A DNA stretch of 64,000 nucleotides, from the NCBI RefSeq assembly GCF_044324875.1, contig NZ_CP172185.1. One strand, written 5' to 3'. The DNA is from Escherichia coli (lineage in GTDB: Bacteria > Pseudomonadota > Gammaproteobacteria > Enterobacterales > Enterobacteriaceae). The translations under genes were made by a program, and so were the position numbers. A model generated the notes under the pieces. It saw only the letters and a list, made by a program, of their open reading frames with translations, had not been told where the DNA came from and searched no databases. Below are positions 1 through 64,000 of the stretch, piece by piece (the stretch's first letter is position 1; every line of letters starts with the position of its first letter).

Positions 1-512
1 CGACTGTCGTCAGGAACCACAAAGCCGACGCCCGCTTCGGTAAAGTAGCGACCAACAATCTGGCTGGTTTTTGGCACCAGTACGCGGACAATACGCGCTT
101 CACGACGACCTTTACGGTCAGCACCCAGCGGCTGCGCCAGCACCTGATCGCCATGAATGCAGGTTTTCATCTGCTCGCTGGAGAGATACAAATCATCTTT
201 ACGCCCTTCAACCCGCAGAAAGCCGTAGCCATCACGGTGGCCAATAACGGTACCTTTCACCAGGTCGAGGCGTTCCGGCAGCGCATAGCACTGACGACGA
301 GTGAAGACCAGTTGACCATCGCGCTCCATCGCGCGCAAGCGGCGACGCAGGCCTTCAAGCTGCTCTTCGCCTTCAATGTGCAGTTCTACCGCCAGCTCAT
401 CACGGCTGGCCGGTTTTTCACGTTTGGTTAAATGTTCGAGGATAAATTCCCGACTAGGGATGGGATTCGCGTATTTTTCAGCTTCGCGTTCCTGGAAAGG
501 ATCTTGTGACAT
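1..512 (-). CDS. rnr: Ribonuclease R, N-terminal part (gene runs off the window start)
   Basis: Reverse complement from 512 reads ATG TCA CAA GAT CC = MSQDP..., open to the window edge; position downstream of nsrR-purA fits conserved synteny. Confidence 0.85.
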
Positions 513-550
513 CTCGGTTCCTCCGTTGTCATCTCTGATGAAGATTTTCG

Positions 551-976
551 TCACTCCACCAGCAATAATTTATAAAGCGGTTGATTCTCTTCAACCAAAT
601 CGGCAAGCGTGTAGTTATCAAGTTCCGTAAGAAAACTTTGCACGGCCTTAGAAAGCGCCTGTTTCAACCGACAGGCAGGTGTAATGTGGCAAAACTCACT
701 GCTGCAATTCACCAGCGATAAGGGCTCCAGCTCGCGCACCACATCACCAATACGTATCGCACTCGCCGGTTTACCCAGACGAATGCCGCCATTTTTTCCA
801 CGAACAGCAGTCACGTAGCCGGCACGACTAAGTTGATTGATTATTTTGACCATATGATTACGGGAGACGCCGTAGACGTCAGTCACTTCAGAAATACTGG
901 TCATCCGCCCTTCTGGCAATGACGCCATGTAGATCAGCGCACGTAATCCGTAATCAGTGAAACTCGTTAACTGCAC
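551..976 (-). CDS. nsrR: NO-sensing Rrf2-family transcriptional repressor NsrR
   Basis: 141-aa [26 protein letters not shown]... with Rrf2 HTH and Cys residues; synteny. Confidence 0.9.
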
Positions 977-1180
977 ATCAACCTCAAAAGGGAAATCGGG
1001 AAAAAATACATTTATATTGATGATAAACCAGCCACAAGCTGTGTCGCTAATTTATTTCAGTTCGGGGAAGGAAAAAAGCGAGGATTTAACACTGTGTCGG
1101 ATAGCGTAATGGCTTAACCGACACAGCAATGTATCACACTGTTAGCCCGGCAGGCAAAATATCTGCCAGGCGTACCAGAA

Positions 1181-2482
<1,302 letters not shown>

Positions 2483-2582
2483 TCAAAATCACCGTTTGCT
2501 TAAAAATGGATTCTACCATCGCTTTTTCAGAGTTACAGCACTTTTTGCACTCAAAAATGACCTCGATCAGTCTGTTTTTTGT

Positions 2583-2780
2583 TCAGCCAATCGTTTTCCT
2601 CAACATGTAGTAGACCACAACGCCCGCAACCACAAGTCCACCGCCAAAACGACGTAAAATATTATCGGGCAAATTGGTCATCGCAGAGATCATCTTCTTC
2701 CATGCCTTCGGGTAAAGCATCGGCCCTAAACCTTCCAGTACCAAAACCAGGGCAAGCGCCAGCCAGATTGTCGAATTCAT
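2583..2780 (-). CDS. yjeT: Small inner-membrane protein YjeT (DUF2065)
   Basis: 65-aa hydrophobic ORF between hflC and purA. Confidence 0.75.
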   Translation of the reverse strand: MNSTIWLALALVLVLEGLGPMLYPKAWKKMISAMTNLPDNILRRFGGGLVVAGVVVYYMLRKTIG

Positions 2781-2861
2781 TCATTATCCTTATAGAAAAA
2801 GAAAACCACCGACATCCCTGAGGATGCGGTGGCTTTATTGACCTGTACCGCAGTCGTTATA

Positions 2862-3866
2862 TTAACGCGTTGCGGAAGTCGGCGTCTTCATGTAGCGGAA
2901 GAAATCGCTGTCCGGGCTCATGACCATCACGTCCTGATTGCCAGAGAAGCTGTTCTCATAAGCACGCAGGCTACGGATGAATGCGTAGAAGTCCGGATCT
3001 TTACTGAATGCATCAGCAAACAGTTTGGCTGCTTCGGCATCGCCTTCACCACGCATGATGCGGCCCTGACGCTCAGCTTCTGCCAGCGTTCTGGTCACTT
3101 CATAGTCGGCAGTCGCGCGCAGTTTTTCAGCTTCTTCCTGACCTTGTGAACGGTGACGACGCGCTACCGCTTCACGCTCGGCGCGCATACGGTTGTAGAT
3201 CGCTTCAGACACTTCGGTCGGCAGGTTGATCTGCTTGATACGCACATCGACAACTTCAATACCCAGCGCCGCCATACTGTTCGGGTTGATGACCGGAACT
3301 TTGCCCTTCGTCTCAGCCGTTACGCGCTCTGCCGCTTCGGCAATGGCGTTATCTGCCGCCGGGGTAGTAACTTCATCTTCTGTACCCGCAGAACCGGAGT
3401 TCAGCGCGTCACGTACTTCGAGGGTCAGACGACCACGGGAATCAGTGACGATATCTTTCACGTCCAGGCGACCAATTTCAGAACGCAGACGGTCAGAGAA
3501 CTTACGTTTCAACAGCACTTCCGCTTGCGAAATGTCGCCACCGCCCGTTGCCAGGTAGTAACGGCTGAAATCGCTGATGCGCCATTTGATGTAAGAGTCG
3601 ACGATCAGGTCTTTCTTCTCTTTGGTCACAAAGCGGTCGGCCTGGTTGTCCATGGTCTGAATACGTGCGTCGAGCATTTTCACCGTTTCAATGAACGGTA
3701 TCTTGAAATGCAGACCCGGCTCATAAACCAGAGGTTTGTTGTCATCGTCACGCAGTACCTTACCAAAACGCAGCGTAATACCGCGCTCACCTTCTTTGAC
3801 GACAAAGACAGACATGTAAAGCACTACCAGCACGATGATGATAATCGCGATAACTGACTTACGCAT
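2862..3866 (-). CDS. hflC: FtsH modulator HflC
   Basis: 334-aa ORF with N-terminal TM segment and SPFH/band-7 domain; directly downstream of hflK. Confidence 0.95.
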   Translation of the reverse strand: MRKSVIAIIIIVLVVLYMSVFVVKEGERGITLRFGKVLRDDDNKPLVYEPGLHFKIPFIETVKMLDARIQTMDNQADRFVTKEKKDLIVDSYIKWRISDFSRYYLATGGGDISQAEVLLKRKFSDRLRSEIGRLDVKDIVTDSRGRLTLEVRDALNSGSAGTEDEVTTPAADNAIAEAAERVTAETKGKVPVINPNSMAALGIEVVDVRIKQINLPTEVSEAIYNRMRAEREAVARRHRSQGQEEAEKLRATADYEVTRTLAEAERQGRIMRGEGDAEAAKLFADAFSKDPDFYAFIRSLRAYENSFSGNQDVMVMSPDSDFFRYMKTPTSATR

Positions 3867-3868
3867 CG

Positions 3869-5128
3869 TTATTCCCCCTGACGCTGGTAGTCGTTACGCT
3901 GCGCGTTGGCGCGGCGTTGGTCCATAATATCGCCCTGACTGGTGGACGACGTGTTGCTTGCTCCACTGGTTGTGGAGGAAGAGGCTGGCGGCAGACGCAG
4001 CAGATTGCTGGCACCGTTATCGCTCTTCGCCGCAGGGGCGTTACCACCTTTCAGCATCTGGTCTAACGGCAGAACCATCAGGTTGCCACCTTTGTCGTTA
4101 ACCAGCACTTTGCGGGTGTTACCCAACACTTTTTCCATCGTCTCGATATACAGACGCTCGCGAGTAATTTCCGGCGCAGCTTTATATTCCGGCAGAAGTT
4201 TAGCAAAGCGCGCCACTTCACCCTGAGCTTCCAGGATGGTCTGGGCCTTGTACGCACGTGCCTCTTCGAGGATACGTTGCGCCTGACCGTTCGCACGCGG
4301 CTGAACTTCGTTGGTATACGCTTCTGCTTCACGAATGTATTGCTGTTCGTTTTCACGCGCGGCAATCGCATCGTCAAACGCCGCTTTTACTTCTTCTGGC
4401 GGACGAGCTGCCTGGAAGTTGACGTCCAGCAGAGTGATGCCCATGTCATACGGACGAATCGTCTCTTCCAGTTCGCGCTGAGTATCGCTACGAATCACGG
4501 TACGACCTTCCGTCAGAATGCGGTCCATGGTGTATTTACCGATAACCCCGCGCAGGGCGCTGTCGGTAGCCTGACGCAGGCTGTCATCCGGGCTGGTCAC
4601 GCTATACAGATATTTTTCCGGATCGGTGACGCGGTACTGCACGTTCATCTCAACGCGCACTACGTTCTCGTCCGACGTCAGCATCACACCAGAAGCTGCC
4701 AGTTCACGCACGGCTTCCACGTTCACTGGTTTGACTTCGTCAATAAACGTCGGTTTCCAGTTCAAACCCGGCTCAACCAGATGGCTGAATTTACCAAAGC
4801 GTGTTACCACGCCGCGTTCGGCTTCTTTAATGGTATAGAAACCACTGGCCGCCCAGATAATGACAATCGCTGCCGCTGCGATGGTAACGACGCGACCGCC
4901 AAGCTGCGGGCGCGGGCCTTGCGATGAACTGCCACCGCCAGATCCGGTGCCTTTACCGCCGCCCAGACCACCGAGCTTTTTGCTCAGCTTGCGGAAGATA
5001 TCATCTAAATCAGGTGGCCCTTGATCGCGACCGCCTTTGTTTCCATTTCCCTCAGAGTTGCCGCCAGGTTTGCTGCTTCCCCACGGGTCGCGGTCTTGTC
5101 CGTTATTACCGGGCTGATTCCACGCCAT
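3869..5128 (-). CDS. hflK: FtsH modulator HflK
   Basis: 419-aa ORF with Gly-rich N-terminus and SPFH domain; hflX-hflK-hflC order. Confidence 0.95.
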   Translation of the reverse strand: MAWNQPGNNGQDRDPWGSSKPGGNSEGNGNKGGRDQGPPDLDDIFRKLSKKLGGLGGGKGTGSGGGSSSQGPRPQLGGRVVTIAAAAIVIIWAASGFYTIKEAERGVVTRFGKFSHLVEPGLNWKPTFIDEVKPVNVEAVRELAASGVMLTSDENVVRVEMNVQYRVTDPEKYLYSVTSPDDSLRQATDSALRGVIGKYTMDRILTEGRTVIRSDTQRELEETIRPYDMGITLLDVNFQAARPPEEVKAAFDDAIAARENEQQYIREAEAYTNEVQPRANGQAQRILEEARAYKAQTILEAQGEVARFAKLLPEYKAAPEITRERLYIETMEKVLGNTRKVLVNDKGGNLMVLPLDQMLKGGNAPAAKSDNGASNLLRLPPASSSTTSGASNTSSTSQGDIMDQRRANAQRNDYQRQGE

Positions 5129-5213
5129 GTTTGTGCTCCATATTTGTTATGCGGTGATCCCTGTTGTCTTTCGACGCCAGAGGATATGACTCCACGCTTC
5201 AGACGCTACGCCG

Positions 5214-6494
5214 TTAGATCAGGTAATCGATCAACGCCGGTTCTTGTTTACAGAGGCGACGCCAGTCAACGATCGGCATACGAACTTGCAGACTTACGCT
5301 GCCGTCCTCCTCCATCCACTCTTTTTCTATTGCCTGAAGCTGATAAAAACGACTTCTCAGACGCCCTTCCTGCGGTGGCAGACGCAATGTATGCTGCGCC
5401 ACCTCGCCGGAAAGCCGCTCCGTCAAAGCCTGAAAAAGCTGTGGTATCCCCGCTCCGGTCTGTGCGGAAAGCCAGACACGGATCGGTTTGTTCTCTTCGT
5501 CCCGATCAATACGCGGTTCGAAATCTTCCAGCATATCGATCTTGTTCATCACCAGCAGGGTTGGGATCTCGTGAGCGTCGATCTCTTCAAGAACCGTATT
5601 CACCGCTTCGATGTTTTCTTGTACACGTACATCCGCCGCATCAATGACGTGCAGCAGCAATGTGGCTTGCCGCGTCTCTTGTAACGTGGCTTTAAATGCC
5701 GCCACCAGATCGTGCGGCAGGTGGCGAATAAACCCTACGGTATCTGCCAACACGGTTTCACCGACATCCGCGACGTCAATACGCCGCAACGTCGGGTCGA
5801 GGGTGGCAAACAACTGGTCTGCCGCGTAGACCCGCGCTTCGGTGATGCGATTGAAAAGGGTAGATTTACCGGCGTTGGTATATCCCACCAGCGAAACAGT
5901 AGGAACGTCGGCTTTGATACGCGATTGCCGCCCCTGCTCACGCTGCTTTTCAACTCTTTCCAGGCGCGACTGTATCTGCACGATGCGATTACGCAACAAA
6001 CGACGGTCGGTTTCGAGCTGGGTTTCACCCGGACCACGCAAACCTATCCCGCCTTTCTGTCTTTCAAGGTGGGTCCAGCCACGCACCAGGCGCGTAGCCA
6101 GATGGCGCAGCTGCGCCAGCTCAACCTGCAACTTACCCTCATGGGTACGCGCACGTTGGGCGAAAATATCTAAAATAAGGCCGGTGCGGTCGATAACACG
6201 ACACTCGCACAAACGCTCCAGGTTACGCTCTTGCGCCGGGCTCAGGGCATGGTCAAAAAGAACGACCGAAGCACCCGTCGCTTTGACAGCTTCCGCAATT
6301 TCAACTGCTTTACCTTCACCTACAAAATACTTTGGGTGCGGCGCTTTACGGCTACCGGTAATCACCTGCAATGCTTCGACACCGGCGGAAGAGACCAGAG
6401 ATTCAAACTCCTGGAGGTCTTCCATATCTTTGTCTTGCGTAAAATAGATGTGTACCAGTACCGCCTGCTCACCAGCATCATAACGGTCAAACAA
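5214..6494 (-). CDS. hflX: Ribosome-associated GTPase HflX
   Basis: 426-aa ORF with G1 motif GYTNAGKST and G3 DTVGF. Confidence 0.95.
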
Positions 6495-6550
6495 GCGTAT
6501 AACCCTCTAAATAGATCAGCGGGGAACGCAGGATCGCTGGCTCCCCGTGT

Positions 6551-6890
<340 letters not shown>

Positions 6891-6963
6891 TTATATGCTT
6901 ATTTGTACTTTGAACCTTTCGATTCTGAAAAAATTGCGCACGATACGTCTCAATTGTACACAT

Positions 6964-7914
6964 TCAGCCTGCGATAGCACCAACAACCTGTAATACTTCG
7001 TCACGCGCTTGTTCTGGTTTTTCACTGTCAAGCCAGTGAACCCCTTCCCAACCACGCAGCCAGGTTATCTGCCGCTTCGCCAACTGTCTCGTGGCGCAAA
7101 CACCTCGATAAACCATTTCATCGTATGAGATTTCGCCTTCAAGGTAAGACCACATCTGGCGATAACCCACGCAACGAATGGAAGGCAAGTCCGTATGCAA
7201 ATCTCCTCGGGCAAAAAGCGCCCGGACTTCTGCTTCAAAACCTGAAGCCAACATCTGATGAAAACGCTGCTCAATTCGTTGATGGAGCAGTTCACGGCTC
7301 GCCGGGGCGATGGCGAACTGATGCACCTGATACGGTAGAGCGTCTCCTGACGTTTGCGTCAGTTCCGTTAAAGTTTTACCCGAAATGAAAAAAACTTCCA
7401 GTGCCCGGGAAAGCCTTTGTGGATCATTTGGATGAATCCTTGCTGCCGCAACCGGATCGATCTCCTGAAGTTGACGATGCAATGACTCCCAACCTTGCTC
7501 TGCCGCCTGTTGCTCAATTCTGGCCCGCACTTCCGGGTCTGCCGACGGTAGCGGCGACAACCCTTCCAGCAATGCCTTGAAATACAACATCGTACCGCCC
7601 ACTAACAGTGGGATCCGCCCCGCCGCGGTGATATCGGCCATTTCCGCCAGCGCATCGCGGCGAAAATCAGCAGCCGAGTAAGCCTGCGACGGATCGCGAA
7701 TATCCAGCAATCGGTGCGGCGCGGCGAGTAACTCTTCAGCGTTCGGCTTCGCCGTCCCGATATCCATCCCTTTGTAAATAAGGGCAGAATCAACGCTTAT
7801 CAACTCTACTGGTAAAATTTTACGCAGCTCAATGGCTAACGCCGTTTTACCGGAGGCCGTCGGCCCCATCAAAAAAATCGCCTTAGGCAGGCTCGCCTTA
7901 CTGATATCACTCAT
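6964..7914 (-). CDS. miaA: tRNA dimethylallyltransferase
   Basis: 316-aa ORF with P-loop GPTASGKT; overlaps mutL 3' end by 8 bp. Confidence 0.95.
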
Positions 7915-9757
7915 CTTTCAGGGCTTTTATCGCCGGATGTAAATCAACAGATTGTAACAGACCACCCGGCGGCGTTTTCACAAGTTGCGGACATAACCGT
8001 TCCACGTCCGCCAGCAGGGTTATGGCCTGCGCCATTGACCACTGCGCATGTTCGCTCATCAGATTTCGTGCAATCCACTGCGCAATATTGCCAGGTTCGA
8101 ATACGGACTGCTTCGCCAGGTAGCCTATCAGTTCAGGAATCAAGATTTGTAAATTTTGTTGGCGTAAGGGTAAAGGCACGGCCCTGATGGTCACATGCTG
8201 CGCATCGGACTGGAAATCAATACCCAATTCCGCCAGGGCAGACTGCGCTTTTTCTAATGCCGATTTTTCTTCGCCAGAAACTTTTAGCCGCAGCGGAATC
8301 AGCAACGGCTGGGCGCAAACTGGCGCTTCACCCGGCGTCAGTTGCGCCTGACGCAGCCAACGTTCTGCCACTGACAAGGCTAAAAGTGAAATGTTGCCGT
8401 CGCGCTCCAGCAACGCACAGTCGGAATGGACGATAGTCAGTACCCGACCAAAACTCTGACTGTTCGCCGCAAGTGCAGATTCCTGCGGTTCTGGCGCTTT
8501 TGGTTTTTGCATCGGCGCGGGCGTTTGCAAAAGCTGGCGATACACTTCACCTTGCTGTTTCTGGTAGCCTGGCTGCGCATTCGGCCAGGGGGCAGCCGGA
8601 CGACTGCCTGAGGCGGGCGCAGGAGAGTAGCGCGGAGCTACCGGCTCACGAGCTGCCGGTTCAGCAAAATGATTGCGCCCCGCCGCCACGCGGTTTTCCG
8701 GGATGGCGCGCGGTGCAGGTTGTGGTTCATCGTCCAGCGGCAGCGGCGTTTCCAGTTGCTGTTGTAGCACGCTCAGCACGCCCTGATAGATAAAATCATG
8801 CACCAGACGCGACTGATGGAAACGCACTTCGTGTTTGGCAGGGTGCACGTTGACGTCCACCTGATGTGGGTCGATCTCCAGATACAGCACAAATGCCGGT
8901 TGCTGATCGGCCCCCAGTTTGTCTTCACAGGCCTGGCGGATCGCGTGATTGATCAGGCGATCGCGCATCATGCGACCATTCACATAGCAATACTGAATTT
9001 CCGCCAGTGCGGGCGTGGTGTGATTCGGATCTGCCACCCAGCCGCGCAGCGTAAGATCGCCGTGTTGCCATTCAATCGCCAGCGCTTGTTCGAGAAAAGC
9101 GGTACCGCAAATCGCGCCTAAGCGCCGTTCTTTTTGCCCGCCTTCCGGCACTGCGCGGTACTGACGCACAATTTTACCGTTATGCGACAGGTTGATCGTG
9201 ACGTCGAAACGCGCCAGCGCAATGCGGCGGATGATCTCATCAATGTGGTTAAATTCGGTTTTCTCGGTGCGCAGGAATTTGCGCCGCGCCGGGGTGTTGT
9301 AGAACAGATCCAGCACCTCCAGCGTCGTTCCCACAGGATGCGCCGCCGGTTTTACCGTCACGTCCATATCGCGCCCTTCGGCATAGGCCTGCCAGGCTTC
9401 CTGCTGTTCTGCGGTACGTGAAGTGAGCGTCAGGCGGGAAACCGAACTGATACTCGCCAGCGCCTCACCGCGAAAGCCCAGGCTGATAATGGCTTCGAGA
9501 TCGTCCAGAGAGGCGATTTTACTGGTGGCATGACGAGCCAGCGCCAGCGCCAGCTCATCTTTTTTGATACCGCAGCCGTTATCACGAATGCGGATAAGTT
9601 TCGCCCCACCGCGTTCGATATCAATATCGATACGCGTCGCACCTGCATCGAGGCTGTTTTCCACCAGTTCTTTGACTACCGACGCAGGTCGCTCGACCAC
9701 CTCACCTGCGGCAATCTGGTTCGCCAGTTGTGGCGGTAAGACCTGAATTGGCATCAA
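7907..9757 (-). CDS. mutL: DNA mismatch repair protein MutL
   Basis: 616-aa [42 protein letters not shown]... (GHKL ATPase N-terminus). Confidence 0.95.
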
Positions 9758-9763
9758 TAATCC

Positions 9764-11101
9764 TTAGTTTGGCAGCGTGCGATCTGGCGTCGTCACCGTA
9801 CTGGCCGTTTGTGCCGCTGCACCCTGCGGCGCAGATTGCATCGGATGCGCAAGGAAATAATTGCGCAGGCCTTTGTAAATGGCTTCTGCCAGCTGTTGTT
9901 GGTAATCGTCGCTCGCCAGCAAACGTTCTTCGCTGTTGTTGCTGATAAAACCGGTTTCGACCAGTACTGATGGGATATCCGGCGAACGCAGAACGCCAAG
10001 GCTGGCGTGTTCTGGTCGACGTTTATGTATTTCGCCAATGCGTTGCAACTGGCTGATCATACTGGTCGCTACATCATACCCTACACGCTGGGAATGACCG
10101 AACTGTAAATCCAGCACCGCCTGGCTTAAATAGGGGTCAGACTGACTGTTCGCCAGCACATCGCCCGCTCCGCCCAATAGCTCCGACTGTTTCTCATGCT
10201 GTTCCAGCCAGCTTGCCATCTCGCTGTTTGCACGACGGTTAGAGAGCACCCATACGGAAGCGCCAGTCGCACTGCGGTTTGGTGCGGCATCAGCGTGAAT
10301 CGACACGAGGAAATTGGCGTTTTGCTTACGTGCCACATCGCTGCGCCCCATCACCGAAATAAAGTAATCCCCATCACGAGTTAAAACGCCTTTAAACATC
10401 GGATCGTCATTGAGCAAGGTACGTAATTTACGCGCAATGGCGATGGTGACATTTTTCTCCCGCGTACCGCCGGGGCCGATAGCGCCAGGATCCTGACCGC
10501 CGTGTCCGGCATCAATAGCGATGATAATTTTATCGCCAGTGTTAGCCGTCGCGCGCGCTGCCGGACGCGTTACCGTATTACTGCTGATAACCCCCGTAGT
10601 GCGGTTACTTTCGGTTTTAAACGGATTGCGCGCCGGTTCGCTGACGCGCGGTGCGACAACCGCAGGTGTTTCAACGCGTTTCGCAACCACGGGCGGCGGA
10701 GGAGGCGGTGGCGGCGCATCGGCGTTAATCGTAAAGACGACAGTGTAATTGCTGCCATTCTGCCGCTTCACCGCTTCGGTTTTACCATTTTCGGTAAGAT
10801 CGACCACCAGCCGTAGCGTTTGTGCATCTTTAGGCGTTCCAGAGCGAATCGCCTTCACCAGATTATTGCCGCTGAACAACAACGGCAGTCCCTGAATCAC
10901 GCCCGTTTGTTTGATATCGAGCGCCACGGTGCGTTTGCTTTGATGGCTAAACGCATAATCAGGATCGCCAATAAAACTCAACGTTATCCGCGCCTGTTGG
11001 TTGCCGTTAGAAACCTGAATATCAGAGAGCGTCGCGGCACCCACCTGCGCGCACAGCAGCAGCAACGTCGCTACCAACCAATTTCTGATGCGATACATCA
11101 T
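9764..11101 (-). CDS. amiB: N-acetylmuramoyl-L-alanine amidase AmiB
   Basis: ORF with signal peptide [22 protein letters not shown] and amidase_3 domain; start set at MMYRIRN (445 aa), not the upstream in-frame Met. Confidence 0.9.
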
Positions 11102-11119
11102 CCCGCCACCTTTCAAAGG

Positions 11120-13098
<1,979 letters not shown>

Positions 13099-13100
<2 letters not shown>

Positions 13101-14238
13101 GTCAGAGCCCCTCGATCTCAATCAGTTAGCGCAAAAAATTAAACAGTGGGGGCTGGAACTGGGCTTTCAGCAGGTAGGTATTACCGATACCGATCTCAGC
13201 GAGTCCGAGCCCAAACTGCAAGCATGGCTGGACAAACAATACCACGGAGAAATGGACTGGATGGCGCGTCACGGTATGCTGCGCGCTCGCCCCCATGAGT
13301 TATTGCCCGGTACGCTGCGCGTGATCAGCGTGCGGATGAATTACCTTCCTGCTAACGCCGCATTTGCCAGCACGCTGAAAAACCCTAAGCTCGGCTATGT
13401 GAGCCGTTATGCGCTGGGCCGTGACTATCACAAACTTCTGCGCAACCGACTCAAAAAGCTGGGCGAGATGATTCAGCAACATTGTGTTTCGCTGAATTTT
13501 AGACCGTTTGTCGATTCTGCGCCTATTCTCGAGCGCCCGTTAGCTGAAAAAGCTGGGCTCGGCTGGACAGGTAAGCACTCACTTATCCTCAATCGCGAGG
13601 CCGGTTCATTCTTCTTTTTAGGCGAATTGCTGGTCGATATTCCGCTGCCCGTGGATCAACCAGTCGAGGAAGGATGCGGTAAATGCGTGGCCTGTATGAC
13701 GATTTGCCCGACCGGAGCCATCGTCGAGCCATATACCGTCGATGCTCGCCGCTGTATCTCTTATCTCACCATCGAACTGGAGGGGGCGATCCCGGAAGAG
13801 TTGCGACCGTTAATGGGAAACCGTATTTACGGTTGCGATGACTGCCAGCTTATCTGCCCGTGGAATCGCTATTCGCAACTCACTACAGAAGACGATTTCA
13901 GCCCGCGTAAGCCGCTACACGCACCGGAACTCATTGAGTTATTCGCCTGGAGTGAAGAGAAGTTTTTAAAAGTCACGGAAGGTTCGGCGATTCGCCGTAT
14001 AGGTCACCTGCGTTGGCTGCGTAATATCGCCGTAGCATTAGGCAATGCCCCCTGGGATGAAACGATTTTGACAGCGCTGGAAAGTCGTAAAGGTGAGCAC
14101 CCACTTCTCGATGAGCACATAGCGTGGGCGATTGCGCAGCAAATCGAGAGGCGAAATGCGTGCGTGGTCGAAGTGCAATTACCGAAAAAACAGCGTCTGG
14201 TTCGGGTGATTGAAAAAGGGTTACCGCGTGACGCCTGA
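13099..14238 (+). CDS. queG: Epoxyqueuosine reductase QueG
   Basis: ORF with 4Fe-4S Cys cluster motifs (CGKCVACMTICP, CDDCQLICPWN); start at ATG 13099 (MSEPLDLNQ...). Confidence 0.9.
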
Positions 14239-14507
14239 TTCATCCACAGCTTGTGAATAAAAATAAAAACACATTGCAATTCAAGACGAATAAAATCGTC
14301 AAGTGATCGACTCGACAAAACGGAATCTTAATTTTCAACCTATATATCAATAAGTTAAAAAAATACTATTCACCGTGCGAAGTTTCTTTGAAATTAAGAT
14401 TACGGCCTGAGGCTGTGGATAACTCTGTTTACAAGAGTTTGTCAGAGACAACAAAAACCAGCAATAACGCATTGCGTCGCTGTGGATATTTTATTGAGAG
14501 AAGAATT

Positions 14508-14583
<76 letters not shown>

Positions 14584-14618
14584 TTGGGTGGTCTGTGCTT
14601 TACAGCACTTTCAAATTT

Positions 14619-14694
<76 letters not shown>

Positions 14695-14851
14695 TTAATC
14701 TTCGTCTTTCGAACCGCTACTGCCTTGGCTGCCTTCACTCACCTTAGTCACTTACTTTTGTAAGCTCCCAAGGATTCGTTCAGTTGCCGCCTTGTCGCAA
14801 TTCGAAATACTGCGATTGGGTGGTCTGTGCTTTGCAGCACTTTTCAAATTT

Positions 14852-14927
<76 letters not shown>

Positions 14928-14976
14928 GTACTACTTAATTTTGCTTTCGTAATTTTCGCATTTCTGCGTCGTTACG

Positions 14977-15030
14977 GGAGGCGCATTATACGAGAAATCT
15001 TTCCCTCTGCAACCCCCCTAAAAAATTTTT
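14977..15030 (-). promoter_or_regulatory. Putative sigma70 promoter of the tRNA-Gly cluster with GC-rich discriminator
   Basis: Minus strand reads TTGCAG (15007-15012), 16-nt spacer, TATAAT (14985-14990), then GCGCCTCCC; A/T-rich tract upstream (15018-15040). Confidence 0.5.
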
Positions 15031-15137
15031 TTTGAGTTTTTATCTCAAATGCTGAAATTATCAGCAAGACGTTCAATTTAGCGTCAAAATCACGCCGCCG
15101 CAAGTGGATTCCGGCGCTTACGTGACCAGGAAAAATT

Positions 15138-15683
15138 TTACAGCTTGATAAAATGCTCGCGATAGTAAGCCAGTTCTGCCACCGACTCACGGATATCATC
15201 CATCGCCTGATGCGTCCCCTGCTTGGTAAAACCATCAAGAATTTCCGGCTTCCAGCGGCGCGCCAGCTCTTTCAGCGTGCTGACATCGAGATAACGGTAG
15301 TGGAAGTAGGCTTCCAGCTCCGGCATGTATTTAAACAGGAAGCGACGATCCTGGCCGATGCTGTTACCGCAAATCGGCGATTTTCCCGCAGGCACCCACT
15401 GTTTTAAGAATTCGAGCGTTGCCAGTTCAGCTTCACGATCGCCCATTGTGCTCGCTTTCACGCGCTCCACCAGCCCGCTGGCGGTATGGGTGCGCACGTT
15501 CCAGTCATCCATCAGCGCCAGCTGTTCATCAGACTGGTGTACTGCAATGGTCGGCCCTTCTGCCAGAATATTCAGGTTGGCATCGGTCACCAGCGTGGCA
15601 ATCTCAATAATGCGATCGCGCTCGGGATCCAGACCGGTCATCTCAAGATCGATCCAAATCAGGTTGTTTTCATTGGCACTCAT
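15138..15683 (-). CDS. orn: Oligoribonuclease
   Basis: 181-aa reading [27 protein letters not shown]... (DEDDh exonuclease); start at ATG 15683, not the longer in-frame extension. Confidence 0.92.
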
Positions 15684-15777
15684 GCTATTTTCCACCCATT
15701 CACAGTGACTATATTGATCCACAATTGCGTGTATCATAGATGTTTTGCCCATCAGGGGCGACCAGGAGTCTGTACGA

Positions 15778-16830
15778 TTGAGTAAAAATAAACTCTCCAA
15801 AGGCCAGCAGCGCCGCGTGAACGCCAATCACCAGCGTCGTCTTAAAACGTCTAAGGAGAAGCCCGACTACGACGACAATCTGTTTGACGAGCCTGATGAA
15901 GGTATCGTCATCAGCCGCTTTGGTATGCACGCTGATGTGGAATCCGCCGATGGCGACGTTCACCGCTGCAATATTCGCCGTACCATCCGTTCACTGGTGA
16001 CCGGCGACCGCGTAGTCTGGCGTCCGGGTAAACCGGCGGCGGAAGGCGTAAATGTCAAAGGGATCGTGGAAGCGGTGCATGAGCGCACCTCGGTGTTGAC
16101 GCGTCCGGATTTCTACGACGGCGTGAAACCTATTGCCGCCAACATCGACCAGATTGTCATTGTCTCCGCCATTTTGCCGGAGCTGTCGCTCAATATTATC
16201 GACCGTTACCTGGTGGCCTGCGAAACCTTGCAGATTGAGCCGATTATTGTGCTCAACAAGATAGACCTGCTGGACGACGAAGGTATGGAGTTCGTCAACG
16301 AGCAGATGGATATCTACCGCAATATCGGTTATCGCGTATTGATGGTTTCCAGCCATACTCAGGATGGGCTGAAACCGCTGGAAGAGGCGTTGACCGGGCG
16401 CATCAGCATTTTTGCCGGGCAGTCTGGCGTCGGTAAATCCAGCCTGCTGAACGCGTTGCTGGGGCTGCAAAAAGAGATCCTGACCAACGATGTCTCTGAC
16501 AACTCGGGTCTCGGTCAGCACACCACGACCGCCGCTCGGCTGTATCACTTCCCGCACGGCGGTGATGTGATTGACTCCCCAGGAGTGCGTGAGTTCGGCC
16601 TCTGGCACCTGGAGCCGGAACAAATCACTCAGGGCTTTGTCGAATTCCATGACTACTTAGGTCTGTGTAAATATCGCGATTGCAAACACGATACCGATCC
16701 GGGCTGCGCTATCCGGGAAGCGGTTGAGGAAGGAAAAATCGCGGAAACCCGTTTCGAAAACTATCACCGTATTCTGGAAAGCATGGCGCAGGTAAAAACG
16801 CGTAAAAACTTTTCTGATACGGATGACTGA
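15778..16830 (+). CDS. rsgA: Ribosome small-subunit biogenesis GTPase RsgA
   Basis: ORF with G motifs ([14 protein letters not shown]) and C-terminal zinc-finger Cys/His; start placed at TTG 15778 for a 350-aa product. Confidence 0.9.
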
Positions 16831-16926
16831 CAATTAAGCTAACCGTCGTTAGAATCGTCCCCTTTTTTTCAGGATCCGGCATGTAGGCCGGATCAGGAAC
16901 GACAAAACAATGGCCTGGAGGCTACC

Positions 16927-17895
16927 TTGTTAAATTCATTTAAACTTTCGCTACAGTACATTCTGCCGAAACTATGGCTTACTCGCCTGGCGGGTTGGGG
17001 CGCAAGCAAGCGGGCAGGATGGCTGACAAAACTGGTTATCGATCTGTTCGTTAAATACTACAAGGTCGACATGAAAGAGGCGCAAAAGCCGGATACCGCC
17101 AGCTACCGCACCTTTAACGAATTCTTTGTCCGTCCGCTGCGTGACGAAGTACGCCCAATCGATACCGATCCGAATGTACTGGTTATGCCTGCCGATGGCG
17201 TTATCAGCCAGTTGGGTAAAATCGAAGAAGATAAAATCCTGCAAGCCAAAGGCCACAACTACAGCCTCGAAGCCCTGCTGGCAGGCAACTATCTGATGGC
17301 GGACCTGTTCCGCAACGGTACGTTTGTGACCACTTACCTCTCCCCGCGTGACTACCACCGCGTACACATGCCGTGCAACGGTATTCTGCGTGAGATGATC
17401 TACGTGCCAGGCGATCTCTTCTCCGTTAACCATCTCACCGCTCAGAACGTGCCGAATCTGTTTGCCCGTAACGAACGCGTGATCTGCCTGTTCGATACCG
17501 AATTTGGCCCGATGGCGCAGATTCTGGTCGGTGCGACGATTGTAGGCAGCATTGAGACGGTCTGGGCGGGCACCATTACGCCGCCGCGCGAAGGCATCAT
17601 CAAGCGCTGGACCTGGCCTGCCGGGGAAAACGACGGTTCTGTGGCACTGCTGAAAGGCCAGGAAATGGGTCGCTTTAAACTCGGTTCCACCGTTATCAAC
17701 CTGTTTGCACCGGGTAAAGTGAATCTGGTTGAGCAACTGGAAAGCCTGTCTGTTACGAAAATTGGCCAGCCGCTGGCAGTATCTACCGAAACCTTTGTTA
17801 CGCCAGACGCTGAACCCGCCCCGCTTTCTGCTGAAGAGATCGAAGCAGAACACGACGCCAGCCCATTGGTTGACGATAAAAAAGACCAGGTCTAA
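16927..17895 (+). CDS. psd: Phosphatidylserine decarboxylase proenzyme
   Basis: 322-aa [27 protein letters not shown]... with the LGST self-cleavage motif; apparent non-ATG (TTG) start. Confidence 0.93.
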
Positions 17896-17916
17896 TCCAT
17901 CAAAGGAAACGCTGAC

Positions 17917-20900
17917 GTGCGCCTGATTATCACTTTTCTGATGGCCTGGTGCCTCAGTTGGGGGGCGTACGCCGCGACGGCCCCCGATAGCAAACAAATC
18001 TCACAAGAACTGGAGCAGGCAAAAGCGGCGAAACCCGCGCAACCGGAAGTCGTAGAGGCGCTCCAGTCTGCCTTAAATGCGCTTGAGGAACGGAAAGGTT
18101 CCCTTGAGCGCATCAAGCAATATCAAGAAGTCATTGATAATTATCCGAAACTCTCCGCTACTCTGCGCGCGCAATTAAACAACATGCGTGACGAGCCGCG
18201 CAGCGTGTCACCGGGAATGTCTACCGACGCGCTGAATCAGGAAATTCTCCAGGTCAGCAGCCAGTTGCTGGATAAAAGCCGTCAGGCCCAGCAAGAGCAG
18301 GAACGCGCCCGCGAGATTGCCGATTCGCTGAATCAACTGCCGCAACAGCAAACCGATGCCCGCCGTCAGTTAAATGAAATCGAGCGCCGCCTGGGGACGC
18401 TTACCGGCAATTCCCCGCTCAATCAGGCACAAAATTTCGCGTTGCAGTCTGACTCCGCACGCCTGAAAGCGCTCGTCGATGAACTGGAACTGGCGCAGCT
18501 GTCCGCCAATAACCGCCAGGAATTAGCGCGCTTACGCTCAGAGCTGGCGGAAAAAGAGAGCCAGCAACTGGATGCGTATTTGCAGGCCTTACGTAATCAG
18601 TTGAACAGCCAACGTCAGCTTGAGGCGGAGCGGGCGCTGGAAAGTACCGAATTGCTGGCAGAAAACAGCGCCGATTTGCCGAAAGACATCGTCGCGCAAT
18701 TCAAAATTAACCGCGAACTATCAGCGGCGCTGAATCAACAGGCGCAGCGGATGGATCTCGTTGCCTCGCAACAGCGTCAGGCTGCCAGCCAGACGTTACA
18801 GGTCCGGCAAGCGTTGAATACGCTGCGTGAACAGTCGCAATGGCTGGGATCGTCCAATCTGCTCGGCGAAGCGTTGCGGGCGCAGGTGGCACGGCTGCCG
18901 GAAATGCCAAAACCACAACAGCTTGATACCGAAATGGCGCAGTTGCGTGTGCAACGGTTACGTTATGAGGATCTGCTTAATAAACAGCCGCAGCTACGGC
19001 AAATCCATCAGGCCGACGGTCAGCCGCTGACCGCCGAGCAAAACCGTATTCTGGAAGCACAGCTACGCACTCAGCGTGAGTTGCTGAACTCATTGTTGCA
19101 GGGTGGAGACACGCTACTACTGGAACTGACCAAGCTGAAAGTCTCCAACGGGCAACTGGAGGATGCGCTGAAAGAGGTGAATGAAGCGACGCACCGCTAT
19201 CTGTTCTGGACCTCTGACGTGCGCCCGATGACCATCGCCTGGCCGCTGGAAATCGCCCAGGATCTGCGTCGTCTCATTTCGCTGGACACCTTCAGTCAGT
19301 TGGGCAAAGCCAGTGTGATGATGCTGACCAGTAAAGAGACAATTTTACCGCTGTTTGGCGCGTTGATTCTGGTCGGTTGCAGTATTTACTCACGCCGCTA
19401 TTTCACCCGTTTTCTTGAACGTTCGGCGGCGAAAGTCGGCAAAGTGACTCAGGATCACTTCTGGCTGACGTTACGCACTCTTTTCTGGTCGATTCTCGTC
19501 GCGTCACCGCTACCGGTGCTGTGGATGACGCTGGGTTACGGCTTGCGCGAGGCGTGGCCTTATCCGCTGGCGGTCGCGATTGGTGATGGCGTAACGGCCA
19601 CCGTGCCGCTGCTGTGGGTAGTGATGATTTGCGCCACCTTTGCCCGCCCGAACGGCTTGTTTATCGCTCATTTTGGCTGGCCGCGCGAACGGGTTTCCCG
19701 TGGGATGCGCTACTACCTGATGAGCATCGGGCTTATTGTGCCGCTGATTATGGCGCTGATGATGTTCGATAACCTCGACGACCGTGAATTCTCCGGTTCG
19801 CTGGGACGGCTTTGCTTTATCCTCATTTGCGGTGCGCTGGCGGTGGTCACTCTCAGTCTGAAAAAGGCCGGGATCCCGCTGTATCTCAACAAAGAAGGCA
19901 GCGGTGACAACATTACCAACCATATGCTGTGGAACATGATGATTGGCGCACCGCTGGTTGCCATTCTGGCGTCGGCGGTGGGTTATCTGGCAACGGCGCA
20001 GGCGCTGTTAGCGAGGCTTGAAACCTCGGTTGCCATCTGGTTTTTGCTACTGGTGGTTTATCACGTTATCCGCCGCTGGATGCTGATCCAACGCCGCAGG
20101 CTGGCGTTTGACCGGGCGAAGCATCGCCGGGCAGAGATGTTAGCGCAACGTGCGCGTGGCGAAGAGGAAGCACATCATCACAGTAGCCCGGAAGGGGCAA
20201 TTGAAGTCGATGAAAGCGAAGTCGATCTCGATGCCATCAGTGCGCAGTCCTTGCGGCTGGTGCGCTCAATTTTGATGTTGATCGCCCTGCTTTCGGTCAT
20301 TGTGCTGTGGTCAGAAATCCATTCCGCTTTCGGCTTCCTCGAAAATATTTCGCTGTGGGATGTCACCTCCACGGTACAGGGCGTAGAAAGTCTGGAGCCG
20401 ATTACCCTCGGTGCGGTGCTGATTGCCATTCTGGTGTTTATCATCACCACGCAGCTGGTGCGCAACCTGCCCGCGCTGCTGGAACTGGCGATTTTGCAGC
20501 ACCTGGATTTAACGCCGGGTACAGGTTACGCCATCACCACCATCACCAAATATCTGCTGATGCTGATTGGCGGGCTGGTCGGCTTCTCAATGATTGGTAT
20601 TGAGTGGTCGAAATTGCAGTGGCTGGTCGCCGCGCTCGGTGTTGGTCTCGGTTTTGGTTTGCAGGAAATTTTCGCCAACTTTATCTCTGGCCTGATCATC
20701 CTGTTCGAAAAACCGATTCGCATTGGCGATACGGTAACGATCCGCGATCTTACTGGTAGCGTGACGAAAATTAACACCCGCGCCACCACCATCAGCGACT
20801 GGGACCGTAAAGAGATAATCGTGCCGAACAAGGCGTTTATTACCGAGCAGTTTATCAACTGGTCGCTCTCTGACTCGGTCACGCGCGTGGTGTTGACGAT

Positions 20901-21240
20901 TCCGGCCCCTGCCGATGCCAACAGTGAAGAAGTGACGGAAATCCTGCTCACCGCAGCGCGTCGCTGCTCGCTGGTGATCGACAACCCGGCACCGGAAGTC
21001 TTCCTGGTGGATCTGCAACAGGGGATTCAGATTTTCGAGCTGCGTATTTACGCCGCTGAGATGGGTCACCGTATGCCGCTACGCCATGAGATCCACCAGC
21101 TAATTCTGGCAGGCTTCCATGCCCACGGTATCGATATGCCATTCCCGCCCTTCCAGATGCGTCTGGAAAGCCTGAATGGTAAACAAACGGGGAGAACATT
21201 AACTTCTGCGGGCAAAGGTCGTCAGGCGGGAAGTTTGTAA
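17917..21240 (+). CDS. mscM: Miniconductance mechanosensitive channel MscM
   Basis: 1107-aa ORF: signal peptide, long coiled-coil periplasmic region, multiple TM helices and C-terminal MscS-like domain; GTG start. Confidence 0.93.
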   Translation: MRLIITFLMAWCLSWGAYAATAPDSKQISQELEQAKAAKPAQPEVVEALQSALNALEERKGSLERIKQYQEVIDNYPKLSATLRAQLNNMRDEPRSVSPGMSTDALNQEILQVSSQLLDKSRQAQQEQERAREIADSLNQLPQQQTDARRQLNEIERRLGTLTGNSPLNQAQNFALQSDSARLKALVDELELAQLSANNRQELARLRSELAEKESQQLDAYLQALRNQLNSQRQLEAERALESTELLAENSADLPKDIVAQFKINRELSAALNQQAQRMDLVASQQRQAASQTLQVRQALNTLREQSQWLGSSNLLGEALRAQVARLPEMPKPQQLDTEMAQLRVQRLRYEDLLNKQPQLRQIHQADGQPLTAEQNRILEAQLRTQRELLNSLLQGGDTLLLELTKLKVSNGQLEDALKEVNEATHRYLFWTSDVRPMTIAWPLEIAQDLRRLISLDTFSQLGKASVMMLTSKETILPLFGALILVGCSIYSRRYFTRFLERSAAKVGKVTQDHFWLTLRTLFWSILVASPLPVLWMTLGYGLREAWPYPLAVAIGDGVTATVPLLWVVMICATFARPNGLFIAHFGWPRERVSRGMRYYLMSIGLIVPLIMALMMFDNLDDREFSGSLGRLCFILICGALAVVTLSLKKAGIPLYLNKEGSGDNITNHMLWNMMIGAPLVAILASAVGYLATAQALLARLETSVAIWFLLLVVYHVIRRWMLIQRRRLAFDRAKHRRAEMLAQRARGEEEAHHHSSPEGAIEVDESEVDLDAISAQSLRLVRSILMLIALLSVIVLWSEIHSAFGFLENISLWDVTSTVQGVESLEPITLGAVLIAILVFIITTQLVRNLPALLELAILQHLDLTPGTGYAITTITKYLLMLIGGLVGFSMIGIEWSKLQWLVAALGVGLGFGLQEIFANFISGLIILFEKPIRIGDTVTIRDLTGSVTKINTRATTISDWDRKEIIVPNKAFITEQFINWSLSDSVTRVVLTIPAPADANSEEVTEILLTAARRCSLVIDNPAPEVFLVDLQQGIQIFELRIYAAEMGHRMPLRHEIHQLILAGFHAHGIDMPFPPFQMRLESLNGKQTGRTLTSAGKGRQAGSL

Positions 21241-21268
21241 GGTTTTGTGCCGGATGAACCCATCCGGC

Positions 21269-21583
21269 TCACAAACAAAACTGATAGCGCAGAAAAAACT
21301 GCCACAGCCAGTAGCCGAAAATAGCCAGCGCGGTGGCGTACATAAACCAGCCGCGTTTTTTTCGCCACAAAGCGAACCAGAGAAAAGGGAAAAAGAGCGG
21401 TAACGTCATTATCACACCGACATCGCGAGTATCGTCATCTTCGAGATACATCAAAACATCACAGACGTTGTTAATCCCGCGTCCATCAATCATCCACTCT
21501 TTGTCCAGCGCGGAGGTAATGGTTATCCAGAGGAACGCCACAATGAACCAGATGCAGCACAAGACAAACATGCGCGCACTCAT
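21269..21583 (-). CDS. yjeO: Inner-membrane protein YjeO
   Basis: 104-aa hydrophobic ORF; synteny between mscM and yjeM. Confidence 0.75.
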   Translation of the reverse strand: MSARMFVLCCIWFIVAFLWITITSALDKEWMIDGRGINNVCDVLMYLEDDDTRDVGVIMTLPLFFPFLWFALWRKKRGWFMYATALAIFGYWLWQFFLRYQFCL

Positions 21584-21680
21584 GAGATAACCCGTAGTTT
21601 AATTTCGCTATAGCACATACGAAATCCCACTAATTCCCTGTCATTGCGCCCTATCGTCAGACAGACGATAGGGCATCGGG

Positions 21681-23183
21681 TTATTCCACCACCCACTGCG
21701 GATTTTTTGCCACTCTGCTGCAATAGTTCTGGTAAATCGCCATCGCTAACAGCGAGAAGAAGACAGGGCCGCCAATCATCCACAATGTGCTGTCCCAGTC
21801 TCCGGCTTCAACCACAGGTTGAATGATGGTGAAGACGTTCGCAAATGTCACAACCAGTACGACAACCACCGTCGCAATCATTGCCGACATACGCGTTTTG
21901 AAAATCACAAACGGTCTGTCGAGATCCTGACGTGCTTTAAAGAATGGGAAAGCCAGCGCGAGGAACAAGTAAGGAAGCGTCATAGACACGTTCGCCATCA
22001 GAGTCAGTTTGTTAAAGAACGCCGATGCGGTGCCACCGCCAAACGAAACCAGAAGAATGAAGATAGTAACCAACCCGCACTGCATCCACATGGCGATAGA
22101 AGGCATACCCATCGTATTCAGGCGCGTCATCGGTTCCGGCCACAACGCTTTCGGCGTTCCCTGGATGATGGCTTTCAGCGGTGAATAGCAAAGCGTAAAG
22201 AACGCACCGGTATAAGCGAGGAACATCGAAAGCCCGGTAATACGCGCAAACCATACGCCCAGCGACAATGACGCTTCTGGTGACAAATGCAGTGCGTTAC
22301 CCAGCGTCACCCCGAGGCTCTTCATCAGCACATAGGTAATATTGCCGAGGTTAACGGAACCATTACTTAATACCTGCTGCCAGTTTGTGCTGACGCCCCA
22401 TAAAAATATTGCCAGCGAATAACCGATTGAAATAACAATAGCGGCAAAAACAATACCTTTGGCAAAGTTCTTTTCTGGATTTTCCGTTTTATCGACCAGA
22501 CCACCAACCGCTTCAATTCCGCCATAGGCAAAAATAGCAAATACCACAAACGATAGCATTGCCAGACCGGACTGATAACCTGGATTCGGTGATGCAAGGA
22601 AATTAATATCCTGCGCGAAATGCCCACCATTTAATAACAAAATAGTAATGCTTACTAACAGCAATACTAAATTCAGACACATTACTGCAATACCGCCCAC
22701 CGCAGTAATGCGGGCAATTTTATTAATCCCTTTTGAAGCAACGACGGTGACCAGAATCATCCATGCCACTGCCAGCAGACCAACCACCTGCGTAGGCTCC
22801 AGTCCGGCAATATGCCAGTGCTGGGTCATGTCGCTACCATAGAGGAATGTTGAGAACGGTACCCAAACTTTCGCGGAGGTACTCACCATCCAGATGATAT
22901 AAGAGGAAAACCACATAAACGTACCAATGAAGGCAAAACGTGGTCCGACACTATTATTCATCCAGGAATAGATACCGCCTTCTTCTTTGCGATAAGCAGC
23001 TCCCATTTCAGCCATCATTAAGGCGAATGGAATAAAGAATAACAATGCAGAAAATATATAAAAGGGAATCGCACTATAACCCATTAAGTAATAAGCCGAT
23101 GGGCTATTGGCAAATCCAAATACGGAAGTAAAGATCATCAATATGAGTCCTATCAGACTCATCTTTTTTATCGTGTGAGGCAT
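21681..23183 (-). CDS. yjeM: APC-superfamily inner-membrane transporter YjeM
   Basis: 500-aa polytopic membrane protein from MPHTIKKMSLIGLILMIF...; start at ATG 23183. Confidence 0.88.
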   Translation of the reverse strand: MPHTIKKMSLIGLILMIFTSVFGFANSPSAYYLMGYSAIPFYIFSALLFFIPFALMMAEMGAAYRKEEGGIYSWMNNSVGPRFAFIGTFMWFSSYIIWMVSTSAKVWVPFSTFLYGSDMTQHWHIAGLEPTQVVGLLAVAWMILVTVVASKGINKIARITAVGGIAVMCLNLVLLLVSITILLLNGGHFAQDINFLASPNPGYQSGLAMLSFVVFAIFAYGGIEAVGGLVDKTENPEKNFAKGIVFAAIVISIGYSLAIFLWGVSTNWQQVLSNGSVNLGNITYVLMKSLGVTLGNALHLSPEASLSLGVWFARITGLSMFLAYTGAFFTLCYSPLKAIIQGTPKALWPEPMTRLNTMGMPSIAMWMQCGLVTIFILLVSFGGGTASAFFNKLTLMANVSMTLPYLFLALAFPFFKARQDLDRPFVIFKTRMSAMIATVVVVLVVTFANVFTIIQPVVEAGDWDSTLWMIGGPVFFSLLAMAIYQNYCSRVAKNPQWVVE

Positions 23184-23401
23184 GAAACCATCCTTCATTT
23201 CAGCGCGTGTATAAAACGCGCCCACTGAACTGCACTGCCCAACATTGAGCGGGCAGCGTAAAAACCAATACAGAATTGATACCTGGATGATATCAAATAT
23301 CCAGTCTTAAATTGTGGCCTTTGGCGGAAAAATGAAAACATATGCTACAGAATGGCGCTTATCACGCCATTCTTCGCGGTTAATTCAGTAATTTTTCAGA
23401 A

Positions 23402-24379
23402 TTATGCCCGGTCAACGCTAAAGGCGATGACTTCAGCCAGTGTCTCCGCGCCCAGCGCCAACATCACCAGACGATCAACACCTAATGCCACGCCGGAACA
23501 GTCAGGCATACCGACTTTCAAGGCTTCAATCAGATTCTGGTCAATGGGGTGCTGCGGCAAACCGCGCGCCGCGCGCTTACGGTTATCTTGTTCAAAGCGT
23601 TGTTGCTGCTCACGGGCATCCGTCAATTCATGGAAACCATTCGCCAGCTCAATACCTTTATAATAAACCTCAAAGCGTTCAGCGACCCGATGATCTTCGG
23701 TACTGATTTGCGCCAGTGATGCCTGGCTGGCTGGAAAGTGATACACAAAGGTCGGTTTTTCTTTGCCAATATTTGGCTCTACGCCAAAGGTAAACAGCAA
23801 TTGTAGCAACGTGTCGCGGTCTTCTTCGGTATCAGCAACGTTGCTTAAATCCAGTTTCGCTGCCACTTCCCGCAGTTGCGTTTTGTCGGCAGAGAGCGGG
23901 TCAATTTCCAGATAACGCAAGAAAGCTTGTTGATAAGAAAGGCTTTCTGCTGCCGGGCAGTCCAGCACTTGTTGTAAGAGATCGTCCACCTCGTTCATCA
24001 ACCGGTACATATCATAGTGCGGTCGATACCACTCAAGCATAGTGAACTCAGGGTTGTGATAACGCCCCATCTCTTCATTACGGAAGCTGCGGCACAGCTG
24101 GAATACCGGCCCACAACCGGCAACCAGCAGGCGCTTCATATGGTATTCCGGGCTGGTCATTAACCAGAGATTCATCCCCTGCGAATGCCCGGGGCCAACG
24201 AAACGTGTCTCAAACGGGACCAAATGAATATCGGTTACCGTCGCCTGGCTCATACAAGGCGTCTCCACCTCCAGCACTCCACGATCGGCAAAGAAACGAC
24301 GGATCTCCGCCATAATCGCCGCGCGTTTTAATAAGTTAGGAATGGATGCGCTCGGCTGCCAGGATGCCGTTTCGCTCAT
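23402..24379 (-). CDS. epmA: EF-P lysine-lysyltransferase EpmA
   Basis: 325-aa class-II aaRS-like catalytic domain starting [41 protein letters not shown]... Confidence 0.93.
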
Positions 24380-24557
24380 AGTTAAATCTCCAGTTTTTGA
24401 CAAGGGCACGAAGTCTACTCGCAACGCGACGGCGAGACAAATTTTACGCAGGAATCAAACAAGGGTGGGCTGTGACTAAAAAAAGCACGATCTGATGGTT
24501 TAGTAATTAAATTAATCATCTTCAGTGATAATTTAGCCCTCTTGCGCACTAAAAAAA

Positions 24558-24571
24558 TCGATCTCGTCAAA
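24558..24571 (+). promoter_or_regulatory. Putative FNR site of the frdABCD promoter
   Basis: TCGAT-CTCG-TCAAA dyad about 40 bp upstream of a TATACT-like -10 (24593-24598); frd is a classical FNR-activated operon. Confidence 0.5.
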
Positions 24572-24703
24572 TTTCAGACTTATCCATCAGACTATACTGT
24601 TGTACCTATAAAGGAGCAGTGGAATAGCGTTCGCAGACCGTAACTTTCAGGCACTTACCCTGAAGTACGGGGCTGTGGGATAAAAACAATCTGGAGGAAT
24701 GTC

Positions 24704-26504
24704 GTGCAAACCTTTCAAGCCGATCTTGCCATTGTAGGCGCCGGTGGCGCGGGATTACGTGCTGCAATTGCTGCCGCGCAGGCAAATCCAAATGCAAAAA
24801 TCGCACTAATCTCAAAAGTATACCCGATGCGTAGCCATACCGTTGCTGCAGAAGGGGGCTCCGCCGCTGTCGCGCAGGATCATGACAGCTTCGAATATCA
24901 CTTTCACGATACAGTAGCGGGTGGCGACTGGTTGTGTGAGCAGGATGTCGTGGATTATTTCGTCCACCACTGCCCAACCGAAATGACCCAACTGGAACTG
25001 TGGGGGTGCCCATGGAGCCGTCGCCCGGATGGTAGCGTCAACGTACGTCGCTTCGGCGGCATGAAAATCGAGCGTACCTGGTTCGCCGCCGATAAGACCG
25101 GCTTCCATATGCTGCACACGCTGTTCCAGACCTCTCTGCAATTCCCGCAGATCCAGCGTTTTGACGAACATTTCGTGCTGGATATTCTGGTTGATGATGG
25201 TCATGTTCGCGGCCTGGTAGCAATGAACATGATGGAAGGCACGCTGGTGCAGATCCGTGCTAACGCGGTCGTTATGGCTACCGGCGGTGCGGGTCGCGTT
25301 TATCGTTACAACACCAACGGCGGCATCGTTACCGGTGACGGTATGGGTATGGCGCTAAGCCACGGCGTTCCGCTGCGTGACATGGAATTCGTTCAGTATC
25401 ACCCAACCGGTCTGCCAGGTTCCGGTATCCTGATGACCGAAGGCTGCCGCGGTGAAGGCGGTATTCTGGTCAACAAAAATGGCTACCGTTATCTGCAAGA
25501 TTACGGCATGGGCCCGGAAACTCCGCTGGGCGAGCCGAAAAACAAATATATGGAACTGGGTCCACGCGACAAAGTTTCTCAGGCCTTCTGGCACGAATGG
25601 CGTAAAGGCAACACCATCTCCACGCCGCGTGGCGATGTGGTTTATCTCGACCTGCGTCACCTCGGCGAGAAAAAACTGCATGAACGTCTGCCGTTCATCT
25701 GCGAACTGGCGAAAGCGTACGTTGGCGTCGATCCGGTTAAAGAACCGATTCCGGTACGTCCGACCGCACACTACACCATGGGCGGTATCGAAACCGATCA
25801 GAACTGTGAAACCCGCATTAAAGGTCTGTTCGCCGTGGGTGAATGTTCCTCTGTTGGTCTACACGGTGCAAACCGTCTGGGCTCCAACTCCCTGGCGGAA
25901 CTGGTGGTCTTCGGCCGTCTGGCCGGTGAACAAGCGACAGAGCGTGCAGCAACTGCCGGTAATGGCAACGAAGCGGCAATTGAAGCGCAGGCAGCTGGCG
26001 TTGAACAACGTCTGAAAGATCTGGTTAACCAGGATGGCGGCGAAAACTGGGCGAAGATCCGCGACGAAATGGGCCTGGCTATGGAAGAAGGTTGCGGTAT
26101 CTACCGTACGCCGGAACTGATGCAGAAAACCATCGACAAGCTGGCAGAGCTGCAGGAACGCTTCAAGCGCGTGCGCATCACTGACACTTCCAGCGTGTTC
26201 AACACCGACCTGCTCTACACCATTGAACTGGGCCACGGTCTGAACGTTGCTGAATGTATGGCGCACTCCGCAATGGCACGTAAAGAGTCCCGCGGCGCAC
26301 ACCAGCGTCTGGACGAAGGTTGCACCGAGCGTGACGACGTCAACTTCCTCAAACACACCCTCGCCTTCCGCGATGCTGATGGCACGACTCGCCTGGAGTA
26401 CAGCGACGTGAAAATTACTACGCTGCCGCCAGCTAAACGTGTTTACGGTGGCGAAGCGGATGCAGCCGATAAGGCGGAAGCAGCCAATAAGAAGGAGAAG
26501 GCGA

Positions 26505-26512
<8 letters not shown>
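24704..26512 (+). CDS. frdA: Fumarate reductase flavoprotein subunit
   Basis: 602-aa ORF, GTG start, FAD motif [15 protein letters not shown] and covalent-FAD His region. Confidence 0.97.
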
Positions 26513-27645
<1,133 letters not shown>

Positions 27646-27655
27646 GGAGCCTGAG

Positions 27656-29211
<1,556 letters not shown>

Positions 29212-29299
29212 AATTTCATCGGGTCCGAATTTTTGGACCTTTTCTCCGCTTTTCCTTGCTGTCATCTACACTTAGAAAAAAACCAGTAAGGAAACATTT

Positions 29300-29833
29300 A
29301 TGCGCCTGCTCCCTCTCGTTGCCGCAGCGACAGCTGCATTTCTGGTCGTTGCCTGCAGTTCTCCTACGCCGCCCCGTGGCGTGACAGTAGTGAATAATTT
29401 CGATGCTAAACGCTATCTCGGTACCTGGTATGAGATTGCCCGTTTTGATCACCGCTTTGAACGTGGACTGGAAAAAGTCACCGCAACATACAGCCTGCGG
29501 GATGACGGCGGCCTGAATGTCATTAATAAAGGCTATAACCCTGACAGAGAAATGTGGCAGCAGAGTGAAGGGAAAGCGTACTTTACCGGCGCACCAACTC
29601 GCGCTGCGCTGAAAGTGTCATTCTTTGGTCCTTTCTATGGCGGTTATAACGTTATTGCACTCGATCGGGAATACCGCCATGCGCTGGTTTGCGGCCCGGA
29701 CCGCGACTACCTGTGGATACTCTCCCGCACGCCAACCATTTCTGACGAAGTGAAACAGGAGATGCTGGCAGTCGCGACCCGGGAAGGGTTTGATGTCAGT
29801 AAGTTTATTTGGGTACAGCAGCCCGGTAGTTAG
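29300..29833 (+). CDS. blc: Outer-membrane lipocalin Blc
   Basis: 177-aa ORF with lipobox (LVVACSS) and lipocalin motifs GTWYEIAR. Confidence 0.93.
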
Positions 29834-30147
29834 TGAGTGCTGAGTTTCAGACCAATAATCCCCAATACGATTAACGCCAGACTCGCCAGGCGCATCGGGT
29901 TAGCGGACTCGCCGAGCAGCACAATGCCGGTGATGGCCGCGCCGACTGCGCCAATACCCGTCCACACGGCATAAGCCGTCCCTACTGGTAACGATTTCAT
30001 CGCCCAGGCAAGTAGCGCCATACTGACAATCATCGCCGTCACAGTAATAACACTTGGCGTCAAACGACTAAAGCCGTGGGTATATTTCAGGCCAACGGCC
30101 CATACCACTTCCAGCAGACCAGCAATAACTAAGATAATCCAGGACAT
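29830..30147 (-). CDS. gdx: SMR-family guanidinium exporter Gdx (SugE)
   Basis: 105-aa reading [26 protein letters not shown]...; start at ATG 30147. Confidence 0.92.
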
Positions 30148-30321
30148 ATCAGGCTCCGGAGAATTGGGGCCGTCCCCGGTGAAAAGAGGCGTTTGCAGGT
30201 CGTCCTGCAAAGCTGATGGTTGAACGGATATTTTGCCAGGTGGCAGGGGAATTTCAACTATTACCTTTGTGACTATCGCAAAAAAACAAACGGCACGACA
30301 TAACTGTCGTACCGTTATTGC

Positions 30322-30468
30322 TTACTGCTGCGCTTTCGTTGCTGCGCCAGAAATCGCGTTACCGCCATCAGAAATGTCTTCACCAACGCCACGCGTGGTG
30401 TTGCAGGCAGTTAATACTGTTGAAAGCACCAGAACAGAAAAGATCGCTGCAATTGTCTTCTTCACCAT
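30322..30468 (-). CDS. ecnB: Entericidin B lipoprotein
   Basis: 48-aa [51 protein letters not shown]; absent from the supplied ORF track because it is short. Confidence 0.9.
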
Positions 30469-30578
30469 AACGTCTTCCTTTTAGGTAATGTTATTTATGT
30501 TTGCCTATAGCAAATTAATAATAGACAACATCACCAAAAATGATGGAAATCTGATGATTTTTCGGAAGAGAAGAAAAA

Positions 30579-30704
30579 TTAGCTGGCAGCGCGGGAGATG
30601 GAATTACCGAGATGTTTAATGTCTTCACCGAAACCGCGAGCGGTGTTACAGCCCGTGAGCAGCGCACTGGCAAGCAAAACAAGAACGATAAGGCGTTTCA
30701 TCAT
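30579..30704 (-). CDS. ecnA: Entericidin A lipoprotein
   Basis: 41-aa ORF MMKRLIVLVLLASALLTGCNTARGFGEDIKHLGNSISRAAS; paralogue of ecnB in tandem. Confidence 0.9.
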   Translation of the reverse strand: MMKRLIVLVLLASALLTGCNTARGFGEDIKHLGNSISRAAS

Positions 30705-30755
30705 CTCTGGCCTGAATAAGTGATGGTGCAGCCTGCAGGCCGCACCACAACCGCA

Positions 30756-31322
30756 TTACTTCACGCGAGAGACGTATTCACCAGAGCGGGTATCCACTTT
30801 GATGACTTCGCCGATCTGCACGAACAGCGGAACTTTAACCACAGCGCCAGTAGACAGGGTAGCTGGTTTGCCGCCAGTACCTGCGGTATCACCTTTCAGG
30901 CCCGGATCGGTATCAACGATTTCCAGTTCAACGAAGTTCGGCGGAGTAACGGAGATCGGCTGACCATTCCACAGAGTTACGATACACTCTGCCTGATCAA
31001 GCAGCCATTTCGCGTTGTCGCCAATTGCTTTTGCGTCAGCAGACAGCTGCTCGAAAGTTTCGTTGTTCATGAAGTGCCAGAACTCACCGTCGTTGTACAG
31101 GTAAGTCAGGTTCATATCGACAACATCAGCGCCTTCAGCGGAATCAGTAGATTTGAAGGTTTTTTCTACGCGAGTACCGGTCAGCAGACGACGCAGTTTA
31201 ACGCGAGCAAATGCCTGGCCTTTACCCGGTTTTACGAATTCACTCGCTTCAACCGCGTAAGGTTCGCCGTCTAACATGATTTTAAGACCAGCACGAAAAT
31301 CGTTGCTATAGTACGTTGCCAT
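30756..31322 (-). CDS. efp: Elongation factor P
   Basis: 188-aa [52 protein letters not shown]... Confidence 0.97.
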
Positions 31323-31363
31323 AAGGCCCTCTGAAATTTGTTAATTGGTAGCTAAGCCACAAA

Positions 31364-32392
31364 ATGGCGCATATTGTAACCCTAAATACCCCATCCAGAG
31401 AAGATTGGTTAACGCAACTTGCCGATGTTGTGACCGATCCTGATGAACTTCTGCGTCTTTTGAATATAGACGCGGACGAAAAACTGTTGGCCGGACGCAG
31501 CGCCAAAAAGCTTTTTGCCCTGCGTGTGCCCCGCTCATTTATCGATCGCATGGAGAAAGGCAATCCGGACGATCCTCTTTTGCGTCAGGTACTTACCTCG
31601 CAAGATGAGTTTGTCGTCGCGCCCGGATTCTCCACCGACCCACTGGAAGAACAGCACAGCGTAGTGCCTGGTTTGTTGCATAAATACCACAACCGGGCGC
31701 TTTTGCTGGTCAAAGGCGGCTGCGCGGTAAATTGCCGCTATTGCTTCCGTCGTCACTTCCCCTATGCCGAAAATCAGGGCAACAAGCGTAACTGGCAGAC
31801 TGCACTTGAGTATGTTGCTGCGCATCCGGAACTGGACGAGATGATTTTCTCCGGCGGCGATCCGCTGATGGCGAAAGATCACGAGCTGGACTGGTTGCTC
31901 ACACAACTGGAAGCCATCCCGCATATCAAACGTCTGCGGATTCACAGCCGTCTGCCGATTGTGATCCCGGCACGCATCACAGATGCGCTGGTTGAACGCT
32001 TTTCACATTCTACGCTGCAAATCTTGCTGGTGAATCACATCAACCATGCCAATGAGGTAGATGAAACATTCCGTCAGGCGATGGCTAAGTTGCGCCGGGT
32101 AGGCGTTACTTTGCTCAACCAGAGCGTTCTGTTACGTGGCGTGAACGATAGCGCACAAACGCTGGCAAACCTGAGTAATGCGTTGTTCGATGCCGGCGTG
32201 ATGCCGTATTACCTGCATGTGCTCGATAAGGTACAGGGCGCGGCGCATTTTATGGTGAGTGATGACGAAGCACGGCAGATTATGCGTGAGTTGCTGACAC
32301 TGGTGTCGGGATATCTGGTGCCTAAACTGGCGCGAGAAATTGGCGGCGAACCCAGCAAAACGCCGCTGGATCTCCAGCTACGCCAGCAGTAA
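31364..32392 (+). CDS. epmB: EF-P beta-lysylation enzyme EpmB (lysine 2,3-aminomutase-like radical SAM)
   Basis: 342-aa ORF with radical-SAM motif CAVNCRYCFRR. Confidence 0.95.
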   Translation: MAHIVTLNTPSREDWLTQLADVVTDPDELLRLLNIDADEKLLAGRSAKKLFALRVPRSFIDRMEKGNPDDPLLRQVLTSQDEFVVAPGFSTDPLEEQHSVVPGLLHKYHNRALLLVKGGCAVNCRYCFRRHFPYAENQGNKRNWQTALEYVAAHPELDEMIFSGGDPLMAKDHELDWLLTQLEAIPHIKRLRIHSRLPIVIPARITDALVERFSHSTLQILLVNHINHANEVDETFRQAMAKLRRVGVTLLNQSVLLRGVNDSAQTLANLSNALFDAGVMPYYLHVLDKVQGAAHFMVSDDEARQIMRELLTLVSGYLVPKLAREIGGEPSKTPLDLQLRQQ

Positions 32393-32626
32393 CTGATTAA
32401 ACAGGGAAGTTTAATCTTTGCACGTTGCATAACCTTTAATTATTCATATACATTGCTGTTATTACTTTTTATATAACCAACACCAATAATTAACCTTTCT
32501 TTTCTGTTTATATAGAGTGAGCACGGCTATTTATGTTATTTTAACAACTATTACTACCAAGCCCATTTATCTGGCTTATAAATTAAAATTAATGATTTAA
32601 TTGAGAAATGGTTAGGGAGAACCTAC

Positions 32627-33496
32627 ATGGCCATAAGCATCAAGGGTGTTAATACCGGTGTTATTCGCAAGAGTAATAATTTCATTGCACTGGCGCTGAA
32701 AATTAAAGAGCCTCGCAATAAAGAATCGTTGTTCTTTCTGTCTGTCATGGAACTGCGCGACCTTCTGATTGCGCTGGAAAGCCGTCTGCATCAAAAGCAT
32801 AAACTGGATGCTGCTGCACGCCTTCAGTATGAGCAAGCTCGCGATAAAGTCATTAAGAAAATGGCAGAAAATATCCCAGAAATTCTGGTTGATGAGCTTA
32901 AAAATGCCGATATTAATCGTCGGGTTAACACGCTGGAACTTACCGATAATCAGGGTGAAAATCTTACCTTCGTATTAACGCTACATGACGGTAGCAAATG
33001 TGAGTTAGTCATCAATGAATTGCAGATTGAAATGCTGGCGCGAGCAATCATTCATGCAATTAATAATGCGGAAATGCGTGAACTGGCATTACGTATTACC
33101 TCACTGTTAGATTTCCTGCCGTTATACGACGTTGACTGCCAGGACAATGGCAATCTGGAATATGACACCTATTCCCAACCGGAATGGAAACATAACTTGT
33201 TCAACCATTATCTGGCGGTGCTTTACCGCTTTAAAGATGAAAGTGGCAAAGAACAATTTAGCGGCGCAGTGGTGAAAACGCGTGAAGCAACGCCGGGTAA
33301 AGAAGTGGAGGCGATCACCCGCCGAATGCTTGATTTCAGCCCCCGACTGAAAAAACTCGCGGGTGTGCCATGTCAGGTCTATGTTCGCACCGTAGCGGCA
33401 AATAACGCCCAACCGCTAACCCAGGATCAATGCTTACGCGCGCTGCATCACTTACGTGTTCAATCCACCAGCAAAACTGCACCACAGGCGAAATAA
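32627..33496 (+). CDS. yjeJ: Uncharacterised protein YjeJ
   Basis: 289-aa ORF in the conserved position between epmB and yjeI; preceded by a strongly A/T-rich region. Confidence 0.75.
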   Translation: MAISIKGVNTGVIRKSNNFIALALKIKEPRNKESLFFLSVMELRDLLIALESRLHQKHKLDAAARLQYEQARDKVIKKMAENIPEILVDELKNADINRRVNTLELTDNQGENLTFVLTLHDGSKCELVINELQIEMLARAIIHAINNAEMRELALRITSLLDFLPLYDVDCQDNGNLEYDTYSQPEWKHNLFNHYLAVLYRFKDESGKEQFSGAVVKTREATPGKEVEAITRRMLDFSPRLKKLAGVPCQVYVRTVAANNAQPLTQDQCLRALHHLRVQSTSKTAPQAK

Positions 33497-33545
33497 TCCC
33501 ATCTGTTTTACTACGAGGCTGGAAGTATCCAGCCTCTGGATCCCA

Positions 33546-33899
33546 TCAGTTCGGGCACTTATATACCTGGCCGATAATCTGGCTATCCGTCGGGACAAAA
33601 CTGGACAACATCCCCTGCGACGGGCTGCTGATGCCATAAATCACGTTACCGCCCATTGCAGCCGCCTGGTTGCGCAGATCGTTTGCTGCGCCGCGCATAG
33701 AACCGCCCTCTTCACCGTGTTGCCCGGAAAGCCAGTTGCTTTGCTTACCTGTCGCAGTACCAATCAGCTGGCACTCTGCGCCTGGCTGCTCGTCCACAAT
33801 GCGTACACTCTGACCGGCAGCACTCAATTCGTTGCTGGAGCTACAACCCGCCATCAGTAGCGCGGCACCGACAATCCCTGCTAAGTATTTTACGTGCAT
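33546..33899 (-). CDS. yjeI: Lipoprotein YjeI (DUF4156-like)
   Basis: 117-aa reading MHVKYLAGIVGAALLMAGCSS... (lipobox); start at ATG 33899. Confidence 0.8.
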   Translation of the reverse strand: MHVKYLAGIVGAALLMAGCSSSNELSAAGQSVRIVDEQPGAECQLIGTATGKQSNWLSGQHGEEGGSMRGAANDLRNQAAAMGGNVIYGISSPSQGMLSSFVPTDSQIIGQVYKCPN

Positions 33900-33974
33900 G
33901 TTATTCCCCATAATCAATGAGCTGGACGCCACTCGCGTCGTCCGTGTCTGAATCTTATACTAGAAAGATGACCA

Positions 33975-34012
33975 AAAGAAAAACCCCCAGACATTTCTGC
34001 CCGGGGGTTTGT
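33975..34012 (-). terminator. Putative groESL terminator hairpin
   Basis: Imperfect C5/G5 stem-loop flanked by T-runs on both strands, just downstream of the groL stop. Confidence 0.4.
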
Positions 34013-34036
34013 TTATTTCTGCGAGGTGCAGGGCAA

Positions 34037-35695
<1,659 letters not shown>

Positions 35696-35726
35696 TTAAA
35701 TTCGTATGTTCAGTGTCGTGCGCGGA

Positions 35727-36071
<345 letters not shown>

Positions 36072-36097
36072 TTACGTGGTTTCCCGGCTGGTGACCA

Positions 36098-36135
36098 GAG
36101 AAATGGGGATGAGGCTTCGCCCCTTCAAGGGGGAA
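36098..36135 (-). promoter_or_regulatory. Sigma32 heat-shock promoter of groESL
   Basis: Minus strand reads CCCCCTTGAA (-35, 36124-36129) and CCCCATTTC (-10, 36101-36108) with 15-nt spacing, matching the sigma32 consensus. Confidence 0.8.
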
Positions 36136-36295
36136 AAAGAAAAAAAATCCTGATCAGCACAAAATCGGGTGAAAACCCTGATTCACCTCACATTTCATCG
36201 CAATTTCTTCATCACCGGCATAAGCGAATCTGATTGTGCTACCATCGAAAATCTACGCAGTTGCCCATAATTTGGGCGCAATCGGACATCAACCC

Positions 36296-37552
36296 ATGAG
36301 TGGACTCAAACAAGAACTGGGGCTGGCACAGGGCATTGGCCTGCTATCGACGTCATTATTAGGCACCGGCGTGTTTGCCGTTCCTGCGTTAGCTGCACTG
36401 GTAGCAGGCAATAACAGCCTGTGGGCGTGGCCCGTTTTGATTATCTTAGTGTTCCCGATTGCGATTGTGTTTGCGATTCTGGGTCGCCACTATCCCAGCG
36501 CAGGCGGCGTCGCGCACTTCGTCGGTATGGCGTTTGGTTCGCGGCTTGAGCGAGTCACCGGCTGGCTGTTTTTATCAGTCATTCCCGTGGGTTTGCCTGC
36601 CGCACTACAAATTGCAGCCGGATTCGGCCAGGCAATGTTTGGCTGGCATAGCTGGCAACTGTTGTTGGCAGAACTCGGTACGCTGGCGCTGGTGTGGTAT
36701 ATCGGTACTCGCGGTGCTAGTTCCAGTGCTAATCTACAAACAGTTATTGCCGGACTTATCGTCGCGCTGATTGTCGCTATCTGGTGGGCGGGCGATATCA
36801 AACCTGCGAATATCCCCTTCCCTGCACCTGGTAATATCGAACTTACCGGGTTATTTGCTGCGTTATCAGTGATGTTCTGGTGCTTTGTCGGTCTGGAGGC
36901 ATTTGCCCATCTTGCCTCGGAATTTAAAAATCCAGAGCGTGATTTTCCTCGTGCTTTGATGATTGGTCTGCTGCTGGCAGGATTAGTCTACTGGGGCTGT
37001 ACGGTAGTCGTCTTACACTTCGACGCCTATGGTGAACAAATGGCGGCAGCAGCATCGCTTCCAAAAATTGTAGTGCAACTGTTCGGTGTAGGAGCGTTAT
37101 GGATTGCCTGCGTGATTGGCTATCTGGCCTGCTTTGCCAGTCTCAACATTTATATACAGAGCTTCGCCCGCCTGGTCTGGTCGCAGGCGCAACATAATCC
37201 TGACCACTACCTGGCACGCCTCTCTTCTCGTCATATCCCGAATAATGCCCTCAATGCGGTGCTCGGCTGCTGCGTGGTGAGCACGTTGGTGATTCATGCT
37301 TTAGGGATCAATCTGGACGCACTTATCATCTATGCCAATGGCATCTTTATTATGATTTATCTGTTATGCATGCTGGCAGGCTGTAAATTATTGCAAGGTC
37401 GTTATCGACTACTGGCGGTGGTTGGCGGGCTGTTATGCGTTCTGTTACTGGCAATGGTCGGCTGGAAAAGTCTCTATGCGCTGATCATGCTGGCGGGGTT
37501 ATGGCTGTTTCTGCCAAAACGAAAAACGCCGGAAAATGGCATAACCACATAA
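36296..37552 (+). CDS. yjeH: APC-family L-methionine/branched-chain amino acid exporter YjeH
   Basis: 418-aa polytopic membrane protein from MSGLKQELGLAQGIGLLSTSLLGTGVFAVPALAAL...; start at ATG 36296. Confidence 0.9.
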   Translation: MSGLKQELGLAQGIGLLSTSLLGTGVFAVPALAALVAGNNSLWAWPVLIILVFPIAIVFAILGRHYPSAGGVAHFVGMAFGSRLERVTGWLFLSVIPVGLPAALQIAAGFGQAMFGWHSWQLLLAELGTLALVWYIGTRGASSSANLQTVIAGLIVALIVAIWWAGDIKPANIPFPAPGNIELTGLFAALSVMFWCFVGLEAFAHLASEFKNPERDFPRALMIGLLLAGLVYWGCTVVVLHFDAYGEQMAAAASLPKIVVQLFGVGALWIACVIGYLACFASLNIYIQSFARLVWSQAQHNPDHYLARLSSRHIPNNALNAVLGCCVVSTLVIHALGINLDALIIYANGIFIMIYLLCMLAGCKLLQGRYRLLAVVGGLLCVLLLAMVGWKSLYALIMLAGLWLFLPKRKTPENGITT

Positions 37553-37567
37553 TCCGGCGTTTTGGCA

Positions 37568-38044
37568 TTAATCCTGGCGATCGTCTTTATGATCAAGGCG
37601 GTCGCGGTCATCATCCTTTCGCTGGTACTCACCATCAAAAGTATTACCGCCACCGGTCCCGGCGCTAAAACCGCCGCCTGGCATGCGAGAAAAGCGCAAA
37701 TGCGGCATCAACTTCACTGTCAGATGCTTTTGCACCGGCGGTAATAAAAGCAGAAGACCGAGGAAGTCGGTGAAAAAGCCCGGTAATAAAAGCAGCAAAC
37801 CGGCAATGATCAGCGAAACACTTTTAATCATCTCCGCCGCTGGGTTTTCACCTGCCGCCATTTTTTGCTGCATCAGCACGAAATTCTTAAAGCCCTGGTT
37901 GCGTACCAGTGACATACCGATAACTGACGTGAATATAACCAGCACGAGGGTCAGCAATACCCCCAATACATGGGCAACCTGAATAAAGATTGAAATCTCA
38001 ATATAGACATAAAGGAAAATGGCAATAAAAGGTAACCAGCGCAA
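37568..38044 (-). CDS. fxsA: Inner-membrane protein FxsA
   Basis: 158-aa ORF MRWLPFIAIFLYVYIEISIFIQVAHVLGVLLTLV... Confidence 0.9.
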   Translation of the reverse strand: MRWLPFIAIFLYVYIEISIFIQVAHVLGVLLTLVLVIFTSVIGMSLVRNQGFKNFVLMQQKMAAGENPAAEMIKSVSLIIAGLLLLLPGFFTDFLGLLLLLPPVQKHLTVKLMPHLRFSRMPGGGFSAGTGGGNTFDGEYQRKDDDRDRLDHKDDRQD

Positions 38045-38380
38045 AGGTTTCTCCTGTAATAGCAGCCGGTTAACCCCGGCTACCTGAATGGGTTGCGAAT
38101 CGCGTTCAGCTTATATTGTGGTCATTAGCAAAATTTCAAGATGTTTGCGCAACTATTTTTGGTAGTAATCCCAAAGCGGTGATCTATTTCACAAATTAAT
38201 AATTAAGGGGTAAAAACCGGCACTTAAAGTGATCCAGATTACGGTAGAAATCCTCAAGCAGCATATGATCTCGGGTATTCGGTCGATGCAGGGGATAATC
38301 GTCGGTCGAAAAACATTCGAAACCACATATATTCTGTGTGTTTAAAGCAAATCATTGGCAGCTTGAAAAAGAAGGTTCAC

Positions 38381-39817
38381 ATGTCAAACAACATTCGTAT
38401 CGAAGAAGATCTGTTGGGTACCAGGGAAGTTCCAGCTGATGCCTACTATGGTGTTCACACTCTGAGAGCGATTGAAAACTTCTATATCAGCAACAACAAA
38501 ATCAGTGATATTCCTGAATTTGTTCGCGGTATGGTAATGGTTAAAAAAGCCGCAGCTATGGCAAACAAAGAGCTGCAAACCATTCCTAAAAGTGTAGCGA
38601 ATGCCATCATTGCCGCATGTGATGAAGTCCTGAACAACGGAAAATGCATGGATCAGTTCCCGGTAGACGTCTACCAGGGCGGCGCAGGTACTTCCGTAAA
38701 CATGAACACCAACGAAGTGCTGGCCAATATCGGTCTGGAACTGATGGGTCACCAGAAAGGTGAATATCAGTACCTGAACCCGAACGACCATGTTAACAAA
38801 TGTCAGTCCACTAACGACGCCTACCCGACCGGTTTCCGTATCGCAGTTTACTCTTCCCTGATTAAGCTGGTAGATGCGATTAACCAACTGCGTGAAGGCT
38901 TTGAACGTAAAGCTGTCGAATTCCAGGACATCCTGAAAATGGGTCGTACCCAGCTGCAGGACGCAGTACCGATGACCCTCGGTCAGGAATTCCGCGCTTT
39001 CAGCATCCTGCTGAAAGAAGAAGTGAAAAACATCCAACGTACCGCTGAACTGCTGCTGGAAGTTAACCTTGGCGCAACAGCAATCGGTACTGGTCTGAAC
39101 ACGCCGAAAGAGTACTCTCCGCTGGCAGTGAAAAAACTGGCTGAAGTCACTGGCTTCCCATGCGTACCGGCTGAAGACCTGATCGAAGCGACCTCTGACT
39201 GCGGCGCTTATGTAATGGTTCACGGCGCGCTGAAACGCCTGGCTGTGAAGATGTCCAAAATCTGTAACGACCTGCGCTTGCTCTCTTCTGGCCCACGTGC
39301 CGGCCTGAACGAGATCAACCTGCCGGAACTGCAGGCGGGCTCTTCCATCATGCCAGCTAAAGTAAACCCGGTTGTTCCGGAAGTGGTTAACCAGGTATGC
39401 TTCAAAGTCATCGGTAACGACACCACTGTTACCATGGCAGCAGAAGCAGGTCAGCTGCAGTTGAACGTTATGGAGCCGGTCATTGGCCAGGCCATGTTTG
39501 AATCCGTTCACATTCTGACCAACGCTTGCTACAACCTGCTGGAAAAATGCATTAACGGCATCACTGCTAACAAAGAAGTGTGCGAAGGTTACGTTTACAA
39601 CTCTATCGGTATCGTTACTTACTTGAACCCGTTCATCGGTCACCACAACGGTGACATCGTGGGTAAAATCTGTGCCGAAACCGGTAAGAGTGTACGTGAA
39701 GTCGTTCTGGAACGCGGTCTGTTGACTGAAGCGGAACTTGACGATATTTTCTCCGTACAGAATCTGATGCACCCGGCTTACAAAGCAAAACGCTATACTG
39801 ATGAAAGCGAACAGTAA
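38381..39817 (+). CDS. aspA: Aspartate ammonia-lyase
   Basis: 478-aa reading [34 protein letters not shown]... with the fumarase/aspartase signature [12 protein letters not shown]. Confidence 0.97.
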
Positions 39818-39841
39818 TCGTACAGGGTAGTACAAATAGAG

Positions 39842-39869
39842 AAGGCACGTCAGATGACGTGCCTTTTTT
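39842..39869 (+). terminator. aspA intrinsic terminator
   Basis: AAGGCACGTC-AGAT-GACGTGCCTT perfect 10-bp stem followed by TTTTTC. Confidence 0.85.
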
Positions 39870-39934
39870 CTTGTGAGCAGTAACTTAAAAATAACAATCT
39901 AATATCAACTTGTTAAAAAACAAGGAAGGCTAAT

Positions 39935-41236
39935 ATGCTAGTTGTAGAACTCATCATAGTTTTGCTGGCGATCTTCTTGGGCGCCAGATTGGGGGGAATA
40001 GGTATTGGTTTTGCAGGCGGATTGGGGGTGCTGGTTCTTGCCGCTATTGGCGTTAAACCCGGTAACATCCCGTTCGATGTCATTTCCATTATCATGGCGG
40101 TTATCGCCGCTATTTCTGCCATGCAGGTTGCTGGCGGTCTGGACTATCTGGTTCATCAGACAGAAAAGCTGCTGCGCCGTAACCCGAAATACATCACGAT
40201 CCTCGCACCGATCGTGACCTATTTCCTGACAATCTTTGCTGGTACTGGCAACATCTCTCTGGCGACACTGCCAGTTATCGCTGAAGTTGCGAAGGAACAA
40301 GGCGTTAAACCTTGCCGTCCGCTGTCTACTGCAGTGGTATCCGCGCAGATTGCGATCACCGCATCGCCAATCTCAGCAGCAGTGGTTTACATGTCTTCCG
40401 TGATGGAAGGTCATGGCATCAGCTACCTCCATCTGCTCTCCGTGGTCATCCCGTCCACCCTGCTGGCGGTTCTGGTGATGTCCTTCCTGGTCACTATGCT
40501 GTTCAACTCCAAACTCTCTGACGATCCGATTTATCGCAAGCGTCTGGAAGAAGGCCTGGTTGAACTGCGCGGTGAAAAGCAGATTGAAATCAAATCCGGT
40601 GCAAAAACGTCCGTCTGGCTATTCCTGCTGGGCGTAGTTGGCGTGGTTATCTATGCAATCATCAACAGCCCAAGCATGGGTCTGGTTGAAAAACCGCTGA
40701 TGAACACCACCAACGCAATCCTGATCATCATGCTCAGCGTTGCAACTCTGACCACCGTTATCTGTAAAGTCGATACCGACAACATCCTCAACTCCAGCAC
40801 CTTCAAAGCAGGTATGAGCGCCTGTATTTGTATCCTGGGTGTTGCGTGGCTGGGCGATACTTTCGTTTCCAACAACATCGACTGGATCAAAGATACCGCT
40901 GGTGAAGTGATTCAGGGTCATCCGTGGCTGCTGGCCGTCATCTTCTTCTTTGCTTCTGCTCTGCTGTACTCTCAGGCTGCAACCGCAAAAGCACTGATGC
41001 CGATGGCTCTGGCACTGAACGTTTCTCCGCTGACCGCTGTTGCTTCTTTCGCTGCGGTGTCTGGTCTGTTCATTCTGCCGACCTACCCGACGCTGGTTGC
41101 TGCGGTACAGATGGATGACACGGGTACTACCCGTATCGGTAAATTCGTCTTCAACCATCCGTTCTTCATCCCGGGTACTCTGGGTGTTGCCCTGGCCGTT
41201 TGCTTCGGCTTCGTGCTGGGTAGCTTCATGCTGTAA
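39935..41236 (+). CDS. dcuA: Anaerobic C4-dicarboxylate transporter DcuA
   Basis: 433-aa polytopic membrane protein MLVVELIIVLLAIFLGARLGGIGIGFAGGLGVLVLA...; adjacent to aspA. Confidence 0.95.
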   Translation: MLVVELIIVLLAIFLGARLGGIGIGFAGGLGVLVLAAIGVKPGNIPFDVISIIMAVIAAISAMQVAGGLDYLVHQTEKLLRRNPKYITILAPIVTYFLTIFAGTGNISLATLPVIAEVAKEQGVKPCRPLSTAVVSAQIAITASPISAAVVYMSSVMEGHGISYLHLLSVVIPSTLLAVLVMSFLVTMLFNSKLSDDPIYRKRLEEGLVELRGEKQIEIKSGAKTSVWLFLLGVVGVVIYAIINSPSMGLVEKPLMNTTNAILIIMLSVATLTTVICKVDTDNILNSSTFKAGMSACICILGVAWLGDTFVSNNIDWIKDTAGEVIQGHPWLLAVIFFFASALLYSQAATAKALMPMALALNVSPLTAVASFAAVSGLFILPTYPTLVAAVQMDDTGTTRIGKFVFNHPFFIPGTLGVALAVCFGFVLGSFML

Positions 41237-41351
41237 TGACCAATCGCGGGGCGTTCACGCCCCGCTTTCTTTCCCGCCGACTAACATCCTTCCCCCGTCC
41301 GTTGTATAGTGACCTCTCTCTTGCGGTTCCATCTGTTCTTGCGAGGTGTTT

Positions 41352-41690
41352 ATGCTTGATGAAAAAAGTTCGAATACCGCGTCTGTCGTGGTGCTATGTA
41401 CGGCACCGGATGAAGCGACAGCCCAGGATTTAGCCGCCAAAGTGCTGGCGGAAAAACTGGCGGCCTGCGCGACCTTGATCCCCGGCGCTACCTCTCTCTA
41501 TTACTGGGAAGGTAAGCTGGAGCAAGAATACGAAGTGCAGATGATTTTAAAAACTACCGTATCTCTCCAGCAGGCACTGCTGGAATGCCTGAAGTCTCAT
41601 CATCCATATCAAACCCCGGAACTTCTGGTTTTACCTGTTACACACGGAGACACAGATTACCTCTCATGGCTCAACGCATCTTTACGCTGA
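41352..41690 (+). CDS. cutA: Divalent-cation tolerance protein CutA
   Basis: 112-aa reading [45 protein letters not shown]... Confidence 0.92.
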
Positions 41691-43363
41691 TCCTGCTACT
41701 TTGCAGCACTTCCGTTTTTGCCGGATTATTCGACGCGCCGGGACGTTCACAATTTGTCCCCGCGGATCAAGCCTTTGCTTTTGATTTTCAGCAAAACCAA
41801 CATGACCTGAATCTGACCTGGCAGATCAAAGACGGTTACTACCTCTACCGTAAACAGATCCGCATTACGCCGGAACACGCGAAAATTGCCGACGTGCAGC
41901 TGCCGCAAGGCGTCTGGCATGAAGATGAGTTTTACGGCAAAAGCGAGATTTACCGCGATCGGCTGACGCTTCCCGTAGCCATCAACCAGGCGAGTGCGGG
42001 AGCGACGTTAACTGTCACCTACCAGGGCTGTGCTGATGCCGGTTTCTGTTATCCGCCAGAAACCAAAACCGTTCCGTTAAGCGAAGTGGTCGCCAACAAC
42101 GAAGCGTCACAGCCTGTGTCTGTTCCACAGCAAGAGCAGTCCACCGCGCAATTGCCCTTTTCCGCGCTCTGGGCGTTGTTGATCGGTATTGGTATCGCCT
42201 TTACGCCATGCGTGCTGCCAATGTACCCACTGATTTCTGGCATCGTGCTGGGTGGTAAACAGCGGCTCTCCACTGCCAGAGCATTGTTGCTGACCTTTAT
42301 TTATGTGCAGGGGATGGCGCTGACTTACACGGCACTGGGTCTGGTGGTTGCCGCCGCAGGGTTACAGTTCCAGGCGGCGCTACAGCACCCATACGTACTC
42401 ATTGGCCTCGCTATCGTCTTTACCTTGCTGGCGATGTCAATGTTTGGCTTGTTTACTCTGCAACTCCCCTCTTCGCTGCAAACACGTCTCACGCTGATGA
42501 GCAATCGCCAACAGGGCGGCTCACCTGGCGGTGTGTTTGTTATGGGGGCGATTGCCGGACTGATCTGTTCACCATGCACCACCGCACCGCTTAGCGCGAT
42601 TCTGCTGTATATCGCCCAAAGCGGGAACATGTTGCTGGGGGGCGGCACGCTTTATCTCTATGCGTTGGGCATGGGCCTGCCGCTGATGCTAATAACCGTC
42701 TTTGGTAACCGCCTGCTGCCGAAAAGCGGCCCGTGGATGGAACAAGTCAAAACCGCGTTTGGTTTTGTGATCCTCGCACTGCCGGTCTTCCTGCTGGAGC
42801 GAGTGATTGGTGATATATGGGGATTACGCTTGTGGTCGGCGCTTGGTGTCGCATTCTTTGGCTGGGCCTTTATCACCAGCCTACAGGCCAAACGCGGCTG
42901 GATGCGCGTGGTGCAAATAATCCTGCTGGCAGCAGCATTGGTTAGCGTGCGCCCACTTCAGGATTGGGCATTTGGTGCGACGCATACCGCGCAAACTCAG
43001 ACGCATCTCAACTTTACACAAATCAAAACGGTAGATGAGTTAAATCAGGCGCTCGTTGAAGCCAAAGGCAAACCGGTGATGTTAGATCTCTATGCCGACT
43101 GGTGCGTCGCCTGTAAAGAGTTTGAGAAATACACCTTCAGCGACCCGCAGGTGCAAAAAGCGTTAGCAGACACGGTATTACTTCAGGCCAACGTCACTGC
43201 CAACGACGCACAAGATGTGGCGCTGTTAAAGCATCTTAATGTCCTTGGCCTACCGACAATTCTCTTTTTTGACGGACAAGGCCAGGAGCATCCACAAGCA
43301 CGCGTCACGGGCTTTATGGATGCTGAAACCTTCAGCGCACATTTGCGCGATCGCCAACCGTGA
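41666..43363 (+). CDS. dsbD: Thiol:disulfide interchange protein DsbD
   Basis: 565-aa reading from [19 protein letters not shown] with periplasmic alpha-domain Cys pair, TM core and C-terminal thioredoxin CVAC motif; overlaps cutA end. Confidence 0.95.
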
Positions 43364-43399
43364 ACGACACTTGCAGTGGGAAAGACGGAGGAAAATAGC

Positions 43400-43975
43400 G
43401 TGCAACGTGAAGATGTACTGGGAGAAGCCCTGAAATTATTAGAATTACAAGGGATTGCCAACACCACGCTGGAGATGGTTGCTGAACGTGTGGATTATCC
43501 ACTGGACGAGCTGCGCCGCTTCTGGCCAGACAAAGAGGCAATCCTCTACGATGCGCTGCGTTATCTTAGCCAACAGATAGATGTCTGGCGTCGTCAGCTG
43601 ATGCTGGACGAAACGCAAACCGCCGAACAAAAGCTGCTGGCACGTTATCAGGCGTTATCGGAGTGCGTTAAAAACAACCGCTATCCGGGCTGTCTGTTTA
43701 TCGCTGCCTGTACGTTTTATCCCGATCCTGGCCACCCTATTCATCAACTGGCCGATCAGCAAAAAAGCGCGGCCTACGATTTCACCCACGAACTGTTAAC
43801 CACGCTGGAAGTTGACGATCCGGCGATGGTAGCAAAGCAGATGGAACTGGTGCTGGAAGGCTGTTTAAGCCGAATGCTGGTGAATCGCAGCCAGGCGGAT
43901 GTCGACACCGCACATCGGCTGGCAGAAGATATCCTGCGCTTCGCTCGCTGCCGCCAGGGTGGCGCACTGACCTGA
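43400..43975 (+). CDS. yjdC: TetR-family transcriptional regulator YjdC
   Basis: About 191-aa ORF with N-terminal HTH; start placed at GTG 43400 (the ORF track's 43376 start is also possible). Confidence 0.8.
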
Positions 43976-44081
43976 CAGAAACACAGAAAAGAAGCGATTT
44001 GCCGCAATCTTAAGCAGTTGAATCGCTTTTACTGAAATTAGGTTGACGAGATGTGCAGATTACGGTTTAATGCGCCCCGTT

Positions 44082-44157
44082 GCCCGGATAGCTCAGTCGG
44101 TAGAGCAGGGGATTGAAAATCCCCGTGTCCTTGGTTCGATTCCGAGTCCGGGCACCA
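44082..44157 (+). tRNA. pheU: tRNA-Phe (GAA)
   Basis: Exact 76-nt GCCCGGATAGCTCAGTCGGTAGAGCAGGGGATTGAAAATCCCCGTGTCCTTGGTTCGATTCCGAGTCCGGGCACCA. Confidence 0.97.
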
Positions 44158-44167
44158 AATTCATATA

Positions 44168-44196
44168 AACGGACCTCCACGGAGGTCCGTTTTTCG
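44168..44196 (+). terminator. pheU terminator hairpin
   Basis: CGGACCTCC-AC-GGAGGTCCG inverted repeat followed by TTTTTCGTTT directly after the tRNA. Confidence 0.7.
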
Positions 44197-44354
44197 TTTC
44201 AGGACGCCACGATTTAAGCGTCCTGCCGCCAAATCAATTCTACCGAACTCAACCAGACTCCCCCCACATCAACCCCATTGTGTGGGTATAATTGCGGGTA
44301 TACCCCAGTTCGACAGAATTTGTACCCTCTTTAACGCATTCAGAAGGCTGAACT

Positions 44355-45617
44355 ATGGCACTGACTGACGCAAAAATCCGGGCTGCAAAGCACACTGACA
44401 AGGCTTATAAACTCACTGACGGGGCTGGCATGTTCCTGCTGGTACATCCTAATGGTTCCCGTTACTGGCGTCTCCGTTATCGCATTCTGGGTAAGGAGAA
44501 AACTCTGGCACTTGGTGTATACCCGGAGGTTTCTCTCTCCGAAGCTCGTACAAAACGGGATGAGGCCCGAAAACTGATTTCGGAGGGGATTGACCCTTGC
44601 GAACAGAAAAGAGCTAAAAAAGTAGTCCCTGATTTACAACTCTCTTTTGAACATATTGCACGACGCTGGCATGCCAGTAATAAACAATGGGCACAATCAC
44701 ACAGCGATAAGGTACTCAAAAGCCTCGAAACACACGTTTTCCCCTTTATCGGCAACCGGAACATCACAACACTCAATACCCCGGACCTGCTTATCCCTGT
44801 TCGTGCTGCAGAAGCTAAACAAATTTATGAAATCGCCAGTCGTCTGCAGCAAAGAATATCTGCTGTAATGCGTTATGCCGTACAGTCTGGCATCATCAGA
44901 TATAATCCTGCTCTGGATATGGCTGGCGCATTGACCTCTGTAAAACGACAGCATCGCCCCGCTCTTGATCTTTCACGTCTGCCTGAACTTCTGTCGCGTA
45001 TTAACAGTTATAAAGGTCAGCCTGTCACCCGGCTTGCTGTTATGCTGAATTTACTGGTTTTTATTCGCTCCAGTGAACTCAGATATGCCCGCTGGGCTGA
45101 AATTGATATTGACAATTCAATGTGGACTATTCCAGCCGAACGCAAACCTCTGCCAGGGGTAAAATTCTCACACCGGGGCTCCAAGATGCGAACACCACAT
45201 CTTGTGCCACTCAGCAAACAGGCTGTAGCCATACTGACAGAACTTCAGACATGGGCTGGTGAAAATGGTCTGATCTTTACGGGAGCACATGACCCGCGTA
45301 AACCAATCAGTGAAAATACCGTAAATAAGGCCCTCAGAGTGATGGGGTATGACACAACCAAGGAAGTCTGTGGCCATGGATTCCGGGCGATGGCGTGCAG
45401 TGCATTGATTGAATCAGGTTTGTGGTCCCGCGATGCTGTGGAACGTCAGATGAGCCATCAGGAGCGTAATGGTGTACGTGCTGCGTATATCCATAAAGCA
45501 GAACATCTGGAAGAACGTCGACTGATGCTACAGTGGTGGGCAGATTTTCTGGATGCGAACAGAGATAAGGGTATCAGCCCGTTTGAATATGCAAAGATTA
45601 ACAATCCATTAAAATAG
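44355..45617 (+). CDS. P4-type tyrosine integrase
   Basis: 420-aa ORF; N-terminus MALTDAKIRAAKHTDKAYKLTDGAGMFLLVHPNGSRYWRLRYR (phage-integrase arm domain); C-terminus with HGFRAMACS and RAAYIH (R..H..R..Y catalytic signature); sits about 200 bp from the tRNA. Confidence 0.9.
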   Translation: MALTDAKIRAAKHTDKAYKLTDGAGMFLLVHPNGSRYWRLRYRILGKEKTLALGVYPEVSLSEARTKRDEARKLISEGIDPCEQKRAKKVVPDLQLSFEHIARRWHASNKQWAQSHSDKVLKSLETHVFPFIGNRNITTLNTPDLLIPVRAAEAKQIYEIASRLQQRISAVMRYAVQSGIIRYNPALDMAGALTSVKRQHRPALDLSRLPELLSRINSYKGQPVTRLAVMLNLLVFIRSSELRYARWAEIDIDNSMWTIPAERKPLPGVKFSHRGSKMRTPHLVPLSKQAVAILTELQTWAGENGLIFTGAHDPRKPISENTVNKALRVMGYDTTKEVCGHGFRAMACSALIESGLWSRDAVERQMSHQERNGVRAAYIHKAEHLEERRLMLQWWADFLDANRDKGISPFEYAKINNPLK

Positions 45618-45620
45618 TAA

Positions 45621-45650
45621 GCAGTCCGGGCTGATTGCCCGGACTGCTTT
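45621..45650 (+). terminator. Hairpin terminator after the integrase gene
   Basis: GCAGTCCGGG-CTGATTG-CCCGGACTGC stem-loop followed by TTTAACTGATTATTTTTC. Confidence 0.55.
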
Positions 45651-46068
45651 AACTGATTATTTTTCTTTGTAAATGATGACGAAGATTGATGTTCTGGCAA
45701 GTTACTCCGGCTTCCATTAAAGTCCCTTCGTCATGTTCTTCAGGCTATTTATGACTGTGATTAGCACCAGGAATATCTGGTTTCCATGAGAGCAGGTAAT
45801 AACCCCCGGTGTTTTCGGCTGTTCTGGTATCCTTGTCCAACGCAGGCAGTCATTATAAACGGTAAAAAATGTATTCACTGTTATGAAATCAATAGTCCTG
45901 ACGTACTGTTGAATGTGCTTGCGTTCTGAACCTTGTACAACCAGTACATTTGATACCGAATTATAAGCAAAACATTGCATCCAACTTTTTCAATATGGAC
46001 AATAGTTGTCCATATGGTGGTTTTATATTCGATAAATCAATGGATTTCATTGAGTCATAGGACTGGTA

Positions 46069-49000
46069 ATGGATGAAAATGCTTTAGGGTTTGCCTCATA
46101 CTGGCGCAACTCGCTTGCGGACGCTGAGTCAGGAAAGGGCAGTTTTGAACGGAAAGACGCCAAAAATTTCACTCACTGGCATGGGATAGCGGCGGGACGT
46201 CTTGACGAAGCGATTGTCAGTAAATTTTTTAAGGGAGAAAAAGACGATGTCGAAACGGTCGATGTCATCTTGCGCCCAAAAGTTTATTTCCGGTTACTGC
46301 AGCATGGTAAGGACCGTTCTGCAGGTGCGCCTGATATTGTTACCCCGATAGTGACGCCAGCCTTGCTAAGCCGTGAGGGTTTTTTATATCCGACGCCAGC
46401 GACCTCCATTCCCAGAGACCTGCTTGAACCTTTGCCAAAAGGAGCATTTTCGATTGGTGAGATTGGGCAGTATGACAAATACAAGACGACCCATACCACG
46501 TTCTCTATCAACTTTGATGACAGCGTTGATAAGACTGCCGAAACGGATGAAGAACGGGAAGAACGATATGCAGCCTTGCAGCAGGAGTGGCGTCAATATC
46601 TGGATGATTCAGAGAGGCTGCTGAAGAACGTTGCCGGCGACTGGATTAAAAATCCTGAGCAATATGAACTCGCTGAGCACGGTTATATTGTTAAAACGGC
46701 GCAATCTGGCGGTGCCAGTTTCCATATCCTTTCTCTTTATGATCACCTGCTTGTTTGCAATAAGGATGTGCCGCTCTTCAATCGATTCGCCTCGCGAGAG
46801 GTTCATGCTGCAGAGTCTTTGCTGGCCCCTGGAGCAAAATTCAGCGACAGGCTTGGACACTCCGGAGATAAGTTTCCGCTGGCAAAGGCTCAGCGCGATG
46901 CCTTAAGCCATTTTCTGGATGCTAAACATGGCGATATCCTTGCTGTTAATGGCCCTCCTGGAACCGGAAAAACCACGCTGGTGCTTTCTATCATCGCCAC
47001 GCAGTGGGCCAGAGCGGCTCTCGAAAAATCTGAGCCTCCGGTTATTATCGCGACTTCAACGAATAACCAGGCTGTAACGAACATTATTGAGGCATTCGGG
47101 AAAGACTTTTCGCAAGGTTCAGGTGCGATGGCCGGGCGATGGTTGCCAGAGCTGAAAAGCTTCGGCGCTTATTTTCCCTCAGGCAGCCGTAAAGCTGAAG
47201 CAGCCAAAAAATATCAAACTGAAGATTTCTTCAACCAGGTTGAGTCAAAAGAGTATGTAGAAGATGCACTGCTGTTTTATCTGGAAAAGGCTAAGGCAGC
47301 CTTTCCTGAAAAAGAGTGTTCATCCCCTGAAAAGGTCATTGAACTCCTGCATGGTCAGTTGGCAGCAAAATCCGAGCAACTGATAAGACTGAACGCAACA
47401 TGGCAAAAGTTAAGCCAGATTCGGGCTGCGCGTGAGCTTATTGCTAATGATATTGAGCAATATCTCAATAATTTAAATAAATTACTTTCCGGACAAGAAC
47501 AAAAAATCACTCTACTGAAGAGTGCTAAAACGGAATGGAAAAAATATCGCGCCGGTGAATCACTGATCTATTCATTATTTTCCTGGCTTCCGGCGGTTCG
47601 CAGTAAGCGACAGTACCAAATACAGCTGTTTCTCGAAGATAAATTAGGTGCGCTGATTGCAGGAAATCAATGGTCTGATCCTGAAACTATCGAACGTAAT
47701 ATTGATGGGCTGCTCAATTCCGCTGAGCGCGAGCAAACAACATACCGGCAGCAGATTGACTCCGCCCATGAAATCATTCTTAAAGAACAGCAGGCGGTTC
47801 AGGAGTGGCAGAGACTGGCTCTTGATTTAGGGTATGAGGGCGACGAGGAACTGAGCTTCTCACAGGCCGATGAACTGGCTGATACGCAGATTCGCTTCCC
47901 TGCATTTTTACTGACGACTCACTACTGGGAAGGTCGTTGGCTGATGGATATGGCCAGCATTGATGATCTGCAGGAAGAGAAGAAGAAAAAAGGCGCTAAA
48001 GGGGTAACCGCCCGTTGGCAACGTCGAATGAAACTCACTCCATGTGTGGTGATGACATGCTATATGCTGCCCGGCAATATGCAGATAAGTGAGCACAAAG
48101 GACAGCGTAAATTCGAGAAAAGTTATTTGTATGATTTTGCCGATTTACTCATTGTCGATGAAGCCGGGCAGGTGCTTCCTGAAGTGGCTGCTGCCTCGTT
48201 TGCATTAGCTAAGAAGGCATTAGTGATTGGCGATACGGAGCAGATCCCGCCAATATGGAGTATTGCTCCTGCGATTGATATCGGTAACATGCTGGCGGAA
48301 AAAATTCTGTCTGGCAGTACGCAAGAAGAGATTACCGAGAAATATACGGCAATCGCAGACCTTGGTAAAAGTGCCGCATCTGGCAGCGTTATGAAAATAG
48401 CGCAGTTTGCTTCGCGCTATCAATATGATCCCGAACTGGCTCGTGGTATGTACCTATATGAACACCGCCGGTGCTACGACAATATTATTGGATACTGTAA
48501 TACGCTCTGCTATCACGGTAAGTTGTTGCCTAAAAGAGGGCGTGAAGAGAGCAATTTAATGCCCGCAATGGGGTATCTCCATATTGATGGTAAAGGAGAG
48601 CTGGCAAGTAGTGGAAGTCGATATAATTTGCTTGAGGCTGAAACGATAGCGGTCTGGTTGGCAGAGAACCAGCAAAATATTGAAGCGCATTACGGTAAAT
48701 CGCTTCATGAAGTTGTCGGTATTGTGACGCCTTTTAGCGCTCAGGTATCCACTATCAAACAGGTGCTGGGCAAACAAGGTATCAGTACAGGCACGAATGA
48801 AAAGTCGCTCACAGTGGGCACCGTGCACTCTCTTCAGGGAGCGGAAAGAGCGATTGTGATATTCTCGCCAGTCTATTCAAAACATGAAGACGGCGGGTTT
48901 ATTGATAGCGATAACAGCATGCTGAATGTTGCAGTCTCCCGTGCGAAGGACAGTTTTCTGGTCTTCGGCGATATGGACCTGTTTGAGGTCCAGCCAGCCT

Positions 49001-49584
49001 CATCGCCACGGGGATTACTGGCAAAATACCTCTTTGAGTCAGAGAAGAATGCGCTCTCTTTTGATTATAAAGAGCGTAAGGATTTAAAAACCGCCGGGAC
49101 CAAAATCTACACACTTCATGGTGTGGAGCAACATGATAATTTCCTGAATCAGACATTTGAAAATACCAGTAAACACATCACGATAGTTTCTCCATGGCTG
49201 ACCTGGCAAAGGCTGGAGCAAACCGGTTTTCTTGATTCCATGATTGCGGCGTGTTCACGTGGAATTAACGTCACGATAGTCACTGACAGAAGCTACAACA
49301 CTGAACATAATGATTTTGAGAAGCGAAAAGAGAAGCAGCAGAACTTTAAAGCGGCGCTGGAGAAACTGAATGCGCTGGGTATTGCTACAAAGCTGGTAAA
49401 CCGTGTTCATAGCAAAATTGTTATTGGTGATGATGGTTTGCTGTGCGTGGGATCGTTCAACTGGTTTAGTGCGACACGGGAAGCGCGATATGAACGATAC
49501 GATACATCAATGGTTTATTGCGGTGATAACCTGAAGGGTGAGATTGAGGCTATTTATAATAGTCTTGAGAGGCGGCAGGTTTAG
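46069..49584 (+). CDS. Upf1-like SF1 helicase fused to a C-terminal PLD-family (single HKD) nuclease domain; candidate anti-phage defence protein with Mokosh type II-like architecture
   Basis: 1171-aa ORF. Walker [10 protein letters not shown] (aa 295-303, nt 46951-46977); Walker [10 protein letters not shown] (nt 48145-48171); helicase motifs [19 protein letters not shown] and [16 protein letters not shown] (nt 48814-48972); C-terminal HSKIVIGDD...GSFNW = H-x-K-x4-D...GSxN (nt 49408-49464). Located beside the island integrase. Confidence 0.8.
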
Positions 49585-49600
49585 AGCAGGAATGGTGAGT

Positions 49601-49637
49601 AGCCATCTTACCGATCGTTTTCGAGCGTAAGATGGCT
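49601..49637. other. 11-bp perfect inverted repeat between the convergent helicase-PLD and sulfatase-family genes
   Basis: AGCCATCTTAC ... GTAAGATGGCT with 15-nt loop; no adjacent T-run, so terminator function is uncertain. Confidence 0.35.
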
Positions 49638-49692
49638 GAATGGAATGGCTATTATTGCACAGTCCTTAATTATAACATTCATACCGACATGA

Positions 49693-51192
49693 TTATCTTC
49701 TGCCCGGAAGAATCAGAGGCTGTGGTTTCAGACTGTCTGCCGGTACATTCCTGTCTCCGTTAAAAACAATAACGGGTTCATTATCTTCGTCTGTCAGCGG
49801 ATTGAATGGCGGTATATTTTCAGTACGAATGCCGGTCAGCCACTGAAAAATACCTGCGAAATGACGGGCACTGATTTTTCTGCTGACGGACTGATGAGAC
49901 GTGATGTCACTGGCGGTAATAATCAGGGGAACGCTGTAGCCTCCTTGTATATGGCCATCATGATGAACAGGATTAGCACTGTCGCTGACCGACAGACCAT
50001 GGTCAGAAAAGTAAAGCATGGCAAAATGACGGGAGTGCCGGCGAAGGATACCATCAAGCTGACCGAGAAAGTTATCCAGTTTACTGATGCTGGCGAGGTA
50101 ACAGGCAATCTTTCGGGGATACTGCTCCAGGTAATGATTCGGCCAGGAGTTAAGTCGGTCACACGGATTCGGATGAGAGCCAATCATGTGCAGGAATATC
50201 ACCTTCGGAGAGGATTTATCCGCCAGTGCACGTTCTGTTTCCTGTAACAACAACATGTCATCCGTTTTACGGGAAGCAAAGCTGCCTTTCTTGAGGAAAA
50301 CGGTATGCTCCGCATCAGAAGCAATAACAGAGATGCGTGTATCATGCTCCCCCAGTTTTCCCTGATTGGATATCCACCATGTGCTGTATCCTGCTTTTGC
50401 TGCCAGCGCCACCACGTTGTTGCCGGAGTCAGGGTTCTGCTCATAGTCATAAATCAGTGTCCGGCTCAGGGAAGGTACGGTACTGGCTGCTGCCGATGTA
50501 TAGCCGTCAATAAATAAACCGGGAGCCGTATTCAGCCATGGTGTGGTTGGCACGGGATAGCCATATACCGACATATAATCCCTGCGCACACTCTCACCAG
50601 TAACGATAACAATCGTGTCATACAACGGTGTTCCCGGCAGGATTTTCCAGTTGTCAGCCCCGTGCTGACTCAGTTGTTTATAACGCTGCATTTCACGCAA
50701 TGTGTCAGTTGTTCCCACAACAATTCCTTTAACCATCCGCAACGGCCAGCTGTTTACAGAGCATAATACGAACAGCAGCAGTGCCAGCCAGTTACGGTGA
50801 CCGCGGTGGTGTGTCCGCCAGAAAATCACCATGAATACCAGAATCGCGGCACTGACCAGAAAATGATAAACAGGAATCATCCCGGTAAACTCTGCAGCCT
50901 CATCAGCCGTGGTCTGCAGCAACGCGACAATAAAACTGTTGTTGATTTTACCGTACGTCATACCCGCAGGCGCATACAGTGCACAACAGAACAGAAATAA
51001 CAGCGTTGTAATGGATGTGAGGGTATTTCTGTGTGCAAGGAGCAGAAGGAGAAACAGAAGCAGCACATTTCCTGTGGCATTCTTCTCAGTGTATCCGCAT
51101 GCAATTGTGGTTATCACAGAAATAACAAAAAAGAATAAAAACAATAAAATCCGGGGTGTGTCGCCCGGACAAAACAGTTTTCTGATATTCAT
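49693..51192 (-). CDS. Sulfatase-family inner-membrane protein (phosphoethanolamine-transferase-like)
   Basis: 499-aa ORF; N-terminal ~130 aa strongly hydrophobic (multiple TM helices), C-terminal domain with VTGESVRRDY and HMIGSHPNP motifs resembling EptA/OpgE/LtaS-type transferases. Confidence 0.7.
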   Translation of the reverse strand: MNIRKLFCPGDTPRILLFLFFFVISVITTIACGYTEKNATGNVLLLFLLLLLAHRNTLTSITTLLFLFCCALYAPAGMTYGKINNSFIVALLQTTADEAAEFTGMIPVYHFLVSAAILVFMVIFWRTHHRGHRNWLALLLFVLCSVNSWPLRMVKGIVVGTTDTLREMQRYKQLSQHGADNWKILPGTPLYDTIVIVTGESVRRDYMSVYGYPVPTTPWLNTAPGLFIDGYTSAAASTVPSLSRTLIYDYEQNPDSGNNVVALAAKAGYSTWWISNQGKLGEHDTRISVIASDAEHTVFLKKGSFASRKTDDMLLLQETERALADKSSPKVIFLHMIGSHPNPCDRLNSWPNHYLEQYPRKIACYLASISKLDNFLGQLDGILRRHSRHFAMLYFSDHGLSVSDSANPVHHDGHIQGGYSVPLIITASDITSHQSVSRKISARHFAGIFQWLTGIRTENIPPFNPLTDEDNEPVIVFNGDRNVPADSLKPQPLILPGRR

Positions 51193-51373
51193 CGGAGTAT
51201 ATCGACAACATTATTATGAAGAGAACAGGATAATAAAAATCAGAAATTATCTGTAAAACAGATAACAGACAACCCTGCAGCAATAGACTGCAGGGTGTTT
51301 CTGTTTAATTGCAGAAGATATACAATTATATTAATTACAGAATATTCGTGATTATCTCTCGGGAACAGTGTTG

Positions 51374-52114
51374 TCAGAAGTTATAAGTCACACCAAGCAT
51401 GATGTCATGACTTTTAACATCAACTTCTGACTTATATTTATCGCCCCACTCGTCCTTGTAACTCACACTGCTGTCACCTGCATCAAGATAGCGATAGCTG
51501 AGGTCCAGAGCGATATCCGGGGTTACGTCATAGCGGACACCCGCGCCAAGGTTCCATGCGAAGTTGTCAGCAGAGCCTGAACGTGACAACGATTCGCGAC
51601 CACTGCTTCCGTACTCATAATCCCAGGTACTGATACCGGTTGTTTTCTGGTGAATTCTGGCGTAGCCAATCCCTGCAGATATCCAAGGTGTGAATGCGCT
51701 GTCATTCCGGAAGTCATAGTACGCATTCAGCATTAGTGTGTTGACTGACACCTCATTCTTCAGGTCATCACGCCAGTAACCACCTGACCAACTGTCTTTA
51801 TCTACGTTATACTTCGAATCAGCTTTTCCACGAGCGTAAAACTCCAGTTCTGTACGAACCGGAATACTGAACTGCGGATAAAAATCATAACCAGCCGCGA
51901 TACCACCACTGAATACCGTATCATGGTCATCGCCGCCTTTATACTTTGACGTTTCTTCCTCATCTCCTGACAGGAAACGCTGGTCTGAAAGTGACACCAC
52001 AGAGGTACCGGCTTTACCGGTCAGATAAAAACCGCTTTTACCTTCCTCAGCACCTGCATTTGCTGCAAATACACAGGCTGCGGCCACCACTGAAACAGCA
52101 AAAACCTTTTTCAT
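51374..52114 (-). CDS. Outer-membrane beta-barrel protein (Opa/Ail/OmpA-like)
   Basis: 246-aa ORF with signal peptide MKKVFAVSVVAAACVFAANAGA, alternating amphipathic strands rich in Y/G/D, and C-terminal ...GVTYNF (terminal Phe typical of OM beta-barrels). Confidence 0.7.
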   Translation of the reverse strand: MKKVFAVSVVAAACVFAANAGAEEGKSGFYLTGKAGTSVVSLSDQRFLSGDEEETSKYKGGDDHDTVFSGGIAAGYDFYPQFSIPVRTELEFYARGKADSKYNVDKDSWSGGYWRDDLKNEVSVNTLMLNAYYDFRNDSAFTPWISAGIGYARIHQKTTGISTWDYEYGSSGRESLSRSGSADNFAWNLGAGVRYDVTPDIALDLSYRYLDAGDSSVSYKDEWGDKYKSEVDVKSHDIMLGVTYNF

Positions 52115-52190
52115 TTCAATTATCTCCGTTATTGCTCCGTTGCTGCAAGCAGTACTCAGTGCATTTTAAAACCCGCCATGCTATAGCCTC

Positions 52191-52235
52191 AATCGAATAA
52201 AATCGATCGAATCGATCGATGATATCGATCGTCAT
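52191..52235. repeat. ATCGA(T)-rich low-complexity tract with overlapping ATCGAT palindromes
   Basis: AATCGAATAAAATCGATCGAATCGATCGATGATATCGATCG about 80 bp upstream of the OMP start codon. Confidence 0.6.
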
Positions 52236-52601
52236 TAACCAGAAATTTTTATCGTATTCAGTCAGCACAGACACAACAAATGCATGCCATGCAGGCAGCC
52301 ATGCCCCGTCGCGACAGATGGTAGCAGTGGGCTGGCGAAGAGCAGAATTAATAAAATTTGTTTATTCTGTCAGGAGATAAGGTGTCACCTGTTCATGAAC
52401 ACAATTAAGGAAGAGACATACATGAGCTGACTGGCAGTCCAGAGTGCATGCGGTTACAAGCCGGAAAGGTGAACCGGTATAACCAGTGAGCAGAGTTTGT
52501 GAAGGGGGGATATAAAAAAGCCCACTGCATGGCTGCGGGTAAAGAGTCAGTTATTTCCGGCGTTTTTCAAGGTAGTTGTCGCCTGATGTAATAAAATTAC
52601 G

Positions 52602-52960
52602 TTATGCCGCTTCTTTTTCTGGATTCAGATAAACTGCCTGAATGAGTTCCCAGTCACGCAACTGTTTGCTCCAGCGCTCAGGATGACGCTTGCGAGCTTC
52701 GCGATAAACTTTTTTTCTGGCTTCCAGTATTTGTGCATCAATTCCGCGATGGCGTTCATCCGGAGTAACATACTTAATACCGCTGTGCTTGTGTTCCAGG
52801 TTGTACCATTACGTGAACTTGCTTAACCAACTTCTGGCTTCATCTATGGTTCGAAAACCATTCTCCGGCCACCATGAACAATACTTAATCGTCCGGAAGA
52901 GCGATTCGGAATAAAGAAGTGTTACTGGCAGTTCTTTCATCGCATCAGTGAAAACCAGCA
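52602..52960 (-). pseudogene. Transposase C-terminal remnant (DDE integrase-core type, IS3-like), interrupted by a stop codon
   Basis: Minus-strand translation ...SLFRTIKY...WPENGFRTIDEARSWLSKFT*WYNLEHKHSGIKYVTPDERHRGIDAQILEARKKVYREARKRHPERWS...; no N-terminal part present. Confidence 0.5.
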
Positions 52961-52969
52961 GGGCACTGC

Positions 52970-53391
52970 TCACCAGAGCAACACAGGAAAGTGAACCCGA
53001 ACAAAAGTTCCTGTACCATTTTCTCCCAGCAGACGTGAGGCTTGTTCCAGTGACGCTGGTATACGTCCCAGCCGGACATCAAGTGCGCCGATGGCTATTG
53101 CCTGAAATCGCATCGTACAGCAAATCACCAACAGGACACCGACAGACATTAAAGGTAACCCCCTGTAATCCAGTAGTTCCGCCAGCCAGCGGTCATTTAG
53201 GGAGTCAGAAAACCAATCGCCAGAATCGTGCCCGGAAAGGCATAACCCAGCGACGCCCCTCTCATCACACCGCGCCTGAACAGTGGCATAGCGTTGAGGA
53301 ATTCCGGGCATTCCAGACTACGAGCAGACTGACAAAAATTACGACAAAGCGTTGAAGGAAGCCAGCGCGCGGACTGACAGGACTTTACCAT
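52970..53391 (-). pseudogene. ABC-transporter permease remnant (frameshifted fragments)
   Basis: Two overlapping minus-strand ORFs with permease-type motifs (...AMPLFRRGVMRGASLGYAFPGTILAIGFL...; ...LEQASRLLGENGTGTFVRVHFPVLLW); no intact gene. Confidence 0.4.
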
Positions 53392-53440
53392 AAAAACACA
53401 GGCTAACCGCGCCTGCGTTTTTAATGACGGATAAACAGAA

Positions 53441-55420
53441 TCAGGTGCCGATTATGCCGCCGTCGGCTTTTACGATAACGACAGTTGAGGAGCGCGGACG
53501 ACCAGCCTTATCGCCGTCAGGCCAGCTTGATACTGCCGTCGGATGCTGCGGATCGCTAAGCCCTTCGCTTGGCTCGCCAGGGTGCTGGATGTTAATAAAC
53601 AGCGTCCGGTTATCCGGAGTGAACGCGATGCCGGTGATTTCGCAGCCGCGCGGGCCGGTCAGGAAGCGGCGGAACTCATTGGTACCGGGGATCGTCGCCA
53701 CCATCTGGTTGTTGCCCATGCCTTTGTAATCTTTACTATTGATGGTTGATGACGACACGTCGGTCTGGATCCATAGCACGCCGCGGTGATCGAAGCTCAG
53801 GCCATCGGCGCTGCCGAATTCCGCCCCCTTCATGCTGCCTTTGGTTTCCGGTTTGTCCGTATCGGTGCGACCGCCCATCACAAGAATATCCCAGGCAAAC
53901 TGCAGCGCGGTCGGGTCACCGTTATGCTCCAACCAGTGAATGATGTGGCCGTAAACGTTTTTGGCGCGCGGGTTGGCCGCATCCACTGGCGCTTTTCCTT
54001 CCTTACCGCGATCGCTGTTGTTGGTGAGCGTGCAGTAAACGCTGCCGGCGTGATATGGATCGACCGCAATCCACTCCGGGCGGTCCATTTTAGTGGCCCC
54101 CACGGCGTCTGCCGCCAGACGGGTTTTAATCAACAGGTCGCCCTGGTTTTCAAACCCTTTACTGGCGTCGAGCCCATTTTGTCCGAACACCAGCGGTAGC
54201 CACTCGCCTTTGCCGTCGTCGTTAAATTTCGCCACGTACAGAGTGCCTTTTTCCAGCAGGTGCATGTTGGCTTTGCGATCCTGCGGGTTGAATTTTCCTT
54301 CCGAGACAAATTTATATATGTATTCGAATTTCTGGTCATCGCCCATATAGACCACAACGCGGTTATCCGGGGCAATTGTCACCGCTGCGCCTTCGTGTTT
54401 GATGCGACCAAGCGCGGTGTGCTTGCGCGGCACTGAATGCGGATCGTATGGATCGATTTCCACCACCCAGCCGAAGCGGTTCGGCTCGTTCGGCGTGGCG
54501 TCGACGCTGAACCTTTTATCCACTTCGTTCCAGCGGTAAGAGTCGTCGCTCCCGCTGATACCGTAACGTTTTTCCAGCGGGTTCATCTCTGCTTTTTTTA
54601 CGAAAATATCGGACCAGTTCTCTTCACACGTCAGATAGGTGCCCCACGGCGTAAATCCGTTGGCACAGTTCTGCATGGTGCCGAGAATGATTTCGCCTTT
54701 CGGATCGTCAACTGTTTGCATCAGTGGGTTATGCAGCGCCGGACCGGTGATTTTCATCGGCGTGTTAACGGTGATGCGGCGTGCGAAAGATGACGGGCGC
54801 ACCACTTCCCAGCCCAGGGGCACTTTTTTTACTTCAATGACCGACACGCCCATCGCGTTCTGGCCTTTAAGAGCTTTATCGGCGCTCCAGTTGGCATCGC
54901 CATCTTTAAACAGTAGACCGTTATCGATGTATTCATGGTTTATGGCAAGCAGGCCGTGATCGGAGCTGTTCCCGCCCTGCGGCAGGCTAAACCACGCCAT
55001 GCCGTCGTGGTGCATCCCGGCCTGCGCCGCCTGTTCTTCCGTGGTGTTGCTACCGTCGGTTTTAAAAACCGGCAGATTTCCGGCAATCCCGGTGGCGTCG
55101 CCCCATTTGTAGAAGGGCTTCGCGATGTATCCTTCCGGCACGATAACGGTATCTTCCGTGGAAACCGGCAGGCTGGTGAAACCGAGCGTCGTCGCTTTGC
55201 CGAGGTTACCGCTTGCTTTGGAGACCACTTTCGCCAGCGCGTTTTCCTGTTTCAGCAGAAATGGGAACGCTGCCGCGGCACCGGCGACCGTGCCGGCCTG
55301 TAACAGACGGCGGCGTGACAAATAAACTTCCGCCACCTGCGAAAACGCGCGGTTATCGCTCGGGTTACTGATTTCTTCACTATGCTCACGTTTGAATAAA
55401 GTTTTTAACGGTCTGCCCAT
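53441..55420 (-). CDS. PhoX-family phosphatase (DUF839) with Tat-type signal peptide
   Basis: 659-aa ORF; N-terminus ...SRRRLLQAGTVAGAAAAFPFL (twin-arginine-like); body matches the beta-propeller PhoX/DUF839 pattern. Confidence 0.75.
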   Translation of the reverse strand: MGRPLKTLFKREHSEEISNPSDNRAFSQVAEVYLSRRRLLQAGTVAGAAAAFPFLLKQENALAKVVSKASGNLGKATTLGFTSLPVSTEDTVIVPEGYIAKPFYKWGDATGIAGNLPVFKTDGSNTTEEQAAQAGMHHDGMAWFSLPQGGNSSDHGLLAINHEYIDNGLLFKDGDANWSADKALKGQNAMGVSVIEVKKVPLGWEVVRPSSFARRITVNTPMKITGPALHNPLMQTVDDPKGEIILGTMQNCANGFTPWGTYLTCEENWSDIFVKKAEMNPLEKRYGISGSDDSYRWNEVDKRFSVDATPNEPNRFGWVVEIDPYDPHSVPRKHTALGRIKHEGAAVTIAPDNRVVVYMGDDQKFEYIYKFVSEGKFNPQDRKANMHLLEKGTLYVAKFNDDGKGEWLPLVFGQNGLDASKGFENQGDLLIKTRLAADAVGATKMDRPEWIAVDPYHAGSVYCTLTNNSDRGKEGKAPVDAANPRAKNVYGHIIHWLEHNGDPTALQFAWDILVMGGRTDTDKPETKGSMKGAEFGSADGLSFDHRGVLWIQTDVSSSTINSKDYKGMGNNQMVATIPGTNEFRRFLTGPRGCEITGIAFTPDNRTLFINIQHPGEPSEGLSDPQHPTAVSSWPDGDKAGRPRSSTVVIVKADGGIIGT

Positions 55421-55842
55421 TGCGGTTTCCTTTCAAAAAATCGATTTCAAGGGGAATCATTTTTATGCACGTGAGTCTACGGAAAGATTGTTACGGAAAT
55501 ATAACAATTGTCATAAAAAACCGGCGATAAAATCATCTATGGTCGGGACGCGGTTTCAGGTATGATGTGAGGCTAGAATTCTGAACGCTCTCTTTTGTTG
55601 AGCATATATGGACGTCCCGGGTGAGGCAAGTACTGGTTCGATGCGGTTTGCGACCATATATCCGGCGTCGTTAGTAGGTTCAATGACCTGCGCCATGATG
55701 TTATCCGGGCCCTGTTTCCTAATCACTACACCGGTATTTGATTACCCAGGTCAACTTCAGACTGTTACAGGGGCGGTAGCCGTTATCTCATCAGTGAATG
55801 TAAACTCAGTTAAAAATATTTTCTATAACTTACTGTTTTTCT

Positions 55843-56026
55843 TTAATTCATCACAACGGCCTTCTGCATATTAAAATCAATACTATCGCTCAAAACACGC
55901 CAGATGATTCTTGTCAGCTTATTCGCCAGCGCACCAGTGGTTTTCAGGAACCCTCGACGGGCTTCCATCCTTTGCAGACAAATACTCAGACTGTCAGTGA
56001 GCTTTTTCACACAGCGCATTACAGAC
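55843..56026 (-). pseudogene. Transposase-like C-terminal fragment (family uncertain), cut by the IS911-like end
   Basis: Short minus-strand ORF ...TGALANKLTRIIWRVLSDSIDFNMQ... abutting the IS911-like terminal repeat at 56027. Confidence 0.3.
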
Positions 56027-56440
56027 TGAAATGGCACACTGAATTTGGTCACCTGAACAGAGGTGATATGCTCACCTCAGAACAAGACTGGTGCCCTAAT
56101 GAAAAAAAGAAATTTTAGCGCAGAGTTTAAACGCTAATCCGCCCAACTGGTTGTTGACCAGAACTATACGGTGGCAGATGCCGCCAAAGCTATGGATATC
56201 GGCCTTTCCACAATGACAAGATGGGTCAAACAACTGCGTGATGAGCGTCAGGGCAAAACACTAAAAGCCTCTCCGATGACACCAGAACAAATCGAAATAC
56301 GTGAGCTGAGGAAAAAGCTACAACGCATTGAAATGGAGAATGAAATATTAAAAAGGCTACTGCACTCTTGATGTCAGCCTCCCTGAACAGTTCTCTATAA
56401 TAGGGAAACTCAGGACACGTTATCCTTTGGTCACTCTCTG
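56027..56440 (+). mobile_element. IS911-like (IS3 family) left-end fragment with inactivated orfA
   Basis: Terminal repeat TGAAATGGCACACTGAATTTGGTCACCTGAACAG at 56027; orfA from ATG 56099 reads MKKRNFSAEFKR* (in-frame TAA), then ...[29 protein letters not shown]...IEMENEILK; right boundary approximate. Confidence 0.7.
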
Positions 56441-57310
56441 TGTAGTGGATCGGTAATTCAGGACACCTCATTTTCACTGTTAATGTTAAAAAGTGAAAAT
56501 GAGGTGATGCATGATCAAAACTCGTCGGACTAAACGTACCTTTTCCCCGGAGTTCAAGCTTGAAGCTATCGAACAGGTGGTTAAATACCAGCGTGATGTC
56601 AGAGAAGTCGCGCTGGCACTCGAGCTCAACCCTGACCATTTGCGTAAATAGATACGGTTGTATAAGCAGGAACTTCAGGGTATTGAGCCCGCTGGTAATG
56701 CTATTACTCCTGAACAACGCTAAATTAAGCAGCTTAAAGCGCAGATAAAGCGCCCTGAGATGGAAAAAGAAATACTAAAGCAGGCTGCCGTGCTGATGAG
56801 CGAAATCCCCGGGGAAACTGTCGCGCTAATCACACAGCTGAAAGCAAAGTGGCCAGTGCGGGTTCTTTGTCATTTATTCGGTATTCACCGTAGCATTTAT
56901 TACGCGCAGGTGAAGCGTCCTGTTAATGTGCAAAGAATTGAATTACGAAGTCGGGTGAGGGCTGTCCATGCTCTCAGTCGTGGCGCAGTCGGTAGCCGGG
57001 CAATCAGTCAGATGTTGCGCCATAGTGGCGTTGATGCAGGTCGGTGGCTGGCACGACGACTGATGCGGGAATGCGGGCTGACAAGTCGACAGCCAGTTAA
57101 ACATCACTACCGGGTAAACGAAGACAAAAGTCCGCCATTGCCAAATTTACTGAACCGGCAATTTCACCCCGCCGCACCAAACCGCGTCTGGTGCGGCAAC
57201 ATCAGTTTTATTCGCCTGCAGGACAAATGGTGTTATCTCGCACTCGTTGTTGATTTATATTCACGGCGGATTATCGGTTCAGCCCTCTCATTAACCGCTG
57301 ATGCTGAGTT
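56441..57310 (+). mobile_element. Second IS3-family element fragment (orfA and 5' part of orfB), truncated by the IS66 insertion
   Basis: orfA from ATG 56511 (MIKTRRTKRTFSPEFKLEAIEQVVKYQRDVREVALALELNPDHLRK*), orfB-like ORF 56760-57314 (...RVWCGNISFIRLQDKWCYLALVVDLYSRRIIG...) ending at the IS66 end; left boundary approximate. Confidence 0.6.
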
Positions 57311-57347
57311 GTAAGCGTACAGCGAGGGCCGTATTGACGGGGATGTG

Positions 57348-58886
57348 TTATTCAGCTGGCAGTGCTATGCGCCACGGAAGCAGTTCGCTGACCCGGTTGA
57401 CCGGCCAGTCTGCTATGACGCCAAGCACATGGCGAAGGTAGCTTTCTGGATCCACGTCATTCAGTTTGCACGTCCCTATCAGGCTGTACAGTAGCGCTCC
57501 CCGCTCACCACCATGGCCAGAGCCGAAGAACAGGAAGTTTTTACGACCCAGACTTACCGCCCGCAGGGCATTTTCAGCGATGTTGTTGTCGATTTCCACC
57601 CAGCCATCGTTCGCATAGTACGTCAGTGCCGGCCACTGGTTAAGTGCGTACGCGAACGCCTTCGCCAACTCTGAGTGTCGCGACAGGGTCTTCATCTTTT
57701 CACGCAACCAGCTTTCCAGGGATTTCAACAGCGGTTTCGTTTTTCGCTGACGTTCAGCAAGCCGCTGCTCTGCCGGCATTCCCCTTATATCCGCCTCTAT
57801 GGCGTACAACTGACCGATCTGCTCCAGGGCTTCTTCCGTCAGTGCTGACGGGATGCGGACGTGCACATCGTGGATCTTTCGGCGGGCATGAGCCCAGCAG
57901 GCAGCTTCCGTTATCCCACCATTGCGATACAGCTCGTTGAACCCGGCGTACGCATCCGCTTGCAGCACACCGCTGAAGCAAGCAAGATGAGTCTGCGGAT
58001 GGATGCCTTTTCTGTCCGGGCTGTAAGCGAACCACACTGCAGGTGCCAACGCTGACCCGGCATTGCGGTCATCACGAACATACGCCCACAACCGCCCGGT
58101 CTTCGTCTTCTTATTACCCGGCATCAGTACCTGGACCGGGGTATCATCGGCATGGAGTTTGCCGTCAGTCATGACATAGCCATGAAGCGCCTCTTCCAGC
58201 GGAGACAGCAGCCGGCAGCATGCATCCACCCAGCCCGACAGCAGTGAACGGCTCAGCTCCACACCTTGCCGGCCGTATATTTCTGACTGGCGATACAGCG
58301 GGGTGTGCTCTGCATACTTCGAGGTCAGCACGCGGGCCAGCAGCCCCGGTCCGGCGATACCCCGCTCGATGGGCCGCGAAGGTGCAGGTGCCTGCACGAT
58401 GGCATCGCACTGAGTACAGGCATGTTTTTCCCGTACCGTCCGGATAACCCGGAAGGCGCTACGCATCAACTCCAGCTGTTCGGCGGTATCCTCGCCCAGA
58501 TAGCTCAGTGAACCGCCGCAGTTCGGGCAGCACGGCGCCGCAGGCAACAGTCGCTTTTCGTCACGGGGTAGTGATTCAGGGAACGGCTTACGGATGCGGG
58601 TCTGACGCAACGGACGCTGTACTGCCGGGTCATACACCCTACCAGTCAGCGTATCGCTCTCTTTCTGAAGCCGGTTCAGATCGGCTTCCATTTGTGCGAT
58701 ACGGCGGGAGACTTTTTCGGAACGACTGCCGAAGTTCATCCGGCGGAGTTTATCCAGCTGCGCCTGCAGATGGTCTATTTCGCGCTCCCGGTTGCTCAGC
58801 TTTTCCTGCAGGGCGTGGATCAGCGCTTCCTGTTCGGCCAGGCGCTGTTTCAGCAGGAAGATGTCGTCAGAAGAGATGTCGTTCAT
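57348..58886 (-). CDS. IS66-family transposase TnpC
   Basis: 512-aa ORF with N-terminal leucine-zipper/coiled-coil ([24 protein letters not shown]), Cys-rich zinc-finger region (CPNCGG...CTQCD) and DDE core. Confidence 0.88.
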
Positions 58887-58935
58887 AAGCCCGTATTTTA
58901 CCGGGCTTATTCTGTGACAACCAGGATAAAGAGAT

Positions 58936-59283
58936 TTACAGCATGGTCAGGGAGGTCAGCAGCCGCTTAGGCTGTCGCCAGTCGATACCTTCCAGCAGCA
59001 TCGCCAGCTGCGCCTGTGTAAGGAACACTTTGCCATCACGGGCTGACGGCCAGGCGAAGCGCCCACGCTCCAGCCGTTTGGTCAGGAGGCACAGTCCGTC
59101 ACCGGTGGACCACAGCAGTTTAACCTGACTGCCGCTGCGGCCCCGGAAAATGAAAACATGGCCGGACATGGGATCGTCTTTCAGCGCCGTCTGTACTTTC
59201 GCAGCCAGGCCGTTGAAGCCATTTCTCATATCGGTGATACCGGCAACCAGCCAAATTTTGGTCCCGGAAGGTAAAGGGATCAT
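58936..59283 (-). CDS. IS66 accessory protein TnpB (orf2)
   Basis: 115-aa [34 protein letters not shown]... Confidence 0.85.
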
Positions 59284-59681
59284 CGCTTCAGTTCCTGTAT
59301 CAGCAGAGTCAGGAGCTTTTCGCTGACATTGCCATTGAAGCGGAGCGTCCCGTGCCGGAACGTTACCTCACAGCTGATACTGAGGGTTTCCGGGTCCTCT
59401 GCGAGCGATTCTGGCTGTTCGGCAGCTGCATCGAGAGTCACAGGAAGTAGCTGGGGGCTCTCTGAAGAAGGTAATAGCAGCTTTCCCTCGCGCCATTGTT
59501 GTCGCCATTTGAACAACAGATTGGCGTTAATGCCATTTTCAAGAGCAAGTTTTGAGATGGATATCCCGGGTTCACAGGAGGCAGCAACGAGCTGCTGTTT
59601 AAATTCGGGAGGATAATTAGGGCAGCCTTTTCGCCTGCCGGGAGTCACATTTTTCTGCATATCTGACACTTTGGTTCCCAC
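59280..59681 (-). CDS. IS66 accessory protein TnpA (orf1)
   Basis: 133-aa ORF; 4-bp overlap with tnpB. Confidence 0.8.
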   Translation of the reverse strand: MGTKVSDMQKNVTPGRRKGCPNYPPEFKQQLVAASCEPGISISKLALENGINANLLFKWRQQWREGKLLLPSSESPQLLPVTLDAAAEQPESLAEDPETLSISCEVTFRHGTLRFNGNVSEKLLTLLIQELKR

Positions 59682-59752
59682 TACTTATTTGGTGGACACC
59701 ACTTTGTCTAATTCGTCAGATTCTGACCAGACGGTTCAGGCTGTACGCTTAC

Positions 59753-61833
59753 GCCTGACCGGTGTCTCTGGTGACATATTCCGGAGCTCCGGAGAGAGTA
59801 AAGGTAACGCGATCATCGGCAGAAGCATCTCCATACTGCAGATGCCCGTCGTTGGGGATCATGGCCAGTTTGCCGTAATAGCGATACACATTGTATTCAT
59901 CCTGTGTATAGCCAAAGAAGGACTGATTATTCAGTTGTGAACCCGACAGGCTGACAAACTCGCTGGCAAGAAGATGACTTCCCGTATTATCCAGTTTGTT
60001 CGCGTCAATCAGCAGATTATTACCGGCCGAAATTCTGGCATCCCCCCCTGTTGCACCAACATCGACGCGTGTTGTGCCAGTCAGAAATTTCCGGGTGGCT
60101 CCCTTTTCAGTCGGAACGGCCCATGCCTCAAAACCACCACCGGCAGTACCGCTCCAGGACTTCACATAATATCCCCATCCATTTTCACCTAAATCGCCCA
60201 CTCTGACTGAAACAGAATTTACACCATCAGGTACTGCGACATTCTCAACCGGAATGTATGATTTTGTCTCATTTATACCCTCCCGCTGATTCAGTAAATG
60301 TCCGGTTCTGATGGTGATATCACCGCGGGTGGTTTCGATATTCCCGGAGGTATTAATCACTTCAGCATTCGCGGCACCACTGACATCTTTCTGCATCACC
60401 AGGCTGTAACCCGCCAGCATATCGCCGTGATGGTTCCGGATGGTGCTGGCAAACAGCGAGAGGTTATTGCCCGCATACAACAGTGCGGTGTTAATGACTG
60501 CCCCGGCGACCGTTAACACCAGACTACCCGTCGTGCCGGTAAAACCGTCGAGAGTGATATCTCCCCTGCTGGTCAGGCTGACGTCCCCGCCTGCCTGCAG
60601 GCTGCCGCTGGCATTCATCGCAATCCCGCTGCCGCTCAGTGCCGTGGTGCCGTTGCCGGCGGTCAACTGGCCATTGTTGGTCAGCCTGCCTGCAGCATTC
60701 AGCGTGATACCGTTGCCCTGCAATGTGGCGCCATTGGTAATATCACCCTGGCTGCTGACGGAGAGTTGTTTATTCGCGGCGATAACGCCCTGTGCGGTCA
60801 AACCACGTGTGAGCTTCAGCGTCAGGTTACCGAGTGCAACCAGCTGGCCCGCGCCGCTGAGCGAGACCATTTCAGCAAGCATATCACCGCCGCTGAACAC
60901 CTTCCCGCCGGCGTTGTTCAGGCTGTTCCCTTTTATTGTCAGGCCCTGATTACCCAGCAGCGTGCCGCTGTTGGTGATGGTCTGCGTGTTGACGTTCAGT
61001 TGTGCAGCCTGGAACAGGCCACGGTTGGTCAGACTGTTACCTGTGAGCGTTGCCTGATTCGCCGCCATCACAGTGCCATTACCGGCAAGCTTCGCCACGT
61101 TCAGCAGCAGGTCAGTGGCCTGTAGCCAGCCACTGCCACTGTAGTCCGGCGTGGTGAACGTCAGCTCACCGCCGGAAAGAATCTTGCCACTGTTGTGGGC
61201 CTGCGTTGCCGCGCTGAGCGTGGTTTTACCGTTGCCCTGAATGGTGCCGTCATTAGTCAGCACAGGTGCAGAAAGCGCTGATACGTTCTGACTGAGAAGC
61301 ACACCGCTGGTCTGGTTGGTCAGGGCATTCAGCAATGTAAGAGTCAGCCCGCTGTCGCCCTGCACACGACCTGAGTTGGTCAGCGAACTGGCGGTGATTC
61401 GGTTATCCGCCCCCTGAAGCTGCCCACTATTGCTGATGTCTCTGGCGTTGACGTTTAATGTACCGCCTGTCAGCATTTTACCGTGCTGTTGCAGATTACC
61501 ACTGAGTGTCACATTCAGGCTGTTAACACCACTGATTTCGCCACCGTTGCTGAGCGAATCACCATTCACTTCCAGCGTCTTCGCGCTGATTAATCCCTTG
61601 TTACCCAGCACTTTCCCGGTAAGGCGGGCATCGCCCAGGGCGGTAATTTTGCTGCCGGTGGCAGCAATAACATCGCCACTCAGGGTCAGAGCCAACTCCA
61701 GCGCACTCTGAACAGCACCGCTGCTGGTCAGGCTGCTGGCATCCAGAGTAATGTTCTGCCCCTGAATCCGGCCGCTGTTGGTCACATCTCCTGCGCTCAG
61801 CGTCAGCGAGTTCTGGCTCGATCCGCGCACCAC
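59753..61833 (-). pseudogene. Internal fragment of a filamentous-haemagglutinin / CdiA-like two-partner-secretion exoprotein
   Basis: 694-aa minus-strand ORF made of degenerate repeats (...LTNSGRVQG..., ...LNNAGGKVFSGGDM..., ...GNSLTNRGLFQAAQLNVN...); no TPS secretion domain; reading frame terminates inside the IS66 terminal repeat. Confidence 0.7.
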
Positions 61834-61872
61834 TTATCCCGAACTGCGTCAGCAGTTGATCGGAGGTACACC

Positions 61873-62424
61873 ATGAAACGCATTCTGACCCGTGGCCTGG
61901 CGCTGCTGATGCTGATGCTCGCCGGCTGCAGCATCGAGGTCACCGAGTACCGGCAGCAGCAGCCCGCCCTCGACATCTTCCACTATTTTCAGGGTCGAAC
62001 CGAGGCGTGGGGGATGGTGCAGGATCGCCGCGGTAAACAGCTGCGCCGCTTCCATGTAGCGATCGATGGCGACGTCGTCGGCGACACCCTGACGCTCCAT
62101 GAGCGCTTTGTCTATGACGATGGCGAGAAACAGCAGCGGGTGTGGCGCATTCGCCGCACCGGCGATAACCATTATCAGGGCACCGCCGGGGATATCGAAG
62201 GCGTGGCCAGCGGCCAGGCGGCAGGCAATGCCTTTCACTGGCGCTACAGCATGAACGTCGAGGCCAGCGGCAGCCGGTGGCTGCTGCACTTTGACGACTG
62301 GATGTTCCTGCAGGACGGCAGCCATTTGTTTAACAAAACCGAGATGAAGAAATTCGGCATTACGGTGGCCACCGTGACCCTTTTCTTTACCCGAACCACA
62401 GCAGAAGAGAGGACAGCGCCATGA
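61873..62424 (+). CDS. Putative lipoprotein
   Basis: 183-aa ORF with signal peptide and lipobox MKRILTRGLALLMLMLAGCS; stop overlaps the next gene's start (ATGA); high-GC codon usage. Confidence 0.65.
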   Translation: MKRILTRGLALLMLMLAGCSIEVTEYRQQQPALDIFHYFQGRTEAWGMVQDRRGKQLRRFHVAIDGDVVGDTLTLHERFVYDDGEKQQRVWRIRRTGDNHYQGTAGDIEGVASGQAAGNAFHWRYSMNVEASGSRWLLHFDDWMFLQDGSHLFNKTEMKKFGITVATVTLFFTRTTAEERTAP

Positions 62425-63380
62425 ACACGCAACCTGTCATTGGGATCAGCGGATGTTTAACCGGCTCAGCCGTGCGATTCGACGGCGGGCATAAGCGTAT
62501 GGGCTTTGTGATGGATGAGCTCGCGCAGTGGGTGGCGTTTAAGCCCGTCTGCCCGGAGATGGCGATCGGCCTGCCCGTTCCCCGCCCGGCGCTCCGGCTG
62601 GTGCAGACCCCGGTCGGGGAGATCCGCATGCGCTTCAGCCACGCCCCGCACGAGGATGTGACGGAGAAGATGGCCGATTTCGCCAACGCCCATCTGGCAA
62701 CCCTGGGCGAGCTGTCGGGCTTTATCGTCTGCGCCAAATCGCCGATCTGCGGGATGGAGCGCGTGCGGCTGTATGATGAAAAAGGCAATCGCGGGCGTAA
62801 GGAAGGCGTGGGGCTGTTTACCGGCGCCCTGATGGCGCGCTACCCGTGGCTTCCGGTGGAAGAGGATGGCCGGCTGCACGATCCGCTGCTGCGGGAGAAT
62901 TTTGTCGAGCGCGTCTTCGCCCTGCATGAACTCAACGCCCTGCGCGCCCGCGGCCTGACCCGCCACGGCCTGCTGGCCTTTCACAGCCGCTACAAGCTGC
63001 AGCTGCTGGCTCACCACCAGGCGGGCTACCGCGAGATCGGCCCCTTCGTCGCCTCGCTGCATGAATGGGAGGATCTGGAGGCTTTCTTCGAGGTCTATCG
63101 CGAAAAGCTGATGGCGATCCTCAAGCGGCCCGCCTCTCGGAAAAACCACACCAACGTGCTGATGCATATTCAGGGTTATTTCCGCGACCAGCTGAACAGC
63201 CGCCAGCGCGGCGAGCTGCGGGAGGTGATCCTCAACTATCGCGCCGGGCTGCTGCCGATCCTCGCGCCGCTGACGCTGCTTAAGCACTATCTGGCCGAGT
63301 ATCCGGATCGCTACCTGCAGGCGCAGAACTATTTTGACCCCTACCCGCAGGATCTTGCCCTGCGCCTGACGGTGAACTGA
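62421..63380 (+). CDS. YbgA-like protein (DUF523 plus DUF1722-type)
   Basis: 319-aa ORF MNTQPVIGISGCLTGSAVRFDGGHKRMGFVMDELAQWVAFKPVCPEMAIGLP...; high GC and Leu/Arg/Ala-rich composition. Confidence 0.6.
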   Translation: MNTQPVIGISGCLTGSAVRFDGGHKRMGFVMDELAQWVAFKPVCPEMAIGLPVPRPALRLVQTPVGEIRMRFSHAPHEDVTEKMADFANAHLATLGELSGFIVCAKSPICGMERVRLYDEKGNRGRKEGVGLFTGALMARYPWLPVEEDGRLHDPLLRENFVERVFALHELNALRARGLTRHGLLAFHSRYKLQLLAHHQAGYREIGPFVASLHEWEDLEAFFEVYREKLMAILKRPASRKNHTNVLMHIQGYFRDQLNSRQRGELREVILNYRAGLLPILAPLTLLKHYLAEYPDRYLQAQNYFDPYPQDLALRLTVN

Positions 63381-63395
63381 GGGAACCTGGGCCAG

Positions 63396-63616
63396 CTGCC
63401 CGGCGGCGCTGCGCTTGCGCGGGCCTGGGAGGGGATCCCGCAGGCCTCCTCAGGAACGTAGGCCGGATAAGGCATTTATGCCGCCATCCGGCACAACCAC
63501 AGGTATGGAGCTTGAAGTGTCCTGCCCGGCGGCGCTGCGCCTGCCGGGCCTGGGGGGTATCCCGCAGGCCTCCTCAGAAACGTAGGCCGGATAAGGCATG
63601 TATGCCGCCATCCGGC
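63396..63616. repeat. Two tandem ~97-bp REP/BIME-type palindromic repeat units
   Basis: Units 63396-63492 and 63522-63616, about 90% identical, each containing TAGGCCGGATAAGGCAT(T/G)TATGCCGCCATCCGGCA. Confidence 0.8.
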
Positions 63617-63692
63617 ATAAATGGAGCGCACCAGTCGTAGCCCGGCTAAGCGTAGCGCCAGCCGGGAACGCTCCTTCGACAACGCTATCGCA

Positions 63693-64000
63693 TCAGAACC
63701 ACGCCTCAAACATCCCGCCGACGTTCAGCGAATCCAGCTGCTGGTCTTTGGTGCCGTTGACCTTAGCGGTATGCTCGTTGTCCACCTGACCGCCGGTCAC
63801 GTAGAAGCGCAGCATCGGACGGAACTCCGGCCCCATGCCGATGGCGATGTTCTGCGACAGCGTCAGCTTCCAGCCGTGGTTATCCCCGCCCTGGTCGTAG
63901 TCCACGCGCTGGTAGCCCGCTTCCAGCCAGGTGGAGTGCACGTCGTTCCAGAAGTACATCGGCCGCACGATGGCACCGTAGTTTTTGCGGTTGTCGGTAT
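63693..64000 (-). CDS. LamB-family sugar porin, C-terminal part (gene runs off the window end)
   Basis: Minus-strand ORF ending ...DSLNVGGMFEAWF*, resembling maltoporin-type C-termini; frame open to the window edge. Confidence 0.55.
   Translation of the reverse strand, partial: TDNRKNYGAIVRPMYFWNDVHSTWLEAGYQRVDYDQGGDNHGWKLTLSQNIAIGMGPEFRPMLRFYVTGGQVDNEHTAKVNGTKDQQLDSLNVGGMFEAWF

Follow-up and report, generated by a model that had tools for sequence, protein, structure and literature searches.

The divergent queG and nnr genes of Escherichia coli share overlapping start codons and carry candidate promoters in each other's coding sequence

In the 64-kb stretch of Escherichia coli chromosomal DNA analysed here (the window), the divergent genes queG and nnr start within a single CATG palindrome and their coding sequences overlap by 2 bp. 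The overlap is real and conserved, and it is already present in standard annotation. The overlap of the two transcripts, the double-stranded RNA (dsRNA) and the assignment of queG-nnr to the excludon class have also been published. What is added here is the assignment of specific motifs embedded in the codons of each gene, together with the observation that these motifs freeze synonymous sites, rare codons included, across the family; this makes the pair a neat illustration rather than a discovery. The explanation that we consider best overall, and probably correct, is that of a head-to-head pair sharing the CATG, in which all signals would be embedded in the partner's codons, the promoters would face each other across about 413 bp and the dsRNA is cut by RNase III.

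Results

The two start codons share two bases

Direct reading of positions 13098-13101 gives C-A-T-G, a palindrome that carries both start codons. The features at this junction are the following.

13099-13101, plus strand: queG ATG (sequence)
13100-13098, minus strand: nnr ATG (sequence)
13099..14238, plus strand: queG coding sequence, epoxyqueuosine reductase, 379 aa and stop (ORF, Pfam; stop at 14236-14238)
11553..13100, minus strand: nnr coding sequence, NAD(P)HX epimerase/dehydratase, 515 aa and stop (ORF, Pfam, RefSeq)

With the annotated starts, A13099 and T13100 are common to both start codons, and the two head-to-head coding sequences share these bases at their 5' ends, as the earlier note had read from the sequence alone. 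RefSeq agrees with this reading. In the RefSeq/PGAP annotation of K-12 MG1655, queG (4392928..4394067, minus strand) and nnr (4394066..4395613, plus strand) show the identical 2-bp overlap, and the same is true of the RefSeq annotation of DH1 and of strain GN25, the nearest to the window. The 515-aa frame of Nnr sits within a 522-aa ORF (11553..13121).

The gene names used in that note also proved right, both by Pfam domains and by RefSeq naming. Nnr consists of a YjeF_N domain (PF03853, residues 40-199, E 5e-45) followed by a carbohydrate-kinase-like dehydratase domain (Carb_kinase, PF01256, residues 257-496, E 1.5e-85), and the structures of T. maritima Nnr match it. QueG carries a QueG_DUF1730 domain (PF08331) and the double 4Fe-4S domain Fer4_16 (PF13484), and it matches the B. 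subtilis QueG structure 5d08 with an E value of 2e-49. Locally, amiB, tsaE and nnr lie in this order on the minus strand and are followed by queG on the plus strand and, after it, by three tRNA-Gly genes. According to Conway 2014, nnr is the first gene of the operon nnr-tsaE-amiB-mutL-miaA-hfq and onward.

The three tRNA-Gly(GCC) genes occupy 14508-14927 (minus strand). The spacer before the third one measures 157 nt in the window and in GN25 versus 36 nt in K-12; the lineage of the window thus carries about 121 extra bp, inserted between glyX and glyV.

Conservation of the junction

A CATG palindrome is trivial in itself, because just a C ahead of an ATG is needed, and C precedes ATG in roughly a quarter of start codons. 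What goes beyond chance here is the presence of an antisense ATG in frame with the conserved 515-aa ORF, combined with a strong Shine-Dalgarno sequence and with conservation. The locus was fetched from 80 Enterobacteriaceae species, the N-termini of both proteins were mapped by tblastn, and these sequences were aligned with that of the window (n = 81). The offset between the nnr and queG starts was identical to that of E. coli in 76 of the 80 species. The CATG was kept in 80 of the 81 aligned sequences; the exception was Salmonella enterica subsp. arizonae, which has CATT and then ATG directly. The queG ATG (13099) and the 379-aa length of its product were found in all 81 sequences. A Pantoea genome (Erwiniaceae) also keeps the in-frame CATG geometry, and there the gene caller picked a later Met.

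Among complete E. coli genomes, 5425 of 5426 were matched by the 1-kb stretch around the junction at 95-99.7% identity. The 91-bp core of the junction was identical in 4530 of these 5425 genomes, and the 1-kb flank reached at least 99% identity in only 17.

Distant QueG homologues were obtained from a representative-protein search, with matches at about 55% identity or less, and the neighbouring genes were read at two of four chosen loci. In both of them (54% and 46% identity), the gene lies directly head-to-head with tsaE-amiB, at distances of 40 and 20 nt. Both junctions carry a perfect TATAAT, one in the gap and the other within the first tsaE codons. This suggests that the tight junction between queG and the operon is older than the Enterobacteriaceae, two loci being an anecdote.

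Overlapping transcripts and double-stranded RNA

The transcript starts used here are second-hand: they come from one RNA-seq operon map, that of Conway et al., as cited in the table of another paper. In the form relayed by PMC7373196, this map contains a plus-strand operon with its promoter at 4391701, its terminator at 4408049 and a 413-bp overlap classed as "Divergent"; the end of the overlap is given as 4392114 in Table S1 of Huang 2020 (PMC7373196; U00096.2 coordinates). Conversion from U00096.2 to the window was fixed by the 22-mer CAUGACGGACCAUACAAUGAAG (4392087-4392109) and by the K-12 record, with the following result.

13101..13488, minus strand: nnr 5' leader, 388 nt, antisense to queG codons 1-130 (Conway promoter 4391701, U00096.2, converted)
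13075..13098, plus strand: queG 5' leader, about 24 nt, start at about 13075 (+/-1) (Conway overlap boundary 4392114, U00096.2, converted)
13075..13488, both strands: two-strand transcribed region, 413-bp sense/antisense overlap, source of RNase III-cut dsRNA (published maps)

The nnr transcription start thus maps to A13488, 388 nt upstream of the nnr ATG, and the queG transcript boundary to 13075, 24 nt upstream of the queG ATG.

The region has been recovered repeatedly as dsRNA. Huang et al. 2020 (PMC7373196) reported a p19-captured cluster, "yjeS, yjeF, 5' overlap", at 4391754-4392109 (U00096.2) among the top 20 coding clusters of stationary phase, and an exponential-phase cluster at 4391759-4392107 (Table S1). 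The p19-captured duplexes were 21-22 nt long, with both strands about equal, in exponential and stationary phase (PMC7373196). The same Table S1 relays locus MS-212 (4391717-4392100) from the independent dsRNA-antibody work of Lybecker et al. The ExcludonFinder analysis (NAR 2025, PMC12288877) counts only 16 divergent excludons in MG1655, queG-nnr among them, called in at least 50% of its RNA-seq samples, and yjeV-queG-nnr is one of the three non-contiguous operons that it lists. The published data contain two features of a divergent excludon, namely 5'-overlapping transcripts from opposite strands and dsRNA processed by RNase III.

The 3' end of queG is also covered on the other strand. The gene of the 17-aa small protein YjeV lies there in antisense orientation (14221-14274, minus strand), as identified by homology to K-12 yjeV (4392892-4392945). 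A published RNA-seq analysis classes yjeV-queG as a convergent excludon (PMC12288877), and the listings of yjeV-queG and yjeV-queG-nnr imply read-through antisense to the whole of queG.

The two leaders were searched for known elements. A preQ1 riboswitch in the queG leader was rejected because 24 nt are too short, and an Rfam search of 12700-13800 returned only a sub-threshold ilvB-OMG match (17 bits versus a gathering score of 96) and no known riboswitch or leader RNA. The queG Shine-Dalgarno sequence is weak or not clearly present, with a mean duplex energy of -2.6 kcal/mol. Within the leader, the AUG nearest the 5' end would be an out-of-frame one at 13089-13091 (plus strand), 10 nt ahead of the queG start; it opens a 17-codon ORF (13089-13142, plus strand) that overlaps this start. 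This AUG is found in 72 of the 81 sequences, and its conservation does not constitute independent evidence because it is the complement of nnr His4. On the nnr side, the leader opens with an ORF of 60 aa (13482..13300, antisense to queG), which was discarded because neither its start nor its length is conserved (1-118 aa, mostly 10 aa).

Conserved -10 motifs in the partner's codons

Extended -10 promoters carry a TG one base upstream of a -10 hexamer close to TATAAT, start transcription 6-8 nt downstream and can dispense with a -35 element. The candidate signals found around the queG/nnr junction are listed below.

13059-13067, plus strand: candidate queG promoter, extended -10 TGG-TATACT (TGGTATACT), found by conservation, 7 nt upstream of the published transcript boundary
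13501-13496, minus strand: candidate nnr promoter, -10 TAAAAT, invariant in 81 of 81 sequences, 7 nt upstream of the published start
13113-13108, minus strand: nnr Shine-Dalgarno sequence GAGGGG, from queG codons 4-5 (CCC CTC), 7 nt before the nnr ATG

The candidate queG element is made of T13059, G13060, a g and TATACT (13062-13067); the hexamer matches the consensus at 5/6 positions and, with its TG, has the form of a sigma-70 extended -10. On the opposite strand, these bases spell nnr codons Ser12 (AGT), Ile13 (ATA, a rare codon) and Pro14 (CCA). The TGTGGTATACT motif was present in 78 of the 81 sequences, and nnr codons 12-14 (AGT ATA CCA) were 100% codon-invariant among the sequences that have those residues. 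Codons 1-4 of nnr were codon-invariant too, and codons 5-11 varied freely in amino acid. The invariance of codons 1-4 is not assignable to one cause, since these bases encode Nnr residues and also belong to the queG leader.

The candidate nnr -10, TAAAAT, also matches at 5/6 positions, and its best -35, TAGGCG, is unconvincing. It corresponds, on the opposite strand, to queG codons Asn133 (AAT), Phe134 (TTT) and Arg135 (AGA, a rare codon). A two-hexamer sigma-70 scan of 12600-13600 returned no site. As neither proposed promoter has a good -35, the motifs were located by conservation and by the published starts, and both published boundaries, once converted, fall 7 nt downstream of the conserved -10 motifs. 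The yjeF, yjeE, amiB and mutL genes have been found to be transcribed preferentially by the sigma-70 holoenzyme in vitro.

Synonymous variation was measured codon by codon as normalised third-position entropy over the 81 sequences and averaged in 5-codon windows. While the mean for queG was 0.685, the lowest window (codons 130-134, 13486-13500) scored 0.012 and covers most of the TAAAAT and the seven bases after it. The second-lowest one (codons 3-7, 13105-13119) scored 0.046 and covers the GAGGGG of nnr, whose duplex with the 3' end of the 16S RNA has an energy of -7.2 kcal/mol in nearly all species. The GAGGGG is kept in four Kosakonia species although Met1 of Nnr is out of frame there; part of its conservation may serve something besides the ribosome-binding site of Met1.

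The earlier note had argued that, for lack of intergenic space, both promoters must lie inside the partner's coding sequence. This is supported by the position of both -10 motifs in partner codons, by the agreement of the published transcript ends and by the near absence of synonymous variation in the 81 sequences. We strongly infer that the embedded motifs are the active promoters of queG and nnr.

Other constrained segments of queG and nnr

Two more islands of near-zero synonymous variation were observed in queG, at 13567-13584 (codons 157-162) and 14089-14103 (codons 331-335). Their sequences, ACAGGTAAGCACTCA and AAAGGTGAGCACCCA, are identical to each other at 12 of 15 positions, and the motif occurs nowhere else in the window. 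The nnr transcript start is 79-96 nt downstream of the first island, and the second island holds a Shine-Dalgarno-like AGGTGA 7 nt before an in-frame TTG. Both were compared with promoters, regulator sites and known RNAs, and they fit none of these.

In nnr, a strong dip of synonymous variation was found at 11994-12029 (codons 358-369, minus strand; AACCTGCTGGCAATC...GATAAGCGTCACAAT). It might be a promoter of tsaE-amiB inside nnr, TGGCAA-17 nt-CACAAT; many internal promoters have been reported for the nnr-tsaE-amiB operon, which would agree with this reading. Synonymous variation was also suppressed at 11601-11615 (nnr codons 496-500). The tsaE gene begins shortly downstream of this segment and overlaps the last 29 nt of nnr (11553-11581). 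The suppressed segment is presumably the ribosome-binding region of tsaE and would be a second case of signals written in nnr codons.

Choice of the start codons

The queG frame is open back to position 12991 in the window. QueG could then begin further upstream, either at GTG 12991, which gives a 415-aa ORF, or at another in-frame codon, and the overlap of the coding sequences would far exceed 2 bp. A 384-aa QueG that starts 15 nt upstream is indeed annotated in some records of Salmonella and Citrobacter rodentium. In E. coli, however, the codon at -15 is ATT and not ATG. Moreover, the transcript boundary at about 13075 lies downstream of GTG 12991, the nearest upstream in-frame stop shifts from -9 to -240 nt among species with no upstream start conserved, and native B. 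subtilis QueG (5d08) begins, in the alignment, opposite residue 6 of the E. coli protein. The transcript boundary, the B. subtilis N-terminus and the unconserved upstream starts rule out the 415-aa form, and it is extremely improbable that QueG begins upstream of ATG 13099 at all.

Two observations concern the Salmonella records themselves. RefSeq is inconsistent between a 379-aa and a 384-aa QueG in Salmonella and Citrobacter rodentium, and in Salmonella nnr codon 6 also lies in a CATG palindrome (AACATGAAG), which creates an in-frame queG ATG 15 nt upstream.

For nnr, the competing start is the sixth codon.

13085-13083, minus strand: alternative nnr start, Met6 ATG, 510-aa product; sole usable start in four Kosakonia species

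If E. coli Nnr were translated from Met6, the two starts would stand 12 nt apart (13086-13097) and the CATG would have arisen by chance from the sequence around the queG start. In the four Kosakonia species, one inserted nucleotide (+1 nt) shifts Met1 out of frame, which means that the equivalent of Met6 must be used there. Codon 6 is ATG, GTG or TTG in most species, a pattern that resembles that of a start codon, although M/V/L exchange at this position is also an ordinary conservative substitution. Residues 1-11 of Nnr are outside the Pfam YjeF_N domain, which begins at residue 40, and residues 5-11 are poorly conserved. On the other hand, the Shine-Dalgarno sequence of Met6 is weak (-3.2 kcal/mol), compared to -7.2 kcal/mol at ideal spacing for Met1. 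In about 23 of the 81 sequences, codon 6 is GAG, CTA, CTG or ATA without any other start nearby, so that Met1 must be used in them, and the Met1 frame is kept in 76 of the 80 species, even through a 12-nt insertion. Taken together, these comparisons argue that Met1 is probably the main start of Nnr in E. coli and that initiation at Met6 is unlikely there.

Direct records of the start codons were sought as well. No E. coli Nnr structure was found that would reveal the N-terminus of a construct, and no start-codon entry for nnr or queG was found in the TetRP supplements (searched by name, b-number and coordinate), in TRAINSPOTTER or in the Salmonella riboproteogenomics paper. The architecture of the junction would be unchanged even if Met6 were used, since 12 nt are too short for a promoter. 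The caution of the earlier note, that the overlap depends on preferring the annotated-length starts to longer in-frame ORFs, was thus a fair one: it is lifted for queG by the exclusion of the 415-aa ORF, and for nnr it leaves Met1 favoured over Met6 but unproven.

Discussion

Since there is no spacer between queG and nnr, all their expression signals have to be written into the partner's codons. In the mechanism that we propose, the queG promoter in nnr codons 12-14 (TGGTATACT) would start a leader of about 24 nt, and the nnr promoter in queG codons 133-135 would start the 388-nt leader, with the ribosome-binding site of nnr in queG codons 4-5. With each promoter embedded in the other gene, the two would face each other across about 413 bp. 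As a consequence, polymerases would meet head-on. The complementarity of the two mRNAs takes in the ribosome-binding site and the start codon of each gene, and the mRNAs pair into the dsRNA that, in the published data, is cut by RNase III.

The overlap may have a regulatory effect, in the form of mutual dampening, or it may simply be tolerated. The chances are roughly even, in our judgement, that it is functionally neutral and a by-product of compaction, the pairing and the RNase III cutting being tolerated noise that affects neither protein. The need to express each gene would explain the conservation of the embedded signals without any cross-talk. Furthermore, such dsRNA is common from divergent E. 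coli pairs, which make up 13 of the top 20 coding clusters (PMC7373196), and reciprocal regulation of queG and nnr is not reported in the dsRNA and excludon literature (PMC7373196, PMC12288877). However, with head-on promoters 413 bp apart and fully complementary ribosome-binding sites, some interference is physically likely. The queG/nnr dsRNA cluster is among the most abundant (PMC7373196), and in distant bacteria queG again lies closely head-to-head with the tsaE operon, 20 and 40 nt away from it.

At its strongest, mutual dampening would make the junction a conserved reciprocal switch, by which queG and nnr-tsaE-amiB-mutL-miaA-hfq would restrict each other's output by means of RNase III and of colliding polymerases; we regard this as distinctly improbable. 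If it were true, the recurrence of the tight queG/tsaE arrangement in distant bacteria would reflect selection for cross-talk and not compaction. In this respect, queG belongs to queuosine tRNA modification, and the operon led by nnr holds two further genes of tRNA anticodon-loop modification as well as hfq.

The arrangement resembles several known systems. Face-to-face promoters act as developmental switches, with measured interference, in coliphage 186 (pR/pL) and in lambda (PR/PRE). As in these phages, the facing promoters of queG and nnr would be a few hundred bp apart, and collisions and antisense RNA are expected. Short start-codon overlaps that are conserved between species are also known between genes of the same strand, as ATGA 4-nt and 1-nt overlaps. 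These lie on one mRNA and couple ribosomes, whereas queG and nnr are on opposite strands, which makes translational coupling impossible, and the consequence of their overlap is antisense.

Divergent excludons, a concept that comes from Listeria and for which an E. coli catalogue exists (PMC12288877), are alike in that neighbours on opposite strands have 5'-overlapping transcripts and give dsRNA cut by RNase III. The excludon concept is defined functionally, by mutually exclusive expression, whereas queG-nnr was placed in it from RNA-seq data. In addition, the queG/nnr overlap takes in both start codons and both ribosome-binding sites and not the leaders alone. The asd-yhgN, rsd-nudC, cpxR-cpxP, plsB-dgkA and rob-creA pairs (PMC7373196) fall into the same 5' overlap class, with abundant p19-captured dsRNA. 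At asd-yhgN the overlap is between the 5' ends of the transcripts, whereas the coding sequences of queG and nnr touch, share 2 bp and would hold every signal.

These findings leave the current understanding of queG and nnr unchanged. They do bear on how the two genes can be manipulated: the 5' end of queG or of nnr cannot be recoded synonymously, deleted or tagged without disturbing the partner gene, and a clean deletion of queG removes the promoter and the leader of an operon that contains the essential tsaE, plus amiB, mutL, miaA and hfq. In addition, queG/nnr could serve as a simple system in which to ask whether the divergent excludons of E. coli regulate anything. Finally, the rare codons ATA in nnr and AGA in queG appear to be frozen family-wide because they spell the neighbour's promoter, and in this sense queG/nnr shows, as clearly as a textbook example, that bacterial coding sequences can be loaded with information of a second kind.

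What the first reader, a model, noticed from the sequence alone, without database searches (positions are those of the whole stretch)
45993..46015. Perfect 10-bp inverted repeat about 55 bp upstream of the helicase-PLD start codon
ATATGGACAA-TAG-TTGTCCATAT is a perfect palindrome (10-bp arms, 3-bp spacer) in the A/T-rich leader of the candidate defence gene. It has the shape of an operator for a dimeric regulator or a promoter-overlapping control site, which would suggest the gene is kept repressed.
Basis: seen in the sequence. Interest (0 to 1): 0.45.

Follow-up and report, generated by a model that had tools for sequence, protein, structure and literature searches.

The report
Palindrome on Mokosh gene promoter
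The perfect palindrome is real, but only its left half is conserved, as part of what looks like the promoter of a known anti-phage gene (Mokosh type II, mkoC); the mirror symmetry is a local, variable feature of some E. coli strains, so there is no good evidence for a repressor-binding site.

Summary
ATATGGACAA-TAG-TTGTCCATAT is at 45993-46015 as described, 53 nt before the ATG of a 1171-aa gene. That gene is MkoC (Mokosh type II). It is 97% identical over 399 aa to the experimentally validated E. coli system SG150.

The gene sits in a tRNA-Phe/P4-type integrase islet. A perfect 10-bp inverted repeat is not rare: 0.68 are expected per shuffled 64-kb window.

Thirteen Enterobacterales orthologue loci were found through the protein alone (62-97% aa identity). 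All keep TGGACAAT (left arm) and a TTGC placed 16-17 nt upstream of the GACAAT inside TGGACAAT. The right arm drifts, giving 4-8 of 10 complementary pairs.

Within E. coli the symmetry is polymorphic (10/10, 9/10, 8/10, 6/10). At most 124 of 743 complete genomes with this promoter type carry the exact allele. The validated SG150 construct carried the 6/10 allele with its native upstream DNA.

No regulator gene travels with mkoC in 25 contexts, and no second copy of the site was found.

Best reading: the palindrome lies on a conserved sigma-70-type core promoter. The left arm holds the -10 GACAAT and the right arm covers the discriminator and start site. The dyad itself is incidental. The start site is not mapped, so the operator idea is unsupported rather than excluded. 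Interest is low.

The parts
45993..46015 (.). Perfect inverted repeat ATATGGACAA-TAG-TTGTCCATAT (the finding).
   Evidence: As a single strand it folds at -8.1 kcal/mol as DNA (z -5.7) and -11.2 kcal/mol as RNA.
45996..46003 (+). TGGACAAT, an invariant 8-mer inside the left arm and the first spacer base. It contains the putative -10 hexamer GACAAT (45998-46003), which has the A at position 2 and the T at position 6.
   Evidence: Invariant in all 13 Enterobacterales loci found by protein similarity alone. Absent from the Rhodobacteraceae homologues at 38-41% identity.
45975..45980 (+). Putative -35 hexamer TTGCAT. TTGC is invariant in orthologues, where the hexamer is mostly TTGCGA.
   Evidence: The spacing to GACAAT is 17 nt here and 16 nt in all other orthologues, while the spacer sequence varies freely. 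Two viral-contig promoters found without requiring TTGC also have it.
45962..45974 (+). A-rich tract just upstream of the -35 (AACAAA in most orthologues). It is possibly UP-element-like.
   Evidence: Partly conserved columns. Its function is inferred only.
46006..46015 (+). Right arm TTGTCCATAT. It is the poorly conserved half. Under the P1 model it covers the discriminator and the probable start region (YYAT at 46010-46013).
   Evidence: The orthologue consensus is TTA(A/T)(C/T)CAT plus two variable bases. E. coli alleles are CTGTCCATAC, TTGTCCATAC, CTGTCCATAT and TTGTCCATTC.
46022..46029 (+). Conserved leader element TTTATATT. It includes the alternative -10 candidate TATATT at 46024-46029.
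   Evidence: T, A and A are invariant in 31 leaders. The distance to TGGACA is 20 or 22 nt among orthologues, too long for a -35/-10 pair.
46034..46041 (+). Conserved leader element AAATCAAT, function unknown.
   Evidence: Nearly invariant. No consensus RNA structure was found.
46059..46062 (+). Shine-Dalgarno AGGA, 6 nt before the ATG.
   Evidence: Read from the sequence. GGGA or GGA is conserved at this place in orthologues.
46069..49584 (+). mkoC: Mokosh type II helicase-PLD defence gene, 1171 aa.
   Evidence: PADLOC MkoC model E=0, 1694 bits, residues 1-1169 matched to positions 1-1135 of 1136. It is 97% identical over 399 aa to validated SG150. Homologues carry helicase and PLD Pfam domains.
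45619..45649 (.). Strong G+C-rich hairpin directly after the integrase stop codon; it is the likely int terminator.
   Evidence: 13-bp stem with 9 G-C pairs. It makes a second terminator at the palindrome unnecessary.
44355..45617 (+). P4-type tyrosine integrase next to tRNA-Phe (44082-44157). Together with mkoC it forms the islet.

Best explanation
The palindrome lies on the core promoter of mkoC, a known single-gene anti-phage system (Mokosh type II).

The functional, conserved unit is a bipartite sigma-70-type promoter. It has an A-rich tract, a -35 TTGCAT (45975-45980), a 17-nt spacer and a -10 GACAAT (45998-46003, inside the left arm). Transcription probably starts in the YYAT at 46010-46013, inside the right arm. 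This gives a conserved 5' leader of about 58 nt.

The perfect mirror symmetry is not itself a functional element. It is a lineage-specific state of a drifting quasi-palindrome. In one branch of the tRNA-Phe-island allele, the right arm happens to complement the constrained left arm.

Shown here: the conservation pattern, the polymorphism, the absence of a linked regulator, and the identity of the gene.

Inferred: that TTGC and GACAAT are the -35 and -10, where transcription starts, and that the symmetry is neutral.
For: 1. Thirteen Enterobacterales orthologue loci were found through the protein only (62-97% aa identity). All have TGGACAAT, and all have TTGC placed 16-17 nt upstream of GACAAT with a freely varying spacer. 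DNA upstream of TTGC is unalignable.

2. Conservation is asymmetric. On a 0-9 scale the left-arm columns score 3,6,5,9,9,9,9,9,9,9 and the right-arm columns 7,7,4,2,5,7,9,9,3,2. There are 22 distinct arm combinations with 4-10 complementary pairs out of 10.

3. On the unbiased alignment the covariation measures do not exceed the shuffles. Percent paired is reached by 51 of 500 shuffles and the covariation score by 110 of 500.

4. Within E. coli, 743 complete genomes carry this promoter type. At most 124 have the exact allele, 294 have 1-2 mismatches and 325 have 3 mismatches in the 56-nt probe. Alleles with 10, 9 and 8 pairs were read directly. The tRNA-Leu-island and Citrobacter allele has 6 of 10.

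5. Variable sites in the palindrome (3 of 23) are about as dense as in the flanks (44 of 500).

6. SG150, the verified Mokosh type II construct, carried 301 bp of native upstream DNA with ACGTGGACAATAGTTATCCATAC (6/10). It protected E. coli under its native promoter.

7. No gene family other than mkoC, apart from neighbouring defence genes (HNH and restriction/modification families), is shared across 25 genomic contexts. The site occurs once per locus and once in the window.

8. All usable hits of the promoter-plus-leader pattern in metagenomes (43 unique modules) lie at mkoC or at its remnant.
Against: - No transcription start has been mapped.
- By consensus the promoter is weak: TTGCAT matches 3 of 6 and GACAAT 4 of 6. 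The consensus scan did not flag it.
- The probable start purine (A 46012) is 9 nt after the hexamer, at the long end of the usual range.
- An 8-mer invariant down to 62% aa identity is more than a -10 hexamer strictly needs.
- In-register complementarity across orthologues exceeds slid registers: 62.5% Watson-Crick against 19-36%, and 73% with G-U against 31-51%.
- Five of the six conserved right-arm columns complement the left arm, so a weak ancestral interrupted dyad (TGGnnAA-N3-TTnnCCA) cannot be excluded.
- The conserved leader elements TTTATAT and AAATCAAT are not explained by this model.
- Most of the extra orthologue promoters were collected with a pattern that required TGGACAAT and TTGC. 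They cannot count as evidence for the invariance of those elements.
Confidence: 0.55

Rival explanations
1. True operator. A dimeric DNA-binding protein binds the dyad and occludes the promoter. The protein could be a core-genome factor, a phage factor, or MkoC itself. The site could be a recently perfected one in the tRNA-Phe-island lineage, or a conserved interrupted dyad TGGnnAA-N3-TTnnCCA.
For: - Perfect 10-bp arms sit directly on the conserved promoter core.
- All tRNA-Phe-island alleles seen keep at least 8 of the 10 pairs; the commonest keeps an 8-bp-arm core TATGGACA/TGTCCATA.
- In-register complementarity across orthologues is higher than in slid registers.
- The two outer pairs show both A-T/T-A and T-A/C-G types.
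- The Tatumella sp. allele has 8-bp outer arms CATCATGG/CCATGATG.
Against: - The right half-site is conserved as TTA(A/T)(C/T)CAT, not as the mirror TTGTCCA. Pairs 7 and 8 are unpaired in 8 and 10 of 12 sequences.
- Covariation is not beyond the shuffles.
- The reference structure was taken from the window, which inflates in-register counts.
- Partial dyads of 6/10 are expected many times over by chance in a 60-bp region (binomial estimate, inference).
- The symmetry is polymorphic within the species, and the perfect allele is a minority.
- No linked regulator was found in 25 contexts.
- No second site was found.
- The 6/10 allele is expressed well enough to defend.
Confidence: 0.15
2. Different promoter geometry. 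The real -10 is TATATT (46024-46029), with a start near 46036. TGGACAAT, or the palindrome, is then a -35-region or activator site rather than the -10.
For: - TATATT matches TATAAT at 5 of 6.
- TA.A is invariant in 31 leaders.
- TGGACA matches the -35 consensus at 5 of 6.
- The weight-matrix scan often scores candidates that use TGGACA as the -35.
Against: - The distance from TGGACA to TATATT is 22 nt here and 20 or 22 nt in orthologues. That is too long and too variable for a sigma-70 pair or for a phase-dependent activator.
- In most orthologues the hexamer is TATATC, lacking the final T.
- This model leaves the invariant TTGC at fixed spacing unexplained.
Confidence: 0.15
3. RNA-level control. 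The right arm is the 5' end of the mRNA, and its CCAU pairs with the AUGG of the start codon. This closes a long leader hairpin that buries the ribosome-binding site.
For: - The minimum-energy fold of 46010-46090 pairs CCAU with AUGG and UUUU with AGGA, at -19.5 kcal/mol.
- YYAU can pair with AUGG, allowing G-U, in all 25 leaders where those columns were aligned.
Against: - The z-score is only -2.07.
- RNAalifold finds no consensus pair in 31 leaders.
- The covariation score is no better than shuffled or slid controls.
- AUGG is invariant for coding reasons, so it cannot covary.
- The model needs a start exactly at 46010.
Confidence: 0.05
4. Intrinsic terminator or insulator hairpin that stops read-through from the integrase gene.
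For: The simple scan flags it as terminator-like, with 10 pairs followed by GGTGGTTTTA.
Against: - Only 3 G-C pairs are present.
- The T-run starts 5 nt after the stem.
- The integrase already has a 13-bp, 9-G-C hairpin at 45619-45649.
- Hairpin energy falls to between -1 and -6 kcal/mol in most orthologues.
- The element travels with mkoC, not with int.
Confidence: 0.03

Closest known systems
Mokosh type II system SG150 (MkoC of E. coli 5-366-08_S1_C1; Millman et al. 2022, bioRxiv 10.1101/2022.05.11.491447)
   Same: - It is the same gene: 97% identity over the 399 aa printed in the supplement.
- It has the same start, the same leader, and the same TTGC...TGGACAAT module in the cloned native upstream DNA.
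   Different: SG150 has the tRNA-Leu-island allele ACGTGGACAATAGTTATCCATAC (6 of 10 pairs), a 16-nt spacer and different DNA further upstream. The perfect palindrome has not been tested experimentally.
Ordinary sigma-70 promoter (-35 TTGACA, 17 +/- 1 nt, -10 TATAAT)
   Same: - Two short blocks are conserved at fixed 16-17 nt spacing, with a variable spacer between them.
- An A-rich tract lies upstream.
- A pyrimidine-purine step lies downstream.
   Different: - The match to consensus is weak: 7 of 12 here and 8 of 12 in most orthologues.
- The conserved block is 8 nt rather than 6.
- The start site is unmapped.
Palindromic operators of defence-system regulators, such as WYL-domain BrxR/CapW-type repressors upstream of BREX or CBASS (recalled from the literature, not checked here)
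   Same: An inverted repeat overlaps the promoter of an anti-phage gene.
   Different: Those systems encode the regulator next to the operator, and both half-sites are kept among relatives. Here there is no adjacent regulator and the second half-site is not kept.
Quasi-palindrome 'correction' by template switching during replication (Ripley; Lovett laboratory; recalled, not checked here)
   Same: An imperfect inverted repeat (6/10 in the outgroup allele) appears as 8/10, 9/10 and 10/10 versions in close relatives. The adjacent CG-to-TA change in the left arm matches the right arm.
   Different: - Changes lie in both arms.
- Some changes go away from symmetry: T to C at 46006 and A to T at 46014.
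- Polymorphism density is not raised.
- Because the window was picked for being perfect, every difference from it must break a pair. The direction of change is therefore not evidence.

Membership tests
Sigma-70-type promoter | -10 hexamer with A at position 2 and T at position 6 | tested here: met
   GACAAT at 45998-46003 is invariant in 13 protein-ascertained orthologue loci.
Sigma-70-type promoter | -35 element (TTGnnn) 16-18 nt upstream, with spacing conserved while the spacer sequence varies | tested here: met
   TTGC is invariant. The spacer is 17 nt here and 16 nt elsewhere, and its sequence is not conserved.
Sigma-70-type promoter | Good overall match to consensus, or top score among local candidates | tested here: inconclusive
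   Not flagged by the consensus scan. It ranks 2nd in the window and 2nd-5th in 57 of 71 modules in a rough weight-matrix scan. The top candidates lack the essential A at position 2.
Sigma-70-type promoter | Mapped transcription start and activity | not testable with these tools
   Only indirect evidence exists. The 301 bp of native upstream DNA of the 6/10 allele sufficed for phage defence in E. coli.
Palindromic operator of a dimeric repressor | Dyad symmetry at the site | tested here: met
   10 of 10 pairs in the window.
Palindromic operator of a dimeric repressor | Both half-sites conserved or covarying among orthologous promoters | tested here: not met
   The right arm diverges (4-8 of 10 pairs). 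Covariation is not above the shuffles. The site is polymorphic within E. coli.
Palindromic operator of a dimeric repressor | Cognate regulator gene linked to the site | tested here: not met
   No shared small gene family flanks mkoC in 25 contexts. In the window mkoC follows the integrase directly. A distant or core-genome regulator cannot be excluded.
Palindromic operator of a dimeric repressor | Further copies of the site (regulon or tandem operators) | tested here: not met
   One copy in the window at up to 3 mismatches. One per locus in 146 loci. Viral-contig hits are at chance level. Whole host genomes were not scanned for the motif.
Palindromic operator of a dimeric repressor | Protein binding and effect on expression | not testable with these tools
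   Needs EMSA or footprinting and reporter fusions.
Rho-independent terminator | G+C-rich stem immediately followed by a U-tract | tested here: not met
   3 G-C pairs of 10, and the T-run begins 5 nt after the stem.
Mokosh type II (MkoC), for the gene served by the site | Single protein with an N-terminal Upf1-like (COG1112) helicase and a C-terminal PLD nuclease, matching the MkoC model end to end | tested here: met
   PADLOC MkoC E=0 with residues 1-1169 matched. Close homologues carry PF13086/PF13087 and PF13091. The HSK motif is present in the translation.
Mokosh type II (MkoC), for the gene served by the site | Demonstrated anti-phage activity | not tested
   Shown for the 97%-identical SG150 protein by Millman et al., not for this allele.
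Known RNA family (Rfam) | Match reaching the family's gathering score | tested here: not met
   The best hits in 45600-46200 score 11-19 bits against thresholds of 36-80.

The most novel reading that the evidence does not exclude
The dyad is a real control site. One possibility is a conserved interrupted operator (TGGnnAA-N3-TTnnCCA) laid over the -10 and start region of mkoC promoters across Enterobacterales. The other is an operator newly perfected in the E. coli tRNA-Phe-island lineage. Through it, an unlinked host or phage protein would hold Mokosh type II expression down until infection. The natural 6/10 to 10/10 alleles would then be a ready-made series of repression strengths.
Probability: 0.1. 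Interest if true: 0.45.

Novelty: new member of a known kind. Interest (0 to 1): 0.15.

Why it matters
As it stands, little. It is the probable promoter of an already validated defence gene, carrying an incidental palindrome.

The useful by-product is a roughly 100-bp promoter-plus-leader footprint shared by mkoC genes down to 62% protein identity. This gives concrete targets for studying how Mokosh type II expression is set, about which I found nothing published: TTGC, TGGACAAT, TTTATAT and AAATCAAT.

If the dyad did bind a protein, the natural allele series in E. coli would allow a quick test of whether single-gene defence systems without a linked regulator are nevertheless repressed.

Tried and rejected
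- **Direction of change.** The four differences between the window allele and the tRNA-Leu-island allele all 'perfect' the palindrome. I rejected this as evidence of selection. The window was chosen because it is perfect, so any difference must break a pair.
- **Hypervariable right arm.** Five close haplotypes differed only at 46006, 46014 and 46015. This was an artefact of how I picked them. Across 23 haplotypes, the density of variable sites in the palindrome equals that of the flanks.
- **Terminator.** Rejected.
- **Conserved RNA structure in the leader or at the palindrome.** Not supported. No Rfam family matched.
- **Divergent small regulator gene.** The 87-aa antisense ORF at 45717-45980 is unannotated and has no PADLOC hit. 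It shows 12 amino-acid changes for 15 nucleotide changes against CFT073. It is absent from the tRNA-Leu-island context.
- **H-NS nucleation site.** TCGATAAATC at 46029-46038 matches 9 of 10 of the motif tCGATAAATT (PMC2094087). Four such matches occur in the window against 3.9 expected.
- **Phage-borne copy of the operator.** There were 17 hits in viral contigs, about the number expected by chance. One shares 22 nt but lies inside an unrelated ORF.
- **Resemblances recalled from memory only.** These were a RutR box (TTGACCAnnTGGTCAA against TTGTCCATATGGTGGT, 10 of 14), a DnaA box (TTATCCACA against TTATCCATA in the tRNA-Leu-island allele), and sigma-54, sigma-32 and sigma-28 promoters. None is kept in orthologues and none was pursued.
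- **Mini-ORF in the leader.** ATGGATTTCATTGAGTCATAG at 46040-46060 is not conserved.

Full report
**Observation.** Window 45993-46015 reads ATATGGACAA-TAG-TTGTCCATAT, a perfect inverted repeat with 10-bp arms and a 3-nt spacer. It ends 53 nt before the ATG at 46069 of an 1171-codon ORF, which is preceded by AGGA at 46059-46062.

**Context.**
- The window is E. coli chromosome at a tRNA-Phe gene (44082-44157), with dsbD and dicD on one side.
- After the tRNA come a P4-type tyrosine integrase (44355-45617), a strong hairpin at 45619-45649, 350 nt of non-coding DNA, the palindrome, and the large gene.
- That gene matches the PADLOC MkoC model end to end (E=0, 1694 bits). Its close homologues carry helicase (PF13086/PF13087) and PLD (PF13091) domains.
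- Millman et al. 2022 define Mokosh type II as exactly such a single helicase-PLD gene.
- Their verified construct SG150, from E. coli 5-366-08_S1_C1, is printed in their supplement. Its protein is 97% identical to the window's over the 399 residues shown.
- The 'candidate defence gene' is therefore a known, validated defence gene.

**Is the palindrome more than chance?**
- Dinucleotide shuffles of the window give 0.68 perfect 10-bp-arm repeats with spacers 0-10, and 49% of shuffles have at least one.
- The window holds five. The other four are G+C-rich hairpins at gene ends.
- Only when restricted after the fact to this leader is it unlikely (P about 0.003).
- The decision therefore rests on comparison with relatives.

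**Variation within E. coli.**
- A 503-nt probe finds the region in 931 of 5,426 complete genomes.
- Some genomes match only from about 45968 onward. There the same gene and leader sit in a different island, at tRNA-Leu, among HNH, restriction and TIR genes. The palindrome therefore travels with mkoC, not with the integrase.
- Reading representative alleles gives this series:

| Allele | Right arm | Complementary pairs |
|---|---|---|
| Window, strain 26561, E. albertii | TTGTCCATAT | 10/10 |
| UM146 | TTGTCCATAC | 9/10 |
| L094-type (metagenome contigs) | CTGTCCATAT | 9/10 |
| CFT073, O104:H4 | CTGTCCATAC | 8/10 |
| L067 (metagenome contig) | TTGTCCATTC | 8/10 |
| tRNA-Leu-island and Citrobacter form (ACGTGGACAA-TAG-TTATCCATAC) | TTATCCATAC | 6/10 |

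- With a 56-nt probe, 743 genomes have the tRNA-Phe-island type. Of these, 124 are exact, 294 have one or two mismatches and 325 have three. The perfect form is a minority allele.
- Variable sites are no denser or sparser in the palindrome (3 of 23) than in 500 nt around it (44 of 500). That sample could not show variation at 45975-46003, which served as the anchor.

**Variation among orthologues.**
- A protein-based scan of one genome per species returned 15 loci.
- The 13 Enterobacterales loci (62-97% aa identity) all keep TGGACAAT, which is seven bases of the left arm plus the first spacer base. All have TTGC placed 16 nt upstream of GACAAT (17 nt in the tRNA-Phe-island type), with a spacer that varies freely. 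Upstream of TTGC nothing aligns.
- The three Rhodobacteraceae loci (38-41% identity) have none of this.
- The right arm is TTA(A/T)(C/T)CAT plus two variable bases. Per-column conservation on a 0-9 scale is 3,6,5,9,9,9,9,9,9,9 for the left arm and 7,7,4,2,5,7,9,9,3,2 for the right.
- A viral-contig scan that did not require TTGC found two more true promoters, both with TTGCGA.
- A metagenome scan for the whole module found 96 stretches, 80 of which were retrieved. They gave 43 unique modules, all at mkoC or at its remnant.
- Over all loci there are 22 arm combinations with 4 to 10 complementary pairs.
- The metagenome set was collected with TGGACAAT and TTGC fixed. It informs only about the right arm and the outer left-arm bases.

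**What the footprint looks like.**
- The layout is that of a sigma-70 promoter. It has two short blocks at fixed 16-17 nt spacing with a free spacer, a -10-like hexamer with the key A and T (GACAAT), a -35-like TTG, an A-rich tract just upstream (AACAAA), and a conserved pyrimidine-pyrimidine-A-T 7-10 nt after the hexamer.
- On this model (P1) the palindrome spans about -17 to +6. The left arm is constrained because it is the -10 region. The right arm is the discriminator and start region.
- This is inference. By consensus the promoter is weak (7 of 12 here), and the scan tool did not flag it.
- A rough weight-matrix scan ranks it 2nd here and 2nd-5th in 57 of 71 modules. The top candidate (TTTATA-17-TTTCAT) lacks the essential A of the -10 (matrix values from memory).
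- The alternative -10, TATATT at 46024-46029, is well conserved as TA.A. It lies 22 nt from TGGACA here and 20 or 22 nt in others, and usually ends in C. It fits neither a -35/-10 pair nor a phase-dependent activator site.

**Direct tests of the dyad.**
- On the unbiased 12-sequence alignment, 62.5% of cells are Watson-Crick complementary in register, against 19-36% when slid. With G-U allowed the figures are 73% against 31-51%.
- Two points weaken this. The structure was taken from one of the sequences. The shuffle control is reached in 51 of 500 shuffles (percent paired) and 110 of 500 (covariation score).
- Pairs 7 and 8 (A-T and C-G in the window) are unpaired in 8 and 10 of the 12 sequences. 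The conserved base at right-arm position 3 is A, not the G that symmetry requires.
- Five of the six conserved right-arm columns do complement the left arm. I estimate this at roughly P=0.005 for one register and about 0.05 after allowing for alternative registers (inference). A weak ancestral interrupted dyad cannot be excluded.
- Hairpin energies as RNA run from -11.2 kcal/mol (window) to -1.1 kcal/mol.

**Search for a partner.**
- No small gene family is shared beside mkoC across 25 contexts. The only recurrent neighbours are HNH, restriction and type I R-M genes.
- The 87-aa antisense ORF next to the palindrome is unannotated and evolves like non-coding DNA.
- The palindrome has no second copy in the window at up to 3 mismatches. 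It occurs once per locus in 146 loci.
- Seventeen viral-contig matches to ATGGACAA-N3-TTGTCCAT are about the chance number. The one with 22 identical nucleotides lies inside an unrelated ORF.

**Experimental anchor.** Millman et al. cloned each system with its intergenic DNA 'to include the native promoters'. SG150 includes 301 nt upstream of the ATG with the 6/10 allele and is marked verified. The module therefore drives enough MkoC for defence in a laboratory E. coli without a perfect dyad. The gene is not silent in that form. The perfect allele remains untested.

**Other readings.**
- A terminator is unlikely. The stem has 3 G-C pairs, the T-run is displaced by 5 nt, int has its own hairpin, and the structure is not conserved.
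- A leader hairpin that pairs CCAU (right arm) with the AUGG of the start codon and buries the ribosome-binding site is the minimum-energy fold (-19.5 kcal/mol, z -2.07). RNAalifold finds no consensus structure in 31 leaders, and the pair counts show no covariation beyond controls.
- No Rfam family matches.
- A 9/10 match to the H-NS motif in the leader is at chance frequency.

**Verdict.** Several tests that an operator should pass are failed: conservation of both halves, a linked regulator, and further sites. I put 0.55 on an 'incidental, lineage-specific palindrome laid over a conserved sigma-70-type promoter of mkoC' and 0.15 on a real operator. The rest goes to other geometries. The feature is ordinary. 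The only new information is the conserved promoter-leader footprint of Mokosh type II genes in Enterobacterales.

Noticed in passing
window 46016-46068 (leader), with L005-L018 and the metagenome loci: The 5' leader of mkoC is conserved almost as well as the promoter, down to 62% protein identity: TTTATAT(C/T), (G)AAATCAAT, and a GGGA-type ribosome-binding site. No consensus RNA structure was found and no Rfam family matched, so its function is unexplained.
   Followed up: partly
L007, L008, L010, L015-L018 and many metagenome loci, between TTGC and TGGACAAT: In the orthologue group at 64-68% identity, the promoter spacer holds an inverted repeat TGCGA-N6-TCGCA with a variable centre. It is absent from the window's allele. 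It could be a different control site in those lineages.
   Followed up: no
L076, L103 and L119 (metagenome contigs): The mkoC promoter and leader are kept up to ...GAAGCTA. Then mkoC is replaced by a 262-aa ORF that looks like an MBL-fold hydrolase, with its own ribosome-binding site, and the downstream neighbour is the same as in L006. This is a cargo swap with its breakpoint at the mkoC ribosome-binding site.
   Followed up: partly
L154 859-880 (viral contig IMGVR_UViG_3300029237_000155): A 22-nt identity to the palindrome (ATATGGACAATAGTTGTCCATA) lies inside a 320-aa ORF that resembles AbiH-type proteins. The flanks show no similarity. I estimate about 0.004 such matches are expected among the 17 viral hits, so it is odd but has no visible link.
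   Followed up: partly
window 44082-49700: The islet at tRNA-Phe consists only of the integrase and mkoC. No repeat of 14 nt or more of the tRNA 3' end was found anywhere in the window, so there is no obvious attR. The 350 nt after int (45618 to about 45970) recur with other cargo at tRNA-Leu islands.
   Followed up: partly
window 45717-45980, minus strand: An 87-aa ORF runs away from the palindrome. It is intact in all alleles examined but shows 12 amino-acid changes for 15 nucleotide changes against CFT073. It is not annotated in RefSeq and is probably spurious.
   Followed up: yes
window 46029-46038: TCGATAAATC matches the published H-NS high-affinity motif tCGATAAATT at 9 of 10 positions. 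Such matches occur at chance frequency in the window (4 found, 3.9 expected).
   Followed up: yes
window 46006 and 46015 across E. coli alleles: All four combinations of T/C at these two sites, 9 nt apart, exist. The C at 46006 appears on two different haplotype backgrounds, which suggests recurrent mutation or very short conversion tracts.
   Followed up: partly
L021 (CFT073) and L022 (O104:H4): RefSeq annotates mkoC as truncated in CFT073 and as frameshifted in an O104:H4 genome. The gene is therefore decaying in some lineages that keep the promoter.
   Followed up: no
window 14508-14927: Three tandem tRNA-Gly(GCC) genes lie on the minus strand. They are unrelated to the finding.
   Followed up: no

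Follow-up and report, generated by a model that had tools for sequence, protein, structure and literature searches.

A probable single-gene Mokosh type II defence cassette, mkoC, in the integrase-proximal slot of an Escherichia coli pheU genomic island

Three Mokosh systems have been shown to defend Escherichia coli against phages, and mutation of either the ATP-binding site or the PLD active site abolishes this defence (Millman et al. 2022). Mokosh type I is a two-gene system, MkoA and MkoB, in which the helicase protein MkoA also carries a serine/threonine kinase domain. In type II, the helicase and the PLD nuclease share one polypeptide, with neither a kinase domain nor a separate PLD gene. 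The construct SG150, listed as ‘Mokosh type II’ and marked ‘v’ (validated) in supplementary file 11 of the original preprint, derives from E. coli 5-366-08_S1_C1, encodes a MkoC protein of 1171 aa and carries the native upstream sequence (Millman et al. 2022). The same authors favoured RNA or RNA/DNA intermediates as the target of Mokosh (Millman et al. 2022), and Cury et al. linked the system to MOV10L1 and PLD6, using the E. coli yjhR gene as the ‘fused Mokosh’ of their structural comparison. Co-localisation with type IV restriction has also been published.

Among the papers searched, none is devoted to the mechanism of Mokosh II, and the available biochemistry comes from a nuclease-NTPase preprint. 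There, EcMokosh II, with a mass of about 132-138 kDa, is monomeric and, in vitro and in the absence of ATP, cleaves ssDNA (M13, SECphi17) and nicks plasmid DNA, while linear dsDNA is left uncut (2025 preprint). Cleavage requires the PLD site, the NTPase site being dispensable, and in one panel of 11 phages defence was directed only against the ssDNA phage SECphi17 (2025 preprint). The substrates of these assays were DNA, supplied without ATP and without RNA, and the account is inconsistent on dose, the text describing a ‘robust’ effect at all concentrations and the legend only at 1 uM (2025 preprint). The truncations in that study use an A995/L996 domain boundary (2025 preprint).

The window considered here, a 64,000-nucleotide stretch of an E. 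coli chromosome, contains an uninterrupted open reading frame with an ATG start that is very probably mkoC, a single-gene Mokosh type II system occupying, as a self-contained 3.7-kb cassette, the integrase-proximal slot of a pheU genomic island. The gene and the parts of its product are as follows.

46069-49584, plus strand: mkoC, encoding the probable single-gene Mokosh type II defence protein, 1171 aa, 131.5 kDa (open reading frame, PADLOC MkoC)
46069-46872, plus strand: N-terminal domain, aa 1-268, family-specific
46873-49053, plus strand: Upf1-like SF1B helicase core, aa 269-995, comprising RecA1, a long helical insertion and RecA2 (Pfam, Foldseek)
46951-46977, plus strand: Walker A (motif I), GPPGTGKTT, aa 295-303, including K301
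47248-48033, plus strand: helical insertion within RecA1, aa 394-655, five long helices (DSSP of the model)
48157-48168, plus strand: Walker B (motif II), DEAG, aa 697-700, nearly invariant
49054-49581, plus strand: C-terminal single-HKD PLD nuclease domain, aa 996-1171
49408-49431, plus strand: HxK(x4)D catalytic motif, HSKIVIGD, aa 1114-1121, the sole such motif in the protein

The protein scores 1694 bits (E=0) against the PADLOC profile PDLC03924 (MkoC), its residues 1-1169 aligning with positions 1-1135 of the 1136 in the profile. This match is far above chance; the runner-up profile, MkoA, reaches 123 bits over part of the protein. A first-pass annotation, made from the letters alone, had read the gene as a Mokosh type II-like fusion of helicase and PLD nuclease, and had named PADLOC and profile searches as ways to check that reading. 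Membership is now settled by the MkoC profile, by the fold searches and by 97.2% identity to an allele matching the validated construct, and the gene is almost certainly a member of Mokosh II. Among Pfam families, AAA_11 matches residues 272-492 and 679-729, AAA_12 matches 777-969 (E 2e-21), PLDc_2 matches 1028-1138 (E 1e-9) and the PLDc active-site motif matches 1110-1133, so that both the helicase and the PLD models proposed for the search were recovered. SF1 motifs I, II, V and VI are all present. Each motif of the SF1B core that had been quoted, including two further stretches at residues 918-933 and 953-968, sits at the residues given for it, and the expected single-HKD C-terminus is borne out by one HxK(x4)D motif, with HSKIVIGDD at 1114-1122 (H1114) and GSFNW at 1128-1132. 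The residues for ATP binding and for the HKD site are thus intact (K301, D697/E698, H1114, K1116 and D1121).

Relative to Mokosh type I, MkoA profiles match residues 692-994 (E 1e-32 to 1e-36) and the MkoB profile matches the PLD domain at 1011-1138 (E 8e-17), whereas the two components are here joined in one polypeptide with a different N-terminal domain. A kinase family is absent from the Pfam matches of the protein and no separate PLD gene was found by PADLOC among the neighbours tested; the two-gene arrangement with a Ser/Thr kinase on the helicase protein, which defines type I, does not describe this locus. Another relative in architecture is SauUSI, which likewise combines a PLD nuclease and a helicase in one chain. 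In SauUSI, the nuclease is N-terminal, the motor belongs to SF2 and a reader domain recognises modified cytosine, the enzyme cutting modified dsDNA. The domain order is reversed in MkoC and its motor is SF1B, which rules out a SauUSI-like type IV restriction enzyme; only the PLD domain matches SauUSI, and no sequence relationship was seen outside it.

The AlphaFold model of MkoC (pLDDT 92.5) is composed of three parts, namely the N-terminal domain, the SF1B helicase core and the PLD domain. In Foldseek searches with the full-length model, Senataxin (8ftm, E 3e-16) and Upf1 (2xzo, E 1e-15) were recovered, with further matches of the core to IGHMBP2, Aquarius, Sen1, Dna2, nsp13 and ZNFX1, and the nearest solved folds include the Senataxin-ssRNA, Upf1-RNA and IGHMBP2-RNA complexes. 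At E values of 1e-15 to 1e-16, the helicase region has the two-RecA fold of Upf1-like SF1B enzymes, together with accessory insertions of the Upf1 type. A sequence search of the PDB found no solved Mokosh structure, the nearest entries being Upf1 and Senataxin (E about 1e-7). The helicase fold and motifs are common to MkoC and the Upf1-like SF1B helicases (Upf1, Senataxin/Sen1, IGHMBP2, Aquarius, Dna2, MOV10L1), at 11-14% identity to Upf1, Senataxin and IGHMBP2 and up to 20% to Dna2 and nsp13, but MkoC has its own N-terminal domain and a helical insertion of about 260 residues within RecA1. It also differs from Dna2 in its nuclease, which is of the PLD fold rather than a PD-(D/E)XK domain.

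Because helicase matches swamped the full-length fold search, the flanking domains were exposed to it through a modelled deletion construct (aa 1-268 joined to 996-1171), in which the interdomain orientation has no meaning and was disregarded. The PLD domain adopts a Nuc/Zucchini-like fold in this search, with the HxK(x4)D motif placed within it, as the first-pass annotation had anticipated for structure prediction of the C-terminus. With the PLD domain alone, a sequence search of the PDB gave weak matches (NucT E 0.02, Nuc E 1.2). The top matches of the domain, to a ‘Bagel’ designed protein, were discarded as spurious, being repeated matches to one 21-residue stretch. Nuc, NucT and Zucchini (PLD6) are small, free-standing homodimers, whereas the PLD domain of MkoC is the C-terminus of a 131-kDa and reportedly monomeric protein. 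For the N-terminal domain, the fold search of the model returned no relative among solved structures, and a PHROGs search with this domain and the helical insertion gave no matches; as modelled, the N-terminal quarter of MkoC is a conserved fold-orphan, and a sensor or regulatory role is proposed for it.

In an alignment of 63 homologues at 30-51% identity, P296, P297, T299, G300 and D1121 are invariant, and K301, DEAG, H1114 and K1116 are nearly so. Residues 401-600 are poorly conserved, and the helical insertion is the most variable part of the family. This alignment was built from a 50%-representative search, a first homologue search having given only enterobacterial relatives that are at least 89% identical.

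EcMokosh II is probably the same type of protein as the MkoC of the window, given the agreement in mass and in the A995/L996 boundary. A mechanism may be proposed in which the helicase would load on single-stranded nucleic acid exposed in phage replication or transcription and translocate 5'->3' with ATP, and in which this translocation would license or position the PLD domain to cut the bound strand. In Nuc, Zucchini and BfiI, one active site is built from two HKD motifs. Since MkoC is a monomer with a single HKD motif, activation would probably require two molecules meeting on the substrate, such that a PLD domain inactive in the monomer would be switched on by substrate-induced dimerisation. 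Such activation, drawn purely from other PLD nucleases, is put forward tentatively, at somewhat below even chances.

As to what is cut, ssDNA is slightly preferred over RNA as the physiological target. It is also conceivable, at lower probability, that the same gene and family act on phage RNA or RNA:DNA hybrids (transcripts or R-loops), where the Upf1-like helicase would track along RNA and the PLD domain would cut it, in the manner of MOV10L1/Armitage and Zucchini in piRNA biogenesis. The nearest solved folds are indeed RNA or RNA/DNA helicases (Senataxin, Upf1, IGHMBP2, Sen1, Aquarius, ZNFX1), the tie to MOV10L1 and PLD6 drawn by Cury et al. points the same way, and the in-vitro substrate panel that favours DNA was made up of DNA only (2025 preprint). 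The sole biochemistry nonetheless consists of PLD-dependent ssDNA cleavage and plasmid nicking, protection within the phage panel was confined to an ssDNA phage (2025 preprint), and the presence of Dna2 and nsp13 among the fold matches indicates that the helicase fold is not RNA-specific.

The surroundings of mkoC are those of a tRNA-borne genomic island, with the features below.

44082-44157, plus strand: tRNA-Phe (pheU), insertion site of the island, downstream of cutA-dsbD-dicD (ARAGORN, Rfam, synteny)
44355-45617, plus strand: P4-type tyrosine integrase of the island (NCBIfam PRK09692 integrase domain, RefSeq)
45619-45649, plus strand: strong hairpin just 3' of the integrase stop, 13-bp stem (-28.6 kcal/mol, z -8.2)
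45643-49688, plus strand: variable slot between integrase and ept, occupied by mkoC
45924-46068, plus strand: upstream region, 145 nt, conserved and travelling with mkoC (homology between two contexts starts at 45924; three-allele alignment)
49693-51192, minus strand: phosphoethanolamine transferase (ept), 499 aa, a membrane enzyme gene convergent with mkoC

The gene accordingly stands alone between the integrase and a convergent membrane-protein gene, and its integrase-proximal position on a tRNA island, noted at first pass, is substantiated by the tRNA-Phe gene and by the variable slot seen in other genomes. The neighbouring open reading frames also include an OmpW/Adr-like outer membrane protein (NCBIfam/RefSeq) and PhoX, the latter by RefSeq name only. 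In Rfam searches of 43000-64000, only tRNA was found. No direct or inverted repeat of at least 12 nt of the tRNA-Phe 3' end, as a candidate attR, occurs within the window, and in strain 26561 the pheU island extends about 50 kb to cadC; the end of the island therefore lies beyond the window.

The hairpin behind the integrase is predicted to insulate mkoC from integrase transcription. The 145-nt upstream region, presumed to be the promoter/operator, holds a perfect palindrome, ATATGGACAATAGTTGTCCATAT, at 45993-46015 and an upstream hairpin of -11.2 kcal/mol (z -3.2), and the candidate terminator after the mkoC stop codon is weak (z -0.9). A promoter scan of 45618-46068 found no consensus sigma-70 site.

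The SG150 sequence is printed in the supplement as its first 399 nt and 399 aa, and E. coli PCN033 carries an allele identical to both. From these printed parts we infer that the PCN033 allele corresponds to the full-length SG150 sequence. Between the protein of the window and that of PCN033 there are 33 substitutions in 1171 positions and zero indels, and length, domain order and catalytic residues are the same; the substitutions are conservative to moderate, are somewhat more frequent in the N-terminal and PLD domains and spare Walker A and B, motifs V and VI and the HKD motif. The genomic context of the two alleles also differs, and homology between them extends over 45924-49647 only. A self-contained cassette of 3.7 kb, shared between unrelated flanks, fits a single-gene system, as the first-pass annotation had supposed. 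PADLOC, run on the integrase and the larger open reading frames out to 63380, matched no defence model, and therefore neither a multi-gene system nor a local ‘defence island’ is present in the window. The ept and omp genes were considered as system parts and rejected: about 3000 genomes have them, most of these lacking mkoC, and neither gene lies beside the validated-type allele.

The allele of the window is, on this comparison, likely to be competent for defence. That mkoC is here by descent, but with an allele or locus that is silent, either unexpressed or inactivated by substitutions, is improbable. Such a reading could draw on the 33 substitutions, on the outcome of the promoter scan and on the existence of decayed copies, but the 3.5-kb frame is unbroken, no catalytic or family-invariant residue has been lost, and the validated construct shares the conserved 145-nt upstream region. 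The gene is moreover found at 100% identity in many genomes and at 99% nucleotide identity or more in 79.

Decay is documented elsewhere in the family, by an IS1 insertion in AR_0118, by a deletion remnant in ERP001 and by the yjhR fragment of K-12. The last of these, a pseudogene of the KpLE2 element, is what remains of the C-terminal part (about residues 759-1171) of a helicase-PLD fusion of the Mokosh II type; at 66-69% amino-acid and 70% nucleotide identity to mkoC, it is truncated, frameshifted and non-functional, and represents a different lineage of the Mokosh II family.

Across complete E. coli genomes, mkoC is present in 888 of 5426 (about 16%), with all matches chromosomal and none on a plasmid. 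It usually fills the variable slot that separates a P4-type integrase gene from that of a phosphoethanolamine transferase in pheU or leuX (tRNA-Leu) islands, and the integrase-mkoC-ept arrangement of the window recurs in about 715 genomes. The validated-type allele is found in about 142 genomes, at the distal end of a CP4-like element; in PCN033, with no integrase nearby, its neighbours are a restriction endonuclease gene, a TIR pseudogene and genes of type I RM, a setting typical of defence genes. Since mkoC is missing from many integrase-ept-omp islands that are identical in other respects, the island does not depend on it. In one such strain, GTEN_97, the integrase is followed by about 300 nt and then ept-omp, and this leuX island also carries dptFGH. 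A non-defence helicase-nuclease function for the island or the host, for instance in repair of DNA, in conjugation or in excision or replication of the island, might be suggested by the adjoining integrase, by SF1B helicase-nuclease fusions such as Dna2 that act in replication and repair, and by the want of a functional name in RefSeq, but it is scarcely credible for a near-identical protein listed as experimentally validated against phages, whose cassette lies elsewhere among RM and TIR genes, is dispensable to the island and has zero plasmid matches.

As a member of the already described Mokosh type II, the gene is ordinary and common, and its trigger, the choice between ssDNA and RNA and the activation of a monomer are questions of the Mokosh II family rather than discoveries of this window. 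Relatives of about 970-1000 aa stop exactly where the PLD domain would begin, and some of these PLD-less proteins adjoin candidate effectors, among them a GGDEF protein, an ART-PolyVal ADP-ribosyltransferase and ABC-3C-type components. It is a speculative and rather unlikely combination that the N-domain and motor form a modular phage sensor-motor, that the PLD domain is dimerisation-activated and that effectors are swapped across the family; if true, Mokosh II would be one branch of an effector-swapping family not described as such. For annotation, the value of the locus is more immediate, as one of the commonest defence genes of E. coli goes unnamed, because RefSeq calls the protein only an ‘AAA domain-containing protein’ and NCBIfam gives only partial, sub-cutoff matches to other helicase families (PLuB, IGHMBP2, ProA, Hhe, RecD). 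To the description of Mokosh II, the locus contributes usable cassette limits, an integrase-proximal slot at both pheU and leuX islands, a high-confidence full-length model and, within that model, an N-terminal quarter that stands as a conserved fold-orphan.

Mokosh is a defence system defined by Millman et al. (bioRxiv 10.1101/2022.05.11.491447), and the gene under study, mkoC, encodes its single-gene type II form. The first-pass annotation, which read an Upf1-like helicase fused to a phospholipase D (PLD) nuclease from the sequence, gave the coordinates and length of the open reading frame correctly, and its description of the surroundings (a tRNA, an integrase and a convergent membrane-protein gene) also holds at this locus:

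44082-44157, tRNA-Phe gene (pheU)
44355-45617, tyrosine integrase gene
46069-49584, plus strand, mkoC, ATG start, 1171 codons and a stop (ORF listing and translation)
49693-51192, phosphoethanolamine-transferase gene (ept), convergent with mkoC; an OmpW/Adr-like outer-membrane protein gene (omp) lies next

All motifs that it quoted were located at the residues named, and the domain boundaries below come from an AlphaFold2 model built on an alignment of 63 relatives (mean pLDDT 92.5, pTM 0.87):

Residues 1-268, mixed alpha/beta N-terminal domain (model)
Residues 295-303, Walker A, with K301
Residues 394-655, insertion of long helices, about 260 residues, within RecA1; RecA2 follows RecA1 and this insertion (model)
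Residues 697-700, Walker B, DEAG
Residues 918-933 and 953-968, two further helicase motifs
Residues 1012-1169, beta-alpha PLD domain (model)
Residues 1114-1122, HSKIVIGDD, with H1114
Residues 1128-1132, GSFNW

The HxK(x4)D motif occurs once in MkoC. Pfam profiles bear out the proposed architecture, with AAA_11 at residues 272-492 and 679-729 and AAA_12 at 777-969 (E 2e-21) forming the core, and PLDc_2 at 1028-1138 (E 1e-9) together with the PLDc active-site motif at the C-terminus. Fold searches of the model against the PDB with Foldseek returned Senataxin (3e-16) and Upf1 (1e-15), followed by IGHMBP2, Aquarius, Sen1, Dna2, nsp13 and ZNFX1; the Upf1-like SF1B assignment of the helicase is thus confirmed at the level of the predicted fold. 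Because helicase matches swamped the full-length list, a deletion construct joining residues 1-268 to 996-1171 was also modelled (pLDDT 86.8). A search of representatives clustered at 50% identity gave 12979 relatives with E<=1e-3, of which 1141 reached E<=1e-30; many relatives are full length, with identities of 31-52%. In the alignment of 63 relatives, K301, D697/E698, Q923, R927, R958, H1114, K1116 and D1121 are invariant or nearly so, the N-terminal region carries conserved motifs of its own, RLGH among them, and the helical insertion is the least conserved part of the protein.

Membership in Mokosh type II, which the first-pass annotation had proposed and left open, is established by sequence comparison. 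The PADLOC MkoC profile matches residues 1-1169 across profile positions 1-1135/1136 (E=0, 1694 bits), and those for type I, MkoA and MkoB, cover just the helicase C-terminal half and just the PLD domain, respectively. Three Mokosh systems were shown to defend E. coli, defence being abolished by mutations in the ATP-binding or PLD active site; the construct SG150, from E. coli 5-366-08_S1_C1 with an MkoC of 1171 aa, is listed as "Mokosh type II" and marked validated (Millman et al., bioRxiv 10.1101/2022.05.11.491447, supplementary table). The allele of E. coli PCN033 (WP_000344089.1) agrees at 100% with both the 399 nt printed for SG150 and the 399 aa printed for its MkoC. The window MkoC differs from this allele at 33 of 1171 residues (97.2% identity), with no indels and with the catalytic motifs unchanged; with the UTI89 allele it shares 98.4% identity. 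Its mass (131.5 kDa) and A995/L996 junction match those of EcMokosh II (bioRxiv 10.1101/2025.07.10.664194). The original observation is confirmed and its interpretation supported.

Synteny places the window on the E. coli chromosome (groEL ... cutA-dsbD-dicD-tRNA-Phe, i.e. pheU). From 45050, inside the integrase, to 52134, the window is 96% identical to the leuX (tRNA-Leu) island of UTI89, where the integrase 3' end, mkoC, ept and omp form the same module; the 5' two-thirds of the integrase lack a match there. On this 3'-third-only homology the integrase is mosaic, and the module is one exchanged between pheU and leuX islands. In PCN033 a CP4-like element carries mkoC at its far end, beside genes for an HNH endonuclease, a restriction endonuclease and a type I RM system and a TIR pseudogene, and the stretch shared with the window is limited to 45924-49647, i.e. 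from 145 nt 5' to 63 nt 3' of the gene. These limits show mkoC to be a self-contained cassette. The leuX island of GTEN_97 carries an integrase, about 300 nt, ept-omp without mkoC, and then dptFGH; taken with PCN033 and UTI89, this marks 45643-49688 as an integrase-proximal variable slot. In 715 genomes the integrase is joined to mkoC as here, and in 665 mkoC is joined to ept; 142 have upstream sequence of the PCN033 type, and the ept segment by itself matches about 3000 E. coli genomes.

The integrase stop codon is followed by a strong hairpin (-28.6 kcal/mol, z -8.2), and a perfect palindrome with 10-bp arms, ATATGGACAATAGTTGTCCATAT (45993-46015; -11.2 kcal/mol, z -3.2), lies 54 nt 5' of the mkoC ATG. 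The palindrome is kept in the UTI89 and SG150-type alleles with one or two arm positions differing, and may act as an operator or as a hairpin in RNA; a consensus sigma-70 promoter sought near it was not found. None of the neighbouring ORFs tested matched a PADLOC defence model. Together with the cassette limits and the slot, these features support the suggested reading of mkoC as island cargo that acts as a single-gene system. Membership of the ept-omp pair (49693-52114) in this defence system was rejected, since it adjoins P4-type integrases with or without mkoC. The ept product is CptA/EptA-like, with weak MCR similarity far below cutoffs, and that of omp is Adr/OmpW-like; the K-12 counterpart of ept is presumably the pseudogene yjgX.

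Elsewhere in the window, three ordinary tandem tRNA-Gly(GCC) genes (14508-14927, minus strand) are taken to be glyV-glyX-glyY of the E. coli core genome. Collinearity with strain 26561 is lost at 59752, immediately past an IS66 element. In the remaining 4.3 kb (59752-64000; 57-63% GC) lie genes for a 694-aa protein of beta-strand repeats, a member of the YbgA family, a DUF3833 protein and a carbohydrate porin; pieces of this stretch occur in thousands of genomes, the whole of it in only 5 complete ones.

Of 5426 complete E. coli genomes, 888 carry mkoC, 839 of them at full length; every copy is chromosomal, and RefSeq names the product just "AAA domain-containing protein". Decayed copies include one split by IS1 in strain AR_0118 (NZ_CP020048.1 3437001-3441293) and a 500-nt 5' remnant left by deletion at the leuX slot of strain ERP001 (locus L007, 5001-5501). 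The K-12 pseudogene yjhR (locus L008, 8941-10181, K-12-type strain) corresponds to residues ~759-1171 and is what is left of the C-terminus of a paralogue from a second Mokosh II lineage, with only 66-69% identity to the window MkoC; a restriction-endonuclease fragment adjoins it.

The in-vivo target may be ssDNA or may be RNA or R-loops; the latter was the original hypothesis, and the resemblances to Upf1, Senataxin and Zucchini favour it. On a panel of DNA substrates EcMokosh II, essentially the same protein as the window MkoC and a monomer of about 132-138 kDa, cleaved ssDNA (M13, SECphi17) and nicked plasmid in a buffer lacking ATP, leaving linear dsDNA uncut. Only nuclease-site mutation blocked M13 cleavage, and in an 11-phage panel only the ssDNA phage SECphi17 was protected against. 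The effective dose is given inconsistently (robust from 10 nM to 1 uM in the text, only 1 uM in the figure legends) (bioRxiv 10.1101/2025.07.10.664194). The SF1B motor would load onto single-stranded nucleic acid exposed in infection and translocate with ATP, positioning or licensing the PLD domain for cutting. In Nuc-type enzymes two HKD motifs together make up one active site, whereas MkoC is a monomer with a single HKD; activation therefore probably requires two molecules meeting on the substrate, for which SauUSI is a useful analogue.

Homologues of about 970-1000 aa stop at the equivalent of residue ~996, without the PLD domain. Five of their contexts, all outside the window, were inspected, two being short, uninformative contigs. 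The others (metagenomic contigs L009 3851-7973, L010 1612-7982 and L014 920-6226) comprise one in which a GGDEF gene precedes the homologue by 8 nt in the same orientation, another with genes for an ART-PolyVal ADP-ribosyltransferase and for an 899-aa product of no assigned function upstream, and a third with a CTD1-domain gene downstream, followed by MComp1 and AAA_15/SMC_N-type genes, which we take to be ABC-3C-type components. These differing neighbours hint that effectors may be swapped around a common N-domain (sensor) and helicase module, in a small sample of five contexts. The window gene itself is an already known and very common E. coli defence gene; any novelty left belongs to the Mokosh II family, not to this locus.

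What the first reader, a model, noticed from the sequence alone, without database searches (positions are those of the whole stretch)
46069..46950. About 290-aa N-terminal domain of the helicase-PLD protein with no recognisable motif
Everything upstream of the Walker A motif (aa 1-294) shows no catalytic signature I can recognise; it is moderately acidic with scattered aromatic residues. In defence helicases such N-terminal extensions often act as sensor or regulatory modules, so this may be the specificity-determining, least conserved part of the protein.
Basis: inference. Interest (0 to 1): 0.5.

Follow-up and report, generated by a model that had tools for sequence, protein, structure and literature searches.

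The report
Uncharacterised N-terminal module of Mokosh II
The flagged stretch is the first ~265 residues of MkoC, the known single-protein Mokosh type II anti-phage helicase-nuclease of E. coli. It is a real, well-folded, family-conserved accessory module with no known structural relative, and it is not a hypervariable specificity region.

Summary
Window 46069-46950 encodes aa 1-294 of a 1171-aa ORF, Walker A starts at aa 295, and nothing in Pfam, NCBIfam, PHROGs or the PDB matches the upstream part.

The protein is MkoC, the Mokosh type II defence protein (PADLOC E=0, full length). It sits alone next to a P4-type integrase at tRNA-Phe and is present in 888 of 5426 complete E. coli genomes.

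It is conserved across at least 394 clusters at 50% identity, with invariant R116, P121, W174 and Y224. It is under purifying selection (dN/dS 0.28), and it is no more variable than the helical insertion or the PLD domain. The "sensor, least conserved" reading is therefore only partly supported.

My best inference is a family-specific counterpart of the stalk/1B accessory region of Upf1-like helicases, gating substrate and nuclease activity. The mechanism is unproven.

The parts
46069..49584 (+). mkoC, 1171-aa Mokosh type II helicase-PLD defence protein (131.5 kDa)
   Evidence: PADLOC MkoC PDLC03924, E=0, 1694 bits, aa 1-1169 against profile 1-1135/1136. Pfam AAA_11, AAA_12 and PLDc_2. RefSeq WP_021572001.1, annotated 'AAA domain-containing protein'. 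Molecular weight.
46069..46866 (+). N-terminal accessory module, aa 1-266 (the finding, trimmed to its real boundary)
   Evidence: No Pfam, NCBIfam, PHROGs or PDB match. On its own it hits only the MkoC model in PADLOC (317 bits). AF2 model pLDDT 87.7, pTM 0.76.
46069..46491 (+). Subdomain N1, aa 1-141: conserved N-terminal helix (YWRNSLAD, aa 11-18) followed by a beta-rich alpha/beta unit carrying the RDLLEP motif (aa 116-121)
   Evidence: Secondary structure H3-20, E63-69, E73-75, E95-101, E105-108, H132-141. Y11, D18, G24, F54, G104, R116, L119 and P121 are invariant in 52 sequences. Encoded as a separate 148-aa ORF in the L006 allele.
46492..46584 (+). Variable acidic loop, aa 142-172 ([19 protein letters not shown]...)
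   Evidence: Length 10-37 aa and net negative charge in 94% of 52 homologues. Alignment occupancy 0.66 and 12% identity. dN/dS 0.68. Lowest pLDDT of the module in the full-length model. Site of the in-frame TGA in L006.
46585..46866 (+). Subdomain N2, aa 173-266: end of the 35-residue helix (aa 160-194, invariant W174), a beta-hairpin (aa 199-209), helices carrying the LYD motif (aa 223-225), and the RLGHS motif (aa 261-265)
   Evidence: secondary structure; W174 and Y224 invariant; L223, L236, R261 and H264 at >=90%.
46867..46950 (+). Q-motif helix and first beta-strand of RecA1, aa 267-294: helicase core, not part of the accessory module
   Evidence: L271, Q275 and N294 are invariant. This stretch aligns to the Sen1-like helicase 8ftm and to DNA2 (5eax) upstream of their Walker A motifs. 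Pfam AAA_11 starts at aa 272.
46951..46974 (+). Walker A motif GPPGTGKT, aa 295-302
   Evidence: invariant in the family.
47248..48036 (+). All-helical insertion in RecA1, aa 394-656, at the position of domain 1C of Upf1-like helicases
   Evidence: AAA_11 is split into aa 272-492 and 679-729. Long helices H420-458, H462-495, H538-586 and H597-629. This is the least conserved part, 12-17% identity in aa 451-600, but it has a conserved block at aa 601-630.
48157..48171 (+). Walker B / motif II DEAGQ, aa 697-701
48394..49023 (+). RecA2 domain, aa 776-985
   Evidence: AAA_12 at aa 777-969, E=2e-21. Matches Upf1, Sen1, DNA2 and IGHMBP2.
49102..49581 (+). C-terminal PLD nuclease domain, aa 1012-1171, with a single HKD motif (HSKIVIGD, aa 1114-1121, nt 49408-49431)
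   Evidence: PLDc_2 at aa 1028-1138. One HxK(x4)D motif only. The family profile matches Nuc (1byr) and NucT.
44082..44157 (+). tRNA-Phe, the integration site of the islet
   Evidence: ARAGORN; RefSeq annotation.
44355..45617 (+). Tyrosine integrase of the islet that carries mkoC
   Evidence: ORF; RefSeq annotation 'tyrosine-type recombinase/integrase'.

Best explanation
The region is the N-terminal accessory module (aa 1-266) of MkoC, the single-polypeptide Mokosh type II anti-phage protein. MkoC is an Upf1-like SF1B helicase with a giant helical insertion and a C-terminal single-HKD PLD nuclease.

The module is an integral, family-specific part of the helicase rather than an exchangeable sensor cassette. 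It has three parts: a conserved N-terminal helix plus a beta-rich subdomain (N1), a variable acidic loop, and a helical subdomain (N2) that leads directly into the Q motif.

It occupies the sequence position where Upf1, IGHMBP2, Sen1 and DNA2 carry their stalk helices and 1B domain, but it has a different fold with no characterised relative.

Most likely mode of action (inferred): it packs on RecA1 at the leading (3') side of the 5'->3' motor. There it helps to bind or gate the nucleic-acid substrate and couples substrate engagement to ATPase activity and to the trailing PLD nuclease. A PLD domain with a single HKD motif can only form an active site by pairing with a second copy.

Shown: the identity of the protein, the domain boundaries, the confident fold, family-wide conservation, purifying selection, and the absence of known relatives. 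Inferred: the position on the motor, the substrate-gating role and the link to nuclease licensing.
For: Identity: full-length MkoC match, with the N-terminus alone scoring 317 bits against MkoC only. The calculated 131.5 kDa matches the 132-kDa monomeric EcMokosh II reported in bioRxiv 10.1101/2025.07.10.664194.

Integral to the family: the exhaustive HMMER search gave 394 clusters at E<=1e-3. Every listed hit of >=850 aa carries the N-module followed collinearly by RecA1, insertion and RecA2. Foldseek against AFDB50 gave 133 hits at E<=1e-3; the top 50 are all helicase-PLD proteins or fragments of them, from Proteobacteria, Paenibacillus/Brevibacillus and Parabacteroides. The key motifs persist in a Bacteroidota-like homologue at 25% identity.

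Folded and constrained: pLDDT 87.7 and pTM 0.76 for the module alone. Full length gives pLDDT 89.4 and pTM 0.85 with the same secondary structure. There are invariant and near-invariant residues, and dN/dS is 0.275.

Nuclease licensing: there is a single HKD motif, the family profile matches Nuc and NucT, and the protein is a monomer in solution.
Against: No atomic coordinates were available to me. Contacts between the module, RecA1, the insertion and the PLD domain were therefore not examined, and its placement on the leading edge rests only on family knowledge.

The module is net acidic, which does not favour a simple nucleic-acid-binding surface.

No experiment on this domain exists in the searched literature.
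Confidence: 0.5

Rival explanations
1. Phage-sensor or specificity module. The N-terminal module directly recognises a phage protein or a phage-specific nucleic-acid feature, and so determines which phages MkoC restricts.
For: Defence by Mokosh II is narrow: only the ssDNA phage SECphi17 in one panel. The module is less conserved than the RecA cores, 29% against 53-60% identity. It shows slightly higher polymorphism and dN/dS than the gene average. It has no housekeeping relatives.
Against: There is no hypervariability: dN/dS is 0.275. The module is no more variable than the insertion or the PLD domain. It has many invariant residues. No module swapping or loss was seen in the family. The helical insertion is the more variable surface.
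Confidence: 0.2
2. Autoinhibition or dimerisation switch. The module, possibly through its acidic loop acting as a nucleic-acid mimic, holds the monomer in an off state, or mediates the trigger-dependent pairing of two MkoC molecules that is needed to build a two-HKD active site.
For: There is a single HKD motif. The PLD domain resembles Nuc and NucT; that these single-HKD nucleases act as dimers is established knowledge, not tested here. EcMokosh II is monomeric in solution. The loop conserves negative charge while varying in sequence and length. High pTM (0.85) points to a compact, fixed interdomain arrangement.
Against: The interface was not analysed. The loop evolves nearly neutrally (dN/dS 0.68) and tolerates an in-frame stop in one lineage. 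Both facts fit a passive linker equally well.
Confidence: 0.2
3. A highly diverged but truly homologous version of the canonical stalk plus 1B beta-barrel of Upf1-like helicases. In that case it is a standard helicase accessory domain and nothing special.
Confidence: 0.15
4. A cryptic enzymatic domain, for example a second nuclease or a nucleotide-modifying activity, that uses the conserved H79, R102, R116, D117, D136, D225, R261 and H264.
For: Several invariant or near-invariant polar residues.
Against: No match to any catalytic family by sequence or fold. Conserved residues are spread over both subdomains and include many G, P and aromatic positions typical of a structural core. According to Millman et al., defence is abolished by helicase and PLD mutations alone.
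Confidence: 0.05

Closest known systems
MkoC, Mokosh type II (Millman et al. 2022; PADLOC PDLC03924; EcMokosh II of bioRxiv 10.1101/2025.07.10.664194)
   Same: Full-length, collinear match that includes the N-terminal module. Same size, 131.5 kDa against the reported 132 kDa. Same architecture: Upf1-like helicase followed by a PLD domain. Stand-alone gene on a mobile islet.
   Different: Nothing detectable; this is a member. Published descriptions call the N-terminal part simply 'RNA helicase' and do not separate or annotate aa 1-266.
Stalk and 1B accessory region of Upf1-like SF1B helicases (Upf1, IGHMBP2, Sen1, DNA2)
   Same: Lies immediately N-terminal to the Q motif and RecA1. Similar order of a helix, a beta-rich unit and a long helix. 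It belongs to the same helicase family by its core motifs.
MkoA of Mokosh type I
   Same: Related Upf1-like helicase core (PADLOC MkoA hits at aa 692-994). Works with a PLD nuclease.
   Different: In MkoA the helicase is C-terminal and is preceded by other domains, a Ser/Thr kinase according to Millman et al.. The MkoC N-module does not hit the MkoA models.
DNA2 and other helicase-nuclease fusions of defence (Hachiman HamAB, Upx, Nhi)
   Same: An SF1/SF2 motor coupled to a nuclease, with accessory domains that regulate the nuclease. The DNA2 helicase core is a sequence relative.

Membership tests
Mokosh type II (MkoC) | Full-length match to the MkoC family model | tested here: met
   PADLOC PDLC03924, E=0, 1694 bits, aa 1-1169 against 1-1135 of 1136.
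Mokosh type II (MkoC) | Upf1-like (COG1112, AAA_11/AAA_12) SF1 helicase with intact Walker A and B | tested here: met
   AAA_11 and AAA_12; GPPGTGKT at aa 295 and DEAGQ at aa 697; PDB relatives Upf1, Sen1, DNA2 and IGHMBP2.
Mokosh type II (MkoC) | C-terminal PLD nuclease domain with an HKD motif in the same polypeptide | tested here: met
   PLDc_2 at aa 1028-1138; HSKIVIGD at aa 1114-1121.
Mokosh type II (MkoC) | Single-gene system in a mobile or defence context | tested here: met
   The gene lies alone between an integrase at tRNA-Phe and unrelated genes. Neighbours differ among distant homologues.
Mokosh type II (MkoC) | Protects against phage, dependent on the helicase and PLD active sites | not testable with these tools
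   Literature only: Millman et al. and the nuclease-NTPase preprint, which reports defence against SECphi17. Exact sequence identity to the tested clone was not verified.
Canonical stalk/1B accessory domain of Upf1-like helicases | Located directly upstream of the Q motif and RecA1 | tested here: met
   Q motif at aa 271-276. Alignments to solved helicases start there.
Canonical stalk/1B accessory domain of Upf1-like helicases | Beta-barrel 1B fold superposable on Upf1, IGHMBP2, Sen1 or DNA2 | tested here: not met
Canonical stalk/1B accessory domain of Upf1-like helicases | Sequence or profile similarity to that region | tested here: not met
   A profile of 52 N-termini gives 0 PDB hits at E<=10. 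The full-length profile aligns only from the Q motif onwards.
Hypervariable specificity or sensor module of a defence protein | Clearly higher variability than the rest of the protein | tested here: not met
   Identity is 29%, against 28% for the insertion and 33% for the PLD domain. Diversity among close alleles is 4.5% against 3.6% overall.
Hypervariable specificity or sensor module of a defence protein | Diversifying selection (dN/dS near or above 1) or modular exchange among homologues | tested here: not met
   dN/dS is 0.275, and only the 31-aa loop reaches 0.68 (nine alleles, region averages only, no site-wise test). No alternative N-termini among the representatives.
Hypervariable specificity or sensor module of a defence protein | Binds a phage-derived trigger | not testable with these tools
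   No data.

The most novel reading that the evidence does not exclude
The aa 1-266 module is a previously undescribed protein fold, restricted to MkoC. It acts as the infection sensor or licensing switch of Mokosh II. In this reading it recognises a feature of phage replication intermediates, for example the ends or structures of rolling-circle ssDNA, at the leading edge of the helicase. It then releases or promotes the pairing of two single-HKD PLD domains so that the nuclease fires only on phage nucleic acid.
Probability: 0.15. Interest if true: 0.6.

Novelty: already known. Interest (0 to 1): 0.3.

Why it matters
Mokosh is among the more common recently described defence systems. This gene is in 16% of complete E. 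coli genomes. It has been linked by domain homology to the animal piRNA factors MOV10L1 and PLD6.

I found no mechanism for Mokosh in the literature I searched. Nearly a quarter of MkoC (aa 1-266) is a conserved, confidently folded module that no database annotates and that published domain schemes fold into "helicase".

Defining its boundaries, subdomains and invariant residues (Y11, W12, R13, D18, R116, D117, P121, W174, Y224, R261, H264) gives concrete targets for mutagenesis and structural work. Showing that it is not hypervariable redirects the search for specificity determinants, for instance towards the much more variable helical insertion. For the genome scan itself the finding is ordinary: a known system with an unannotated domain.

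Tried and rejected
1. Sequence annotation of aa 1-294. Pfam on the query and on 52 homologues, NCBIfam, PHROGs, PADLOC at E<=10, and a PDB profile search gave nothing except MkoC itself.

3. PLD-less relatives as evidence for a split system: rejected. One is truncated by an ISL3 insertion.

4. N1-less relatives as evidence for modularity: rejected. L006 has an in-frame TGA in the acidic loop, and L008 is frameshifted with N1 coded upstream.

5. An "aminotransferase fusion" hit (P0065) is a deletion remnant that ends at the Walker A motif.

6. A search of viral contigs for the N-module found no relative. Of the two 'phage' GenBank hits, one is a short unannotated 4-kb Salmonella record that I did not examine. 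The other is probably a Bacteroidota contig labelled as phage.

7. Interdomain contacts could not be analysed, because model coordinates and PAE are not exposed.

8. Literature searches found no study of the MkoC N-terminus and no Mokosh mechanism or structure.

Full report
**What is there.** The window is an E. coli chromosome segment: aspA-dcuA-cutA-dsbD-dicD, then tRNA-Phe. Directly after tRNA-Phe (44082-44157) lie a tyrosine integrase (44355-45617) and a 1171-aa ORF (46069-49584, + strand). A phosphoethanolamine transferase and an outer-membrane protein follow on the other strand.

The finding covers 46069-46950, which is aa 1-294 of the large ORF. The only Walker A motif (GPPGTGKT) is at aa 295-302, Walker B (DEAGQ) is at aa 697, and a single HKD motif (HSKIVIGD) is at aa 1114-1121.

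**Identity of the protein.** PADLOC gives a full-length match to MkoC, the Mokosh type II defence protein: E=0, 1694 bits, aa 1-1169 against 1-1135 of 1136 profile positions.
- Pfam sees AAA_11 (aa 272-492 and 679-729, so split by an insertion), AAA_12 (aa 777-969) and PLDc_2 (aa 1028-1138), and nothing in aa 1-270.
- The closest solved structures by sequence are Upf1, a Sen1-like helicase, Sen1, DNA2 and IGHMBP2, plus Nuc and NucT for the PLD part.
- The calculated mass is 131.5 kDa. This equals the 132-kDa monomeric "EcMokosh II" studied in bioRxiv 10.1101/2025.07.10.664194, which defended only against the ssDNA phage SECphi17 in that panel.
- Millman et al. [quoted passage not shown] They report that helicase and PLD mutations abolish defence.
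- The gene is in 888 of 5426 complete E. coli genomes, always on the chromosome.

**Is the N-terminal region unannotated?** Yes. NCBIfam, PHROGs and Pfam give nothing for the query or for any of 52 homologous N-termini. A profile of these 52 sequences finds no PDB chain even at E<=10. Alone, the region hits only the MkoC model in PADLOC (317 bits) and not MkoA.

The real boundary is about aa 266. Residues 267-294 ([10 protein letters not shown]...ILAVN) are the Q-motif helix and first strand of RecA1. They align to the Sen1-like helicase 8ftm and to DNA2, and they contain the invariant L271, Q275 and N294.

**Structure.** An alignment of 52 N-termini (A2) gave an AlphaFold2 model of aa 1-288 with mean pLDDT 87.7 and pTM 0.76. 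A 46-sequence full-length alignment (A1) gave pLDDT 89.4 and pTM 0.85, with the same secondary structure in the N-terminus. The module has three parts:
- N1 (aa 1-141): an 18-residue helix carrying the near-invariant YWRNSLAD motif, followed by a beta-rich alpha/beta unit with the RDLLEP motif.
- A loop (aa 142-172) of variable length (10-37 aa) that is net negative in 94% of homologues.
- N2 (aa 173-266): the end of a 35-residue helix (aa 160-194, invariant W174), a beta-hairpin, short helices with the LYD motif (invariant Y224), and RLGHS just before the Q motif.

Foldseek against AFDB50 gave 133 hits at E<=1e-3. All 50 shown are helicase-PLD proteins or fragments of them, from alpha-, beta- and gamma-proteobacteria, Paenibacillus/Brevibacillus and Parabacteroides. 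The fold is confidently predicted, has no characterised relative, and was found only in this family.

**Conservation.** An exhaustive HMMER search of 1.84 billion representatives with aa 1-294 found 394 clusters at E<=1e-3 and 208 at E<=1e-10. The listed full-length hits are almost all 1100-1280 aa, with the match at their N-terminus. Every representative of >=850 aa has the N-module followed collinearly by RecA1, insertion and RecA2.

Mean identity to the query over 45 full-length homologues:

| Region | Identity |
|---|---|
| aa 1-270 (N-module) | 29% |
| aa 1-140 | 35% |
| aa 141-270 | 23% |
| aa 151-180 | 12% |
| RecA cores | 53-60% |
| Helical insertion aa 391-680 | 28% |
| aa 451-600 within the insertion | 12-17% |
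| PLD domain | 33% |

R116, P121, W174 and Y224 are invariant. Y11, D18, G43, F54, P70, G104, L119, L223, L236, R261 and H264 are conserved at >=90%.

Among 37 distinct close alleles (>=90% identical), mean pairwise amino-acid difference is 4.5% in the N-module against 3.6% overall, and 13% in aa 142-159.

Nei-Gojobori dN/dS over nine E. coli alleles:

| Region | dN/dS |
|---|---|
| aa 1-266 (whole module) | 0.275 |
| N1 | 0.26 |
| Acidic loop | 0.68 |
| N2 | 0.20 |
| RecA1a | 0.06 |
| Insertion | 0.21 |
| RecA2 | 0.12 |
| Linker plus PLD | 0.19 |
| Whole gene | 0.17 |

The module is under purifying selection, only mildly relaxed relative to the cores, and it is not the most variable part of the protein.

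**Apparent architectural variants are decay products.**
- Representatives "without N1": one is an allele with a single in-frame TGA in the acidic loop, seen on 10 contigs on a conjugative element; N1 is the 148-aa upstream ORF, 45% identical to the query. The other is frameshifted, with N1 coded just upstream.
- A hit annotated as aminotransferase is a remnant fused at the Walker A motif.
- A homologue at 25% identity in a contig labelled "Bacteriophage sp.", probably Bacteroidota, keeps the YWKN..LD, W..Y and LYD motifs.
- No case of the module in another protein context was seen. Hits ranked 151-394 and 51-133 were not visible to me.

**How it most likely works.** The following is established for the family, not tested here. 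Upf1-like SF1B helicases carry, between their N-terminus and the Q motif, two stalk helices and a 1B domain that sit on RecA1. They also carry a 1C insertion within RecA1. These accessory domains contact the nucleic acid on the 3' (leading) side of the 5'->3' motor and regulate activity. Single-HKD PLD nucleases such as Nuc act as dimers.

In MkoC the unannotated module occupies the stalk/1B position, and the 263-residue helical insertion occupies the 1C position. The PLD domain follows RecA2 and so sits on the trailing side.

My best inference (confidence about 0.5 overall: high for identity, about 0.4 for mechanism) is this. The module is a family-specific replacement of the stalk/1B accessory region. 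It helps to bind or gate the substrate at the front of the motor, and it couples engagement to ATPase activity and to licensing of a nuclease that is inactive in the monomer.

The rivals are a direct phage sensor (0.2), an autoinhibition or dimerisation switch using the acidic loop (0.2, and compatible with the main model), a true but very diverged 1B/stalk homologue (0.15), and a cryptic enzyme (0.05). I could not discriminate further because coordinates and PAE of the models are not exposed.

**Comparison with what is known, and novelty.** The protein is a member of MkoC; every sequence-level defining feature I could test was met. The N-module is not a recognisable member of the canonical 1B/stalk family: the fold and sequence tests were not met, although it sits in the same place. 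It does not match MkoA, whose helicase is preceded by a kinase domain according to Millman et al..

The literature I could search contains no analysis of this region and no Mokosh structure or mechanism. The system is therefore already known. What is unknown is the role of a conserved quarter of it.

**Verdict.** The region is an uncharacterised accessory module of a defence helicase, possibly regulatory, but it is conserved and integral rather than hypervariable or specificity-determining. Interest is modest (0.3): it is useful for anyone working on Mokosh, but not surprising.

Noticed in passing
window 45993-46015: Perfect 10-nt inverted repeat ATATGGACAA-tag-TTGTCCATAT, 53 nt upstream of the mkoC start codon. 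It looks like an operator; the terminator scan also flags it because of a following T-rich run. It may be a regulatory site for mkoC expression. Its conservation in other alleles was not checked.
   Followed up: partly
window 47248-48036 (aa 394-656): A 263-residue all-helical insertion splits RecA1, with helices of 33-49 residues. It is the least conserved part of MkoC (12-17% identity in aa 451-600), yet it contains a strongly conserved block at aa 601-630 (R609, H618, Y619, E621 and W624 invariant). It is a better candidate than the N-terminus for a variable, specificity-related surface.
   Followed up: partly
L006 3530-7012 (ENA ERZ795059 NODE_434; also L007): An MkoC allele on a conjugative element (relaxase, TraX, PIN toxin and methyltransferases nearby). 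It is interrupted by one in-frame TGA inside the acidic loop, giving a 148-aa N1 ORF and a 1003-aa remainder that starts at a GTG 24 nt later. It is present on 10 contigs. It is either a pseudogene or a tolerated natural split at the subdomain boundary.
   Followed up: partly
L002 5322-10613: A 993-aa MkoC homologue is truncated just before its PLD domain by an ISL3 transposase insertion. Immediately upstream lie an ART-PolyVal (ADP-ribosyltransferase) gene and an 899-aa protein with no Pfam match; a HepT/nucleotidyltransferase toxin-antitoxin pair lies downstream. This looks like a defence island.
   Followed up: no
L004 3664-9366: A 771-aa DEAD/ResIII/Helicase_C gene ends 22 nt before a 1121-aa MkoC-like gene that lacks a detectable PLD domain. 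The contig ends about 370 nt after it, so whether a PLD gene follows is unknown. It could be a two-helicase variant.
   Followed up: no
window 46069-49584 compared with L010-L017: Synonymous divergence among nine E. coli mkoC alleles differs about four-fold between segments: dS is 0.035 in aa 657-775 and 0.136 in aa 267-393. This suggests intragenic recombination and mosaic alleles.
   Followed up: no
window 44082-52114: mkoC sits in a small islet at tRNA-Phe (pheU) with a P4-type integrase. It is followed by a phosphoethanolamine transferase and an outer-membrane protein on the opposite strand. GC is about 46-47% across 44-52 kb, against 51-57% in most flanking windows. The 5.7-kb integrase-mkoC segment is found at >=80% coverage in 607 of 5426 complete E. 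coli genomes. The right-hand end of the island was not determined.
   Followed up: partly
hits H75 and H80 (E. coli AR_0118 and SRY157): Some E. coli strains carry disrupted copies of mkoC. One has an IS1 insertion that splits the gene in two. Another has only 76% of the gene, lying next to gspM.
   Followed up: no
L009 (GenBank MT837470.1, 'Bacteriophage sp.', 6.8 kb): This record in the phage collection carries a PhoH-like gene and a 1088-aa distant MkoC homologue, and no obvious phage genes. It is probably a bacterial (Bacteroidota-like) contig mislabelled as viral.
   Followed up: partly
P0065 (Vibrio sp., 469 aa, partial): Chimeric ORF. The last ~100 residues of the MkoC N-module, up to 'AVNGPS' at the Walker A position, are fused in frame to a class I/II aminotransferase. 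It is a deletion remnant of mkoC, not a new architecture.
   Followed up: yes

Follow-up and report, generated by a model that had tools for sequence, protein, structure and literature searches.

The window analyzed here, a 64-kb stretch of Escherichia coli DNA, contains an islet inserted at a tRNA-Phe (GAA) gene (44082..44157, + strand), which was located with ARAGORN and is also present in the RefSeq annotation of the identical locus. Downstream on the + strand lie an open reading frame for the tyrosine recombinase/integrase of the islet (44355..45617; RefSeq "tyrosine-type recombinase/integrase" at the identical locus) and mkoC (46069..49584), whose neighbors are this integrase and a phosphoethanolamine transferase. 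The 64-kb window holds no repeat of the 3' end of the tRNA-Phe gene that would bound the islet, and no McrBC-like or wHTH-effector genes adjoin mkoC. Between 46906 and 48556, neither strand contains a competing ORF of at least 80 aa.

The mkoC reading frame encodes a protein of 1171 aa with a computed mass of 131.5 kDa, which is almost certainly MkoC, the single-gene helicase-nuclease of the type II Mokosh anti-phage system. The PADLOC MkoC profile PDLC03924 matches aa 1-1169 over profile positions 1-1135 of 1136 (E=0, 1694 bits), and the protein is 100% identical to WP_021572001.1 (RefSeq "AAA domain-containing protein"). Type II Mokosh is defined by a single gene whose product has a Upf1-like SF1 helicase at its N-terminus and a PLD nuclease at its C-terminus (Millman et al. 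2022, bioRxiv 10.1101/2022.05.11.491447), and phage protection has been shown to depend on the ATPase and HKD residues for members of the Mokosh family (Millman et al., bioRxiv 10.1101/2022.05.11.491447). The E. coli enzyme, EcMokosh II, protects against an ssDNA phage (bioRxiv 10.1101/2025.07.10.664194). A preliminary description of this DNA had assigned the protein to the Upf1/DNA2-like helicases. Indeed, the best Foldseek matches of the full-length model are SETX, UPF1, IGHMBP2, Aquarius, Sen1, and DNA2, with E about 1e-17 to UPF1, SETX, and IGHMBP2. The helicase part has intact GPPGTGKT and VDEAGQ motifs and is matched by Pfam AAA_11 and AAA_12; two RecA domains are present (Pfam, Foldseek), with 1B-like beta strands upstream of Walker A in the model. 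A PDB sequence search returned only Upf1-like cores and no structure of MkoC.

All features within the coding sequence lie on the + strand. The N-terminal region (aa 1-270; 46069..46878) is modeled by AF2 with beta strands at 63-108 and a long helix at 160-193, and it would occupy the place upstream of Walker A where Upf1-like helicases carry their 1B domain and stalk. Walker A (motif I), GPPGTGKT (aa 295-302; 46951..46974), is nearly invariant among 110 homologues. It is followed by a RecA1 strand and motif Ia (aa 326-345; 47044..47103), a part of the helicase core with a strand at 326-330 and a helix at 333-345 in the AF2 model; the motif Ia region shows a conservation of 0.73 identity and aligns to APSNIAVDNL of IGHMBP2. 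The chain returns into RecA1 at aa 656-692 (48034..48144), where the LTPCVVMT strand and beta hairpins precede Walker B (AF2 strands 659-663, 672-676, 682-686, and 691-696); P658 and T663 are invariant and C659 nearly so. Walker B (motif II), VDEAGQ (aa 696-701; 48154..48171), aligns to DEAAQ of SETX and DECAQ of IGHMBP2. Beyond it lie the RecA2 domain (aa ~741-1000; 48289..49068), which contains the Pfam AAA_12 match at aa 777-969 and aligns to UPF1, SETX, and DNA2 chains, and a C-terminal PLD-family nuclease domain (aa ~1001-1171; 49069..49581; Pfam PLDc_2 at aa 1028-1138), which also matches the PADLOC MkoB and DrmC profiles. The sole HKD motif of MkoC, a single match to H.K....D, is HSKIVIGD (aa 1114-1121; nt 49408-49431), in which H1114 and K1116 are nearly invariant and D1121 is invariant or nearly so.

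It is the distance between the two ATP-binding motifs, put at about 390 aa in the preliminary description, that sets this helicase apart. Positions 46978-48144 encode aa 304-692, which amounts to 389 residues between the Walker motifs and a motif spacing of about 394 aa; both peptides quoted from the region at the time fall inside it. This is far longer than the Walker A-to-B spacing of IGHMBP2 (~160 aa) or SETX (~230 aa), in keeping with the earlier view that the length is unusual for an Upf1/DNA2-like enzyme. A comparison across homologues, which had been proposed as a check, shows the long spacing to be family-wide: among 150 representatives of 50% identity clusters, both motifs could be located in 132, where the median spacing is 403 aa and values extend from 248 to 517 (5-95% range 358-475). 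In most homologues, the stretch corresponding to aa 366-660 measures 285-310 aa. Because the protein is the known MkoC, the long spacing is a hallmark of a catalogued defense family and neither the oddity of a single gene nor the mark of a new system; it is a genuine conserved feature of a defense gene that RefSeq still labels by its AAA domain. The whole interval had been taken as the insertion, and here the claim needs trimming, as aa 304-345 belong to the RecA1 core (motif Ia) and aa 656-692 form RecA1 strands, with only the middle inserted. RecD aligns colinearly with an arm-deleted MkoC core. What the models build into the ATPase domain, a conserved all-helical arm of about 300-310 residues, is a real feature.

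The AF2 full-length model, run with 66 sequences, reached a pLDDT of 93.1 and a pTM of 0.88, and in it aa 372-654 are wholly helical (helices 420-458, 462-495, 508-530, 538-586, and 597-630). The isolated insertion, modeled alone, yielded the same helices at a pLDDT of 95.2. The insertion begins with a proximal base (aa 346-419; 47104..47325) that carries conserved GRWLP and YQT motifs and short helices at 372-411; its R357 and W358 are invariant or nearly so among homologues. In the outgoing arm strand (aa 420-495; 47326..47553), where sequence conservation is low, a break at 459-461 separates helix 420-458 from helix 462-495. This strand leads to the apex of the arm (aa 496-521; 47554..47631), which bears a conserved motif and has a pI of 9.7 here. 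In the returning strand (aa 522-596; 47632..47856), the last part of helix 508-530 is followed, after a break at 531-537, by the 49-residue helix 538-586 and then a loop. Finally, the distal base (aa 597-655; 47857..48033) is made of conserved helices with D605, R609, THYWEGRW (618-624), and RWxRRM (649-654); R609 and E621 are invariant, D605, H618, Y619, W620, and W624 are nearly invariant, and identity over aa 601-620 is 0.53 across homologues.

The three long helices of the arm measure 39, 34, and 49 residues in the AF2 model. Family-averaged hydrophobicity in helices 420-458, 462-495, and 538-586 has a period of 3.46-3.50 (p<=0.001 vs shuffles), or by strand 3.46-3.48 in the outgoing one (p<=0.001) and 3.50 in the returning helix 538-586 (p<0.0005), whereas control helices of MkoC mostly peak at 3.58-3.81, with the short H1083-1102 also at 3.50. 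Hydrophobic residues occupy 0.64-0.74 of a/d positions in the long helices compared with 0.28-0.38 at other positions, the latter figure being 0.31-0.38 in the outgoing strand. The periodicity test gave no heptad signal in helix 508-530, and a crude single-sequence heptad score placed only aa 445-474 just above shuffles. The heptad-rich character first ascribed to the entire interval is thus genuine in the long helices, as a family average, but confined to part of the region. In other respects, the recommended structure and coiled-coil predictions agree with the coiled-coil reading, in that the insertion is all-helical at high confidence, contains very long helices, and displays heptad periodicity. 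Scanned by itself against Pfam, the insertion gave no match (best JCAD, E=0.067). In fold searches, all that it matched were antiparallel coiled coils of a generic kind (Rad50, SMC, prefoldin), among them a Rad50 hairpin with 160 residues aligned at 4.0 A. Given such long heptad helices and structural neighbors that are antiparallel coiled-coil rods, the word "stalk" used in the preliminary description was a fair one.

With Walker A and Walker B ~394 aa apart and a coiled-coil hairpin between them, the protein might be taken for an SMC/Rad50-type ABC ATPase, in which a coiled coil splits the nucleotide-binding domain. The chance of this is negligible: both fold and sequence match SF1B helicases, which have two RecA domains and the helicase motifs Ia, II, and onwards; what comes after Walker B is another RecA domain (AAA_12) and not the half bearing the ABC signature and D-loop; and the Rad50 and SMC matches are limited to their coiled coils. 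No ABC or SMC family scored above threshold, ABC_tran (E=0.0077) scoring 17 bits where the cut-off is 25, and on the P-loop only, and this candidate was rejected.

It is also very improbable that the segment is an ordinary 1B/1C sub-domain, somewhat enlarged and lacking a coiled coil. SF1B helicases do embed 1B and 1C in RecA1 (PMC12305709), the insertion is at the 1C site, and Pfam AAA_11, covering aa 272-492 on profile positions 3-176, partly spans it. However, the stretch from motif Ia to the pre-Walker B strand comprises ~310 aa, against ~120 aa for the whole of motif Ia to Walker B in IGHMBP2, and it is all-alpha, with helices of 34-49 residues and heptad periodicity. No helicase 1B or 1C domain was among the fold-search matches of the insertion, nor was similarity to any solved 1C domain detectable in that search. 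Since the region is all-helical and heptad-periodic and has no 1B/1C fold match, it does not align as a conventional sub-domain devoid of coiled coil.

Residues ~420-596 are likely to form a two-stranded antiparallel coiled-coil hairpin. Across 110 homologues, in which strand-length pairs run from 25/28 to 134/146, the lengths of the outgoing and returning strands covary (Pearson 0.78, partly owing to a few extreme arms; Spearman 0.46, p=5e-7), as expected of a hairpin. The hairpin would have ~75-80 residues per strand and a length of roughly 110 Angstrom, with a joint where the helix breaks 459-461 and 531-537 face each other and the apex, aa 497-521, at its tip. A less likely packing of these helices is a shorter bundle of four, about 55-60 A in length.

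The apex stands as a conserved island between both strands of an otherwise variable arm. Its motif, E-[PS]-x4-L-[FL]-x-[FW]-[LI]-P-x-[VI]-[KR]3-4...F, occurs in 77 of the 110 homologues, and the 11 residues after the apex Pro contain on average 3.9 K/R vs 0.9 D/E. Around it, conservation over aa 441-600 is among the lowest in MkoC, with an identity to the query of 0.07-0.29 and many indels, and arm length varies from about 50 to 280 residues across the family; the conserved flanks at aa 346-419 and 597-655 enclose this variable middle. In BLASTP, MkoC and a Klebsiella plasmid helicase align in their cores and not in their arms. Defense proteins often have variable sensor regions, and such low identity, indels, and length variation could mark the arm as a fast-evolving surface that recognizes a phage protein or evades inhibitors in an arms race. 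We consider this improbable. Seven E. coli alleles (95.9-100% nucleotide identity) keep frame and length; their dN/dS is 0.11 in the insertion and 0.18 in the arm, the latter close to the 0.155 of the whole gene and below the 0.25 of the N-terminal region, and variable-residue density is lower in the arm (0.079) than in the N-terminal region (0.089) or the PLD domain (0.129). Moreover, low conservation with a retained heptad pattern is normal for coiled coils. Diversifying selection on the arm was rejected on the dN/dS of these seven alleles.

An oligomerization arm had been suggested as a second option, for which no evidence was found here; indeed, purified E. coli Mokosh II (132 kDa) is monomeric by mass photometry, as measured on apo protein only (bioRxiv 10.1101/2025.07.10.664194). 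The coiled coil predicted by the models is best read as an intramolecular hairpin. A conditional form of oligomerization, in which the apex pairs two MkoC molecules on substrate in the manner of a Rad50 hook or SMC hinge and so joins two single-HKD PLD domains, is unlikely, even though several features would suit it. In PLD-family nucleases such as Nuc and Zucchini, the active site combines two HKD motifs contributed by the partners of a dimer, whereas each MkoC chain has one; a conserved hydrophobic/basic apex caps a variable arm; and the arms of Rad50 and SMC are among the structural neighbors. The helicase-PLD enzyme DruE, furthermore, is regulated by dimer remodeling (bioRxiv 10.64898/2026.05.13.724313). 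Apart from the monomer seen in solution, what weighs on the other side is that positions other than a/d are not enriched in hydrophobic residues, as in a self-contained two-stranded coil, and that a dimer could form by PLD-PLD contact alone. In addition, PLD-less relatives retain the arm, so its purpose is not confined to serving the PLD domain. Less likely still is a substrate-triggered pairing or clamping by the apex, whereby two arms would be joined, or one would close over a strand onto the PLD domain, with the two-HKD site being assembled on target only. To the best of our knowledge, a Rad50-hook-like licensing switch within RecA1 of an SF1B helicase has not been described for any helicase.

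On balance, we regard the segment as probably an intramolecular coiled-coil arm of the MkoC lineage at the 1C site. It would be an accessory module set into RecA1 after motif Ia and ahead of the strand preceding Walker B, at the position of the small domain 1C ("prong") of Upf1-like SF1B helicases, here expanded to ~310 residues. This agrees with the earlier remark that Upf1-like enzymes carry insertions at this point, as the segment is where that family embeds an accessory domain. We take the 1C-site equivalence at the level of motif order and known UPF1 domain boundaries.

The role proposed for the arm is drawn by analogy. The conserved base may line the path of the nucleic acid on RecA1, with the arm projecting from it; the base would act as 1C does at the front of a 5'-3' translocase, and the basic/aromatic tip of the rigid arm would contact either nucleic acid or the effector domain. 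With only one HKD motif in MkoC, the nuclease would be expected to require another copy for a complete active site. Licensing of the C-terminal PLD nuclease would in this way be coupled to engagement of the substrate and to the motion that ATP drives in RecA1, and the arm would not be a constitutive oligomerization device. Such coupling of the arm to the nuclease is a tentative suggestion, modeled on Upf1 1C, the Sen1 prong, and CnuH. In CnuH, a coiled-coil-containing insertion is predicted to dock the wHTH domain of the effector (PMC11090510), providing a precedent.

Several considerations give the arm a wider interest. Mokosh is common, this gene alone occurring in 888 of the 5426 complete E. 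coli genomes, and a possible kinship between this prokaryotic system and the MOV10L1/Zucchini piRNA machinery has also been cited. In the literature and PDB searched, no mechanism or experimental structure of Mokosh was found. The arm makes up about a quarter of the helicase and sets the MkoC lineage apart from both type I MkoA and the eukaryotic Upf1-like enzymes. Its size, lineage specificity, and conserved tip thus make it an obvious handle on how a monomer with half a PLD active site is activated.

Among known systems, the protein is a member of type II Mokosh, as judged by the full-length profile match, the helicase-PLD layout, and a mass of 131.5 kDa against 132 kDa for EcMokosh II, and shows no difference from it at the protein level. 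In the Mokosh literature searched, no description of the arm was found and no paper paired Mokosh with a coiled coil; the preprint with a model of EcMokosh II does not use the word "coiled" at all. MkoA of type I Mokosh has a related helicase core, with PADLOC MkoA profiles matching aa 692-974 of MkoC at 109-123 bits, but differs in its Ser/Thr kinase domain and separate PLD protein, MkoB (bioRxiv 10.1101/2022.05.11.491447). Profile coordinates suggest that the MkoA profile PDLC03920 has only ~145-156 positions from Walker A to Walker B, and consensus MkoA should therefore lack the long arm.

The coiled-coil arms of the SMC, Rad50, and RecN ATPases also count among the closest known systems. 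We know of no equivalent of the MkoC arm in DruE of type III Druantia. Like MkoC, DruE joins a helicase motor to a PLD-family nuclease that is licensed by substrate-dependent remodeling (bioRxiv 10.64898/2026.05.13.724313); unlike MkoC, it is not an Upf1-like SF1B enzyme, is dimeric as apo protein, and depends on its partner DruH.

Domain 1C is typically tens of residues to about 100 in size. The 1C domains of UPF1 and IGHMBP2 and the prong of Sen1/SETX resemble the MkoC element as accessory elements in RecA1 (PMC12305709), between motifs Ia and II, but the MkoC element has ~310 residues with a long coiled-coil hairpin. In print, the feature that by its description comes closest belongs to the UPF1-like CnuH helicases, in which the helical insertion already reported after Walker A is large and in part a coiled coil (PMC11090510). 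CnuH of type II/III CoCoNuT partners nuclease effectors, including some with PLD domains, and its insertion was proposed as the effector dock (Bell et al., eLife 2024, PMC11090510). CnuH works with a separate CnuE and the McrBC-like CnuBC and carries SmpB-like or RNase-toxin-like N-terminal domains, whereas MkoC, which has no such genes beside it and so falls outside CoCoNuT, is a stand-alone fusion to its PLD nuclease.

[quoted passage not shown] It corresponds exactly to aa 304-692 of the product (389 residues), between GPPGTGKT (Walker A, aa 295-302) and VDEAGQ (Walker B, aa 696-701); spacing and location had thus been read correctly, and both peptides quoted at that time fall within the segment. 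No competing ORF of at least 80 aa was found inside the interval on either strand. PADLOC matched aa 1-1169 to positions 1-1135 of the 1136-position MkoC profile (1694 bits), an end-to-end match that identifies the protein as MkoC, whose single gene makes up the type II Mokosh defence system. The gene is an ordinary member of this already catalogued family; it is 100% identical to the RefSeq "AAA domain-containing protein" WP_021572001.1, and 888 of the 5426 complete E. coli genomes carry mkoC. Some E. coli genomes contain two mkoC-matching places (hits H1, H9, H12, H17, and H38), and the CFT073 copy is truncated, spanning the first 50% of the gene only. Mokosh was defined by Millman et al., and both the ATP-binding site and the phospholipase D (PLD) active site are required for defence (bioRxiv 10.1101/2022.05.11.491447).

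By Pfam, the 131.5 kDa (computed) protein combines the AAA_11 and AAA_12 halves of an Upf1-type helicase with a PLDc_2 domain at the C-terminus, which has one HKD motif (aa 1114-1121; nt 49408-49431). A sequence search of the PDB returned no MkoC-like chain, the matches being Upf1-like cores only. The AlphaFold2 model of the full-length protein (pLDDT 93.1, pTM 0.88) has SETX, UPF1, IGHMBP2, Aquarius, Sen1, DNA2, and ZNFX1 as its nearest structures, in agreement with the Upf1/DNA2-like assignment made from the sequence.

The gene is part of a minimal islet (44082-49584) that runs from tRNA-Phe (44082-44157) through a tyrosine recombinase/integrase (44355-45617) to mkoC. This segment is preceded by dsbD and dicD/yjdC, and G+C content is 46-47% across 44-52 kb versus 52-55% in the sequence on either side. 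The 3' end of the tRNA does not recur anywhere in the window to mark the right border of the islet. Downstream, on the minus strand, lie genes for a 499-aa phosphoethanolamine transferase and a 246-aa outer-membrane protein (49693-52114) and, further on, an iron ABC transporter permease fragment (~52948-53355; frameshifted and partial in RefSeq). A 13-bp perfect stem-loop, AAGCAGTCCGGGC/GCCCGGACTGCTT (45619-45649), directly follows the integrase stop codon and was called on the minus strand by a terminator scan. Approximately 55 bp 5' of the mkoC start codon, a perfect 10+10 bp palindrome, ATATGGACAA-TAG-TTGTCCATAT (45993-46015), could serve as an operator for a defence-gene regulator.

Conservation over 110 homologues, combined with AlphaFold2 models, divided the 389 residues into five parts. 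The first (aa 304-345) belongs to the core of RecA1, the first helicase RecA domain, and comprises a helix, a strand, and motif Ia (TNNQAV), which aligns with that of IGHMBP2. A moderately conserved base segment (aa 346-419) follows, with GRWLP, YQT, and short helices. The variable middle, or arm (aa 420-596), has frequent indels and an identity to the query of 0.07-0.15 over much of its length, rising to 0.24-0.29 where it begins and near the apex. The second base segment (aa 597-655) is strongly conserved (D605, R609, THYWEGRW, and RWxRRM), and RecA1 strands with LTPCVVMT (aa 656-692) lead into Walker B. In the full-length model, aa 372-654 are fully helical, the main helices being 420-458 (39 residues), 462-495 (34), 508-530 (23), 538-586 (49), and 597-630 (34). 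When excised and modelled on its own alignment, aa 366-660 adopted an identical fold (pLDDT 95.2), consistent with a self-contained module.

The insertion had also been described as rich in coiled coil, which holds for three of these helices. The family-averaged hydrophobicity period is 3.48 residues for 420-458, 3.46 for 462-495, and 3.50 for 538-586 (p<=0.001 for each against position shuffles), with a/d positions hydrophobic in 64-74% of sequences versus 28-38% at other positions. Most control helices elsewhere in MkoC peak at 3.58-3.81, although a short one (H1083-1102) also gives 3.50. The heptad pattern is absent from helices 508-530 and 597-630.

Foldseek returned no match to the insertion with E<=0.001. 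The human Rad50 hairpin (5gox_B) aligned over 160 residues at 4.0 A, and the rod of P. furiosus Rad50 over 116 residues at 3.5 A; this is only possible with some 80 residues per strand lying side by side. Two stretches of such length, 76 residues at aa 420-495 and 79 at aa 508-586, flank a conservation island at aa 497-521 with the motif E-[PS]-x4-L-[FL]-x-[FW]-[LI]-P-x-[VI]-[KR]3-4. In the 110 homologues, the segments on the two sides of this motif range in length from 25/28 to 134/146 and covary (Pearson 0.78; Spearman 0.46, p=5e-7), the signature expected of a hairpin because its two strands must match. From the long helices, their periodicity, the Rad50 alignment, and these paired lengths, we infer that the variable middle folds back on itself as a two-stranded antiparallel coiled coil within one chain, some 110 A long with a conserved, aromatic/basic apex, in support of the stalk that had been suggested. 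The sole breaks in the long arm helices, aa 459-461 (nt 47443-47451) and aa 531-537 (nt 47659-47679), are about equally far from the apex (~37 and ~25-30 residues on the respective strands); they would face each other in such a hairpin and may form a joint or elbow.

Compared with 1.84 billion cluster representatives, the protein matched 1141 others with E<1e-30. Among the best 150, both motifs were present in 132, with a median Walker A-to-Walker B spacing of 403 aa (5-95%, 358-475; full range, 248-517). The 394 aa of this protein are typical of the family, and unusually long next to ~160 aa in IGHMBP2 and ~230 aa in SETX; RecD aligns colinearly with the MkoC core once the arm is deleted. The profile of the type I Mokosh helicase MkoA (PDLC03920) has ~145-156 positions between the motifs, as derived from profile coordinates (MkoC aa 692 at position 793; aa 299 of the homologue P0110, whose Walker A is at aa 326, at position 615). 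The arm is therefore a mark of MkoC and its lineage rather than of Mokosh helicases generally.

Close relatives lacking PLD (P0029, P0036, P0045, and P0110; locus L008 5001-7973), which are ~990 aa long or end in a DUF5710 instead, retain the arm and a long spacing. P0029 follows a GGDEF gene, with no PLD gene evident nearby. More distant plasmid helicases from Klebsiella, Bacillus cereus, and Nostoc (L009 3496-6849; L010 4045-6861; L011 3979-6846) also keep the arm: their matches to the MkoC profile (220-264 bits) extend over the insertion, with spacings of ~470, ~280, and ~395 aa, respectively, and no HKD motif. The arm is thus not tied to the PLD domain. The Nostoc gene adjoins two protein-kinase genes, recalling the kinase in type I MkoA.

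Among seven E. coli alleles, dN/dS was 0.18 in the arm, 0.11 in the whole insertion, and 0.155 in the gene, showing purifying selection on the arm in this species; its interpretation as junk or an arms-race hot spot was rejected. Nucleases of the PLD family, Nuc and Zucchini among them, assemble the active site out of two HKD motifs; with one per MkoC chain, a regulated pairing step is expected. Purified E. coli Mokosh II (132 kDa), whose defence is limited to a ssDNA phage, was a monomer in mass photometry (bioRxiv 10.1101/2025.07.10.664194). Given this apo state, a constitutive oligomerisation arm is unlikely, and the oligomerising role envisaged earlier is not supported; the single HKD together with the reported monomer implies an undescribed dimerisation or activation step. 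Pairing of two MkoC molecules through the apex upon substrate would suit a chain that brings one of the two HKD motifs, but sits poorly with the monomeric apo protein, and we regard it as improbable. We tentatively prefer, as one joint proposal, that the conserved base would take the role of the accessory domain 1C along the nucleic-acid path, that the arm would transmit or gate, and that its basic/aromatic tip would touch nucleic acid or the nuclease domain, such that helicase engagement licenses the PLD.

In UPF1 and IGHMBP2 structures, 1B precedes Walker A and 1C lies between motifs Ia and II. By motif order, the MkoC module sits at the position of 1C, yet it is several times larger than canonical 1C and unlike every solved 1C domain. 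Both accessory domains are embedded in RecA1 of SF1B helicases (PMC12305709); an ordinary 1B/1C sub-domain devoid of coiled-coil propensity is contradicted here, as size, fold, and heptad periodicity disagree. No description of the MkoC arm itself (hairpin anatomy, apex motif, or absence from the MkoA profile) was found in the searchable literature. A large helical/coiled-coil insertion after Walker A is already known in prokaryotic UPF1-like defence helicases from CnuH of CoCoNuT systems, in which "a large helical insertion", partly coiled coil, is placed against the effector protein in AF2-multimer models (PMC11090510). This CnuH insertion is the nearest published parallel to the MkoC arm.

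Follow-up and report, generated by a model that had tools for sequence, protein, structure and literature searches.

A conserved stem-loop without a U-tract follows the predicted type II Mokosh gene mkoC in Escherichia coli and related enterobacteria

The predicted anti-phage defense gene mkoC of Escherichia coli is followed by a stable hairpin that lacks a U-tract and accompanies the gene into unrelated downstream contexts in three genera. We find this hairpin at 49601-49637 of the 64-kb stretch of DNA analyzed here (the window), in the gap between mkoC and a convergent phosphoethanolamine (PEtN) transferase gene. The structure is no chance match, it is linked to mkoC, and its pattern of conservation points to purifying selection on the stem. 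We consider it somewhat probable that it is a 3′-UTR stem-loop that defines and protects the end of the mkoC mRNA. The region contains the following features, numbered as in the window.

44355-45617, + strand: P4-type tyrosine integrase gene, adjoining tRNA-Phe; the island's first cargo slot after it is taken by mkoC.
45913-49647, + strand: mkoC module, ~3.7 kb, starting ~150 nt ahead of the mkoC start codon and reaching 4-16 nt beyond the hairpin.
46069-49584, + strand: mkoC, 1171 aa, an Upf1-like SF1 helicase with a C-terminal PLD nuclease.
49585-49600, + strand: spacer between stop codon and hairpin, 16 nt, poorly conserved (~66% pairwise identity).
49600-49638, + strand: full predicted stem-loop, including the closing U-G pair T49600/G49638.
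49601-49611, + strand: 5′ arm, AGCCATCTTAC; positions 1-10 are constant across lineages and position 11 is C, T, G or A.
49612-49626, + strand: loop, CGATCGTTTTCGAGC, 15 nt.
49627-49637, + strand: 3′ arm, GTAAGATGGCT; its position 1 co-varies with position 11 of the 5′ arm.
49648-49692, no strand assigned: junction-specific filler, present only in genomes with the identical arrangement and with no stable structure of its own.
49693-51192, − strand: PEtN transferase gene, sulfatase family, yjgX-like, 499 aa, with Sulfatase and EptA_B_N domains.

A repeat search of the window returned an 11-nt inverted repeat whose arms are 100% complementary and lie 15 nt apart. The hairpin begins 17 nt past the mkoC stop codon (TAG, 49582-49584), and 55 nt separate its 3′ end from the stop codon of the convergent ORF at 49693. 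A preliminary description of this DNA had reported a perfect 11-bp stem with a 15-nt loop, placed 17 bp after the stop of a helicase-PLD gene and about 55 bp before the end of a convergent sulfatase-family gene; coordinates, sequence and repeat search agree with it on the stem and its position, and Pfam agrees on the two genes (an Upf1-like helicase, AAA_11/AAA_12, with PLDc_2, and Sulfatase with EptA_B_N). Folding of the isolated hairpin gives −20.0 kcal/mol for the + strand RNA and −18.9 kcal/mol for the − strand RNA, and equally stable 39-nt windows number 25 of 9138 (0.27%) across the 64 kb. Counting the closing U-G pair 49600/49638, which can form only in mkoC-sense RNA, the stem has 12 pairs; G-C accounts for 5 of the 11 perfect pairs (45% G+C), and a predicted inner helix of 3 bp (49615-49617 with 49622-49624) closes a TTTT tetraloop. 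By folding, the hairpin is the sole strong structure in the 108-nt convergent gap, and this intergenic region is more stable than its shuffles on both strands (z = −2.55 on + and −3.23 on −).

Perfect inverted repeats of this kind are overrepresented in the window, which holds 6 of at least 11 bp with a loop of 3-20 nt against 0.245 expected from 200 dinucleotide shuffles. One perfect 11-bp inverted repeat arises in ~23% of shuffled 64-kb windows; the ~25-fold enrichment of the class makes a chance origin of any single member unlikely. The 49601-49637 hairpin is genuine.

The gene upstream of the hairpin matches the PADLOC MkoC model at E=0 over residues 1-1169 of 1171 and contains the Pfam domains AAA_11, AAA_12 and PLDc_2. 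In the published definition of type II Mokosh, one protein combines an N-terminal COG1112/Upf1-like helicase with a PLD nuclease at its C-terminus (Millman et al., 10.1101/2022.05.11.491447). By the full-length PADLOC match and the Pfam domains, we identify the helicase-PLD gene as mkoC, a predicted type II Mokosh anti-phage gene. It lies in an island at a tRNA-Phe gene, beside cutA-dsbD, in the order P4-type integrase (Arm-DNA-bind_3 and Phage_int_M domains), helicase-PLD gene, convergent PEtN transferase gene, outer-membrane-protein gene and IS debris. The cargo between integrase and PEtN transferase (45618-49692) varies: mkoC is found here, a TPR protein with a small hypothetical protein in strain E02, and IS2 in K-12 (comparison of loci L183/L184). 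The slot behaves as a hot spot for defense cargo in tRNA-Phe/tRNA-Leu islands.

We observe several other palindromes in the island. A perfect 10-bp palindrome, ATATGGACAA-TAG-TTGTCCATAT, lies at 45993-46015, ~55 nt 5′ of the mkoC start; its core, TGGACAATAGTT[G/A]TCCATA, is kept in all mkoC contexts and is a candidate operator or promoter element. Just 2 nt past the integrase stop, a 13-bp perfect hairpin at 45619-45649 (AAGCAGTCCGGGC / GCCCGGACTGCTT, 5-nt loop) is scored as terminator-like on the − strand. Overlapping ATCGATCGA palindromes (ATAAAATCGATCGAATCGATCGATGATATCGAT) occupy 52197-52229, upstream of the outer-membrane-protein gene.

Comparison with mkoC loci in other contexts shows that the hairpin moves with this gene. 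The block shared by blastn between the window and the other-context loci starts at 45913, 45924 or 45947 and stops at 49641, 49647 or 49653, and homology ends 0-16 nt past the hairpin in E. coli, Citrobacter and Salmonella. Outside this window, we find the same hairpin after the stop codon of mkoC in E. coli with the leuX island (L002, L003), in C. koseri (L005) and Citrobacter sp. NCU1 (L004), on the Salmonella contigs L180 and L181, and on the metagenome contigs L056, L062, L141, L160 and L170. Three mutually unrelated contexts lie downstream: the convergent PEtN transferase gene of this window; a co-directional gene for an Mrr-like endonuclease, in the E. coli leuX island (L002/L003), Citrobacter sp. 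NCU1 (L004), metagenome contigs L141/L160 and Salmonella Kentucky (L181); and another sequence common to C. koseri (L005/L068) and Salmonella SV10194 (L180). The left and right contexts of mkoC combine independently of each other. Because these varied contexts surround one constant block, the unit appears to be the ~3.7-kb mkoC module ending in the hairpin.

Among 5426 complete E. coli genomes, the whole window junction is present in 665 and the mkoC cassette, in either version, in 858 (~16%). UTI89, S88, 536, NU14 and strain 26561 are examples of strains with the window arrangement. The PEtN transferase gene is found in ~3000 of the 5426, and in strain E02 and K-12 its end abuts other cargo. 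Since homology to this gene in genomes without mkoC starts only at ~49689-49706, the hairpin is not owned by it. Sequence comparison assigns the hairpin to mkoC and not to the convergent gene, and it is most likely the right edge, or last conserved feature, of an mkoC cassette that has moved between genomic islands.

In the loci inspected, the hairpin motif occurs at no more than 2 places per E. coli genome, all beside mkoC. A one-mismatch search of the window found no arm copy other than the two arms themselves, a covariance model of the 12 variants had a single match in each locus, and no terminal repeat matching the hairpin was found at the left end of the module. A repeated or mobile element was ruled out by the single copy per locus and the mkoC linkage. 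Covariance model R1 had no match in 45 distant MkoC loci and is restricted to the close clade. A metagenome scan with the pattern AGCCAYCTTAN{13,22}TAAGRTGGCT returned 120 stretches, of which 9 are linked to mkoC and ~11 are scattered chance hairpins; the other ~100, from few samples, were set aside as an unrelated MITE-like palindrome with AGCCACCTTA arms. This long palindromic repeat (GTTTAAAAAAATTCTGTACATGGGGTTCAG-AGCCACCTTAAATTTTCGAAAATTTAAGGTGGCT-CTGAACCCCATGTACAGAATTTTTTTAAAC) is found in L055, L057, L059-L061 and ~100 more metagenome loci, derives from a few metagenome samples (Ga0126343/38/42/39, OFE*/OFF*) and has no relation to mkoC. Viral contigs gave one match, which is unrelated, and plasmid and phage collections gave only small contigs that are probably chromosomal or mis-assembled. 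Locus L182 was left out of the analysis for its indel errors.

We then calculated conservation across 8 lineages (2 E. coli window types, the E. coli leuX type, 2 Citrobacter, 2 Salmonella and 1 metagenome type).

Lower 10 bp of the stem, both arms: 100% invariant.
16-nt spacer: 66% pairwise identity.
Loop: 64% pairwise identity.
10 nt past the stem: 58% pairwise identity.
Last 300 coding nt of mkoC: 94% pairwise identity.
Third codon positions: 85% pairwise identity, with 62% of columns invariant.

At the rate of third codon positions, the invariance of 20 out of 20 arm positions has P ~8e-5, and the constraint on the arms equals that on first and second codon positions (93-96% invariant). 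The loop is 15-17 nt long and T-rich in all variants. Standard pairing is found in 97.9% of pair cells among 12 distinct variants, and the top pair appears as U-G (5), U-A (3), C-G (2), G-C (1) and, unpaired, A-C (1). Covariation statistics are weak: 20-22 of 500 shuffles match the observed score, and a single pair is changed on both sides. The lower stem, invariant in sequence, has no covariation and is as compatible with a sequence-specific recognition site. Being unvarying, it is uninformative on structure; the argument consists of the contrast between the stem and its loop and flanks, and of a variable top pair that stays paired. Within the shallow window-type lineage, for which genomes were chosen from the low-identity tail, the stem is not visibly better conserved than its flanks. 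Across the lineages, the comparison argues for purifying selection on the stem. The spacer and loop diverge by ~35% versus ~15% at the adjacent third codon positions of the same 8 lineages, an excess that may reflect small-sample noise, indel misalignment or hairpin-associated mutagenesis.

The variants also bear on which strand is read as RNA. The closing U-G pair is retained in 11 of 12 variants, five variants have a U-G wobble at pair 11 and AR_0077 has one at pair 6, and of 11 variants folded on both strands, 9 are more stable as + RNA. A-C mismatches, which would be G-U pairs only in the antisense RNA, are found at pair 10 in Ec602354, a singleton stem-breaking variant, and at pair 11 in Salmonella Kentucky. 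With these two A-C cases, a strand assignment by wobble asymmetry is not significant and is no proof. We lean towards a structure that acts as mkoC-sense RNA.

Two further strains have a damaged hairpin. In O104:H4 2009EL-2050 (L179), a T-to-G change at pair 6 gives a G-A mismatch and mkoC is frameshifted, a single anecdote; IS3 remnants stand in place of the PEtN transferase gene of this strain. E. coli PM22 (L185, 2547-2575) has the IS3-family element ISEc52 within the loop, after ...GTGTTTTTCCC, and has lost the 3′ arm. Its mkoC ORF is intact, which makes this strain a natural hairpin knockout and counts against the proposed 3′-UTR role. Beyond ISEc52, a fosA7.5 region replaces the downstream DNA.

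For intrinsic termination by E. coli RNA polymerase, the U-tract belongs to the mechanism (PMC6061677). Past the hairpin, the + strand reads GAATGGAATGG and the − strand ACTCACCATTCC, with no U-tract. Neither tail (GAAUGGAAUGG on +, ACUCACCAUUCC on −) has the ~7-8 U-rich nt of an intrinsic terminator, the tail is U-poor in all homologous variants as well, and the 49601-49637 hairpin was not called in a consensus terminator scan of the window. Lacking a U-tract, the mkoC hairpin is no efficient intrinsic terminator, and the earlier statement that it is not of the classical intrinsic type holds for both strands. The scan did propose a weak terminator at 49593-49613 (TGGTGAG..CTTACCG then ATCGTTTTCG), which we rejected because it is outcompeted by the far more stable 11-bp stem; its 5′ half is also not kept in other lineages. 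A hairpin at 51272-51296 (ACCCTGCAG...CTGCAGGGT), between the outer-membrane-protein and PEtN transferase genes, is terminator-like on both strands in the same scan and provides a canonical contrast to the U-less mkoC hairpin.

More distant relatives were represented by 44 MkoC homologue loci from other species, with 45-76% protein identity. The hairpin sequence was not found in these 44 loci, and their own hairpins are unrelated to it in sequence. In the 100 nt past the stop codon, the median hairpin is −17.2 kcal/mol versus −12.4 kcal/mol for coding controls (P = 9e-5). A crude count puts at least 5 T in the 8-nt tail of the scored structure at 8 of these 44 loci, and flank inspection finds clear terminators of stem plus T-run in several loci, such as L016, L047 and L052. 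The position after mkoC generally holds 3′-end structures, with or without a U-tract.

The 3′ arm includes a start codon (AAGATGGCT), which we considered as a conserved coding or translational-control feature and rejected because its reading frame is not kept between contexts. In Citrobacter sp. NCU1 (L004, 4101-5183), the ORF from this ATG is in frame with the Mrr-like endonuclease and encodes 360 aa, versus 329 aa annotated in E. coli. In leuX-type loci of E. coli, the frame from the same ATG closes after 10 codons, and in the window this ATG opens only a ~43-codon antisense ORF. A promoter-like sequence, CTGAAA-18-TATAAT (10 of 12), is present in the last mkoC codons of the leuX-type locus L002 (5936-5965, corresponding to ~49529-49558) and could transcribe the Mrr-like gene through the hairpin. 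Its counterpart in the window has a weaker −35 element (CTGAAG) and was not called.

If the hairpin is a 3′-UTR stem-loop of mkoC, the mkoC transcript would run past the stop codon and the hairpin and end further downstream, through Rho acting on untranslated or antisense RNA, through collision with convergent transcription, or diffusely. The 3′-to-5′ exonucleases PNPase and RNase II would trim this RNA to the base of the stem, where a stability of about −20 kcal/mol would stop them, and the outcome would be a defined and protected 3′ end of the mkoC mRNA. In the leuX-island version, with a co-directional Mrr-like gene, the same stem-loop could serve as an intercistronic stabilizer of the upstream mkoC segment. 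A hairpin needed for proper mkoC expression would be kept as the right end of the cassette while defense islands are reshuffled. We infer the action as RNA, and each of the Rho and exonuclease steps, from sequence and from the behavior of comparable stem-loops. The − strand beyond the hairpin has 33 C and 10 G per 100 nt, and the + strand (49638-49737) has 20 C and 21 G. Given the antisense fold of −18.9 kcal/mol and this C-rich, G-poor − strand, an incidental or secondary role for the convergent PEtN transferase transcript is possible in this window.

The hairpin delimits the minimal natural type II Mokosh unit, 45913-49647, which takes in the palindrome and promoter region before mkoC, the gene itself and its 3′ hairpin. 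E. coli, Citrobacter and Salmonella have this cassette in common, and cloning or annotation of it should include the hairpin. More generally, the arrangement suggests that defense-island cargo can move as self-contained expression units bounded by their own regulatory structures.

Other functions can be proposed for the same structure. The hairpin could halt RNA polymerase as a U-less or NusA/NusG/Rho-assisted terminator, acting in both directions and insulating mkoC and the PEtN transferase gene. A perfect palindrome that is stable on both strands (−20.0 and −18.9 kcal/mol), the lack of any other strong structure in the 108-nt gap, a PEtN transferase gene without a hairpin of its own, a − strand with 33 C versus 10 G as for a Rho-utilization region, and canonical terminators at the equivalent position in several distant MkoC homologues are all consistent with such a terminator. 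We nevertheless regard it as unlikely, because neither strand has a downstream U-tract or an upstream A-tract and because the hairpin is kept where a co-directional gene starts ~30-70 nt further on. The shortest of these versions (L141/L160/L181) is too tight for a promoter after the hairpin, and a strong terminator would silence the Mrr-like gene, unless the promoter-like site in the mkoC end were blocked too. The preliminary description had offered a bidirectional barrier between convergent genes as one purpose of the hairpin, and this suggestion fares poorly: the sulfatase-family (PEtN transferase) gene is not accompanied by the hairpin elsewhere, the commonest other context has a co-directional next gene (the Mrr-like endonuclease), and the A-tract and U-tract that known bidirectional terminators carry are both missing. 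The other purpose it had offered, an RNA-stabilizing 3′ structure, fits a stem that is kept with mkoC in 3 downstream contexts and 3 genera and that matches a U-less class. Alternatively, the invariant 10-nt arms (AGCCATCTTA / TAAGATGGCT) could be a recognition element, as an RNA hairpin or a DNA inverted repeat, that regulates mkoC, for example through MkoC autoregulation or as an RNase III processing site, or that in the ancestral arrangement regulates the downstream Mrr-like gene. The arms are conserved like non-synonymous positions (20/20 in 8 lineages) where a structural stem might show wobble or compensatory drift, the loop keeps its length (15-17 nt) and T-richness, MkoC is an Upf1-like RNA helicase, and the promoter-like site in the mkoC end could make the hairpin part of the Mrr-like gene's 5′ UTR. 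However, the hairpin has no Rfam match, the window and module contain no second arm copy, and a dimeric DNA-binding protein would not usually bind inverted 10-mers with 15-17 variable nt between them. The arms are conserved even without the Mrr-like gene (window type and C. koseri/Salmonella type), and plain purifying selection on pairing also predicts that a short stem is invariant among close relatives. A recognition element is therefore rather improbable in our view. The narrower idea that MkoC or a host factor recognizes the hairpin, and so autoregulates its own mRNA or marks it as 'self', is very doubtful; if true, this recognition would recall, in bacteria, how Upf1 acts on 3′ UTRs.

The palindrome might also act at the DNA level, as a hot spot for recombination or rearrangement or as a cassette boundary, which would be compatible with a 3′ stem-loop. 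Three independent rearrangement ends lie 0-10 nt from the 3′ base of the hairpin: replacement starts from +0/+1 in the C. koseri/Salmonella context and from +11 in the window context, and the L141/L160/L181 deletion begins at +1/+2. In PM22, an IS3-family insertion interrupts the loop, and other DNA has taken the place of the downstream sequence. We consider a DNA-level role distinctly improbable, as the motif is single-copy, always mkoC-linked in enterobacterial sequences and absent from other cassette borders, and as the left end of the module has no matching repeat. A break-prone palindrome alone would leave invariant arms beside a divergent loop and flanks unexplained, and the absence of breaks upstream of the hairpin can be attributed to selection that keeps a functional 3′ hairpin. 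Finally, a chance or functionless inverted repeat would be in keeping with the ~23% of shuffled 64-kb windows that have a perfect 11-bp repeat and with the weak covariation statistics. This is highly improbable given arms that are well conserved relative to loop, spacer and third codon positions in three genera, 6 such hairpins versus 0.245 expected, and a top pair kept in four canonical or wobble forms.

The hairpin can be compared with several known systems. Rfam covariance models run over 49000-50200 gave noise-level matches only (E above 2), elsewhere in the region. Like an integron attC site, the mkoC hairpin is a palindrome of imperfect conservation that closes a mobile cassette at its 3′ end, and its arms are conserved while its center varies. 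However, AGCCATCTTAC/GTAAGATGGCT have no R''/R' core (RYYYAAC/GTTRRRY) and no extrahelical bases, the island has a P4-type tRNA-island integrase instead of a nearby integron integrase or attI, the motif is not present in other cassettes, and the left and right contexts of mkoC look shuffled by ordinary recombination. REP/BIME elements are likewise extragenic palindromes without a U-tract 3′ of genes, possible within operons and proposed as exonuclease barriers; the mkoC hairpin differs in being single-copy and mkoC-linked, with no similarity to the REP consensus and no repeat family. With intrinsic terminators it shares a stable stem-loop straight after a gene and a comparable stability, with only moderate G+C richness, but it has no U-tract, a stem of 45% G+C and, unless the inner helix forms, a 15-nt loop. 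Bidirectional terminators also lie between convergent genes, but the mkoC hairpin has neither the upstream A-tract nor the downstream U-tract.

Among E. coli transcripts that end by Rho-dependent termination, 3′ ends are defined by stem-loops without U-tracts (Dar & Sorek 2018, NAR, PMC6061677). These stem-loops have terminator-like energy and no U-rich tails, they guard against PNPase and RNase II after diffuse downstream termination, and a mild, rut-like bias of C over G is found downstream of them (PMC6061677). The mkoC hairpin is alike in being stable, close to a stop codon and without a U-rich tail or an upstream A-tract, and unlike in that the C-over-G bias is missing on the mkoC side and found only on the antisense side. 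Judged by its sequence features, it would belong with these Rho-dependent protective stem-loops, as one more well-conserved case of a known U-less class that is of little import in itself. Terminators may also switch between U-rich and U-less forms through their U content (PMC6061677), and this switching is mirrored by the canonical terminators that follow distant mkoC homologues.
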